Source: an uncultured Actinomycetota bacterium
GTDB lineage: Bacteria; Actinomycetota; Actinomycetes; Propionibacteriales; Nocardioidaceae
Direction of reading: 5' to 3'
DNA length: 32,000 bases
Assembly (NCBI GenBank): GCA_963706355.1
Contig: CAVPLS010000005.1
Span: forward strand, 549,898-581,897
The translations under genes and the position numbers were made by a program. The number at the start of each line of letters is the position of its first letter. The stretch's first letter is position 1. The notes under the pieces were generated by a model. That model searched no databases, had not been told where the DNA came from, and saw nothing but the letters and a program-made list of their open reading frames with translations. Shown here in pieces: positions 1 through 32,000 of this stretch.

Positions 1-8
1 GTGGGCGC

Positions 9-629
9 ATGGCGTTGCTTCACGAGGCGACAATCTCGCCGCGCAAGGACGAACTTGTCGGTCCCTGGCTACGCACCAGGCCGTGGTGGGACGGTGAGAC
101 CGAACGAGGGCCGGTCGGTACGTTTCGGTTGGACGATCCGGCCGGCGAGGTCGGCATGGAGTGCTTCCTCTTCGGATCCGCGCCTGGGTCGACCTTGTTC
201 GTGCCGGTGACCTACCGCGACGCACCGTTGGCGGGGGCCGAGGCAAGCCTGCTCGGCACCATGCAGCACTCGGTCCTGGGAACCCGCTATGTGTACGACG
301 CCTGCGCGGACCCGGTGTTCGTCGCAACAGTGCTCAGCACGATCCGCTCCGGTGGAAGACAGGCCGACCTGCGTCTGGTGCAAGCCGACGGCACGGAGGT
401 CGACCGCGAGTCCAACGCGACCGCCAAGGGAGCAGGCGTCTCGACCGTGCCCCATCACGACCCGAGCCTGCCGGTGTCCCCGACGGACGAGTCGGATCGC
501 ACCACGATCACTGGCGCTGGCTTCGAGCTCACCGTCATGCGGCGCCTTGGCCGGGCCCCGGAAGGTCCGGCCTTGACCGGAAGCTTCGCGGGCGGCACTG
601 ATCTCCGCCTGGTCATCATTTCCCGCTGA
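9..629 (+). CDS. Maltokinase N-terminal cap-like domain protein (conserved actinobacterial protein of unknown function)
   Basis: 206-aa ORF. The motifs HEATISPRKDELVGPWL..RPWW, FRLDDPAGEVGMECF, VPVTYRDAPL and GTRYVYDA..DPVFV match the family as I remember it. Codon third positions are GC-rich, like the neighbouring genes. Confidence 0.65.
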   Translation: MALLHEATISPRKDELVGPWLRTRPWWDGETERGPVGTFRLDDPAGEVGMECFLFGSAPGSTLFVPVTYRDAPLAGAEASLLGTMQHSVLGTRYVYDACADPVFVATVLSTIRSGGRQADLRLVQADGTEVDRESNATAKGAGVSTVPHHDPSLPVSPTDESDRTTITGAGFELTVMRRLGRAPEGPALTGSFAGGTDLRLVIISR

Positions 630-730
630 CCGTCTCCGCCGCCGTTGAGTCCCGATTCCATTCCTCCCCGGGCGGCAGCCGGACGCACTATTCGGTTGCC
701 AGGCCCTAGCCACGCTGAAATGCTCGCGAC

Positions 731-1063
731 ATGCCACTCAGCGAGGTGGGCCCGCCGTTCGATCAGTTCCTGGCAACCGCAGAGGCAGTTATCCAGGCCC
801 GGCCGGACGTGGATCCCGAGATGGCTCGTGAGGTGTTTCGAGAGGCGGCGACTCTGCTCGACAACGGCCTTGCCCTCGACGGCCTGGACGAACACGACGC
901 AAGCGCGGTGGTCGCTGGGCTCTGCGTCGATCTGGTTGCTGTGGATCCCGGCGCCGCGGTGCGTGCGCGTTCCCAGACGACGTTGGATGCTCCGGAAGAT
1001 CTGCACGACCCAGAAGGTGTGTCCGCTGCCTACCTCATCGCGGCAGCGATCTTCCAGCTGTGA
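731..1063 (+). CDS. Hypothetical acidic protein
   Basis: 110-aa ORF with an ATG start and no recognisable domain. By eye it has more A/T at codon third positions than its neighbours. It ends 1 nt before the convergent oxidoreductase gene. Confidence 0.4.
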   Translation: MPLSEVGPPFDQFLATAEAVIQARPDVDPEMAREVFREAATLLDNGLALDGLDEHDASAVVAGLCVDLVAVDPGAAVRARSQTTLDAPEDLHDPEGVSAAYLIAAAIFQL

Positions 1064-1064
1064 A

Positions 1065-2366
1065 TCAACCCATGACGTTGGACGGAGCGTCGCTGTCGAC
1101 ACGGCGCAGTCGCGAGTACGTCGCCAGCGCCAACGGATGCCCGGTCCGGGGCGCGGTCCACACCAGAGGATCACGATCGTGGTCGTGGCCGCTCTCCACC
1201 GCGGCGACCAGGGCCGCCATCAGCTGCCCGACCACCGGGGCGTTCTTGAACTGGTTCCCACTTGTGCCCATCGCGACGTAGTACCCAGGAAGCGCCGTCC
1301 GGTCGTAGATCGGCGCCCAATCGGTCGACACGTCGTAGACCCCCACGATCCCCGTCGGCCGGCTGGGGACCGCCAGGTCGCGCACCCGACGCGCGGCCCG
1401 CAGGGCCTGCGCCTCGTACGTCGCCGCGGTGACCTGCTGGCCTGCGTCCTCGGGCCTGACAAGCCACTCCAGCGGGTCGCACTCGGGCTCCATCCCACCG
1501 ACCAGGATCCCTCCCGGCGTCGGGCGCAGGTACACACCCAGGTCGGGATCCGCGAGCGCCAACGTCAATCCCTCATCGCCGGTTACGGGTAGCCGGTGCA
1601 CCTCCTGGCGAAGCGGCCGCGACGTCACAGCGAAATCGGCGCCTGCACCCGCTAGCGCGTTGACGGCGCCGGACCAGGGGCCAGCGGCGTTGACCACCAC
1701 ATCGCAGTCGATCTCGTCCGTCCCGTCCCCGTGCCGAGTGTGGACCCGCCAGCGCCGCGAGCCCGCGGACTCGAGCCTGGTGACCTCGTGACGGAGATGG
1801 AACAGCGCCCCGTGGAGACGCGCTGCCGTGGCCAGGTTGTGCGCAGCCAACATGGCGTCGTCCACGTATCCGGCATCCGGCGTCCACGTTCCGCCGAGCT
1901 CGCCCTGAGCGGGGGCGAAGAACTCATCCGACGCAACCGGCTTCGGTGGCCCGTATGCACCGACGTCGAGTACCGGCGCCCGCCTTCGAACCTCGTCGGC
2001 CGACCAACGCTCCCACGGCACACCGACGGCGTCGAAGTGAGCGGTGATCGCGGCCGACGCCGCCGGGTCCCGCTCGAGAACGAGCATGCCCGTGCGCACG
2101 AAGGCGGCCAGCCCGTCGGGGTCATCGTGCACGAGGTGCCCGCGCCAGTCCTGCCAGCAATGGCGGGCCTCCCACGCCAACGCGACGGCGGTCCGCGTGG
2201 AGTAGTGGAATCGGACGATGGCGCTCGAGGCACTGGTCGAGCCGTGCCCGATGCCGCCTGCCTTGTCGACGACCAGGACGCTGCGCCCAGCACGGGCCAG
2301 CTCCAGTGCGATCGCCGCTCCGATCACCCCGGCACCGACCACGACAGCGTCCGCGGTCCTCGTCAC
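1065..2366 (-). CDS. FAD-dependent oxidoreductase (DAO / sarcosine-oxidase-beta-like family)
   Basis: 433 aa. The N-terminal Rossmann motif is VVVGAGVIGAAIALELARAG..VLVVDK. Length and overall pattern fit the DAO family. Confidence 0.88.
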   Translation of the reverse strand: MTRTADAVVVGAGVIGAAIALELARAGRSVLVVDKAGGIGHGSTSASSAIVRFHYSTRTAVALAWEARHCWQDWRGHLVHDDPDGLAAFVRTGMLVLERDPAASAAITAHFDAVGVPWERWSADEVRRRAPVLDVGAYGPPKPVASDEFFAPAQGELGGTWTPDAGYVDDAMLAAHNLATAARLHGALFHLRHEVTRLESAGSRRWRVHTRHGDGTDEIDCDVVVNAAGPWSGAVNALAGAGADFAVTSRPLRQEVHRLPVTGDEGLTLALADPDLGVYLRPTPGGILVGGMEPECDPLEWLVRPEDAGQQVTAATYEAQALRAARRVRDLAVPSRPTGIVGVYDVSTDWAPIYDRTALPGYYVAMGTSGNQFKNAPVVGQLMAALVAAVESGHDHDRDPLVWTAPRTGHPLALATYSRLRRVDSDAPSNVMG

Positions 2367-2400
2367 GCCGACACCCTACGGCGCGGGCCTCGTTCGCGGA

Positions 2401-2811
2401 TCAGTTGATGATGTCGCCCCGGTCATCCGCGAGGATCGCCGCCAGCCGCTCGCGCCACGCCTGGAGCGCCTCGGGAGGTAGCCGTGTCCAGTCGGCCACC
2501 TCACCGACGACCCGGAGTGGTTCCCTGCTGCGGTAGGACCGGGTGGGGTTACCGGGGAACTTCTTGTCCGTCACGTTCGGGTCGTCCTCGAACGGCCCTG
2601 TTGGCTGAACGGCGTACACGCGCGGAGCGCTCTCGCCCGCCGCGAGCTCCGCGGCGAGGCCGGCACCGTCAGGCAGCGCGGTGAAGTAGATGTGGTTCAT
2701 CACGACCTCGGGCCGGTAGTTCGACCGGAAGCCCGCCGTGAGGAGATCGCCCACCCGCAGATCGGCTTTCGTGCCGTGAAAGAACGGCCCCTCGTCCAGC
2801 ACGTCACTCAC
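2401..2811 (-). CDS. arr: NAD(+)--rifampin ADP-ribosyltransferase (Arr)
   Basis: 136 aa with a GTG start. GPFFHGTKADLRVGDLLTAGF, HIYFTAL, QPTGPFEDDPNVTDKKFPGNPTRSYRSREPLRVVGEV closely parallel M. smegmatis Arr (GPFYHGTKANLAIGDLLTTGF, EPTGPFEDDPNLTNKRFPGNPTQSYRTCEPLRIVG). Confidence 0.92.
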   Translation of the reverse strand: MSDVLDEGPFFHGTKADLRVGDLLTAGFRSNYRPEVVMNHIYFTALPDGAGLAAELAAGESAPRVYAVQPTGPFEDDPNVTDKKFPGNPTRSYRSREPLRVVGEVADWTRLPPEALQAWRERLAAILADDRGDIIN

Positions 2812-2821
2812 CGCCCCCCGA

Positions 2822-3394
2822 TCAGAGAGGGATGGCGCGACCCGCCGCGGCCATCAGGCGCTCGGTGTCCGTGGCGTCGGCAGGCGGCTCGGTCGGCGGC
2901 TTGACCAGTCCCAGCTCGATCGTGTGGTCGGTGCAGGTGAGCGCGACGACGTCCGCCATCGCAGGGATCGTCTCGGCAGGGAACTCGATCGCGCGGCCGA
3001 GGCTGGCGGAAAGGTCCCAGGCGTGGGCGGCGGCGTCGATGATCGCGAAGTCAACGACCACAGCCCCGGGCAGGACGCCGAAGGGGGTGTCGTGCTGCGC
3101 GGTCAGCACGCCGTCGCCATGCCACAGCCCCAGAACCCGGGCAGAGATCTCGTCGGCGATCGGCGCCAGGTCGCCGTCGTACGGGACCGCGCCCATCGAC
3201 TCCTCCAGGGGCATGAGTTGCTGGTTGGTGACACTGCCTGCCCAGAACAGCTGGTTCTTCAGCGCGTGGCTGGCCAGGCGGCGGACCGTCCACGGCGGGC
3301 AGTTCGTGAGGTCGTCCATCTCCGACGCGTCGAGGCCGTGGATGACGCTGTTCAACAGGCCCTCGGCGTGCGTCAGGAGCACCAAGTGGTCCAT
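2822..3394 (-). CDS. DinB-like / TIGR03086-family metal-binding protein (mycothiol-dependent isomerase N-terminal-like fold)
   Basis: The ORF runs 2822-3427. I prefer the internal ATG at 3394 (MDHLVLLTHAEG...), which has a purine-rich GAGAGAGAG just upstream. CPPWTVRRLASH, AHAWDL and the C-terminal TERLMAAAGR fit the family pattern. Its stop lies 10 nt before the arr start, so the two are probably an operon. Confidence 0.78.
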   Translation of the reverse strand: MDHLVLLTHAEGLLNSVIHGLDASEMDDLTNCPPWTVRRLASHALKNQLFWAGSVTNQQLMPLEESMGAVPYDGDLAPIADEISARVLGLWHGDGVLTAQHDTPFGVLPGAVVVDFAIIDAAAHAWDLSASLGRAIEFPAETIPAMADVVALTCTDHTIELGLVKPPTEPPADATDTERLMAAAGRAIPL

Positions 3395-3451
3395 CGCGCA
3401 CTCTCTCTCGTCCTGTGCCTGATTCAACCACGCGTCACGATCCGACGAGCT

Positions 3452-3470
3452 GGCTCAAGCGGCTTGGGCC
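3452..3470. promoter_or_regulatory. 19-bp imperfect palindrome (candidate operator, possibly a rifamycin-associated-element-like site)
   Basis: GGCTCAAGC-G-GCTTGGGCC has one arm mismatch. It lies in the divergent intergenic region, about 58 nt upstream of the DinB-like/arr operon start and 37 nt upstream of the LuxR gene. Confidence 0.35.
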
Positions 3471-3506
3471 ATGGGCGAGTGACGGCATCGGTGCCAGACT
3501 GATCGG

Positions 3507-5888
3507 GTGAGCGTGCAGGGCGGCCGCGGCAACCTGCCGCGGTCAACGACCACTCTCGTCGGGCGCGCGCAAGCCCTGCCGGAGGTCGTCGCCCTGGTCC
3601 GCTCCCGACCGCTGGTGACCCTGAGCGGGGTGGGAGGCGTCGGGAAGACGCGGCTCGCCCTCGCTGTCGGTGCCGAGCTCGCGGAGGAGTTCACGGACGG
3701 CGTGTGGCTGGTCGAGCTGGCGCCCGTAGCCGACGGCGACGCGGTCCCCGACGCGATCGCCACCGCCCTGGGTGTCACCCCGCAAGGCGGTGCTCGCGTC
3801 ATCGACGCCGTGGCCGAGGCCCTGGCCGGACGTCGCGTGCTGGTGGTGATCGACAACTGCGAGCACGTGCTCCCTGCGGCCGCGGAGGCCATCACCGAGA
3901 TCCTGGCCCGTTCCGAGGTCCCTCACGTCCTCGCGACGTCGCGAGAGCACCTGCGCGCGCCGGGCGAGGCCCTCCTCACCGTGTCCCCACTGGCCGTCGC
4001 CGGCGTCACCTCCGACGCGGTGACACTCTTCGCCGAGCGGGCCCAAGCGGTACGGCCCGGGTTCGGGATCTTCGACGAGCAGACGGCGGATGCAGTGATC
4101 CGGATCTGCGAGACGCTGGACGGGCTGCCGCTCGGCATCGAGCTGGCCGCCGCGCGGATGGCAGCCATGAGCGCGGTCGAGGTGTGCGACCGGCTCGATC
4201 AACGGCTCCGGCTGCTGACCGGGCCCGAGCTGGGGCCAGATCGTCAGGCGACGTTGCGGGACGCGGTGGCCTGGTCCTACGACCTCTTGGACGACGACGA
4301 GCGCGCGACCTTGCGCACGGCGTCCGTGTTCGCGGGCGGCTTCGACCTGCCCGCCCTGTACGACGTCAGCGAGGCGACCGACGACCTCGACGTGCTGCGG
4401 GACCTGGACTCGTTGGTGCGCAAGTCCCTCGTCATCGCGCACCACGACTCCGCGCGGACCCGGTACAGCCTCTTCGAGACCATCCGGGCGTTCACCGACG
4501 AGCAGCTCGAAGGCGACGACCGCGAGACCGCCCGCGATCGGCACGCGGCGTACTACGCGGAGGAGGCGGTCCGCCGGTGGGAGCGCTGGAACGGCCACGA
4601 GTGGCGGGACCAGGTCGACTGGGTGCAGCGGGAACTGGCGAACCTGCGGTCGGCGTACCGGTGGAGCCTCGACCGCGGTCACGTCGAGACCGCCACGGAC
4701 GTCGCGGCCCACGCCGCGCTGATGGGGTTCTCCGTCGAGCTCTTCGAGACCATCGGGTGGGCCGAGACCGTGCTCCCGGTCGCGGACACGGCCGATACCC
4801 GGCGGCTCCCGCGCCTGTACGCCGCGGCCGGGTACGCCTGCTTCGTGGGCCGGGCCGAGGTGGCGAGTGCGAACGCGCACCGCGCCACCGAGCTGGAGAG
4901 CCGGGACGGCTACGAGTCCTGCGAGCCGGGCTACGCGACCTTCATCGAGGCTCTCGGTCAGGTCTACAGCGGGAATCTGGCCCGGTACGTCGAGCTGACC
5001 CGCGAGGTCGCGGCGATGCCGGGCCCGGGACAGGCGTACGGGATCGCCGCGTACGTCGACGGGCTGCAGTCGGCCGGCCGGGTCGAGGAAGCGCTGCAGC
5101 TCACGGAGTCAGCAGTGACGGCGGCGCGCGACCTGGGCAATCCCTACTGGCTCGCGTACACCCTGTGGATCGTGGGTCTGGCGTACTCGAAGGCGGACCC
5201 GCAACGTGCCCTGACCGTCTGGGACGAGGGCACCGCCGTCGTCGCCGAGCACGGTGTGCGGTTCTTCGAAGGCTTCATGTCACGCGACGCTGCACTCCTG
5301 CACACGTCTCACGGGCAGGTGGAGAGTGCCCTCGCACTCTTCGACACCTCGATCGAGGCGTTCCTGCGCTCGGGTGCCGTCGCACAACTGGTCATCACCT
5401 TGGCCAGCCTTCCGGCCCTGCTCGAACGGCTCGACCAGCCCGGCGCCGCGCGCATCCTGTTGGCCGCGGTCGCCAACCATCCGGCAAGCTTTCACCACGT
5501 CCCGACGCTCGCCGAGCTGAGCACGCGGCTCGATGCCAGGCTCGGCCGCGAGGCCGCGACGAGGTACGCCGCCACAGGTGGAGCCTTCGACCTCCCTGAT
5601 GCCGCGGCCTACGCCCTGCACCGGATCGACGTGGCTCGCAAGGCTCTCGCCACGGCCTCCGGCGATGGACAGGGGGGACTCACTGCGCGGGAGTCACAAG
5701 TGCTCCGGCTGATCGCGGACGGGGCCACGACCCGCGAGGTGTCCGAGCAGCTGTTCATCTCGGCGAAGACCGCCGGCAACCACATACAGCACATCTACAC
5801 GAAGCTCGACGTGACCAACCGCGCAGAGGCCACCCGGTGGGCCATCGACCATGACGTCCTCGGTCCTCCCGACGCCGACGAAGGCTGA
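3507..5888 (+). CDS. LuxR-family transcriptional regulator with N-terminal STAND/AAA ATPase and TPR-like middle region
   Basis: 793 aa. The Walker A motif is LSGVGGVGKTRLA. A long helical repeat region follows. The C-terminal HTH is LTARESQVLRLIADGATTREVSEQLFISAKTAGNHIQHIYTKL. Confidence 0.9.
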   Translation: MSVQGGRGNLPRSTTTLVGRAQALPEVVALVRSRPLVTLSGVGGVGKTRLALAVGAELAEEFTDGVWLVELAPVADGDAVPDAIATALGVTPQGGARVIDAVAEALAGRRVLVVIDNCEHVLPAAAEAITEILARSEVPHVLATSREHLRAPGEALLTVSPLAVAGVTSDAVTLFAERAQAVRPGFGIFDEQTADAVIRICETLDGLPLGIELAAARMAAMSAVEVCDRLDQRLRLLTGPELGPDRQATLRDAVAWSYDLLDDDERATLRTASVFAGGFDLPALYDVSEATDDLDVLRDLDSLVRKSLVIAHHDSARTRYSLFETIRAFTDEQLEGDDRETARDRHAAYYAEEAVRRWERWNGHEWRDQVDWVQRELANLRSAYRWSLDRGHVETATDVAAHAALMGFSVELFETIGWAETVLPVADTADTRRLPRLYAAAGYACFVGRAEVASANAHRATELESRDGYESCEPGYATFIEALGQVYSGNLARYVELTREVAAMPGPGQAYGIAAYVDGLQSAGRVEEALQLTESAVTAARDLGNPYWLAYTLWIVGLAYSKADPQRALTVWDEGTAVVAEHGVRFFEGFMSRDAALLHTSHGQVESALALFDTSIEAFLRSGAVAQLVITLASLPALLERLDQPGAARILLAAVANHPASFHHVPTLAELSTRLDARLGREAATRYAATGGAFDLPDAAAYALHRIDVARKALATASGDGQGGLTARESQVLRLIADGATTREVSEQLFISAKTAGNHIQHIYTKLDVTNRAEATRWAIDHDVLGPPDADEG

Positions 5889-5940
5889 CCCCCCAGCGAC
5901 AGCGAACGTCAGGAGGCGAGCGGGGAGATGGGGACCCGAA

Positions 5941-5958
5941 ATGAGGAGATCTCCTCAT
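5941..5958. promoter_or_regulatory. 18-bp perfect palindrome ATGAGGAGATCTCCTCAT
   Basis: Read directly from the sequence. It lies 53 nt after the LuxR stop codon and about 100 nt upstream of the small ORF at 6059. It could be a dimeric-regulator operator or a 7-bp-stem hairpin, and no U-tract follows. Confidence 0.5.
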
Positions 5959-6058
5959 GTGCCGGACCCGGCTCACGGCGCAGGATTCCGATCAAGCCGG
6001 CCTCGAGGGCTGGGACGGACCCGGGGATCCAATCCCTGCTACGCAAGGAGATAGAGCG

Positions 6059-6331
6059 ATGATCCTGGCAACGACAACTGTGAAGGAACTGGACCACTTC
6101 CTGGACATCTTCGGCACCAAGGGCGCCGAAAAGCGCATCACCCACGGCTGCAAGGGCTCGGTCGTCTACCGCGACCCGGTCGAGGAGAACCGCGTCTGGG
6201 CGGTGTTCGACTGGGACGAGGAGGGCTGGACCGCCTTCGCCACCGACCCCGAGACACCCGGCATCATGCAGGAGGCCGGCCACCTGGGCCGCCCCTCCCT
6301 GGGCCAGTTCCTGGGCACCTTCCCGGGCTAG
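6059..6331 (+). CDS. Small hypothetical protein (about 90 aa, possibly an ABM/Dabb-like alpha+beta barrel)
   Basis: An internal ATG at 6059 is preceded by AAGGAG about 9 nt upstream. The sequence MILATTTVKELDHFLDIFGTKGAEKR..VWAVFDWDEEGW resembles small cyclase/ABM-like proteins. The longer ORF from 5957 has an implausible N-terminus. Confidence 0.55.
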   Translation: MILATTTVKELDHFLDIFGTKGAEKRITHGCKGSVVYRDPVEENRVWAVFDWDEEGWTAFATDPETPGIMQEAGHLGRPSLGQFLGTFPG

Positions 6332-6420
6332 GGCTCAGGAGCCCGACGAAGGATGGCGGCGGGGACGGAGAACCATCTCCGGTCCCGTCGCCGCGATGTG
6401 CTGGGAACCCCAGCAGTGGG

Positions 6421-7926
6421 TCAGCTCGGGCTGGACCTCGTGACGAAGGCGGCGATGTCCTTGCTCTGCTTGACCCGCGACGGCTCGTGGACGTACATCA
6501 TGTGCCCGGCCTCGTAGTAGTGGTGCTCGATGTTCGCGCGCAGCTCGTCGGTCAGGTTGAGGTGCGCGATCACGTCCTCGGCCGCGAAGTGCGGCGTCGC
6601 ACCGTCGTAGTAGCCGTAGGCCACGTGCACCTTGAGGTGCGGGTTGGCCCGCATCGCCCGCTCCAGCTTGGGCGTCACGTCGATCGGCCGGCCCTCGAAG
6701 TCCTTGAACGACCACGGGTTCACCCGCCGCGAGATCTGCTCGTAGGGCAGGTCGTTCTCGTAGCCCAGCTCGTCGCGCACGTAGTGGTTGAACGCCGCCG
6801 CGTAGGGTCCCGAGATCGCGTCGTGCGAGGGGTCGGCGTCCATCTCCTCCGCGATGGCCGACGCCATCGGGCCGCTGAAGCGCGCGTCGAGCCGGCCCGT
6901 CGTACGCCGTTCGTCGCGCAGCAGCTCGCCGAAGAACCGCCAGTGCTCGATGCGCAGGTTCGCGCGGTCGACGTAGTCCTCGGACAGACCGGTCAGGGAG
7001 GCGAGCTTCTTCACGGCCGCCGCGCGCTCCTTGGCGGTCAGCCGGTTGCCGCGCGAGAGCACCCACGGGTAGTCGCGGGCGGCGTACTCCTCGGCGTCCG
7101 CGACCACCGCCTTCAGCGACCGCCTGCCCAGCCGCCCGTGGTAGTGCGCCACCGCTGCGTACGTCGGGAGGTAGAGCGCGTAGGCCCGGTCGTTCTTGGT
7201 CTGGTTCTCGAAGTCGATGGACGACAGGTCGAGGACGCTGGAGATGAGGATCAGCCCGTTGATGTACATGCCGTACCTGGTCTGCAGGTGCTCGGCCAGC
7301 GCGGCGCCGCGCAGCGTGCCGTAGGACTCCCCGGCCACGAACTTCGGCGACATCCAGCGCTTGTGGCGCGACGTCCAGATCCGGATCAGCTCGGCGACGG
7401 AGTCGATGTCGCCCTGGTAGCCGTGGAACGGCTCGGCCTTGGTGCCCTCGACCACGCGGGAGTAGCCGGTCGACACCGGGTCGATGAACACCAGGTCGCT
7501 GACGGCCAGCAGGGACTCGGGGTTGTCGGCCAGCTCGTACGGCGGCGGGAGCAGCGCGCCCACGTCGCCCATCAGCACCCGTCGCGGCCCGAACAGGCCG
7601 AGGTGCAGCCACACGCTGGAGCTGCCGGGGCCGCCGTTGAACGCGAACGTCACGGGCCGGTTGGGGGAGCCGCCCTCGACGACGTACGACGTCACCGACA
7701 TCTCGGCCTTGGCCTTGAAGCCGGTGAACTTGCCGTCCTCGTAGACCTCGTCGCGCAGCACCACGCGACCGGTCGTCGCGGTGTAGTCGAGGGTCTTGCG
7801 ACCGACCCGCAGGTGATGCTTGGTGGCCACCACGTCGTCGGTCGGCTCGGCGGGCTTGGTGTCCACCTTGGGGGTGTCGGTCGATGTCTTCTCGGGAGCA
7901 GTCTTCTCGTCAGCCACGGACCCCAC
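6421..7926 (-). CDS. Peptidase S10 (serine carboxypeptidase family)
   Basis: 501 aa with a GTG start. It carries FNGGPGSSSVWLHLGLFGP and the catalytic-serine context AGESYG. The length is typical of bacterial S10 peptidases. Confidence 0.88.
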   Translation of the reverse strand: MGSVADEKTAPEKTSTDTPKVDTKPAEPTDDVVATKHHLRVGRKTLDYTATTGRVVLRDEVYEDGKFTGFKAKAEMSVTSYVVEGGSPNRPVTFAFNGGPGSSSVWLHLGLFGPRRVLMGDVGALLPPPYELADNPESLLAVSDLVFIDPVSTGYSRVVEGTKAEPFHGYQGDIDSVAELIRIWTSRHKRWMSPKFVAGESYGTLRGAALAEHLQTRYGMYINGLILISSVLDLSSIDFENQTKNDRAYALYLPTYAAVAHYHGRLGRRSLKAVVADAEEYAARDYPWVLSRGNRLTAKERAAAVKKLASLTGLSEDYVDRANLRIEHWRFFGELLRDERRTTGRLDARFSGPMASAIAEEMDADPSHDAISGPYAAAFNHYVRDELGYENDLPYEQISRRVNPWSFKDFEGRPIDVTPKLERAMRANPHLKVHVAYGYYDGATPHFAAEDVIAHLNLTDELRANIEHHYYEAGHMMYVHEPSRVKQSKDIAAFVTRSSPS

Positions 7927-7993
7927 CTTAGGGTCTACCGCTGTCGGCGTGGTGAGGACACAATCGGAGGTCCACCACGGAGGAGGCCCTCAG

Positions 7994-8416
7994 ATGACCA
8001 GCAAGCTCAACCCCTACCTCGGGTTCCGGGACAACGCCAAGGACGCGATGGAGTTCTACCACTCCGTGTTCGGCGGTGAGCTGAACGTCAGCACGTTCGG
8101 CGAGCTCCAGGCCAGCGAGGACCCCGCCGAGGCCGACAAGATCATGCACGCGCAGCTCGAGACCACCAGCGGCTACACGCTGATGGGCGCGGACACCCCG
8201 AACAGCATGGAGTTCGCCCCCAGCAGCAACCACTCGGTGTCGCTGAGCGGCGCCAGCGAGGACGGGGACGAGCTGAGCGGCTACTTCGACAAGCTGTCCG
8301 ACGGCGGCACCGTCGCGATGCCGCTCGAGCAGGCCCCCTGGGGCGACAAGTTCGGCATGGTCATCGACAAGTTCGGCGTGCAGTGGCTGGTGAACATCGC
8401 CGGGCCCACGTCCTGA
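7994..8416 (+). CDS. VOC-family protein (PhnB-like glyoxalase fold)
   Basis: An ATG at 7994 follows GGAGGAGG. MTSKLNPYLGFRDNAKDAMEFYHSVFGG..., PWGDKFGMVIDKFGVQWLVN are typical of PhnB-like proteins. The upstream part of ORF 7820 is antisense to the peptidase gene. Confidence 0.85.
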   Translation: MTSKLNPYLGFRDNAKDAMEFYHSVFGGELNVSTFGELQASEDPAEADKIMHAQLETTSGYTLMGADTPNSMEFAPSSNHSVSLSGASEDGDELSGYFDKLSDGGTVAMPLEQAPWGDKFGMVIDKFGVQWLVNIAGPTS

Positions 8417-8423
8417 CCGCGTC

Positions 8424-9620
8424 CTAGTCGATCACCCGGAGCCGGACCGTCTCCGGCACGGCCTGGAGGCTGGCCATCACCTCGGGCGAGAGGCCCGATC
8501 CGGTGTCCGTCACGACGTACCCGGTGTGACCGCGGGTGGCGAGCACCTGCCCGCCGATGTTCACGTCGTGCTCGGCGAGAACCTGGTTGACGTGCGCGAG
8601 CACGCCCGGGGTGTTCTGGTGGATGTGCGCGATCCGCTGCGCGTGTGCGGAGCGGCCGGGGGTGAGGGTCGGGAGGTTCACCGACAGCGACGTGCTGCCG
8701 TAGAGCACGTAGTCGCGGAGCTTGCCGCCGACGAAGCGACCGATGTCCTCCTGCGCCTCCTCGGTCGACCCGCCGACGTGCGGGGTGAGGATCACGTTCG
8801 GCAGCCCGCGCAAAGGTGACTCGAACGCGTCGCCGCGGCCCTTCGGCTCGGTGGGGAACACGTCGACCGCCGCACCCGCGACATGGCCGGAGACCACGCT
8901 GTCGCGCAGCGCCTCGTAGTCCACGACGAAGCCGCGCGACAGGTTCAGGAACAGCGACCGCGGTCGCATCCGGGCGAGCTGCTCGGCCCCGAAGATGCCG
9001 GCGTTCCCGGCCCGGCCGTCGACGTGCAGGGTGACCGTCTCGACGGTGTCGAGCAGCTCCTCGAGCGACGAGCACCGCTTGGCGTTGCCGAGGGCCAGCT
9101 TGTCGTCGGTGTCGTAGAAGTAGACCTGCATGCCGAGCATCTCCGCGACCACGGAGAGCTGCGAGCCGATGTTGCCGTAGCCCACGATGCCGAGGGTGCG
9201 ACCGCGGATCTCGTGGCTGCCGGTCGCCGACTTGTCCCAGACGCCCGCGTGCAGCGCCTTGTCGCGCTCGGTGAGCCGGCGGGCCATCGCGATGATGTTG
9301 GCCACCGCCAGCTCCACGACCGAGCGGGTGTTGGAGAAGGGTGCGTTGAAGGCCGCGATGCCGTGCTGGGTCGCGGCGTCCAGCGCGATCTGGTTGGTGC
9401 CGATGCAGAAGGCACCGATCGCGACCAGCTCCGGCCGGGCCTCGAGCACCCGCGGCGTGACCTCGGTCTTGGAGCGGATGCCGAGCAGGTCGACGCCGTC
9501 CAGCGCCGCGATCAGCTCGTCCTCGTCGAGCGCCGACGACCGGGCGTCGACCTCGATCCCGGCCTCGCCGAGGATCGTCGACGCCAACGGGTGCAGGTTC
9601 TCCAGGAGCAGTGCTTTCAC
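8424..9620 (-). CDS. serA: D-3-phosphoglycerate dehydrogenase (E. coli-type, with C-terminal ACT domain)
   Basis: Near-collinear with E. coli SerA: AIGAFCIGTNQIALDAA, FNAPFSNTRSVVEL, LGIVGYGNIGSQL, TPHVGGSTEEAQE, HIHQNTPGVLA. The GTG at 9620 (VKALLLENLH) gives 398 aa. The GTG at 9755 would add an Arg-rich, non-conserved extension. Confidence 0.9.
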   Translation of the reverse strand: MKALLLENLHPLASTILGEAGIEVDARSSALDEDELIAALDGVDLLGIRSKTEVTPRVLEARPELVAIGAFCIGTNQIALDAATQHGIAAFNAPFSNTRSVVELAVANIIAMARRLTERDKALHAGVWDKSATGSHEIRGRTLGIVGYGNIGSQLSVVAEMLGMQVYFYDTDDKLALGNAKRCSSLEELLDTVETVTLHVDGRAGNAGIFGAEQLARMRPRSLFLNLSRGFVVDYEALRDSVVSGHVAGAAVDVFPTEPKGRGDAFESPLRGLPNVILTPHVGGSTEEAQEDIGRFVGGKLRDYVLYGSTSLSVNLPTLTPGRSAHAQRIAHIHQNTPGVLAHVNQVLAEHDVNIGGQVLATRGHTGYVVTDTGSGLSPEVMASLQAVPETVRLRVID

Positions 9621-9796
9621 GCCCCCACTGTCCCAGGAGACCTCGACGGCTCCGGTGCCGACCCTGCTCGCGTGGACACGTCGGCTCTTGACCTGGGCAA
9701 CATTCGCTATGTCGGGGGACCGCCTCGTGGTGCTGTACTGGGCAGGTCGCCCCACGCAGCAGTCCGTCTACGCCTGCGCCCGGGGAGGTGGTCCAC

Positions 9797-10231
9797 ATGG
9801 ACATGACGGCAGACGACCCCACCTGGGAGCGGCTGGAGGACCAGCTCGCCTGGTACGACGGCAAGAGCCGCGACAACCAGCGCCGTTACAAGTGGCTCAA
9901 GCTGCTCGAGCTCGCGGTCGCAGCGGCACTCCCCGTCGTGGCTGCGCTGGAGAGCCCGGTGTGGCTGACCGGCGGGCTGGCCGCGGTGATCGTCGTGCTC
10001 GAAGGCGCCCAGCACCTGTTCCAGTTCCAGGAGCACTGGATCACCTACCGCTCCACCGCCGAGGCGCTGAAGCACGAGCGCTACCTGTACCTCGCGCAGG
10101 CGGGTCCGTACGCCGGCGAGGCCCGGCACCGCCAGCTGGCGGAGCGGCTCGAGGGGCTGATCTCCCAGGAGCACGCGAAGTGGACGGCCAGCCACCGGGA
10201 CACGCACGGTCAAGGGGAGGACGAGACATGA
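9797..10231 (+). CDS. DUF4231 / SLATT-superfamily 2-TM protein
   Basis: The ATG at 9797 lies 8 nt after GGGGAGG (9782-9788); the alternative GTG is at 9788. WYDGKSRDNQRRYKWLKLLE is followed by two hydrophobic helices (LAVAAALPVVAAL and WLTGGLAAVIVVLEGAQHLF). Then comes the family-typical W-I-T-Y-R-S-T-A-E-A-L-K-H-E-R-Y-L-Y-L motif. The stop overlaps the next start (ATGA). Confidence 0.82.
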   Translation: MDMTADDPTWERLEDQLAWYDGKSRDNQRRYKWLKLLELAVAAALPVVAALESPVWLTGGLAAVIVVLEGAQHLFQFQEHWITYRSTAEALKHERYLYLAQAGPYAGEARHRQLAERLEGLISQEHAKWTASHRDTHGQGEDET

Positions 10232-11157
10232 GCGGCATCTTCCTGAGCTACCGACGCGACGACGCATCGGGCTGGGCCGGGCGTCTCTACGAGCATCTCG
10301 TGCGTGACTGGGGAACCGATCACGTGTTCATGGACATCGACACCATCGCGCCGGGTGAGGACTTCCGGAAGGCGATCGCGCGGACGATGGACACCTGCGA
10401 CGTCGTGATGATCGTGATCGGGCCCAACTGGATCGACGCCCGCGACCAGGCGGGGCGGCGCCGCCTCGAGCAGGAGAGCGACACGCACCGGGCGGAGGTC
10501 GTCGCCGCGCTGTCGGCCGACGTCCGGGTCGTCCCCGTCCTCGTGGGCGGTGCGACCATGCCGGCGATGAACCAGCTGCCGGGTCCCATGCAGGAGCTGG
10601 TCTACCGCAACGCCGCGATCGTGGAGGACCGCAGGTTCGCCAGTGACGTCGATGCCCTGCAACGCACGCTGAGAGGACTGACAGCGCCGACCGACCACAG
10701 CGAGCCGCAAGAGGTCTCCACGGAGCCGGGGGCGAGGATGGCGGAGCCGGTGCGCGCCGTCCCGCGGAGGCCGTCCCCCGCCGGTCCGTCGGAGCAGACC
10801 GGCGCGTGGGTGCTCGTCCTGGTCGGCGCGGCCATGGTCCTTCTCTGGGGTGTCCTGCTGCCGCGGGGCTGGCACAACGAGTTCGGGGCCATCAGGGTCA
10901 TCGGCGGTGTGCTGCTGCTGGCCGGCGTGGCTGCGGGACTGTGGATGCGACGGTGGACGTGGGTGCTCGCCGCAGGAGCTGTCGGGTTGACCGGGTTCGT
11001 GCTCTGGATGCTCCAGCTGCTCAGCACGCACGGCGACGAGGTCGGTGAGCTCTTCGGGTTCGGGTACGACGGGCTCGGCAACACCGCGACGTTCGTCGGC
11101 GCTGTCCTGGTGCTGGTGGGTGGCGCGATCGGCGCACGGAACGAACGCGCCGGCTGA
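10228..11157 (+). CDS. TIR-domain protein with C-terminal 4-TM module
   Basis: 309 aa. The ATG follows AAGGGGAGGA. The TIR_2-type N-terminus reads GIFLSYRRDDASGWAGRLYEHL, DVVMIVIGPNW, THRAEVVAAL and VVPVLVGGATMP. A Pro/Glu-rich linker covers aa ~150-190. Four hydrophobic helices follow (WVLVLVGAAMVLLWGVLL, IRVIGGVLLLAGVAAGLWM, WTWVLAAGAVGLTGFVLWMLQLL, ATFVGAVLVLVGGAIG). Confidence 0.88.
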   Translation: MSGIFLSYRRDDASGWAGRLYEHLVRDWGTDHVFMDIDTIAPGEDFRKAIARTMDTCDVVMIVIGPNWIDARDQAGRRRLEQESDTHRAEVVAALSADVRVVPVLVGGATMPAMNQLPGPMQELVYRNAAIVEDRRFASDVDALQRTLRGLTAPTDHSEPQEVSTEPGARMAEPVRAVPRRPSPAGPSEQTGAWVLVLVGAAMVLLWGVLLPRGWHNEFGAIRVIGGVLLLAGVAAGLWMRRWTWVLAAGAVGLTGFVLWMLQLLSTHGDEVGELFGFGYDGLGNTATFVGAVLVLVGGAIGARNERAG

Positions 11158-11189
11158 CCGACCCGAAGGCCGCGCTGGAACCGCGTTAG

Positions 11190-11690
11190 TGCGCCGACCG
11201 GCGACGGCTGCTCGACCGGGCCCTGCAGACCGTGCAGCGGCGCGAGGGCAAGAAGCCCTCCGCCGTGGTGAACGAGCTGGCCAAGAAGCTGCGGCCGGAG
11301 CTCTACCAGCGCCTCGAGACGGCCGGCATCCTGCGCGCCGAGCGGAACAGGCTCCTGGGCGTCTTCCCGACCACGGTGTGGCCGACGGCCTCGGCCGACC
11401 ACGAGACCGCCGTACGACGCGCGATCACGTCGGCGCTGGTGCAGGGGCTGACGCCGGAGCCGAGGGCCGGCGCACTCGTCGCGCTGCTGCACGCGCTCCG
11501 GGTCACCCACAAGGTCGTCGTGCCCAAGGAGCACGGGCTCCGCCGCCGCGAGGTCGACCGTCGCGCCAAGGAGATCGCCGAGGGCAGCTGGGGATCCCAG
11601 GCGGTGCGCGACGCGGTCGACGCGATGATGGTCGCGGTGACGGCGGCGGTCACCGCCAGCACGGCGGCGGCGACCGCGTCGAGCGGCTGA
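11190..11690 (+). pseudogene. GPP34/GOLPH3-family protein, 5-prime-truncated (remnant ORF 11232-11690)
   Basis: LLDRALQTVQRREGKKPSAVVNELAKKLRPELYQRLETAGILRAE..LGVFPTT..DHETAVRRAI..PEPRAGALVALLHAL is collinear with the central and C-terminal parts of bacterial GPP34 proteins. The roughly 65-75-aa N-terminal region is absent. Homology continues upstream of the GTG at 11232 and stops at an in-frame TAG (11187-11189), 30 nt after the TIR stop. Confidence 0.72.
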
Positions 11691-11721
11691 CCCCTCGGGA
11701 TGACAGCGCCGCTGCCTGGCG

Positions 11722-13540
11722 TTGACTACCGGCGTGACCCCACCCGACACCGGACGACGACCGCGCGTGCGCGCCCCCGAGCTGCACGGACGCGGCTGGC
11801 TGAACACCGGCGGCGCGGACCTGAGCCTCGCCGAGCTGCGCGGCCGCTTCGTGCTGCTCGACTTCTGGGCGTTCTGCTGCATCAACTGCCTGCACGTCCT
11901 CGACGAGCTGCGGCCCGTCGAGGAGAAGTACGACGGTGAGCTCGTCGTCGTCGGCGTGCACTCGCCGAAGTTCGTGCACGAGGCCGACGCGGACGCTCTG
12001 GCCGCTGCCGTCGAGCGCTACGACGTCGAGCACCCGGTCCTCGACGACCCCGAGCTGGTGACCTGGCAGGCCTACACCGCACGGGCCTGGCCGACGCTGG
12101 TCCTCGTCGACCCCGAGGGCTACGTCGTCGCGCAGTACGCCGGCGAGGGACACGCGCACGCGATCGACGCGCTCGTCGCGGAGCTCCGCGAGGTGCACGC
12201 CGCCCGAGGCACGCTCCAGCCCGGTGACTCGCCCTACGTCGCACCCGAGCCCCAAGCAGGTGATCTCAGGTTCCCGGCGAAGGCGATCGCCCTTGCCGGC
12301 AAGGGCTTCCTCGTCGCCGACGCGGGACACCACAGCCTGGTCGAGCTGGAGCCCGACGCCGAGACCGTCGTCCGCAGGATCGGGTCCGGCGAGCGCGGAC
12401 TCGTGGACGGCGGCCCCGACGACGCGCGCCTCAACGAGCCCAACGGCCTGTGCCTACTGCCCGATGACGTCGCGGCCGAGGTCGGCTACGACGTCGTGGT
12501 CGCCGACACCGTGAACCACGCGCTGCGCGGCGTACACCTGGGGAGCGGCACCGTCAGCACGCTGGCCGGCACCGGGCACCAGCTCATGCAGGGCGACCGG
12601 GACACGGGTGCGCTGTCGAGCCCGTGGGACGTGACCTGGTGGCAGGACCGGGTGTGGGTGGCGATGGCCGGCGTGCACCAGCTCTGGACCTTCGACCCGC
12701 GCACCGGCAGCACCGAGGTCGCCGCCGGGACCGCCAACGAGGGGCTGCTCGACGGTCCCCTCGTCGACGCGTGGTTCGCGCAGACCTCGGGCTTCGCTCC
12801 GGCCGGCTGACCGGCTCTGGATCGCCGACAGCGAGACGTCCAGCGTGCGCTACGTCGAGGGCGACGCCGTGCACACCGTTGTCGGCAGCGGGCTGTTCGA
12901 CTTCGGCTTCCAGGACGGCGACGCCGACCAGGCGTTGTTCCAGCACCCGCTCGGCGTCACGGTGCTGCCCGACGGCTCGGTCGCGGTGTGCGACACCTAC
13001 AACGGGGCGGTGCGGAGGATCACCGACGGTGTCGTCAGCACGATCGCCACGGGCCTGGCCGAGCCCAGCGGCGCCGTCGTGGACGGAGACCACCTCGTCG
13101 TCGTCGAGTCGGCCGCGCACCGACTGACCCGAGTGCCCCTGGCGGGGATCGCGACCGCCGACGGTTTCGCGCACACGACCACGCGGCCGGTCACCGAGAT
13201 CGCCGGCGGCGACCTGGAGATCGTCGTCGACTTCACCCCGCCGCCCGGGCAGAAGGTCGACGACCGGTTCGGTCCGCCGTCGCAGCTGTTCGTGTCCTCG
13301 ACCCCTCCCGGCCTGATCCGTCGGGGCGAGGGCCGCGGCACCGACCTCACCCGCGTCGTCGGCATCGACGCCGCGGTCGGCGACGGCGTGTTGCACGTCG
13401 CCGCCCGTGCCGCCTCCTGCGACGCGCACGGGGGAGAGGGCGCCGCGTGCCACCTGCACCAGCAGGACTGGGGCGTGCCCGTCCGCGTCACCCCCGACGG
13501 CGCGGCGCGATTGGTCCTCCCCCTGTCCGGCCGCTCGTGA
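11722..13540 (+). pseudogene. Thioredoxin-like + NHL-repeat protein, split by a frameshift near 12808
   Basis: ORF 11722-12810 carries the redoxin part (LLDFWAFCCINCLHVLDEL) and the first NHL repeats, and ends ..AQTSGFAPAG-TGA. The +1 frame then continues DRLWIADSETSSVRYVEGD..LFDFGFQDG..TYNGAVRRI to 13540. Removing one base around 12805-12810 restores a single protein of about 605 aa. The alternative start is the GTG at 11767 (VRAPEL). Confidence 0.8.
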
Positions 13541-13636
13541 CGTCATACAAAGCCGCACGTATGACGACCAGGGTGGATGACGCACCGCCGGACGTCATAC
13601 AAAGCCGCACGTATGACGACCAAGGTGGATGACGCA
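13539..13636. repeat. Two tandem copies of a 46-nt element (period 52 nt, 45/46 identical)
   Basis: The two copies are 13539-13584 and 13591-13636: GACGTCATACAAAGCCGCACGTATGACGACCA(G/A)GGTGGATGACGCA. Each contains an 8-bp inverted repeat CGTCATAC-N10-GTATGACG and three ATGACG/CGTCAT hexamers. The first copy starts inside the stop codon of the upstream gene. Confidence 0.85.
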
Positions 13637-13669
13637 ACGCAGCGCGTGGTCGGGCCGACGCTCTCGCAC

Positions 13670-13678
13670 TGGTAGAAT
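13670..13678 (+). promoter_or_regulatory. Candidate extended -10 promoter element TGGTAGAAT
   Basis: This is an AT-rich hexamer, TAGAAT, with an upstream TG, in otherwise GC-rich DNA. I see no convincing -35. It lies 164 nt upstream of the helicase start. Confidence 0.3.
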
Positions 13679-13689
13679 CGTCAACAGCC

Positions 13690-13714
13690 AAGGCCGTTCG
13701 CGGCCTTTATTTTG
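13690..13714 (+). terminator. Intrinsic-terminator-like hairpin with UUCG tetraloop and U-rich tail
   Basis: AAGGCCG-TTCG-CGGCCTT is followed by TATTTTG. It could terminate the upstream NHL gene. Alternatively it could be a 5-prime leader or attenuator element of the helicase mRNA. Confidence 0.5.
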
Positions 13715-13841
13715 TGGCCCGGTGTGGGTGCGCGGATCTCGCGCAAGACCAGTGATCGGGCACGAACTGCGTCTCGCAGGCTCGCCGGACCACGCCGTGG
13801 AATCCGTGCAGGGACGTGCCCGCTACGTCTGAGGATTCCTT

Positions 13842-15263
13842 TTGCCTTCCCCTGTCACCCTGCCGTCGTTCGCCCAGCTCGGCCTCGCCGGCAAGGTCAT
13901 CATGGCTCTCGAGAAGCTCGAGATCACCACCCCCACGCCCGTCCAGGCCGCCGTCATCCCCGACGCGATGAAGGGCCGCGACGTGCTCGGCCGCGCGCAG
14001 ACCGGCTCCGGCAAGACGCTGGCGTTCGGGCTGCCGATCCTGGCCCGCCTCGCCGGCGAGCGCAGCCGCCCCAAGCACCCCCGCGCGATGGTCATCGTGC
14101 CGACGCGCGAGCTGGCCACCCAGGTGCGTCGCTCCCTCGAGCCGCTGGCGTTCGCCACCGGCCTCAAGCTCGTCACCGTGTACGGCGGCACGCCGTACGA
14201 CCGCCAGATCAAGCAGCTGCGCGCCGGGGCCGACATCGTCGTGGCCACGCCGGGCCGCCTGCAGGACCTGATGGACAAGGGCCACTGCCGCACCGACGAC
14301 GTCCAGGTCACCGTCCTCGACGAGGCCGACCACCTGTGCGACCTCGGCTTCTACCCGGCCGTCGACAAGCTGCTCAAGGCCACCCCGGCCACCGGTCAGC
14401 GGATGCTGCTCTCCGCCACGCTCGACGGTGACGTCGACCGGCTGGTCCGCGCGCACCTGCGCGAGCCGGTCCTGCACGAGCTCGACGCCAACAAGGGCTC
14501 GGTGACCACGATGGCGCACCACGTGCTCGTCGTCGGCGGCTTCCGCGACAAGGTCGACGCCGCGGTCTCGCTGATGGAGGCCAACCCGCGCTCCATCGTG
14601 TTCACCCGCACGCGCGAGGGCGCCACCGAGCTGGCCGAGGCCCTCGGCACGCACGGCATCGAGGCCGTCGACCTGCACGGCAACCTGTCCCAGCGGGTGC
14701 GCGAGCGCAACCTGCACAAGTTCTCCTCCGGCAAGGCCTCCGTGGTCGTCGCCACCGACGTCGCCGCCCGCGGCATCCACGTCGACAGCGTCGGCCTGGT
14801 CGTGCACTTCGACCCGCCGGCCGACGCCAAGGCCTACCTCCACCGCTCCGGCCGTACGGCGCGCGCCGGCGAGTCCGGTGCGGTCGTCTCTATCACCACG
14901 CCGCGTCAGGTCGACGACGTCGTGCGGATGATGAGCCGCGCCGGTGTCGAGTCGCTGCACCACGACTCGCGCACCACCCCGCGGCCGATGACCGCCGAGG
15001 CTCTCGCCACGTCCGGGACGCCTGCTCCGGCGGCGAACCGTGGCGGGTCCACGGCAGCGAGCCGGGGCCGCAGCTCCTACCGGGGCGGCGGCAGCAGCGG
15101 TGGCTACCGCGGCAGCAACAGCGGTGGCAACAGCGGGGGACGCAGCAGCGGTGGCTACCGCGGGGGCTCACCCAGCCGCGGTGGCTCCGGTGGCCGCAAC
15201 GCCGGTGGCGGTCGCCCCAAGACGGTCAGCCGCGGCGAGCGCTGGGCACCCGCCGAGCGCTGA
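13842..15263 (+). CDS. DEAD-box ATP-dependent RNA helicase with Gly/Arg/Ser-rich C-terminal tail
   Basis: The TTG start lies 6 nt after GAGGA. That start is needed to include the Q-motif context SFAQLGL..TPTPVQ. Motifs present: AQTGSGKT, PTRELA, VLDEADHL, SAT, HRSGRTARAG. The tail contains repeated SGGYRG and RGG units. Confidence 0.92.
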   Translation: MPSPVTLPSFAQLGLAGKVIMALEKLEITTPTPVQAAVIPDAMKGRDVLGRAQTGSGKTLAFGLPILARLAGERSRPKHPRAMVIVPTRELATQVRRSLEPLAFATGLKLVTVYGGTPYDRQIKQLRAGADIVVATPGRLQDLMDKGHCRTDDVQVTVLDEADHLCDLGFYPAVDKLLKATPATGQRMLLSATLDGDVDRLVRAHLREPVLHELDANKGSVTTMAHHVLVVGGFRDKVDAAVSLMEANPRSIVFTRTREGATELAEALGTHGIEAVDLHGNLSQRVRERNLHKFSSGKASVVVATDVAARGIHVDSVGLVVHFDPPADAKAYLHRSGRTARAGESGAVVSITTPRQVDDVVRMMSRAGVESLHHDSRTTPRPMTAEALATSGTPAPAANRGGSTAASRGRSSYRGGGSSGGYRGSNSGGNSGGRSSGGYRGGSPSRGGSGGRNAGGGRPKTVSRGERWAPAER

Positions 15264-15275
15264 TCGCTCACACAC

Positions 15276-15321
15276 ACGCCGAAGGGGCGCCGGGACTCAG
15301 GTCCCGGCGCCCCTTCGGCGT
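15276..15321. terminator. Bidirectional terminator hairpin (21-bp perfect stem, 4-nt loop)
   Basis: ACGCCGAAGGGGCGCCGGGAC-TCAG-GTCCCGGCGCCCCTTCGGCGT lies between the convergent helicase and small membrane protein genes. The U-tracts are weak (TTGTGT / GTGTGTG). Confidence 0.7.
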
Positions 15322-15335
15322 TGTGTCGTGGTGCC

Positions 15336-15551
15336 TCAGCGAGGCGGGCCGTCGTAGCGGCGCTCCTCGACGTGCTTGGTGCGCGAGCGCTGGTTGTTCA
15401 TCACCAGCGCCAGGATGATCGCCGCGATGCCGACGATCAGCAGGATCCACCCGAGCGCGACGTCGTCCACGAAGCTGATGTCGAACTGCACGACACCCAG
15501 GACAAGGATCAGGCCGATCACCACGAATACGATGCCGAGTCCGATACCCAT
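15336..15551 (-). CDS. Small 2-TM membrane protein (DUF6458-like)
   Basis: The ATG at 15551 is preceded by AAGGAGA. The 71-aa product is MGIGLGIVFVVIGLILVLGVV..LGWILLIVGIAAIILALV with a basic tail. The longer ORF to 15638 adds an implausible extension. Confidence 0.68.
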   Translation of the reverse strand: MGIGLGIVFVVIGLILVLGVVQFDISFVDDVALGWILLIVGIAAIILALVMNNQRSRTKHVEERRYDGPPR

Positions 15552-15676
15552 GTTCTCTCCTTGTGGTTGCTGCGACCGGGGTCGCGTCGAGGACGGGGAC
15601 CGCCCTCCGTAAGGAAGGGATACCCCGAGGTCGGGCAAGTCAACCGGTCACGCTCGTACGTTTTCCCGCCCGCTGC

Positions 15677-17536
15677 TCAGAACGCCGACTCGTCGAGCTC
15701 CATGATCGAGAGGTCCGTCGCCTCGGCGATGGCCCGCTCCGCGGAGATCTTCGGCAGGATCGTGCGGGCGAAGAACTGGGCGGCTGCGACCTTGCCCTCG
15801 TAGAACGACTTGTCCTTGCCGGGCTCACCACCCAGCTTCTCGAGCGCGATCTCCGCCTGGCGCAGCAGCAGCCAGGAGCACACGATGTCACCGAGGACCA
15901 TCAGCAGACGGGAGGTGTTCAGCCCGACCTTGTAGATGTTCTGCACGCTGCCGCCCTCGGCGTTCGGGTCGGCCGACATCAGGTCGTTGATCAGCGCACC
16001 GACGATCGCCTGGGTGTCCTCGAGCCCCTGCCCGAGCAGCTCGCGCTCGTTCTTGAGGCGACCGTTGCCGGCCTCGCTCGCGACGAACTTCGCGATCTCG
16101 TCGGACAGGAAGCCGAGCGCCTTGGCCTGGTCCTTGACGATCTTGCGGAAGAACAGGTCCTGCCCCTGGATCGCGGTGGTGCCTTCGTAGAGCGTGTCGA
16201 TCTTCGCGTCCCGGACGTACTGCTCGATGGGGTAGTCCTGCAGGAAGCCGGAGCCGCCGTACGTCTGCAGCGACTCGGTGCCGAGCAGCACCCACGAACG
16301 CTCCGACCCGTAGCCCTTCACGATCGGGAGCAGCAGGTCGTTGACGCGCTCGGCGAGCTCGTCCTTCTCGCCGGCGTGCTCGGCCATCTGCACCTTGTCC
16401 TGCCACGAGGCGGTGTAGAGCACGAGCGCCCGCAGCGCCTCGGAGAAGGACTTCTGGGTCATCAGCGAGCGGCGTACGTCGGGGTGGTGGGTGATCGTCA
16501 CGCGCGGTGCGGCCTTGTCCGACGCCTGGGTGAGGTCGGGGCCCTGCACGCGGGTCTTGGCGTACTCGAGCGCGTTGAGGTAGCCGGTCGACAGGGTCGC
16601 GATCGCCTTGGTGCCCACGAGCATGCGGGCGTTCTCGATCACCTGGAACATCTGCGCGATGCCGTCGTGCACCTCGCCGAGCAGCCAGCCCTTGGCGGGC
16701 TCGCCGTCACCGAAGGTCACCTCGCAGGTGGTCGAGACCTTGATGCCCATCTTCTTCTCGACGCCGGTGACGTAGACGCCGTTGCGCTCGCCGGTCAGCT
16801 CGCCGGTCTCGAGGTCGAAGTGGTGCTTGGGTACGACGAACAGCGACAGGCCCTTGGTGCCCGGACCGCCCTTGCCCTCGACGCCCTGGGGTCGTGCCAG
16901 CACGAGGTGGATGATGTTCTCGCTCATGTCGTGCTCACCCGAGGTGATGAACCGCTTGACGCCCTCGATGTGCCAGGTGCCGTCGTCCTGCTGGACCGCC
17001 TTGGTGCGGCCGGCGCCGACGTCCGAGCCGGCGTCCGGCTCGGTGAGCACCATCGTGGCGCCCCACTTGCGGTCGATCATGTGCCGGGCGATCTGCTTGT
17101 CCCGGTCGTTGCCGTTGCGGTGCACGATGTAGCCGAAGTTCGGGCCCGCGGCGTACATCCAGACCGGGGGGTTCGCGCCGAGCACCAGCTCGGCGGTCGA
17201 CCAGACCAGGGTCGCGGGGGCCGGTGTGCCGCCGAGCTCGGCGGGCAGCTGCAGGCGGTACCACTCGGCGTCCATGAACGCGTGGTAGCTCTTGGTGAAG
17301 GCGGGGTTCATCTTCACCTCGTGGGTCTCCGGGTCGAACACCGGCGGGTTGCGGTCGCCGTCCTCGAACGACGCCGCGATCTCCTCGCGGGCGAGCCGGT
17401 CCACCTCACCGAGGATCGACTTGGCGGTGTCGGTGTCGATCTCCTCGAAGAGACCCTTGCCGAGGATCTCGTCGCGGCCGAGCACCTCGAAGAGGTTGAA
17501 CTCGATGTCCCGGATGTTGCTCTTGTAGTGGCTCAC
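15677..17536 (-). CDS. Acyl-CoA dehydrogenase, long form (FadE5-like)
   Basis: 619 aa. The GTG start is preceded by GAAGGTGGAG. The N-terminus [20 protein letters not shown] resembles mycobacterial FadE5. ACAD middle and C-terminal domain patterns run throughout. Confidence 0.9.
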
Positions 17537-17621
17537 TGCTCCACCTTCGAACTAGGAGGGTCCCGACCGCCCGGGCGCGGGCGGCGGAGGCCGACAGACG
17601 GCCCTACTCATCAGTAACAAG

Positions 17622-17650
17622 ATTATGCTACCGGTCAGTAGACAAGACAA
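17622..17650 (-). promoter_or_regulatory. Candidate sigma-70-type promoter for the acyl-CoA dehydrogenase gene
   Basis: On the minus strand this reads TTGTCT-17 nt-CATAAT, in the only AT-rich stretch upstream of the gene. It overlaps the direct repeats TCAGTAACAAG / TCAGTAGACAAG and the small palindromes TACT-N4-AGTA and CTAC-N6-GTAG. Confidence 0.35.
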
Positions 17651-17934
17651 GCCCGAGGGTCCTACGTCACACGAGGTGTCGGCCCGGTTCAGCGGGCGAC
17701 GAGTGCCTCGACGGCGGCGACCCGGTGCTGGTGTGCCTCAACAGGCTCCTGCTGGCCTGCGTCGACCGCGGCCGCGACCTGGCCCTGGCTGACGGCCCGG
17801 TGGTCGACGCCGCACCGCTCCGCGCTCGTGGCTGACGAGCCGACGCAGCCAGGAGCCCTGGAACGACCGTCCTGCGGTCGTCTCGAGGCTGCGCACCTCG
17901 ACGTTGCTCAGCACGACGGGGGTCGATGTGTCGT

Positions 17935-18410
17935 AGGTGACCCCGCATGGACGGGGCGTGCTCGACGTCGTCGTCGACGCAGACCCGCACCAGCGGTCTA
18001 CGCGCTGCTCAGTGACGTCAGCGCGTCGGGGACGAGCACGGAGTGCCGGTCGGTCGGCGTGGAAGCGGGGCCCGGCACCGTAGGTGCGACGTTGCCGCGG
18101 CCCAACAGTGAGGTCGCGCTGGGCCGGTTGCGAGGTGGTCGGGCCGACCCCGGGGCCGCGTTCGCGTTCCGCACGGTCGCCGGAGCGCTGGGACGTCACC
18201 CGGCAGGACTCGACCACCTGGACCTACCTGCTCGAGCCGGTCGCCGGCGGCACCCGGGTCACGCACAGCTACCGGATCACCCGGCTGCCGCACGCCCCGT
18301 TCCGTGCCCTCTTCGGGCTGCTCATCCCCGACCACCGCGACATGCGCCCACAGATGCAGCACAACCTCGACGTCCTCGCCGACCAGGTCCGGGCCACCCC
18401 GGTCACCTGA
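17935..18410 (+). pseudogene. SRPBCC (START/polyketide-cyclase-like) family gene, apparently frame-disrupted in its 5-prime half
   Basis: The C-terminal half is intact in ORF 18084-18410 (RWDVT..WTYLLEPVAGGTRVTHSY..DHRDMRPQMQHNLDVLADQV). N-terminal family-like segments are scattered over different frames (AVYALLSDVS, ECRSV..GPGTVGAT, RW..CEVV, PGAAFAFRTV). The boundaries are approximate. Confidence 0.45.
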
Positions 18411-18440
18411 CCCGCATCAACCTGCACACCCTGGAAACGC

Positions 18441-19100
18441 CTACCCGTCACCGACGGCGGGCCGGATCAGCCCGACGACCTGCCAGACCCGTCCGCGGTG
18501 GGTGTACTCGGTGCGCAGGCCGGACCGCTCGAGGACGGAGACCATCGCCTGCGGCGGGTGCGCGAACGTCCGGAAGGACTTCCCGGTGACCCGGAACGAC
18601 AGGTTCTGCGTCGCGACGAAGGCGCGGCTCAGTGCGCTGCGGGGCGGGTGGCTGAACACGAGCAGGTGCCGCGCGTGCTCGGCGGCCGCGGTGAGCAGCC
18701 GCTCGTAGTCGGGGTAGCAGCAGACCACCCGGTGCAGGATGACGACGTCGGCCGGGCCGACGGCGTCGGGCGTGGCGGCGATGTCGATGCGGCGGCGGGT
18801 GACCCGGTCGCTCAGACCGGCTGCCGCCGCGAGCTGCTGGGCATCGGCGTCGTAGGCGTCGACGAGCTCCAGGTTCGTGGCGTGCCGGGCTCCGCGACGG
18901 AGCAGCTCGAGCTGGATGTCGCCGATGCCGCCGCCGATCTCCAGGACGGTGGCGTCGGCGATGCCGCGACTGCTGACGAAGTCGGCCATGCGGGCGGCGG
19001 TCCGGTCCAGGCCGCGCTTGCGGTAGCGCGCGACGAGGTGTCGCGAGAACCTGGCGCCGAACATGTCGTTGCACCCGCGGGGATCGCAGCAACCGCTCAT
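18441..19100 (-). CDS. Class I SAM-dependent methyltransferase
   Basis: 219 aa. Motif I is VLEIGGGIGDIQLELLRRG. The N-terminus is Cys-rich (MSGCCDPRGC). Confidence 0.82.
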   Translation of the reverse strand: MSGCCDPRGCNDMFGARFSRHLVARYRKRGLDRTAARMADFVSSRGIADATVLEIGGGIGDIQLELLRRGARHATNLELVDAYDADAQQLAAAAGLSDRVTRRRIDIAATPDAVGPADVVILHRVVCCYPDYERLLTAAAEHARHLLVFSHPPRSALSRAFVATQNLSFRVTGKSFRTFAHPPQAMVSVLERSGLRTEYTHRGRVWQVVGLIRPAVGDG

Positions 19101-19132
19101 GGTCTGGAGTATGCCGCGTCAGGATCCGGCCG

Positions 19133-19804
19133 CTAGTCCGGCAGCAACCGCGCGAGCCCGTCGAGGACCAGGCCGAGGCCGAACTCGAACTCGTTGCCGA
19201 AGTCGTAGCCGGGCTGCAGGACGTAGTCGGTCGTCAGCTCGAGCAGGTGCGGGTACGCCGCCGGGTCGAACAGCTCCATCATCGGCGCGGCCACCTCGGC
19301 GACGGTGTCGGGGCCCTCGAACGGCAGCGCCGCCTCCTGGACCGCGAACCCGTAGACGTACGCGTCGAGCAGCGCGTAGGCATGCGCAGTGTTCTCCACC
19401 GAGAAGCCGCCCGCCCGCAGGGTGCCGATCACCGCGTCGTGGTGGCGCAGCGTCGCCGGGCCCGGGCTGGTGCGTGACTCCAGGAGTGCGATGGCCCAGG
19501 AGTGCCGCCGGAGCACCGAGCGCGCCGAGTGCGCTCGTCTCTCGATCTCCGAGCGCCAGGGGCCCTCGATCGAGGGCAGCTCGATCTCGCCGAACACGAG
19601 ATCGACGATGCCGTCGAGGATCTCGTCCTTGTTGGCGACGTAGTAGTAGACCGACATCGGCTTGACGCCGAGCTCCTGGGCGAGCGAGCGGATCGTCAGC
19701 GACGCGAGTCCGCCGGCGTCGGCCACGGTCATGGCGGCGCGCAGGATCCGCTCGCGGCTGAGCGGGCGGCGTTCGCGGGCTGCCTCAGTGGCTGGATTAG
19801 ACAT
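19133..19804 (-). CDS. TetR/AcrR-family transcriptional regulator
   Basis: The ATG at 19804 gives [21 protein letters not shown]. The HTH is [28 protein letters not shown]. The longer ORF to 19924 runs across the operator region. Confidence 0.9.
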
Positions 19805-19826
19805 CGCCTGGGGACCATAGCATTTT

Positions 19827-19861
19827 CGTACTATGTACGTTAGCGTCGCCGTACTAAGTAC
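19827..19861. promoter_or_regulatory. Two related palindromic operator candidates (CGTACTATGTACG and GTACTAAGTAC)
   Basis: They lie in the AT-rich divergent region between the TetR gene and the oxidoreductase gene. Both share the core CGTACTAWGTAC and start 23-24 nt apart. Confidence 0.5.
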
Positions 19862-19883
19862 CAACCGACTCGAGGAACCCGCC

Positions 19884-20888
19884 ATGGCCACGACCAGTCC
19901 CACTCCCGGCGCCACCACCGCCACGATGCGCGCGGTCGTGCAGGAGCGCTACGGCTCCGCCGACGTGCTGGGCCTCGCCCACGTCGACCGGCCCGAGCCG
20001 GGGAAGGGCGAGGTCCTGCTGCGGGTGCGCGCGGCCGGCCTCGACCGGGGGACCTGGCACGTGATGACCGGCCGGCCCTACCTCGGCCGGCTCGCCTTCG
20101 GCCTGCGCCGTCCGAGGAACCCGGTCCCCGGCCTCGACGTCGCGGGCACCGTCGTCGCCACCGGTCCCGAGGTGACCCGGTGGGTGGTGGGGGACGAGGT
20201 CTTCGGCTTCGGGAAGGGCACGTTCGCGGAGTACGCCGTCGCCCACGAGGACAAGCTCGCCAGGATGCCGGCGAACCTCTCGGCCGAGCAGGCCGCGGTC
20301 GTCCCGGTGTCCGCGTCGACGGCACTGCAGGCGTGCGACATCGGACGGGTCGGGCCCGGTCAGTCGGTGCTGGTCACCGGGGCGTCCGGTGGCGTCGGCT
20401 CGTACGCCGTACAGCTCGCGAAGGCGCTCGGTGCGGAGGTCACCGGCACGTCCAGCACCGCCAAGCTCGACCTGGTGCGCTCGCTCGGCGCCGACCACGT
20501 CCTCGACTACACCCGCGACGACTTCGCGGACGGGGTGCACCGCTACGACGTGATCCTCGACGTGGCAGGGGACCCGACGGTGACCCGGTTGCGCCGGGCC
20601 CTCACGCCGACGGGCACGGCCGTCGTCGTCGGGGGTGAGGGCGGCGGTTCCTGGACCGGCATGGGCCGCCAGCTGAAGGCGGTGGCCGTCTCGCCGTTCG
20701 TGCGGCAGCGGCTGGCCATCTTCGTCGCCGCGCAGCGCGCGGAGAACCTCGAGCGGCTGACCACCCTCATCGAGGCGGGCTCTGTCACGCCGAGCCTCGG
20801 GGGCAGCTATCCCCTGGAGAGGGCCGCCGACGCGATGCGCGAGCTCGTCGCGGGCCGGGTCCGGGGCAAGGTCGCCATCACGCTCTGA
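19884..20888 (+). CDS. NAD(P)H-dependent quinone oxidoreductase / zinc-type alcohol dehydrogenase-like (MDR superfamily)
   Basis: The ATG at 19884 follows [43 protein letters not shown] and the cofactor motif [19 protein letters not shown] are present. Confidence 0.88.
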
Positions 20889-20891
20889 GCG

Positions 20892-21242
20892 TCAGCCCGC
20901 GAACGCGAGCGCGTCGCGGACCGCCGCGAGCCGCTCGGGGACCACGCGGTACCAGACCCAGGTGCCCCGTTTCTCCGTGGTCACCAGCCCGTTGTCCCGC
21001 AGCAGCTTGAGGTGGTGGCTGGTGGTGGCGGGGGTCTTGCCGATGCTGGTGGCGAAGTCGCAGGCGCAGACCTCGTCGGCGTTGAGCAGCATCGACAGGA
21101 TCGTGACGCGGGCCGGGTCGGCCAACGCCTTGAAGACCCGGGCCAGGTCGGCGGCCGCCTGGTCGCTCACCGTCGACGCACGCGTCGGGGTGCAGCACGA
21201 CGCCACCGTCGGCAGGACCTCGAGTGAGGTGCGGGTGCTCAT
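20892..21242 (-). CDS. ArsR/SmtB-family metalloregulator
   Basis: The HTH region is FKALADPARVTILSMLL..EVCACDF..TTSHHLKLLRDNGLV. There is an additional N-terminal CC pair (ASCCTP). I prefer the ATG at 21242, which follows GGGTGAGG; the alternative GTG is at 21251. Confidence 0.86.
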   Translation of the reverse strand: MSTRTSLEVLPTVASCCTPTRASTVSDQAAADLARVFKALADPARVTILSMLLNADEVCACDFATSIGKTPATTSHHLKLLRDNGLVTTEKRGTWVWYRVVPERLAAVRDALAFAG

Positions 21243-21307
21243 GGGCCTCACCCTAGCCGGGAAATCGCACTGGTTCGAGGATTTTCGAAGAATTGCTTTG
21301 ATGCATG

Positions 21308-21336
21308 TCGAAGTTATGGTTCGATGAGCGTCGAAC
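21308..21336. promoter_or_regulatory. Overlapping inverted repeats built from TTCGA/TCGAA half-sites (candidate ArsR operator)
   Basis: TCGAAGTTATGGTTCGA (21308-21324) overlaps GTTCGATGAGCGTCGAAC (21319-21336). Further TTCGA motifs occur around 21273 and 21284. All lie in the arsR-arsI divergent region. Confidence 0.35.
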
Positions 21337-21361
21337 GATCCGAACCCTTCAGGAGGACACC

Positions 21362-21793
21362 ATGTCCCGAGTGCAGCTCGCCCTCAACGTCGACGACATC
21401 GATGCGGCCGTGGACTTCTACTCCACGCTGTTCGACACCGCTCCGGCCAAGCGCCGGCCCGGCTACGCCAACTTCGCGGTCGCGAACCCGCCGCTCAAGC
21501 TGGTGCTCTTCGAGAACCCCGGCCAGAGCGGCACGCTGAACCATGTCGGCGTCGAGCGGGAGTCCATGGAGGAGGTCGAGCAGGAGGCCGCCCGGCTGGA
21601 GAAGGCCGGTCTGGCGCTCCGCGTCGAGGGGGACGTCGTGTGCTGCTACGCCCGCCAGGACAAGCACTGGGTCACCGGACCCGACGGTCAGCAGTGGGAG
21701 AACTACGTCGTCCTCGCCGACGCGGGGGCGGAGCTCGAGGGGAAGACCCGCGCCGACCTTCCGCTGGCGGAGCCCGGAGGCTGCTGCTCCTGA
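21362..21793 (+). CDS. ArsI/CadI-family VOC metalloenzyme (C-As lyase / cadmium-induced protein family)
   Basis: The ATG at 21362 follows AGGAGG. MSRVQLALNVDDIDAAVDFYSTLF..PAKRRPGYANFAV..PPLKLVLFEN..LNHVGVE..VCCYARQDKHWVTGPDG..WE.YVV closely parallels M. tuberculosis CadI and Bacillus ArsI. That includes the vicinal CC pair and a C-terminal CC. Confidence 0.86.
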   Translation: MSRVQLALNVDDIDAAVDFYSTLFDTAPAKRRPGYANFAVANPPLKLVLFENPGQSGTLNHVGVERESMEEVEQEAARLEKAGLALRVEGDVVCCYARQDKHWVTGPDGQQWENYVVLADAGAELEGKTRADLPLAEPGGCCS

Positions 21794-21827
21794 GGTGCTC
21801 CCGACACGCAGAACACCAGTAGTTCAG

Positions 21828-21867
21828 TTGACTTACTTCGTGCGCCCTTCCTAGGCTAGTGAACTAG
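21828..21867 (+). promoter_or_regulatory. Candidate promoter TTGACT-18 nt-TAGGCT with overlapping palindrome CTAGTGAACTAG
   Basis: Read directly from the AT-rich region upstream of the TauE-like gene. The palindrome (21856-21867) overlaps the -10 and start region. The 7-nt arms TAGTTCA (21820) and TGAACTA (21860) also pair. Confidence 0.4.
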
Positions 21868-21923
21868 TCGACAAAGGCGCCATCGCGACAACGCAGGTCC
21901 GGTGGCCGAAGGGTGCGAAGACC

Positions 21924-22824
21924 GTGCGGAACCTGATCTTGCTCGCGATCGTGGGTGGCATCGCCCAGCTGATCGACGGCTCGCTCGGAATGGCGTACGG
22001 CGTGACGTCGTCGACGTTGCTGCTCGCGACCGGCGTCGCGCCGGCCGCGGCCTCGGCCGCCGTGCACGTCTCGGAGATCGGCACGACGCTCGTGTCCGGC
22101 TTCTCGCACTACAAGCTCGGCAACGTCGACTGGCGCACGGTCAGCATCATCGCGGTGCCCGGCGGTCTCGGCGCCTTCGCGGGAGCCACCTTCCTGTCGA
22201 GCATCCCGGGCGACGTCGCGAAGCCGTGGGTCGCGGTCCTGCTGCTCGCCCTCGGTCTCTACGTGATCTGGCGGTTCCTCGCCCTGGGCGGACGCCGGCC
22301 CTCGTTCAAGGGGAACCTGTCCGCCGTCTTCCTCGCCCCGCTCGGGGTCGTCGCGGGCCTGATGGACGCCATCGGCGGCGGTGGCTGGGGCCCGGTCGGC
22401 ACCACCTCGCTGCTGTCCTCGGGCCGGCTCGAGCCCCGCAAGGTGGTCGGCTCGATCGACACCTCCGAGTTCGTCGTCGCGGTCGGAGGTTCGCTGGGCT
22501 TCCTCTTCGCGCTCGGCAGCCAGGGCATCAACTTCGGCTACGCGGCCGCCCTCCTCGTCGGTGGCGTGATCGCCGCGCCGCTGGCGGCCTGGCTGGTCAG
22601 GCATCTCGCGGCTCGCGTCCTCGGCGTGGCCGCCGGTGGTCTGATCGTGCTGACCAACGCCGACACCGTCGTCAAGGCCCTCGGCGGCGGAGGGCCCCGC
22701 CGAGCTGGTCGTCGCCGTCGTCCTCGGCGTCACCTGGGTGACGATGATCGTCTGGGCGGTGAAGCAGGAGCGACTCGCGCGCGAGCTCGACCCCGAGCTC
22801 GAGGGCGAGACCGTCGCTGCCTGA
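21924..22824 (+). pseudogene. TauE/SafE-family anion exporter, frameshifted in a C-run near its 3-prime end
   Basis: Frame 0 gives a typical TauE polytopic sequence up to ..VVKALGGGG. It then turns into Arg-rich nonsense that runs to 22928. The +1 frame from 22696 encodes PAELVVAVVLGVTWVTMIVWAVKQERLARELDPELEGETVAA-stop (22822-22824). Removing one C from CCCC (22695-22698) restores it. Confidence 0.72.
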
Positions 22825-22948
22825 CCCACGAACGCGGGGTCCGGTGGCGCGCACCCGCCGCCGGGCCCCGCACCTTCCTCCCGACGGTGCCGGGTGACGC
22901 GCTGGACCGCAGGCGACCATTTGTGTAGTTGTCTGACAGACTTAGCGC

Positions 22949-23407
22949 ATGCGAGTCTCCGCGAAGTCCGACTATGCGCTCCGGGCGCTGATCGAGCTGG
23001 CCACCCGCAAGGATGGCGCTCCGGTCAGCGCGGAGGAGCTGGGCCGGCTCCAGGAGATCCCGCACGGCTTCCTGCAGGCGATCCTCGCCGACCTTCGCCG
23101 GGCCGGCGTGGTGATCAGCCAGCGCGGCCAGTCGGGTGGCTGGCGGATGGCCCGCGACGCGGCCGAGGTCAGTGTCGCCGACGTGATCCGCGCGGTGGAC
23201 GGTCCCCTCGTGAGCGTCTACGGCCTGCGCCCGGAGGCGGTCTCCTACAGCGGCTCCGCCGAGGTCCTGCAGCACGTCTGGATCGCGGCCCGCAGCAGCC
23301 TGCGCGACGTGTTCGAGCAGGTGACGATCCGCGGACTGGCCGACGGGAAGCTGCCGCGCGCCGTCACCTCGCGCACCGGCTCCGAGGATGCCTGGCAGCC
23401 CCACTAG
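22949..23407 (+). CDS. Rrf2-family transcriptional regulator (no obvious Fe-S cysteine triad)
   Basis: 152 aa with MRVSAKSDYALRALIELA..PVSAEELGRLQEIPHGFLQAILADLRRAGVV. Confidence 0.86.
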   Translation: MRVSAKSDYALRALIELATRKDGAPVSAEELGRLQEIPHGFLQAILADLRRAGVVISQRGQSGGWRMARDAAEVSVADVIRAVDGPLVSVYGLRPEAVSYSGSAEVLQHVWIAARSSLRDVFEQVTIRGLADGKLPRAVTSRTGSEDAWQPH

Positions 23408-23444
23408 CCGTCGGCTACGATCCCCCGTGGTTGAGCCAGCAGCC

Positions 23445-24101
23445 ATGGTGGATGAGCACTCGAGGCTGGTTGTGACGACGACGAATCCCGGGGTGACCGG
23501 TTCCTTCTCCTACGCCCGCGCGTCCGGCACGTGGACGTGGTCGGAGGAGATGTTCGCGATCTACGGGTTCGCACCGGGTGTCGTGGTGCCGACCACCGAC
23601 CTCGTGCTCTCCCACCAGCACCCCGACGACCGCGACGAGGTCCAGCGGTTGCTGCTGGACTCCCTCGGCACCGGGCACCCGCAGACCCTGTGGCACCGGG
23701 TCGTCGACGCGCAGGGCGGCACCCGGCAGGTCGTGACGGTGGTCGCCGGGAGCGGTGACGCCGAGACTCGCGGCTTCGTCGTCGACGTCACCGAGGCCGT
23801 CCGTCGTACGACGGCAGGCGAGGTCGACGAGGCGATGGAGATGCTGTCGCAGAGCCGGCCGGCGATCGAGCAGGCCAAGGGTGCGCTGATGCACCTCTAC
23901 GGACTGGGCGCTGACGACGCGTTCCTGCTGCTGCGCCGCTACTCGCAGCAGGTGAACGTCAAGGTGCGCGACGTGGCCGCCCAGATCGTCGAGGCGCTCC
24001 CCGACCGGGACCTGCCGCTCGGCACCCGCGCGACCTGGGACGAGCTCGCGGCGGACCTCGTCGAGTCCGCGTCGGAGCAGCAGGAGCAGCCCGGCGCCTG
24101 A
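23445..24101 (+). CDS. PAS and ANTAR domain-containing protein (RNA-binding antiterminator-type regulator)
   Basis: The PAS-like part is GSFSYARASGTWTWSEEMFAIYGF..TTDLVLSHQHPDDR. The ANTAR part is IEQAKGALMHLYGLGADDAFLLLRRYSQQVNVKVRDVAAQIV. The start is either the ATG at 23445 or the ATG at 23388, which would overlap the Rrf2 gene by 20 nt. Confidence 0.82.
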   Translation: MVDEHSRLVVTTTNPGVTGSFSYARASGTWTWSEEMFAIYGFAPGVVVPTTDLVLSHQHPDDRDEVQRLLLDSLGTGHPQTLWHRVVDAQGGTRQVVTVVAGSGDAETRGFVVDVTEAVRRTTAGEVDEAMEMLSQSRPAIEQAKGALMHLYGLGADDAFLLLRRYSQQVNVKVRDVAAQIVEALPDRDLPLGTRATWDELAADLVESASEQQEQPGA

Positions 24102-24102
24102 G

Positions 24103-24747
24103 TCAGCCGGCGTTCGCGCCGACCCAGTCGACGAACGGCGCCGCCGCACGCCAGTCGTCGCGGACCCGCTCGAGCAGCTCGGCGGTGTGGATGAACGGCT
24201 CGAAGCCGTAGGACCTGCCCAAGGTCATGGACCGGTGCCGCAGCAGGTCGATGCGGGGGTGGTCGGCGTCGTACCCCCGAGGAGTGGTCTTCAGGCGGTC
24301 ACCGCCGAGCACCCAGCCCTCGGCGACCAGGGCGTCCACGATCCCGCGCAGCTCCGTGCCGCGTCGTTCGTCGTCGATGGCCTGCCGGATCGCGGCGAGC
24401 CGGGGCGAGGACGCCTCGTAGTAGCCGACGCCGACCCGGACCCCGGGGGCGCCCACCTCGACGTACCAGCCGGTCGAGGGGCCGGACGGGACGAACGCCC
24501 CCTGGTGGTTCTTGTAGGGCGTCTTGTCCTTCGCGAAGCGCACGTCGCGGTAGGGGCGGAACACCTTGGCCTTGCCGAACTCGGGCTCGAGCGCTGCCAC
24601 CAGAGCGGTCATCGGCGTCTTCACGGCTGCGTCGTAGGTCTCCTTGTGCGCCGTCCAGAAGGACTTGGTGTTGTCCATCTCGAGGTCGTCGTAGAAGTCG
24701 AGAGCGGCGACGGGGAAGCCCTCGAAACGTGCAGCGGAGTCGGCCAT
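24103..24747 (-). CDS. DUF2461 (TIGR02453) family protein
   Basis: 214 aa with FEGFPVAALDFYDDLEMDNTKSFWTAHKETY.., VFRPYRDVRFAKDKTPYK. Confidence 0.82.
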   Translation of the reverse strand: MADSAARFEGFPVAALDFYDDLEMDNTKSFWTAHKETYDAAVKTPMTALVAALEPEFGKAKVFRPYRDVRFAKDKTPYKNHQGAFVPSGPSTGWYVEVGAPGVRVGVGYYEASSPRLAAIRQAIDDERRGTELRGIVDALVAEGWVLGGDRLKTTPRGYDADHPRIDLLRHRSMTLGRSYGFEPFIHTAELLERVRDDWRAAAPFVDWVGANAG

Positions 24748-24768
24748 GCGGCGAGGATAGTTCGCGGG

Positions 24769-25236
24769 TCAGGAGCGGAACCGGGTGACCGGCTCGTCGG
24801 CCAGCACGCAGGCGATCCGCTCGCGCAGAAGCGCCTTCATCGGTGGCAGGTCGTCGGCACGGAACCAGCGCACGTCGGTCGACTCGTCGTCGGCGACGTG
24901 CGCGTCGCCGGCCAGGTAGGTGCACGAGAACGTGTGGTCGAGGTACGCCGCCAGGTCGCCGTTGACGTGCGTGACCGTCGGCAGCGCCTGCACCCACGCG
25001 AGCCGGTCGACCGACACCTCGACGCCGGTCTCCTCGAGCACCTCGCGGCGCGCCGCGACGCCCGGGTCCTCACCGGGGTCGACGATGCCGGTGACCGGCG
25101 CCCACTCGCCGTTGTCCGACCGCCGCACGAGCAGCACGTCCTCCCCGCGCCGCACCACGGCGGTCACGCCGGGGAGCCACAGCTGCGCGGTGCCGACGTG
25201 CCGGCGCAGGTCGCGGACGAAGTCGGGGATCGCCAT
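24769..25236 (-). CDS. NUDIX hydrolase
   Basis: 155 aa. The Nudix box is GIVDPGEDPGVAARREVLEETGVEV. Confidence 0.87.
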   Translation of the reverse strand: MAIPDFVRDLRRHVGTAQLWLPGVTAVVRRGEDVLLVRRSDNGEWAPVTGIVDPGEDPGVAARREVLEETGVEVSVDRLAWVQALPTVTHVNGDLAAYLDHTFSCTYLAGDAHVADDESTDVRWFRADDLPPMKALLRERIACVLADEPVTRFRS

Positions 25237-25301
25237 CCCGGCAGCCTAGGGCGTGTCCGTGTCCGAGGGACGCACCCGGCGGGCTGTGAAATAGTCCGAC
25301 G

Positions 25302-26345
25302 GTGAGCCGCGCGGCGCCTGTCCAAGTGCCGGGACCCGGGAAGCGCCCCGCGTCCTGGCTGCACCCCGTGTTCCTGGGGGTCCCCCTTGTGATGCGTGTC
25401 TACCTGGTGCTGTGCGTCCTGGCAGCCCTGACGTTGCCGTTCGTGCTCCGTCCCTGGGGGCAGGACAACACCCGCAACCCGGTCTGGGCCACGCTCTTGA
25501 CCCTGCTCGCGATCTCCGTGGTGAACGTGGAGATCGGCCGGGTGTTCGAGGGCGGTCGCACGCACAGCCACCGCCCGCACAAGGCCTTGTCCGCCTGGGG
25601 ATTCTGCTCCGCGCTGCTGCTGCCGACTCCCTACATCCTTCCGGTGGTGGCGATCAGCTATGCCCACGCCCGGTGGCGCGGGCTGCGGGTGCCGCTGTGG
25701 AAGTGGATCGGTTCGGCGGCGTACGTCGTCCTGGCCAGTGTGGCCGCGGCGGTCGTGGCGCGCGCCGTGCACGGCGACGACCCGAACTGGATGGACGCCA
25801 ACGGCGGCAAGGGGCTGCTCGCGTGCTGCTCCGCCGCGGCGATCTTCCTGGCCGTGGAGACGGTGCTGTTCCACGGCAGCGCCTACCTCAACACGGGTGA
25901 CGACGAGCAGTGGCTCCGGCGGACGTTGGCCAGCCGCTCCTTCTACGTCACCGAGGCGGCGGTGCTGCTGATGGGCGCCCTCTCCGCCGCGGTGTGGACC
26001 GCCGGGGCGTGGTTCATGCTGCTGCTCGTCCCGGTCTACGGGCTGGCCCAGCGGGCCGCGTTGCACGAGCCGCTGCGCGAGCGTGCCGAGACCGACGAGA
26101 AGACCGGCCTCCTGCGTTTCGAGTCCTGGCGGGTCCTCGCGGTCGCGGAGCAGCGGTGCGTCGCGTTCGCCCGACAGCGAGTCAACGACGAGTTCGGCCA
26201 CCTGGTGGGGGACTCGCCTGCTTCGCGCGACCTGCGGCGACGGGCGCTGTTCGAGGCGAAGGTCTCGGGCCGCAACCGGGTCGCGGTCCGCGAGGTCGTC
26301 GCAGGCGACCCGCGCTGGCTCGACACGGCCGGGGCTCGCGACTGA
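25302..26345 (+). CDS. Polytopic membrane protein with a deleted/degenerate C-terminal GGDEF domain
   Basis: About 6 TM helices are followed by only 86 aa of GGDEF-like sequence. Present: ETDEKTGLL, RVNDEFGHLVGD, ALFEAKVSGRNRV. The GG(D/E)EF active-site segment and roughly 70 aa are missing, and there is not enough DNA for a full domain. Confidence 0.62.
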   Translation: MSRAAPVQVPGPGKRPASWLHPVFLGVPLVMRVYLVLCVLAALTLPFVLRPWGQDNTRNPVWATLLTLLAISVVNVEIGRVFEGGRTHSHRPHKALSAWGFCSALLLPTPYILPVVAISYAHARWRGLRVPLWKWIGSAAYVVLASVAAAVVARAVHGDDPNWMDANGGKGLLACCSAAAIFLAVETVLFHGSAYLNTGDDEQWLRRTLASRSFYVTEAAVLLMGALSAAVWTAGAWFMLLLVPVYGLAQRAALHEPLRERAETDEKTGLLRFESWRVLAVAEQRCVAFARQRVNDEFGHLVGDSPASRDLRRRALFEAKVSGRNRVAVREVVAGDPRWLDTAGARD

Positions 26346-26347
26346 GT

Positions 26348-27059
26348 TCAGGTGCGAGTCGGGACAGCCTCGAGGTGCTGCTCTGGGCGCCACCGTTCGC
26401 CGGGTCGCCGGCCGCGAGCAGCTGGCTGTACTCGTCGAGCGTGCGCTGCGACCGGTCACCAGCGCGAGCATGTCAGGTCTACGTCGGTGGCTTCGAACTG
26501 ACCGCTCCGGACGACGAACTCGAACAGGAGCAGCTCGAGGTCGGTGCGGCCGCCGCGCGCACCGCGGCGAGGATGGCAACGGCCTCACGGTCGACCAGTC
26601 AGGATGATGTTGGACAGGAGATAGCAGTCGGCGGCGGGCAGTGGATCGGCAGAAGTTCCCGGCCTGCACGTGAGCGGTCGATGCCCCCAGCCTCGACGAG
26701 CCCGTCGAACAGAACACCTCGTGCGCTCGGGGTCTGCTCGAGCACGGTCGCAGGTCCGGTCGACGCAGGTGAACTCCGAGAAGTCGTAGCGCGGCCGACC
26801 TTGGAGATGCGACGCGTCGTCATGGCCGTATGCCTTGGTCGTAGATGGCCGACTCGTCGGGGTGATCGTGAGATAGGCGAAGAAGCCGTTGGGATCATGG
26901 AACGTCGTCCCGGCCGGCCTGTCCTGACCGCGTCCCCGAGGGTCTAAGGAGTCCCAGATGATCGGCAACGCAGCATGCGCACCAGGGGCAGGAGCCCGCC
27001 TGCGTGGTCGTGCCGCAACAGCCGGGACGCCTCGTTGGCCACACGTCGTCTCCGCTCAT
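26348..27059 (-). pseudogene. O-methyltransferase-like class I methyltransferase remnant with multiple frameshifts and no N-terminal domain
   Basis: On the minus strand, family-typical segments appear in alternating frames. They are LRPSGTRSGQ, RYDFSEF, VLEQTPSARGVLFDGLVEAGGIDRS, VQAGNF, DPLPAADCYLLSNI, DREAVAILAAVRAAAAP, DMLALVTGR, QRTLDEYSQLLAAG and HLEAVPTRT-stop (26348-26350). The boundaries are approximate. Confidence 0.5.
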
Positions 27060-27105
27060 CGCGAAGACGCCCAAGGACGGGTGCGCACCACGCGCTGTGG
27101 TTAGG

Positions 27106-27181
27106 TGGAGCGGATGACGAGACTCGAACTCGCGACATCGACCTTGGGAAGGTCGCGCTCTACCAACTGAGCTACATCCGC
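27106..27181 (-). tRNA. tRNA-Gly (anticodon CCC), CCA encoded
   Basis: The reverse complement is GCGGATGTAGCTCAGTTGGTAGAGCGCGACCTTCCCAAGGTCGATGTCGCGAGTTCGAGTCTCGTCATCCGCTCCA. It folds as a cloverleaf: 7-bp acceptor stem, D arm GCTC/GAGC, anticodon stem CGACC/GGTCG with loop TTCCCAA, and T arm GCGAG/CTCGT. Confidence 0.93.
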
Positions 27182-27234
27182 CTGTCCCGTTGCGGGGACG
27201 ACGCAGATAGTACCCAATGCTCCCGCCGTGCGCC

Positions 27235-27289
27235 GTGCCCGGTGGGTGCCCGGTGCGTACGCCGTGGGTACGCCGTGGGTGCGCGGCGA
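27235..27289. repeat. Tandem 11-nt repeat, 4-5 units (GTGCCCGGTGG, GTGCCCGGTGC, GTACGCCGTGG, GTACGCCGTGG, GTGCGCGGCGA)
   Basis: Read directly. It lies between the 3-prime end of the aldo/keto reductase gene and the 5-prime side of the tRNA-Gly gene. Confidence 0.7.
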
Positions 27290-27297
27290 CCGCCGGG

Positions 27298-28353
27298 TCA
27301 GGCCTCGGCGAGCCACTCGGCCGGGTCGACGGTCCGACCGCGCTGGTGCACGCCCGGAGCGCCGTACGGGTAGTCGGCGGCACCGGGGTCGCTGGCGGCG
27401 TCGAGCCGGGCGGTCTCGGCCTCGTCGAGGTGCAGCCCGGCGGCCCCGAGGTTGGCGGTCAGCTGCTCGGTCGTGCGGGCACCGAGGATCACCGACGTGA
27501 CGGCCGGCCGGTCCACGAGCCAGGCCAGCGCCACCTGCGCCATCGAGACGTCACGGGCCTCGGCCACCTCGCGGACGGCGTCGACCACGTCCCAGGTGCG
27601 CTGGTGGGCCGACCTCCGGTCATAGGCCTCCATGCCCCGCTGCGGGTCCTCGCCCAGCCGGGTGGCGCCGGTCGGCCGGTCGTCCTGGGAGTACTTCCCG
27701 GTCAGCCAGCCGCCGCCGAGCGGGGACCACGGCAACAGGCCGAGGCCGGCGTCCAGGCAGGACGGCACGATCTCCCACTCCAGCTCGCGGACCAGCAGGT
27801 TGTACTGCGGCTGCAGGGTCACGGGCGACTCCCACCCGTGCTCGCGGGCGAGGGCGACCGTCTTCTGCACCTGCCAGCCGGCGTAGTTCGACAGCCCGAC
27901 GTAGCGCACCTTCCCGGCGCGGACGAAGTCGTCGAGGGTGCCGAGGGTCTCCTCGAGCGGGGTGACGGGGTCCCAGGAGTGCACCTGGTAGAGGTCCACG
28001 CACTCGGTCCCGAGCCGCCGGAGCGAGTCGTCGAGGGCCCGCTGGAGGTGCCGGCGGGAGAGGCCCAGGCGGTTGACGTCGGGGTCGTCCCCGAGCGGGA
28101 ACCTGCCCTTGGTGGCCAGCACCACGCTGTCGCGGACCTCCGACGAGGCCTTGGCCAGCCAGCGCCCGATGATCTCCTCCGAGGCGCCGGCGGTGTAGAC
28201 GTCGGCGGTGTCGACCAGGTTGCCACCGGCCGCCATGAACGTGTCGAGCTGCTCGTGCGACCCGGCCTCGTCGGTCTCGTTGCCGAAGGTCATCGTGCCG
28301 AGAGTCAGGGTGGAGACGGCGCATCCGCTGCGTCCGAGCGTTCGGTAGTCCAT
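27298..28353 (-). CDS. Aldo/keto reductase
   Basis: The ATG at 28353 gives MDYRTLGRSGCAVSTLTLGTMTFG. NLVDTADVY, GLSNYAGWQ and the C-terminal pattern are typical of AKRs. The longer ORF to 28482 adds an Arg-rich extension. Confidence 0.88.
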   Translation of the reverse strand: MDYRTLGRSGCAVSTLTLGTMTFGNETDEAGSHEQLDTFMAAGGNLVDTADVYTAGASEEIIGRWLAKASSEVRDSVVLATKGRFPLGDDPDVNRLGLSRRHLQRALDDSLRRLGTECVDLYQVHSWDPVTPLEETLGTLDDFVRAGKVRYVGLSNYAGWQVQKTVALAREHGWESPVTLQPQYNLLVRELEWEIVPSCLDAGLGLLPWSPLGGGWLTGKYSQDDRPTGATRLGEDPQRGMEAYDRRSAHQRTWDVVDAVREVAEARDVSMAQVALAWLVDRPAVTSVILGARTTEQLTANLGAAGLHLDEAETARLDAASDPGAADYPYGAPGVHQRGRTVDPAEWLAEA

Positions 28354-28444
28354 GCCCGCCATCCTGACCGTGCGAGACAGGGGTTGCCAACTTCGTCCGG
28401 ACGGGATTGGCTGAGTGGCAGTCCTCACTCGGGAGAAGGCCCTC

Positions 28445-31003
28445 ATGCGCCGCACGCCGCTCGTCGTTGCCGTCCTGTCCACCGCCCTCGTGCTGCCGCT
28501 GTCCGCGCTGGCCTCGCCGTCGCCGGCGGCCGACGCGAACCCCGAGAGCCCGGCCCTCCGGTCTCCGGAGCTCTCGACCAGCGCCCGGCTCGCAGACCGG
28601 AGAAGCCTCGTGGTCGGGGACCGGTTCTACGAGATGGGCTCGGAGGACGGGGACTACCCCGCCGCCGGGTTCCACACCCGCGGGGAGATGGGCGGGTTCT
28701 GGACGCCGCCGATCAAGCTCCTCGACGGGATCTGGTTCAAGGCCGGGGGGACCTGGCTGAAGTCGTCGCGCTACACCAGCGGCTGGGGCTACCAACGGAT
28801 GGACCTCGGCACGCACGACGGGGTCGGCATCACCCGCACCGACCTCGCGCCCGAGGGCGCCCGCGCCGGACTGATCGGGCTGCGGCTGTCGTCCTCGAGC
28901 GCCAAGACGCTGGACCTGTCCGTCGACGCGCACTCCGAGCTGATGAAGGTCTACCCCTGGGGCGAGACCACGCCGAGCCAGACGACGTACAACCTGCAGG
29001 ACACCGGCAGCGTCGACGGCAGGAACCTGCTGTTCCGCGAGCAGGGCACCCCGCCGGGGCCGAACACCGAGCGGCACGACTACGCCGCGGTGGTCGGCTC
29101 GGACCTGACGCCGACCGCCACCGCCCTCGGCCCCGACCACCGCGGTCCCCAGGACCCGGCCGTGATCTGTCCCGCCTCGGGCCCCAACGCGCCCGAGCAG
29201 CCCGCCCGGTGTGACGACACCGCCTACGGCAAGGGCACCGGCGGTGGGCTGACCTACCGCATCCACGTCCCGGCCGGCGGGCGCACGGTGTGGTTCGCCG
29301 TCGCCGGCTCCGACAACGGCGTCCGCGAGGCGAAGACCGAGCAGTCCAAGGTGCTCGCCGACCCCGCAGGACTGCTCCGCAAGACGGTCGCGACGCGGAC
29401 TGCCCTGGCCGGCAACACGCGCGTCGACCTGCCCGGTGACCGGCTGCTCCAGGAGAGCGTCGAGTGGAGCAAGCAGAACCTCGCGGAGTCCGTCCAGGAG
29501 GCCCGCAACCTGCAGGTCCGGATCTCGCACGCCGGCAAGGACTACCCGGCACCCACGGGCAGCGTCGCGAAGGCCCGCTGGATCGGTGCCGGCTGGCCCG
29601 ACTACCCGTGGCTGTTCGCCACCGACGGTGAGTACTCCGGCTTCGCGGCCGTCGCCGCCGGCCAGTTCGCGGCGATCGAGGACCACCTCAGGGCGCTCCG
29701 CGACGTGAGCCTCGTCGCGAACGGCACCAGCGGCAAGGTGGTGCACGAGGTGACCCCGGACGGCCAGGTCTACTTCGGCGCCAACGACGACCCCGGCAAC
29801 ACCGACGAGACCGCCAAGTTCCCGAGCGCGGTGGCCCTGGTGTGGCGCTGGACGGGCGACGACAAGTTCCGGGACTCGATGTACGACTTCGCGGTCAGCA
29901 ACATGCGCTACATCTACCGCGAGCTCGACGCCGACGACGACGGCTGGCCCGAGGGTCTCGGCAACGTCGAGCGCCCGGGGATGGGCGACGAGAAGCTCGA
30001 CAACACCGTCTACACGATCCGCGGCCTCCGCGACCTGGCCGACCTCGCCGCCAGCAAGGGCGACCGGGCCACGGTCGCCTGGGCGAGCAGCCGCGCGGAC
30101 TCGCTGGAGGAGCGCTTCGAGTCGAGCTGGTGGTACGGCCCGACGGCCGACCAGTACGCCGACTCGCTGAAGGATCCCGGCAACGAGAAGGTCTTCCAGC
30201 GGCACTGGATCGGGCTCACCCCGATCGAGGCGGAGATCCCGCGCAGCGGCGCCAGGACGGGTCCGCTCGCGTCGACCGAGCACGCGCGGCTGGCCGTCGC
30301 GAAGCGGGAGGAGTCCTGCTACTCCGGCGAGTACGGCCTGTTCCACACCGGCAGCGCCGGGTGCGACACGGCGACCTCGACGGTCCCCGCCGAGCGGACG
30401 GTGTTCACGCTCAACACCTCGATCATGGCGGTCGCCGAGGCGGCGATCGGCCGGATGGCGAGCACCCAGCTGCAGCGCTACACGACCGACAACGCGCAGG
30501 TGCAGCTCGACCCGTCCGTGTGGGAGCTGCCCGGCGCGATGCCGGAGATCTCTCCGTCGCCCGACTTCGGGGCGAACATCGAGAGGAAGTTCACGGAGCG
30601 GTCGATGGCCCTCCAGGCCTGGGGCACCTACGGCATCCTCTGGCCCGTCGTGCACTTCCAGCTCGGCATCGCCCCCGACGTCGGGCGCGACCGGCTCACC
30701 GTCGTACCCCAGGTGCCGGACGGTCAGAGCCAGGTGTCGGGGCGCAACGTCCGGCTCGGCAAGGGCTCGGTGGACGTGGCGGCCACGCGGAACGCGCAGC
30801 AGCTGACCACACGGGTCACCCGGTCGACGAAGTGGCAGCTGACGATCGGGGCGCTCGTGCCCGAGGGTGCGTCGGTCCGGTCCGTCACGCTCGACGGCCA
30901 CCGGGTGCCCCACCAGGTCGCGCAGACCGCGAGGGGCACCGAGGTCCGCGTCGATGCCGGGAACCGCAAGGGCACGTCAACGCTGGTGGTCACGCTCGGC
31001 TGA
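28445..31003 (+). CDS. Secreted (alpha/alpha)6-barrel glycoside-hydrolase-like protein (glycogen-debranching / GDE_C-like)
   Basis: The ATG at 28445 follows GGGAGAAGG. The signal peptide is MRRTPLVVAVLSTALVLPLSALA. The mature protein is about 830 aa, with GWPDYPWLFATDGEY and DDDGWPEGLGNVER segments reminiscent of GDE_C/GH15-like folds. The family call is tentative. Confidence 0.68.
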   Translation: MRRTPLVVAVLSTALVLPLSALASPSPAADANPESPALRSPELSTSARLADRRSLVVGDRFYEMGSEDGDYPAAGFHTRGEMGGFWTPPIKLLDGIWFKAGGTWLKSSRYTSGWGYQRMDLGTHDGVGITRTDLAPEGARAGLIGLRLSSSSAKTLDLSVDAHSELMKVYPWGETTPSQTTYNLQDTGSVDGRNLLFREQGTPPGPNTERHDYAAVVGSDLTPTATALGPDHRGPQDPAVICPASGPNAPEQPARCDDTAYGKGTGGGLTYRIHVPAGGRTVWFAVAGSDNGVREAKTEQSKVLADPAGLLRKTVATRTALAGNTRVDLPGDRLLQESVEWSKQNLAESVQEARNLQVRISHAGKDYPAPTGSVAKARWIGAGWPDYPWLFATDGEYSGFAAVAAGQFAAIEDHLRALRDVSLVANGTSGKVVHEVTPDGQVYFGANDDPGNTDETAKFPSAVALVWRWTGDDKFRDSMYDFAVSNMRYIYRELDADDDGWPEGLGNVERPGMGDEKLDNTVYTIRGLRDLADLAASKGDRATVAWASSRADSLEERFESSWWYGPTADQYADSLKDPGNEKVFQRHWIGLTPIEAEIPRSGARTGPLASTEHARLAVAKREESCYSGEYGLFHTGSAGCDTATSTVPAERTVFTLNTSIMAVAEAAIGRMASTQLQRYTTDNAQVQLDPSVWELPGAMPEISPSPDFGANIERKFTERSMALQAWGTYGILWPVVHFQLGIAPDVGRDRLTVVPQVPDGQSQVSGRNVRLGKGSVDVAATRNAQQLTTRVTRSTKWQLTIGALVPEGASVRSVTLDGHRVPHQVAQTARGTEVRVDAGNRKGTSTLVVTLG

Positions 31004-31810
31004 CAGGTCGGCTGCGAGCCGGACGTCCTCGGGTCGTACGACGGGCGCGAGCCCGGGCCACCGGGGCGGCAGGCCGTCGCCGGACGACGTGCCGCGCAGC
31101 CGGCGCTGCACCCAGGGCGCCGCGTGTGAGCGGACCCACGCGAGGTCTGCGTCCCGGCGCTGGCGGCGGTCCATCTCCGGCAGCGGGGCGAGCTCGTGCG
31201 GCACCAGGTCGTGCTCGACGCCGAGGGTGTCCAGCACGGCGATCGCCATCCGCTGGTGGCCGGCCGACGACATGTGCAGCCGGTCGACGTCCCACAGCCG
31301 CGAGTCGCGGTACTCGCGCAGCCGCCAGAAGTCCACGATCGTCGCCCCGCGGACGTCGGCGACCTCCCGGACCAGCTCGTTGTAGGTCGCGATGCGTCCC
31401 CGGAGGTGCCGGAACACCGGTGCGAAGCCGAGGTCGAAACCGGTGAACAGCACGACGTGCGCCCCGGCGTCGGAGAGCCGGCCGACGGCGGCGTCGTACC
31501 TCTCGACGAGTGCGTCGATGCTGACCCGCGGACGCAGGATGTCGTTGCCGCCGGAGTAGATCGACACCAGGTCCGGGCGCAGCGCGAGCGCCGGCTCGAG
31601 CTGCTCGGCGAGGATCGCGTCCATCTTGCGGCCGCGGATCGCGAGGTTCGCGTAGCCGAAGTCGTCGGCGTGACCGGCGAGCACCTCCGCGACCCGGTCG
31701 GCCCAGCCGCGCACCCCGTTGGGCAGCCGCGGGTCGTGGTCGCCGACGCCCTCCGTGAACGAGTCGCCGAGCGCGACGTAGCGGTGGAATGTCCGAGCCA
31801 TGAGCACCAT
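30977..31810 (-). CDS. SGNH/GDSL-family hydrolase
   Basis: It carries block I YVALGDSFTEGVGD, block III SIYSGGNDI and a C-terminal block with H (SSAGHQRM). The start is the ATG at 31810 or 31801. The 3-prime end overlaps the convergent hydrolase gene by 27 nt. Confidence 0.85.
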   Translation of the reverse strand: MVLMARTFHRYVALGDSFTEGVGDHDPRLPNGVRGWADRVAEVLAGHADDFGYANLAIRGRKMDAILAEQLEPALALRPDLVSIYSGGNDILRPRVSIDALVERYDAAVGRLSDAGAHVVLFTGFDLGFAPVFRHLRGRIATYNELVREVADVRGATIVDFWRLREYRDSRLWDVDRLHMSSAGHQRMAIAVLDTLGVEHDLVPHELAPLPEMDRRQRRDADLAWVRSHAAPWVQRRLRGTSSGDGLPPRWPGLAPVVRPEDVRLAADLSAERDHQR

Positions 31811-31878
31811 TCTCGACGCCGCGGTGCGGCACCGGCGATCGGGGGTCCGCGGCGTGGGCGAGTGGGTAGGGTGCCGGT

Positions 31879-32000
31879 GTGCTGCTCTCCGACCGCGACA
31901 TCCTCGCCGAGATCGACGCCCGCCGGGTCGCCCTGGACCCCTTCGACGAGGCGATGGTGCAGCCGTCGAGCGTCGACGTGCGGCTCGACCGGTTCTTCCG
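31879..32000 (+). CDS. dcd: dCTP deaminase, 5-prime fragment (runs off the window)
   Basis: From the GTG at 31879: [40 protein letters not shown] matches the conserved Dcd N-terminus. Confidence 0.82.

Follow-up and report, generated by a model that had tools for sequence, protein, structure and literature searches.

A two-gene cassette in the 32,000-nt window (the whole stretch of DNA that we analysed, from a soil actinobacterium of the Nocardioidaceae) joins a small DUF4231/SLATT membrane protein, ORF A, to a TIR protein carrying a four-helix membrane module, ORF B. We favour, with modest confidence, the view that this cassette is an abortive-infection module resembling type VII Thoeris, with a membrane-tethered TIR partner. 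The preliminary description had already read the pair as a TIR signal generator or NADase acting with a SLATT membrane effector, and by analogy with characterised systems this is the best-supported interpretation.

Layout and genomic setting of the cassette

Translation of ORF A more likely begins at ATG 9797, which gives a 144-aa protein in agreement with the gene calls in relatives, than at the alternative GTG 9788, which would give 147 aa; both forms stop at 10231. The Shine-Dalgarno motif GGAGG of ORF B is contained in AAGGGGAGGA, inside the first gene, and the ORF B start overlaps the ORF A stop (Table 1). Both signals, pointed out in the preliminary description, were confirmed in the sequence, and its reading of them as an operon with translational coupling is correct. 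The span that it gave, 9621-11231, does hold both genes but runs 74 nt beyond the ORF B stop.

Moreover, the ATGA overlap and the SLATT/TIR pair are retained in a related locus, L173, at 82% nucleotide identity. Protein identities from L173 were left out of the rate comparisons, as they are distorted by assembly frameshifts. Against a 95%-identical locus, L002, dN/dS was 0.067 for the SLATT gene, 0.086 for the TIR domain and 0.64 for the linker; purifying selection acts on the SLATT gene and the TIR domain. Codon usage is host-like, as had been suggested: GC3 is 0.93 and 0.90 in the two cassette genes, compared with 0.84-0.97 in neighbouring genes, and no dip in GC was seen.

Table 1. Features of the cassette, in window coordinates
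Feature	Position	Strand	Basis or remark
Intergenic region with the presumed promoter, separating ORF A from the divergent serA-like gene (- strand)	9621..9796	.	
Shine-Dalgarno GGAGG for ORF A	9784..9788	+	8 nt before ATG 9797, sequence read
ORF A, DUF4231/SLATT_1 2-TM protein, ThsH-like effector	9797..10231	+	Pfam and NCBIfam matches
Shine-Dalgarno GGAGG for ORF B	10216..10220	+	Inside ORF A, 7 nt before ATG
ATGA start/stop overlap of ORF A and ORF B (translational coupling)	10228..10231	+	
ORF B, TIR-4TM protein, 309 aa	10228..11157	+	
TIR domain, aa 1-152, SARM1-like fold	10228..10683	+	TIR_2 match, Foldseek
Glu90, putative catalytic glutamate, GAG codon	10495..10497	+	Profile alignment to SARM1
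Disordered Pro/Ala-rich linker, aa 153-186	10684..10785	+	pLDDT <50 at 156-182, dN/dS 0.64
Conserved 4-TM module, aa 187-308, without Pfam family	10786..11151	+	AF2 helices
W215-H216-N-E218 motif, loop after TM1, predicted extracytoplasmic	10870..10881	+	Invariant in alignment
D281-G282-x-x-N285 motif, TM3-TM4 loop, predicted extracytoplasmic	11068..11082	+	Invariant in alignment

In Nocardioidaceae, the cassette fills a slot next to serA whose content varies. The start of the 398-aa serA lies near 9620 (inferred from L002), and homology to L171 and L172 ends at 9637; these two related loci lack both cassette genes together. A consensus scan of positions 9400-11500 found no sigma-70 consensus, promoter or terminator; around the cassette no flanking direct or inverted repeats suggestive of a mobile-element boundary were found, nor any tRNA or Rfam feature near it. 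The neighbouring genes encode SerA, a glyoxalase, a peptidase S10, a GPP34 protein, a Trx-NHL protein, a DEAD helicase and an acyl-CoA dehydrogenase. The cassette lies outside any defence island, and a PADLOC scan of nine other window proteins returned no defence-system match; an AAA+LuxR regulator at 3507-5885 gave weak, partial and sub-threshold matches to CARF3/TRIP13 (17-27 bits). The absence of a ThsA-like SIR2, SLOG or Macro gene and of a cyclase, remarked on earlier, was borne out, none being found near the cassette.

The SLATT protein and its TIR-4TM partner

Profile searches, which the preliminary description had proposed, placed ORF A in DUF4231/SLATT and ORF B in TIR_2. ORF A matched Pfam DUF4231 (PF14015; E = 1.5e-28, 99.7 bits, cutoff 24.7), Pfam SLATT_1 (PF18181; E = 2e-10, 41.2 bits, cutoff 26.3) and NCBIfam SLATT_1 (E = 2.1e-37, 128 bits, cutoff 41), each above its curated threshold. 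A hydrophobicity scan gave two TM segments, and in the AF2 model helices 11-53 and 58-105 form a hairpin, with a further helix at 112-141. The signature W84-x-x-Y-R-x-T-A-E-x-L-K-x-E97 is invariant in 26 homologs, so that ORF A combines a 2-TM hairpin, a conserved helix after it and an unvarying YRSTAExLKHE stretch, as in other SLATT proteins; the two TM helices and DUF4231 signature attributed to an ORF of 144-147 aa are thereby upheld. When the model was compared with the PDB by Foldseek, nothing significant emerged (the best E, 0.32, reflected coiled-coil noise), and a search of viral contigs with the SLATT alignment found no relatives. PADLOC 2023 had no match for ORF A; as the database is older than Thoeris types V-XI, its results carry no information on this point.

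ORF A is strongly conserved, its identity staying at or above 77% in >120 clusters (90% identity level) from different actinobacterial families. Where gene calling by GC3 was unreliable, at 63-66% GC, loci were analysed using stop-to-stop ORFs and HMMs. In the clade at least 74% identical to ORF A, 12 of the 15 genomes chosen to represent species carry a TIR_2 gene next to the SLATT gene, and the order and orientation of the two genes vary; among all 80 SLATT loci, at least 28 have a TIR_2 neighbour. All 21 full-length SLATT-adjacent TIR partners carry at least one predicted TM segment, and such partners combine TM segments with PD40 or Vgb-lyase-like beta-propellers. One close SLATT homolog adjoins an integrase/AAA_25 element and is accompanied by a CAP12-type TIR. 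Of the SLATT homologs that are more distant, about 60% are orphans with housekeeping neighbours, some in conserved contexts such as purK/purE in Pseudonocardiaceae. It should be noted that these orphans, the setting outside a defence island and the blank PADLOC 2023 result for ORF A were counted against the type VII-like model.

The call of a TIR_2 domain at the start of ORF B was right (E = 1.3e-13, 51.9 bits, cutoff 28). Its best Foldseek matches are SARM1 TIR structures, with TM scores of 0.83-0.88 (target-normalised) and E = 7e-7. In a profile alignment with SARM1, Glu90 falls on the E of DWVHKEIV, which we take to be the catalytic E642, and it is invariant across 46 family members; Glu90 is thus a putative catalytic residue for NAD+ processing, as judged from these alignments. 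PADLOC 2023 gave weak, partial ThsB/SAVED-TIR matches for ORF B (ThsB1, 33.9 bits).

The AF2 model of ORF B (pLDDT 86.9) has four TM helices, at 187-210, 220-240, 243-267/276 and 282-308, the number predicted earlier. They follow a linker that is disordered at about 156-185 and differs in length among homologs. The 4-TM module was found in only 24 clusters among 1.84 billion representatives, and elsewhere it is fused to CHAT or caspase-like N-termini. Both the WHxE and the DGxxN motif are kept in these fusions, and they are predicted to face outwards because the TIR domain is taken as cytoplasmic and an RRW loop lies at 241-243. That the module also carries CHAT or caspase-like heads suggests an unannotated family of membrane sensors for bacterial suicide effectors. 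We found no description of a 4-TM anchor on a TIR partner, and this feature looks new.

Elsewhere, a SLATT gene was found near TIR-4TM genes in none of 14 metagenome loci and in neither of two genome lineages; the SLATT plus TIR-4TM pairing was seen in only three related loci. With solo TIR-4TM and TIR-RDD proteins the TIR domain of ORF B shares 70-77% identity, but only 36-50% with the TIRs found beside the SLATT genes closest to ORF A. Given that it is nearer to the former, the pairing appears to be a lineage-specific partner swap. This swap in three loci of a clade otherwise solo was counted against the type VII-like model, as were the CHAT and caspase-like fusions, which put the TIR in an 'executioner' rather than a purely signalling slot.

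Proposed mode of action and competing explanations

We infer an anti-phage role for the cassette, in which trigger, signal and pore would be arranged as follows. ORF B would be embedded in the membrane, its TIR domain lying in the cytoplasm and its 4-TM bundle displaying the conserved WHxE and DGxxN motifs on the outward side. The TIR domain would be activated, probably through clustering, by a trigger sensed at the membrane or within it; presumably this is a phage adsorbing or injecting its DNA, or a disturbance of the envelope. The active domain would cleave NAD+ via Glu90 into an ADP-ribose-derived nucleotide, by analogy most likely canonical cADPR, and this nucleotide may bind the cytoplasmic face of ORF A, a SLATT/ThsH-like protein with a conserved YRSTAExLKHERY helix. 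ORF A would then oligomerise and breach the membrane, leading to cell death or arrest.

An alternative, which we judge unlikely, is that two independent suicide or defence modules are co-transcribed. TIR-4TM would be self-contained, its 4-TM part sensing and its TIR domain depleting NAD+ as SARM1 does, and the SLATT protein would be either a separate effector or the remnant of an older SLATT-TIR pair in which the TIR was replaced. Such independence would fit the solo occurrence of TIR-4TM in 14 of 14 metagenome loci and two genome lineages, the exchange of TIR for CHAT or caspase-like domains (a pattern typical of effector positions), the nearness of the TIR fold to NAD-consuming SARM1, the incongruent SLATT and TIR phylogenies and the many orphan SLATT homologs. 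It fits poorly with an ATGA overlap and internal Shine-Dalgarno that are both held in L173 at 82% nucleotide identity, with a SLATT clade nearest ORF A that nearly always has a TIR neighbour, and with a validated homologous pair made of a signal generator and an effector. Moreover, NAD cleavage of the SARM1 type produces cADPR/ADPR in its own right; depletion of NAD is therefore compatible with signalling, which also argues against independent modules.

If the two genes act independently, the cassette is an ordinary member of known families. If they are functionally coupled, as in the type VII-like model, the trigger would be placed at the membrane and the 4-TM module, with its two invariant polar motifs, would become a concrete sensor candidate; infection sensing by Thoeris TIR proteins is still largely open, and the validated ThsBs are soluble.

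A further idea, which we consider quite improbable, is that TIR-4TM is a bacterial outside-in TIR receptor. Its 4-TM chassis, with the invariant WHxE and DGxxN motifs predicted to face outwards, would sense an extracytoplasmic or intramembrane event, for example envelope damage or the adsorption or injection of a phage, and would turn on a 'death' domain in the cytoplasm. The chassis would be shared by TIR, CHAT and caspase-like heads, and in this Nocardioidaceae lineage it would be wired to a ThsH-like SLATT pore via a TIR-made nucleotide. If true, Thoeris would here be initiated at the membrane, much in the manner of Toll-like receptors.

Least probable, in our view, is a non-defence role in an actinobacterial membrane-stress or programmed-cell-death/dormancy circuit, in which TIR-4TM would respond to an extracellular cue or to an endogenous one from the envelope, with the SLATT protein altering membrane permeability, possibly by direct membrane contact and without a diffusible nucleotide: the unusual conservation of SLATT across actinobacterial families (at least 77% identity in >120 clusters), its orphan copies in housekeeping contexts such as purK/purE, the wholly housekeeping surroundings and host-like codon usage of the window cassette and the receptor-like architecture of TIR partners with TM segments and PD40 or Vgb-lyase-like beta-propellers would suit it, but the cassette is present or absent at one slot among close Nocardioidaceae, a close SLATT homolog lies beside an integrase/AAA_25 element with a CAP12-type TIR, homologous pairs are experimentally anti-phage and DUF4231 is reported to be enriched in defence islands (PMC10799925).

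Comparison with known SLATT and TIR systems

SLATT proteins have been predicted to be nucleotide-gated pore effectors, as presented in the accessible parts of three studies (Burroughs et al. 2015; Kaur et al. 2020, PMC7159879; Iyer et al. 2022, PMC9503650), the last of which describes conserved TIR-SLATT neighbourhoods in Firmicute phages. The cassette resembles this prediction in that a 2-TM SLATT gene adjoins a TIR enzyme of nucleotide-generating or -processing kind. These works are computational, and in the same parts their TIR partners are soluble or the pairs phage-borne, whereas ORF B is predicted to be membrane-anchored; a TIR 4-TM fusion receives no mention there.

Shaseng, validated in 2024, comprises a SLATT TM protein and two TIR proteins, and inactivation of its TIR abolishes immunity, according to the accessible part of the report (bioRxiv 10.1101/2024.12.27.630466). 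It shares with the cassette a SLATT membrane effector accompanied by TIR, a likeness drawn here from that description only, and differs in having two TIR genes and supervision by a CRISPR crlRNA; the same part reports no membrane-anchored TIR.

SARM1 is the best structural and sequence-profile match of the ORF B TIR domain, and Glu90 aligns with its catalytic Glu. It differs in being a eukaryotic ARM-SAM-TIR octamer that is not membrane-embedded, and its identity to ORF B is 23-26%. Two other assignments were rejected. The type III Thoeris model ThcB4 (NCBIfam NF058526) scored 43.7 bits against a cutoff of 220, the match being confined to the first ~67 aa of the TIR. A CBASS or retron reading was set aside as no CD-NTase (SMODS) or reverse transcriptase was found within ~10 kb on each side, neither in the annotated, syntenic locus L002 nor among those window proteins that were scanned.

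The closest known system is type VII Thoeris, in which a ThsB TIR protein is paired with a ThsH SLATT effector that lacks a ligand-binding domain of its own. Its validation covered three systems, with examples tested from Bacillota and Pseudomonadota; canonical cADPR serves as the signal and, being diffusible, is proposed to bind in pockets between SLATT protomers (Yirmiya et al., bioRxiv 10.64898/2025.12.03.692087). For comparison we used L176, a B. licheniformis-like pair whose ThsB has 98% identity to the type VII ThsB validated from B. licheniformis SCCB37. By sequence, ORF A is clearly homologous to the DUF4231 protein of ThsH type: it shares 37% identity over its full length (E = 5e-32) with the 150-aa DUF4231 protein of L176, and 34% identity (hhalign probability 99.5) with the SLATT protein of an S. 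chromogenes plasmid pair. As in type VII, a 2-TM DUF4231/SLATT_1 gene of ~145-150 aa lies directly upstream of a TIR gene in a two-gene operon; L176 has the identical SLATT-then-TIR order and the same 4-nt ATGA overlap. The effector likewise has no separate ligand-binding domain, and the TIR carries a catalytic Glu, putatively Glu90 in ORF B.

Given that the pairing corresponds to a validated anti-phage system, its kind is already known. Three statements of the preliminary description are thus not upheld. The pair is not undescribed, having been predicted in 2015 and followed by phage pairs in 2022, Shaseng in 2024 and type VII Thoeris in December 2025. It does not stand apart from characterised Thoeris, type VII being exactly a TIR with a SLATT effector that lacks a ligand-binding domain. 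Nor need coupling occur within the membrane or by direct contact, since a diffusible cADPR is proposed for type VII.

The differences from type VII concern mainly the TIR partner, which, judging from sequence comparison and the structural model, would be SARM1-like, membrane-anchored and from an otherwise solo clade. The validated ThsBs are soluble, TIR-only PF08937 proteins of 130-135 aa, in contrast to the TIR_2 domain, linker and 4-TM module of ORF B. ORF B belongs to another TIR clade, and its low identity to type VII ThsB (27% over 75 aa) was counted against the type VII-like model; the window locus also differs in lying outside a defence island. In the accessible part of the type VII preprint (bioRxiv 10.64898/2025.12.03.692087), Thoeris types are defined by the effector and TIRs from several clusters are listed, so a stand-alone soluble TIR may not define type VII. 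In the loci surveyed, actinobacterial DUF4231 proteins of this clade are repeatedly paired with membrane-anchored TIR_2 proteins, which extends the type VII picture beyond Bacillota and Pseudomonadota.

The SLATT and TIR genes and a proposed mechanism

ORF A (144 aa) matches the DUF4231 (1.5e-28), Pfam SLATT_1 (2e-10) and NCBIfam SLATT_1 (2.1e-37) profiles, each above its curated cutoff, and in its predicted structure (pLDDT 71) two helices form a long hairpin and a third follows. ORF B (309 aa) was modelled with AlphaFold2 from an alignment of 46 homologs (mean pLDDT 86.9), giving a TIR fold (residues 1-152), a disordered linker (156-185) and four TM helices (187-210, 220-240, 243-267/276 and 282-308). 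GC3 is 0.93 in ORF A and 0.90 in ORF B, resembling neighbouring genes in a window of ~70% GC. The preliminary description had read from sequence a two-TM DUF4231 ORF, a stop/start overlap with a Shine-Dalgarno inside the first gene, a TIR_2 motif with four TM segments in the second, and host-like codon usage. Since the ORF, domain, overlap, TM and GC3 results all agree, this observation is confirmed in all particulars, and HMM searches support DUF4231, SLATT_1 and TIR_2 alike.

Features of the cassette and other genes of the window
Feature	Position	Strand	Remark
Rifampin ADP-ribosyltransferase gene	2401-2811	-	Arr-ms, 1.2e-48
AAA+LuxR regulator gene	3507-5888	+	793 aa
Shine-Dalgarno GGAGG for ORF A	9784-9788	+	sequence read
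ORF A	ATG 9797 to stop 10231	+	alternative GTG start 9788
GGAGG for ORF B	10216-10220	+	7 nt upstream of ORF B ATG
ATGA overlap, ORF A stop / ORF B ATG	10228-10231	+	sequence read
ORF B	10228-11157	+	TIR_2 1.3e-13
GPP34 gene	11158-11690		downstream of cassette
tRNA-Gly(CCC)	27106-27181	-	sole RNA gene detected in window; distant from cassette

The nearest match of the ORF B TIR domain is SARM1, both by sequence profile (E 6.5e-6) and by structure of the TIR model (TM 0.83-0.88, normalised by target). Glu90, invariant among 46 family members, aligns with the Glu in SARM1 DWVHKEIV, which we take to be the catalytic E642. The C-terminal 4-TM module (aa 187-308, encoded at 10786-11151) belongs to no Pfam family and contains the invariant motifs W215-H216-x-E218 and D281-G282-x-x-N285; given a cytoplasmic TIR domain and an RRW loop at 241-243, we infer that both face outward. 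The module is rare: searching 1.84 billion representative proteins exhaustively with HMMER gave only 24 clusters (50% identity). In the majority it belongs to a TIR-4TM protein some 300-330 aa long. One cluster instead has a CHAT domain (6.9e-27), and another has HEAT repeats and a weak caspase-like domain; these fusions (P0392 and P0390) keep both motifs.

We lean towards a mechanism like that of type VII Thoeris, with a membrane-tethered TIR. A putative trigger at the membrane would activate the ORF B TIR, which would produce, via Glu90, an NAD-derived nucleotide, most likely cADPR; this signal would then gate oligomerisation of a SLATT pore. What the analysis shows is the domain identities, the ThsH homology, the Glu alignment and the operon coupling, while trigger, signal and phenotype are inferred.

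Association of SLATT and TIR genes

A SLATT-centred scan of species-representative genomes yielded 80 loci, chiefly from Actinomycetota, in which we located TIR, 4-TM and SLATT regions with HMMs made for this analysis. In 28 of them SLATT adjoins a TIR gene of the broad TIR_2 subfamily of ORF B, which is co-oriented and upstream in 16, co-oriented and downstream in 6, and divergent or convergent in 6. Of the 15 loci with 74% or more SLATT identity to ORF A, 12 have a TIR gene of this kind next to SLATT. These counts are minimum values, since the TIR HMM missed loci with other types of TIR, for example a protein of 990 aa whose TIR_2 is C-terminal and a CAP12-PCTIR_TIR protein adjoining an integrase/AAA_25 element. 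All 21 full-length TIR partners carry at least one predicted TM segment, and several additionally bear PD40 or Vgb-lyase-like beta-propellers. In L023, L027 and L032, TM segments of the TIR_2 protein are followed by PD40 or Vgb-lyase/SGL-like propellers, an architecture that resembles a receptor's.

Distant SLATT homologs (50-66% identity) are frequently orphans, and in Pseudonocardiaceae their neighbours are purK/purE, GtrA, a histidine kinase or a trehalose phosphatase. Several Pseudonocardiaceae MAGs (L026, L034, L035, L043 and L044, around 6000-8500) have an orphan DUF4231/SLATT gene, 60-65% identical to ORF A, in conserved purK/purE synteny, with no TIR gene within 8 kb. At L174/L175 (450-10237), a SLATT 85% identical to ORF A adjoins a phage-type integrase, an AAA_25 protein and a SAP-domain protein, with a convergent CAP12-PCTIR_TIR gene and an unannotated 438-aa gene upstream; this locus may be a mobile-element-borne variant.

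In the reverse, TIR-centred scan of metagenomes (80 loci), a weak SLATT match was found in only one locus, and SLATT was absent from all 14 TIR-4TM loci; TIR-4TM is solo in two genome lineages as well. This solo distribution, together with the replacement of TIR by CHAT or caspase-like heads on the 4-TM chassis, supports the main alternative, in which TIR-4TM is a self-sufficient sensor-plus-NADase and SLATT acts independently; we regard it as unlikely, though a serious contender. By sequence identity, the window TIR domain is nearer to solo TIR-4TM and TIR-RDD proteins (70-77%) than to TIRs accompanying close SLATT relatives (only 36-50%). Thus, the window pair looks like a lineage-specific re-partnering of a SLATT from a TIR-associated clade with a TIR-4TM from a normally solo clade.

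At L003/L004, a solo TIR-4TM gene (10001-10966) is divergent to a three-gene operon (5561-9739, minus strand) encoding a Peptidase_M15_4/PG_binding protein, an unknown protein and a TPR-S/Trypsin_2/LSDAT_prok (SLOG-like) protein, which might be an alternative nucleotide-sensing effector partner.

Locus history and selection

The same cassette fills the serA-GPP34 slot of L002 and L173, at 95% and 82% nt identity respectively; L173 keeps ATGA, and its SLATT and TIR-4TM are 89% and 71% identical to those of the window. Both genes are missing from two relatives, L171 and L172, whose flanks are 83-88% identical (nt) and whose homology to the window ends at 9637; one has a gene for an AMP-binding enzyme in the slot, the other genes for two unknown 300-aa proteins. 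Being whole in the former and wholly absent from the latter, the cassette has been acquired or lost with both genes together, in a slot whose content varies. Its surroundings contain no known defence gene, integrase, tRNA or flanking repeat, so that the defence-island setting raised previously is not found here.

Compared with L002, SLATT and the TIR domain have dN/dS values of 0.067 and 0.086, the TM module 0.28 and the linker 0.64; flanking genes range over 0.05-0.17. Purifying selection acts on both ORFs, and it is the sensor-like TM part that evolves fastest. A non-defence role in envelope stress or cell death, to which the high conservation of SLATT and its housekeeping contexts might point, is improbable in view of the presence/absence polymorphism and the integrase-linked close homolog.

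The L002 TIR-4TM gene has a +1 frameshift within TM3 (10786-10790). Since the sequence beyond it is conserved in the new frame, an error in long-read assembly is more probable than a pseudogene. The window GPP34 gene lacks ~180 bp (roughly 65 N-terminal codons) found in L002 and L173, the deletion starting just past the TIR stop codon. With these codons missing and only Pfam GPP34 profile positions 75-201 matched by the remnant ORF, it is truncated or a pseudogene. L002 lacks the Arr-ms and AAA+LuxR genes of the window, a difference that indicates a local indel of some 2.7 kb.

Comparison with type VII Thoeris

Type VII Thoeris is defined as a TIR protein, ThsB, with ThsH as its SLATT-domain effector; validation covered three systems, their TIRs produce canonical cADPR upon infection, external cADPR poisons cells with the system, ThsH oligomers with inter-protomer basic pockets are predicted by AF3, and Actinomycetota are among the phyla reported to have it (Yirmiya et al., bioRxiv 10.64898/2025.12.03.692087). 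According to three further sources, Shaseng, a SLATT protein with TIR proteins, was validated earlier (bioRxiv 10.1101/2024.12.27.630466), Firmicute phages have conserved TIR-SLATT neighbourhoods (Iyer, Burroughs and Aravind 2022, PMC9503650), and SLATT as a nucleotide-gated pore is a 2015 prediction restated by Kaur et al. 2020 (PMC7159879). A TIR-SLATT pair, even with no separate ligand-binding domain on SLATT, is therefore an already described and validated kind. The interpretation in the preliminary description is partly supported: its two-gene abortive-infection reading fits the ThsH homology, the Glu alignment and operon coupling, but its novelty is not supported, nor is the bare SLATT as a departure from Thoeris, type VII being already so.

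With the TIR-domain sequence published for the validated ThsB of B. licheniformis SCCB37 as query, we recovered P0269 (98% identical). Upstream on the same contig is a gene for a 150-aa PF18181 SLATT_1 / PF14015 DUF4231 protein, overlapping the TIR gene by 4 nt (GGAGAAAAAAAATGA). ORF A is 37% identical to this protein over its full length (E 5e-32), and 34% identical to the DUF4231 protein of a similar S. chromogenes plasmid pair (hhalign probability 99.5). An Acinetobacter johnsonii plasmid met in the ThsB search (L169, 2357-5201) has a TIR-TIR-TPR-TIR gene row adjoining a HigB/HigA pair.

The cassette and the B. licheniformis-like pair share domain family, size, gene order and overlap. It is in the TIR partner that the cassette departs from type VII Thoeris: validated ThsBs belong to PF08937, are soluble and have a length of about 134 aa, whereas ORF B is a TIR-4TM protein, only 27% identical to them across 75 residues. 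The cassette is thus not an undescribed system, and its interest rests on the membrane-anchored TIR and on an unannotated 4-TM module common to CHAT and caspase-like heads.

Follow-up and report, generated by a model that had tools for sequence, protein, structure and literature searches.

A SARM1-like TIR protein with a predicted four-helix membrane module, encoded next to a SLATT gene in an uncultured Actinomycetota: a candidate relative of type VII Thoeris

Operons that join a TIR gene to a gene of the SLATT family are known as type VII Thoeris, which occurs in Actinomycetota, uses ThsB-type TIRs, acts against phages via canonical cADPR, and includes a SLATT effector, ThsH, predicted to oligomerise (Yirmiya et al., bioRxiv 10.64898/2025.12.03.692087). 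SLATT proteins with two transmembrane (TM) segments are likewise presumed to be nucleotide-responsive effectors in the SLOG/SMODS–SLATT conflict systems (Burroughs et al. 2015; 2TM effectors of CBASS), and a comparative-genomic study (PMC7159879) associates systems of TIR, caspase, and SLATT proteins with multicellular prokaryotes. Multidomain bacterial TIR_2 proteins (TIR-WD40, TIR-TPR, TIR-RDD, TIR-FGE, and similar ones), noted in comparative genomics, share a design in which an N-terminal TIR domain is followed by a variable C-terminal module.

Here, we analysed a window of 32,000 nucleotides (the whole stretch of DNA under study) from an uncultured Actinomycetota bacterium, in which a SLATT gene overlaps the start of a TIR gene whose product ends in four predicted membrane helices. 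Our preferred reading, on which we are evenly divided, is that this locus is a two-gene, membrane-based TIR–SLATT module for cell suicide or defence and a divergent relative of type VII Thoeris.

The gene pair compared with type VII Thoeris

The pair comprises the following features:

9797..10231, + strand: SLATT_1/DUF4231 gene, 144 aa from the ATG at 9797 (the mechanical ORF starts at GTG 9788)
10228..10231, + strand: ATGA overlap of the SLATT stop and the TIR start, read from the sequence
10228..11157, + strand: TIR–linker–4TM gene, 309 aa plus stop; GC3 0.89, typical of coding sequence in the host genome

The ATG at 9797 is preceded at ~9 nt by GGAGG, and a 144-aa SLATT gene was also called in two related loci (L001 and L081). 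By its profile matches (Pfam DUF4231, E 1.5e-28, 99.7 bits against a cut-off of 24.7; SLATT_1, 2e-10; NCBIfam SLATT_1, 128 bits against a cut-off of 41), the upstream gene encodes a single-domain SLATT_1 protein with two TM segments, which correspond to two hydrophobic peaks at ~aa 34-52 and 52-71. The two-TM SLATT/DUF4231 partner named in an earlier note on this DNA was thus recovered. Its second TM segment is followed by a predicted cytoplasmic stretch, WITYRSTAE-LK-E-YLYL, that is invariant across 67 unique relatives. The ATGA overlap suggests that the two genes are translationally coupled; it recurs in L001, L081, L082, and L168, and coupling is retained across four distinct genomic contexts, namely the window with its syntenic relative L081, L082, and L168. 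No PADLOC model matched the SLATT gene, and a scan of positions 9400-11500 for sigma-70-type promoters and intrinsic terminators, which is uninformative for a high-GC actinobacterium, returned no matches.

Like type VII Thoeris, the locus pairs a TIR gene with a gene for a SLATT-family membrane protein in one operon, here on the same strand. A type-VII-like plasmid locus (L164) displays the same order, a DUF4231-annotated gene abutting a downstream TIR gene, and the window SLATT aligns to the SLATT_1 (C-terminal) half of its effector (27% identity, E 2e-5). This effector, the sole type-VII-like one compared, is however a tandem SLATT_3+SLATT_1 protein of 289 aa, whereas the window encodes a single SLATT_1 of 144 aa. 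The TIR domains differ as well, being ThsB_TIR (PF08937) in type VII Thoeris and TIR_2, SARM1-like, in the window. BLASTP of the window domain against three type VII ThsB TIR domains from Table S1 of the Thoeris survey (two from phage-validated systems and one from a system without defence) gave no match at E <= 10, and a motif search for TIR relatives within the examined part of that table found no close relative. Unlike type VII TIRs, the window TIR bears a C-terminal 4TM module, so that the presumed sensor would be membrane-embedded, and the locus lies outside any defence island whereas type VII Thoeris is enriched in them. The earlier note knew of no experimental study of a four-TM TIR paired with DUF4231; this stands for the architecture itself, but TIR–SLATT operons now form an experimentally validated class, type VII Thoeris (10.64898/2025.12.03.692087).

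Unlike the SLOG/SMODS–SLATT systems, the window carries no SMODS/CD-NTase or SLOG gene, which leaves the TIR protein as the only candidate signal generator; pyrimidine cyclase genes were likewise absent among the annotated window ORFs. A CBASS or Pycsar TIR effector was considered and rejected, there being no adjacent CD-NTase or pyrimidine cyclase among these ORFs and, towards a nucleotide-sensor domain on the TIR protein, only a weak partial PADLOC match to SAVED-TIR over the TIR region. The multidomain TIR_2 proteins belong to the same TIR clade, with TIR domains up to 76% identical to that of the window, and share its overall design; unlike theirs, its C-terminus is a distinct and very rare four-helix membrane bundle, different from RDD and represented by no Pfam model.

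The TIR domain and the membrane module

Translation, Pfam, and AF2 modelling all agreed with the architecture that had been read from the sequence, i.e. an N-terminal TIR domain, a Pro/Glu-rich linker, and a C-terminal four-helix membrane module, with features as follows:

10228..10683, + strand: SARM1-like TIR domain (aa 1-152), from Pfam TIR_2, phmmer, Foldseek, and invariant columns
10495..10497, + strand: codon GAG of E90, the predicted catalytic glutamate
10684..10785, + strand: disordered Pro/Ala/Glu-rich linker (aa 153-186), from AF2 pLDDT <50, indels, and dN/dS
10786..10857, + strand: TM helix 1 (aa 187-210), with a predicted in-to-out orientation
10870..10881, + strand: W215-H216-N-E218 motif in the predicted outer loop TM1-TM2, W215-H216-x-E218 being invariant in two alignments
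10885..10947, + strand: TM helix 2 (aa 220-240), from hydropathy and AF2
10954..11028, + strand: TM helix 3 (aa 243-267), with a cytoplasmic basic turn, M-R-R, just before it
11068..11082, + strand: D281-G282-x-x-N285 motif, also invariant, which closes the acidic outer loop ahead of TM4
11071..11151, + strand: TM helix 4 (aa 282-308), ending in a short basic cytoplasmic tail

The same architecture was found in ~50 database proteins (47-91% identity), and because it recurs in this way and its membrane module carries invariant polar residues, it is more than a chance arrangement. The Pfam TIR_2 profile (PF13676) matched aa 4-112 (E 1.3e-13, 51.9 bits, cut-off 28), while the AF2 model (pLDDT ~90 over aa 1-152) and conservation extend the fold to ~aa 152, slightly beyond the boundary at aa ~148 drawn earlier. 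The low-complexity segment spans aa 152-190, where Pro makes up 21% and Ala and Glu 13% each; it is predicted to be disordered (pLDDT <50 for aa 156-173 and 178-182) and is rich in indels in the alignment of full-length homologues.

Judged by sequence and by modelled fold, the TIR domain is specifically SARM1-like. Its best PDB sequence matches were all SARM1 (phmmer, best E 1.2e-5), the AF2 model displayed a flavodoxin-like TIR fold, and the top 30 Foldseek matches were SARM1/TIR-1 (target TM-score 0.75-0.88), other matches including the TIR domains of Roq1, TLR, AbTir, and PdTIR. Its motifs comprise SYRR (aa 7-10), a BB-loop with D36-x-D38...P42-G43, and D85-T-H-R-A-E90. Shared with SARM1, using residue numbers counted from D563 in the phmmer alignment, are the SYRR motif, the BB-loop glycine (G43 ~ G601), D36 ~ D594, and E90 ~ E642. 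The GAG codon that had been proposed to encode the catalytic glutamate therefore aligns to SARM1 E642, and E90 is invariant in 46 of 46 full-length homologues, so that by alignment this is a genuine TIR domain with its predicted catalytic glutamate intact. The position of SARM1 W638, an aromatic residue that lines the active site according to SARM1 mutagenesis, is T86 here, followed by an invariant His. Across the 46 homologues it is T in 36, N in 9, and S in 1, with no aromatic residue found, and more distant bacterial relatives carry F or W. Because this equivalent is Thr or Asn, the chemistry may differ from that of SARM1. SARM1/TIR-1 is an animal NAD+ hydrolase, whereas the window protein is bacterial and, by prediction, membrane-tethered. 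The ARM and SAM domains of SARM1 are absent from it, such that regulation and oligomerisation would fall to the 4TM module.

The four hydrophobic stretches noticed earlier can be taken as membrane helices, as Kyte-Doolittle peaks (aa 193-211, 220-240, 244-264, and 283-303) coincide with AF2 helices (aa 187-210, 220-240, 243-267, and 282-308) and the module modelled alone (aa 187-308) formed a confident four-helix bundle (pLDDT 95, pTM 0.88). Basic residues (K+R) accumulate ahead of TM1, in loop 2-3, and in the C-tail across the 46 homologues, and loops TM1-2 (0.9 K+R vs 1.9 D+E) and TM3-4 are acidic. This charge distribution supports an N-in/C-in topology with the TIR domain in the cytoplasm, consistent with the membrane tethering proposed before. 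The module had no Pfam match above cut-off (best NapE, 17.6 bits vs 25), and Foldseek returned only generic four-helix membrane bundles (claudin, MP20, TARP) at E >= 0.2, with no significant match to any channel. We accordingly claim no homology to known four-TM families (RDD, claudin/PMP22, MS4A, and others). An internal duplication relating TM1-2 to TM3-4, suggested by a 12-nt direct repeat, was also discarded (hhalign probability only 10%).

The module is rare, being recovered in 27 clusters out of 1.84 billion, and occurs on CHAT and caspase domains as well. Conflict systems typically swap effectors on their sensor or anchor modules, and the exchange of TIR, CHAT, and caspase N-termini on this one module suggests such a role. 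Hence, among the three roles that the earlier note had offered for the module, sensing fits best, given the N-terminal swapping and the invariant polar residues in predicted outer loops. Docking of SLATT is disfavoured, since SLATT proteins 74-89% identical to that of the window adjoin TIR proteins with one, five, or no TM segments and most TIR-4TM homologues have no SLATT neighbour.

Distribution, selection, and genomic context

Relatives of the TIR-4TM protein were detected by a scan of genome contigs in MAGs of Actinomycetes and Acidimicrobiia, none closer than 59% identity; together with base composition, they point to a high-GC member of Actinomycetota. Among all TIR-4TM relatives, SLATT pairing is limited to the closest (identity >= 72%), and most homologues, those at 69% identity and below, lack a SLATT gene; in several loci (L002-L010, L035, L083, and L169) the TIR-4TM gene stands alone among unrelated genes. 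These stand-alone genes refute the notion that DUF4231 and TIR-4TM are always paired. In ~30 of 80 metagenome loci the same SLATT subfamily has a related TIR gene as its neighbour, a share that becomes ~24 of ~37 when at least 1.5 kb of upstream sequence is available, and many of its members have no TIR neighbour. Gene order and TIR C-termini vary among the SLATT–TIR loci, the partners of SLATT proteins ~80% identical to that of the window including a TIR-WD40 (L100) and a TIR-HEAT-like protein (L117), both without TM segments. Because SLATT adjoins TIR genes throughout this variation, the constant partners, as judged from gene neighbourhoods, are the TIR domain and SLATT. TIR-RDD relatives, with TIR domains 74-76% identical, stand alone, as does CHAT-4TM, which has no SLATT neighbour and adjoins IS-type transposase genes. 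In a related island (L170), an LSDAT(SLOG)–SLATT_1 operon lies between TIR_2 genes, an arrangement which, by analogy, is consistent with nucleotide signals acting on SLATT.

Strong purifying selection acts on both genes, with dN/dS, measured against L081, of 0.086 for the TIR domain and 0.067 for SLATT (0.05 for serA, for comparison). The linker evolves at ~0.8 (0.79-0.82) and the 4TM module at 0.24-0.44, i.e. faster than the TIR domain. A pseudogene or non-functional ORF was ruled out on the basis of dN/dS and conservation. SLATT relatives at 74-89% amino-acid identity occur in many soil contigs, and both proteins are unusually conserved for defence genes.

The neighbouring genes (serA, glyoxalase, a GPP34-like gene, redoxin/NHL, and a DEAD helicase) are metabolic or regulatory, and the same synteny was observed in a 95%-identical relative (L081). 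The TIR copy of that relative is frameshifted, which may be an assembly error since neighbouring window genes show single-base indels relative to it. No relatives were found in phage contigs (IMG/VR) and no full-length ones on plasmids, where TIR-domain-only matches (32-38% identity) occurred on five plasmids. No meaningful flanking direct or inverted repeats of the kind expected for a mobile cassette were detected.

Mechanism, alternatives, and wider meaning

If the locus is a TIR–SLATT suicide or defence module, the 4TM bundle would serve as its input, with the invariant His/Glu/Asp/Asn residues facing outside. The packing or oligomeric state of the bundle would be altered by something that happens at the envelope, be it adsorption of a phage or injection of its DNA, a disturbed membrane or cell wall, or the binding of a ligand, and the tethered TIR domains would thereby be drawn together. 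This step would provide the self-association without which TIR NADases do not form an active site. The active TIR would then cleave NAD+, and as SARM1 makes cADPR and the window domain is SARM1-like, the products would probably be ADPR and canonical cADPR. The cell could be halted by the product or by NAD+ loss itself, and the nucleotide product may in addition trigger SLATT oligomerisation into a membrane-breaching assembly, as proposed for ThsH.

Several observations weigh against this reading. The locus lies among housekeeping genes and outside any defence island, both proteins are unusually conserved for defence genes, no PADLOC model matched SLATT, and neither phage-contig relatives nor full-length plasmid ones were found. 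Kinship to type VII Thoeris is challenged by the lack of BLASTP similarity to the three ThsB domains and by a single SLATT_1 in place of a tandem effector like that of L164, and SARM1-type chemistry by the Thr or Asn at the W638 position. The TIR-4TM protein can presumably work alone, because most homologues, those at or below 69% identity, lack a SLATT neighbour. It may thus be an autonomous sensor-effector that depletes NAD+ when its membrane module is triggered, SLATT being a later addition in one sub-clade, either as an independent second effector or as a regulator or brake. The stand-alone TIR-4TM, TIR-RDD, and CHAT-4TM genes and the many SLATT genes without a TIR neighbour are all consistent with this alternative, which we nonetheless consider unlikely: the ATGA coupling is kept across several genomic contexts, the SLATT subfamily strongly co-occurs with TIR genes, and there is a validated precedent for TIR-to-SLATT signalling. 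It is far less probable still that the 4TM module is a docking platform forming a hetero-oligomeric pore with SLATT, or is itself a pore-forming effector gated by the TIR domain. Both proteins are predicted to be membrane-embedded and translationally coupled, and the faster evolution of the 4TM module would suit such a role, but closely similar SLATT proteins partner TIR proteins with unrelated TM modules or none, most 4TM proteins occur without SLATT, fusion to executioner enzymes (TIR, CHAT, caspase) would make a pore redundant, and no channel was matched significantly.

A role outside defence would instead make the locus an envelope-stress or developmental signalling or cell-death module of Actinomycetota, based on NAD+-derived nucleotides and inherited vertically in the core chromosome. 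Pointing in this direction are the housekeeping neighbourhood with synteny conserved in L081, dN/dS as low as that of neighbouring housekeeping genes, the close SLATT relatives in soil, and the lack of phage-contig or full-length plasmid copies. The association of TIR, caspase, and SLATT systems with multicellular prokaryotes (PMC7159879) would also fit. This role is however improbable in our view, given the patchy distribution, the repeated gain and loss of SLATT amid changing neighbours, the rampant domain swapping in both halves that is typical of conflict systems, and the transposase genes next to CHAT-4TM.

The known bacterial TIR defence sensors, ThsB, TIR-STING, TIR-APAZ, and SpbK, reside in the cytoplasm, where they detect nucleotides or proteins of phages. 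If a conserved membrane bundle is all that accompanies a TIR NADase, the protein would respond to a cue in or at the envelope, and no other bacterial system would come as close to SARM1 chemistry with a membrane input. We tentatively raise the possibility, well short of an even chance, that the 4TM module faces outward as a sensor whose two outer loops hold a His/Glu/Asp/Asn site, and that the protein belongs to a wider, unrecognised "receptor-type" class of bacterial TIRs. If true, this class would combine a cytoplasmic SARM1-like TIR domain and a membrane span with a variable extracytoplasmic or intramembrane sensor, which would be 4TM in some members and a single TM joined to a beta-propeller or beta-sandwich in others. 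It would relay danger signals from the envelope into the cell, where signalling by NAD+-derived nucleotides and a SLATT pore would receive them, and would in function be akin to Toll-like receptor topology with SARM1-type chemistry. The locus also broadens the TIR–SLATT (type VII Thoeris) theme in three respects, adding another TIR clade, a minimal SLATT of one domain, and uncultured soil Actinomycetota, whose systems of this sort sit in the core chromosome. With TIR, CHAT, and caspase domains exchanged on one 4TM module, nature offers a clean experiment on what this module senses.

Domain architecture, catalytic residues and topology

The TIR-4TM ORF and its upstream neighbour lie in a window with ~70% G+C.

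9797-10231, + strand: SLATT gene, 144 aa
10228-11157, + strand: TIR-4TM ORF, translation of 309 aa
aa 4-112 of TIR-4TM: Pfam TIR_2 (E 1.3e-13; 51.9 bits against a cut-off of 28)
10495-10497, + strand: GAG codon of E90, aligned to SARM1 E642, invariant in 46/46 homologues
aa 187-210, 220-240, 243-267 and 282-308: four long helices of the membrane module (AlphaFold2 model)

The TIR-4TM ORF has a third-codon-position G+C of 0.89, similar to the genes around it, and a GGAGG 8-9 nt 5' of its ATG. An AlphaFold2 model based on 46 full-length homologues (mean pLDDT 87) included a compact TIR fold at aa 1-152 and a disordered linker (pLDDT <50 at aa 156-173 and 178-182) ahead of the four helices, whose positions match four Kyte-Doolittle peaks; modelled in isolation, the C-terminal 124 residues reached a pLDDT of 95 and a pTM of 0.88. 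The linker string singled out by the earlier note corresponds to aa 152-190 (P 21%, A 13%, E 13%); its length and sequence vary across all homologues, and its dN/dS (0.79-0.82) is nearly neutral. The observations of that note, namely a TIR domain, a linker, four hydrophobic stretches and E90, were all borne out, with slightly corrected boundaries.

An all-PDB phmmer search matched human SARM1 TIR chains only (E 1.2e-5). Foldseek searches with the model likewise returned SARM1 or C. elegans TIR-1 as the top 30 matches (target TM-score 0.75-0.88), followed by plant, TLR, AbTir, PdTIR, BtpA and B. cereus ThsB TIRs, all at E >= 2e-3. In the phmmer alignment, with SARM1 residues counted manually from D563 in full-length chains, F5-L-S-Y-R-R10 aligns with F565-I-S-Y-R-R570, D36 with D594, G43 with G601, and D85-T-H-R-A-E90 with D637-W-V-H-K-E642. 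This alignment and the invariance of E90 support its earlier proposal as the catalytic Glu; S7, Y8, R9, R10, D36, D38, P42, G43, W68, H87 and R88 are also invariant in 46/46 homologues. By sequence and fold, the TIR domain is SARM1-like, and it looks catalytically competent. The position aligned to SARM1 W638, which lines the SARM1 active site, is Thr, Asn or Ser among TIR-4TM homologues, so that product chemistry may differ from that of SARM1. Remoter bacterial relatives have F or W there, in a D-F-V-R-L-E motif.

Mean charged residues per segment of the membrane module, averaged over 46 homologues
Before TM1: K+R 3.4; D+E 1.6
TM1-2 loop: K+R 0.9; D+E 1.9
TM2-3 turn (3 residues): K+R 1.5; D+E 0.07
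TM3-4 loop: K+R 0.2; D+E 3.4
C-tail: K+R 2.3; D+E 0.6

Under the positive-inside rule, this distribution predicts an N-in/C-in topology and hence a cytoplasmic TIR domain, which supports the proposed tethering on the cytoplasmic side of the membrane. The module's invariant polar residues, W215-H216-x-E218 and D281-G282-x-x-N285, fall in its two predicted outer loops.

Selection and genomic setting

In the upstream protein, Pfam detects DUF4231 (E 1.5e-28) and SLATT_1, and the NCBIfam SLATT_1 model scores 128 bits (cut-off 41); the protein has two TM segments, with an invariant cytoplasmic stretch beyond TM2. GTG 9788 is probably not its start: gene calls in relatives give 144 aa, and a GGAGG lies 5' of ATG 9797. 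Its stop overlaps the TIR-4TM start (ATGA).

dN/dS between the window and L081, a 95%-identical syntenic contig
SLATT: 0.067
TIR domain: 0.086
serA: 0.05
DEAD helicase: 0.08

Judged from these sequence comparisons, both genes are clearly functional. The pair lies between S10 peptidase, glyoxalase and serA genes on one side and GPP34-like, redoxin/NHL, DEAD helicase, acyl-CoA dehydrogenase, TetR, ADH and other genes on the other, and no defence or mobility genes are found among its annotated neighbours. No relative was found on IMG/VR phage contigs, and no full-length copy on plasmids. An ORF at 2404-2853 (- strand) matches Pfam Arr-ms, rifampin ADP-ribosyltransferase (E 1.6e-48), and is likely an intrinsic rifamycin-resistance gene; it encodes another NAD+-using enzyme and has no relation to the pair.

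Relative to L081, the window lacks ~174 bp (junction ~11194-11198, in 11190-11690), so that the GPP34-like gene immediately 3' of the TIR gene loses its start and initial ~58 codons; an additional 1-nt gap lies at 11206. The residual ORF (11232-11690) matches Pfam GPP34 profile positions 75-201 only, which makes truncation or loss of function of this gene probable. The AhpC-TSA/thioredoxin/NHL gene, one 590-aa ORF in L081, is interrupted in the window (11722-13540): a CCGGCCGGC run at ~12807 has one extra nucleotide, either a true frameshift or an assembly error, which leaves two ORFs, 11722-12810 and 12845-13540. Conversely, the L081 TIR-4TM orthologue (8001-8931) has one extra nucleotide within TM3 (gene position ~786) and is called as a 273-aa and a 34-aa ORF; its frame is conserved to the end once corrected, and an assembly error rather than gene decay is possible. 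These indels call for caution in reading single-base frameshifts in such assemblies.

Partners and tails of the TIR domain

A near-identical MAG contig carries the pair, as do L081 (TIR 91% identical) and, amid different flanking genes, L082 (74%) and L168 (72%); L169 (69%) and L083 (64%) lack it. No SLATT gene lies beside TIR-4TM in L002-L010 and L035 (37-59% identical), which comprise all TIR-4TM genes in representative genomes and stand alone amid unrelated genes in Actinomycetes, Acidimicrobiia and unclassified Actinomycetota or bacterial MAGs. From the SLATT side, 80 soil-metagenome loci were compared whose SLATT proteins are 74-89% identical to the window's. A related TIR gene adjoins SLATT in ~30 of them, and in ~24 of the ~37 that extend 1.5 kb or more upstream; it lies mostly upstream and co-directional, or divergent. 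These TIR proteins end in one TM plus a beta-sandwich or a WD40 or PD40 propeller, in DUF4190 or in five TMs, and some, with soluble WD40 or HEAT-like repeats, have no TM at all. Since TIR C-termini vary while SLATT stays, the constant partners are the TIR domain and SLATT rather than the membrane tail. The earlier suggestion that the 4TM module docks SLATT is disfavoured by this constancy, which instead favours communication via the TIR domain, through a diffusible product or cytoplasmic contact. The interpretation in the earlier note is supported in part.

Many SLATT-linked TIRs share a receptor-like layout: behind an N-terminal TIR and a Pro-rich linker, a single TM helix leads to a C-terminal domain of ~200-300 aa (WD40, PD40 beta-propeller, DUF5067-like beta-sandwich or unknown) predicted outside the cell; their genes adjoin DUF4231 in L122, L133, L135, L138, L151, L157, L158, L091, L040 and L047. 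An extracytoplasmic WD40 domain would be unusual. In a metagenome island (L170, 1-4113), an LSDAT_prok(SLOG)-SLATT_1 operon lies between TIR_2 genes, one of 492 aa and one of 370 aa, the latter with a TIR domain ~75% identical to the window's; the island also contains a TIR fragment. SLOG plus SLATT is a classic nucleotide-sensor and pore combination, and the island looks like a TIR/SLOG/SLATT nucleotide-signalling cluster. At L134 (3371-3907), a 179-aa ORF (MRRMDSDPD...GVSCLADGADQIFA...), SLOG/LOG-like by eye, lies directly 3' of a close SLATT homologue.

The 4TM module is a rare, portable unit. It matches no Pfam family, Foldseek found nothing beyond generic four-helix membrane bundles (E >= 0.2), and a profile search run exhaustively over 1.84 billion cluster representatives yielded 27 proteins, the majority TIR-4TM proteins or fragments. 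Two others carry it on an N-terminal CHAT domain (P0124, 563 aa) or on a caspase-like domain plus HEAT repeat (P0122). Conversely, RDD, WD40, SH3 and FGE-sulfatase C-termini occur on TIR domains <=76% identical to the window's. These swaps show that TIR-4TM is built of two independently shuffled parts, an enzymatic head of the death-effector type (TIR, CHAT or caspase) and a variable tail, the latter evolving faster (dN/dS 0.24-0.44 vs 0.09) and most simply serving as an input or localisation module. Downstream of the P0124 gene (L167, 225-2944) lie IS3-type transposase ORFs (HTH_Tnp_1, HTH_21), so that at least this 4TM carrier lies in a mobile context; the window locus differs.

Relation to type VII Thoeris and possible mechanism

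A TIR gene next to a SLATT gene is already a known kind of system: type VII Thoeris, defined by Yirmiya et al. (December 2025 preprint, 10.64898/2025.12.03.692087), combines a TIR protein (ThsB) with a SLATT effector (ThsH), was demonstrated to defend E. coli and B. subtilis against phages, and has Actinomycetota among its hosts. Canonical cADPR is made phage-dependently, toxicity is cADPR-specific, and ThsH is predicted to oligomerise with basic pockets between protomers (10.64898/2025.12.03.692087). The window locus shares the TIR plus SLATT operon but appears to depart from type VII in each of its three components, and it differs in its genomic surroundings. BLASTP of its TIR against three type VII ThsB domains from Table S1 found no similarity, and ThsB-type matches in PADLOC and NCBIfam were partial and sub-threshold only. 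In a type-VII-like plasmid locus found via a ThsB homologue (L164), a 289-aa SLATT_3+SLATT_1 "DUF4231" effector is followed by ThsB_TIR, and the window SLATT aligns with the SLATT_1 half only (27% identity, E 2e-5). That locus (Neorhizobium petrolearium plasmid NZ_CP123001.1, 1105-2995; order ThsB_TIR - (SLATT_3+SLATT_1) - ThsB_TIR) thus has its tandem-SLATT gene flanked by two ThsB paralogues, and adjoins queuosine-pathway-like genes and an IS630 transposase. On present evidence the window locus may work like type VII Thoeris, and we class it as a variant rather than a member.

We propose that the 4TM bundle would sense an envelope or membrane event and cluster the tethered SARM1-like TIR domains, switching on NAD+ cleavage; the cell would then be arrested by loss of NAD+, by an ADPR or cADPR-type product, or by both, and in the SLATT-bearing sub-clade this product would additionally trigger SLATT oligomerisation and membrane breach. 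As a whole, this scheme has roughly an even chance of being correct. The sequences establish the domains, the conserved catalytic residues, the coupled operon, purifying selection on both genes, the swapping of modules and the frequent SLATT-TIR pairing, and they predict topology and fold; trigger, oligomerisation as the activating step, product, SLATT response and a part in defence are inferred. A less probable, still credible alternative is that TIR-4TM acts on its own as an NAD+-depleting sensor-effector, SLATT being an accessory; the solitary TIR-4TM genes speak for it and the recurrent pairing in soil loci against it. An envelope-stress or developmental role outside defence seems unlikely, even with a neighbourhood free of annotated defence genes. 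Least probable is a pore formed by 4TM and SLATT together, or by 4TM alone; the coupling of the two genes in one operon speaks for it, and the presence of SLATT elsewhere beside TIRs with other tails against it. Should the tail, as in the proposed sensing scheme, prove to be an outward-facing sensor, this would establish a receptor-type mode of TIR signalling in bacteria.
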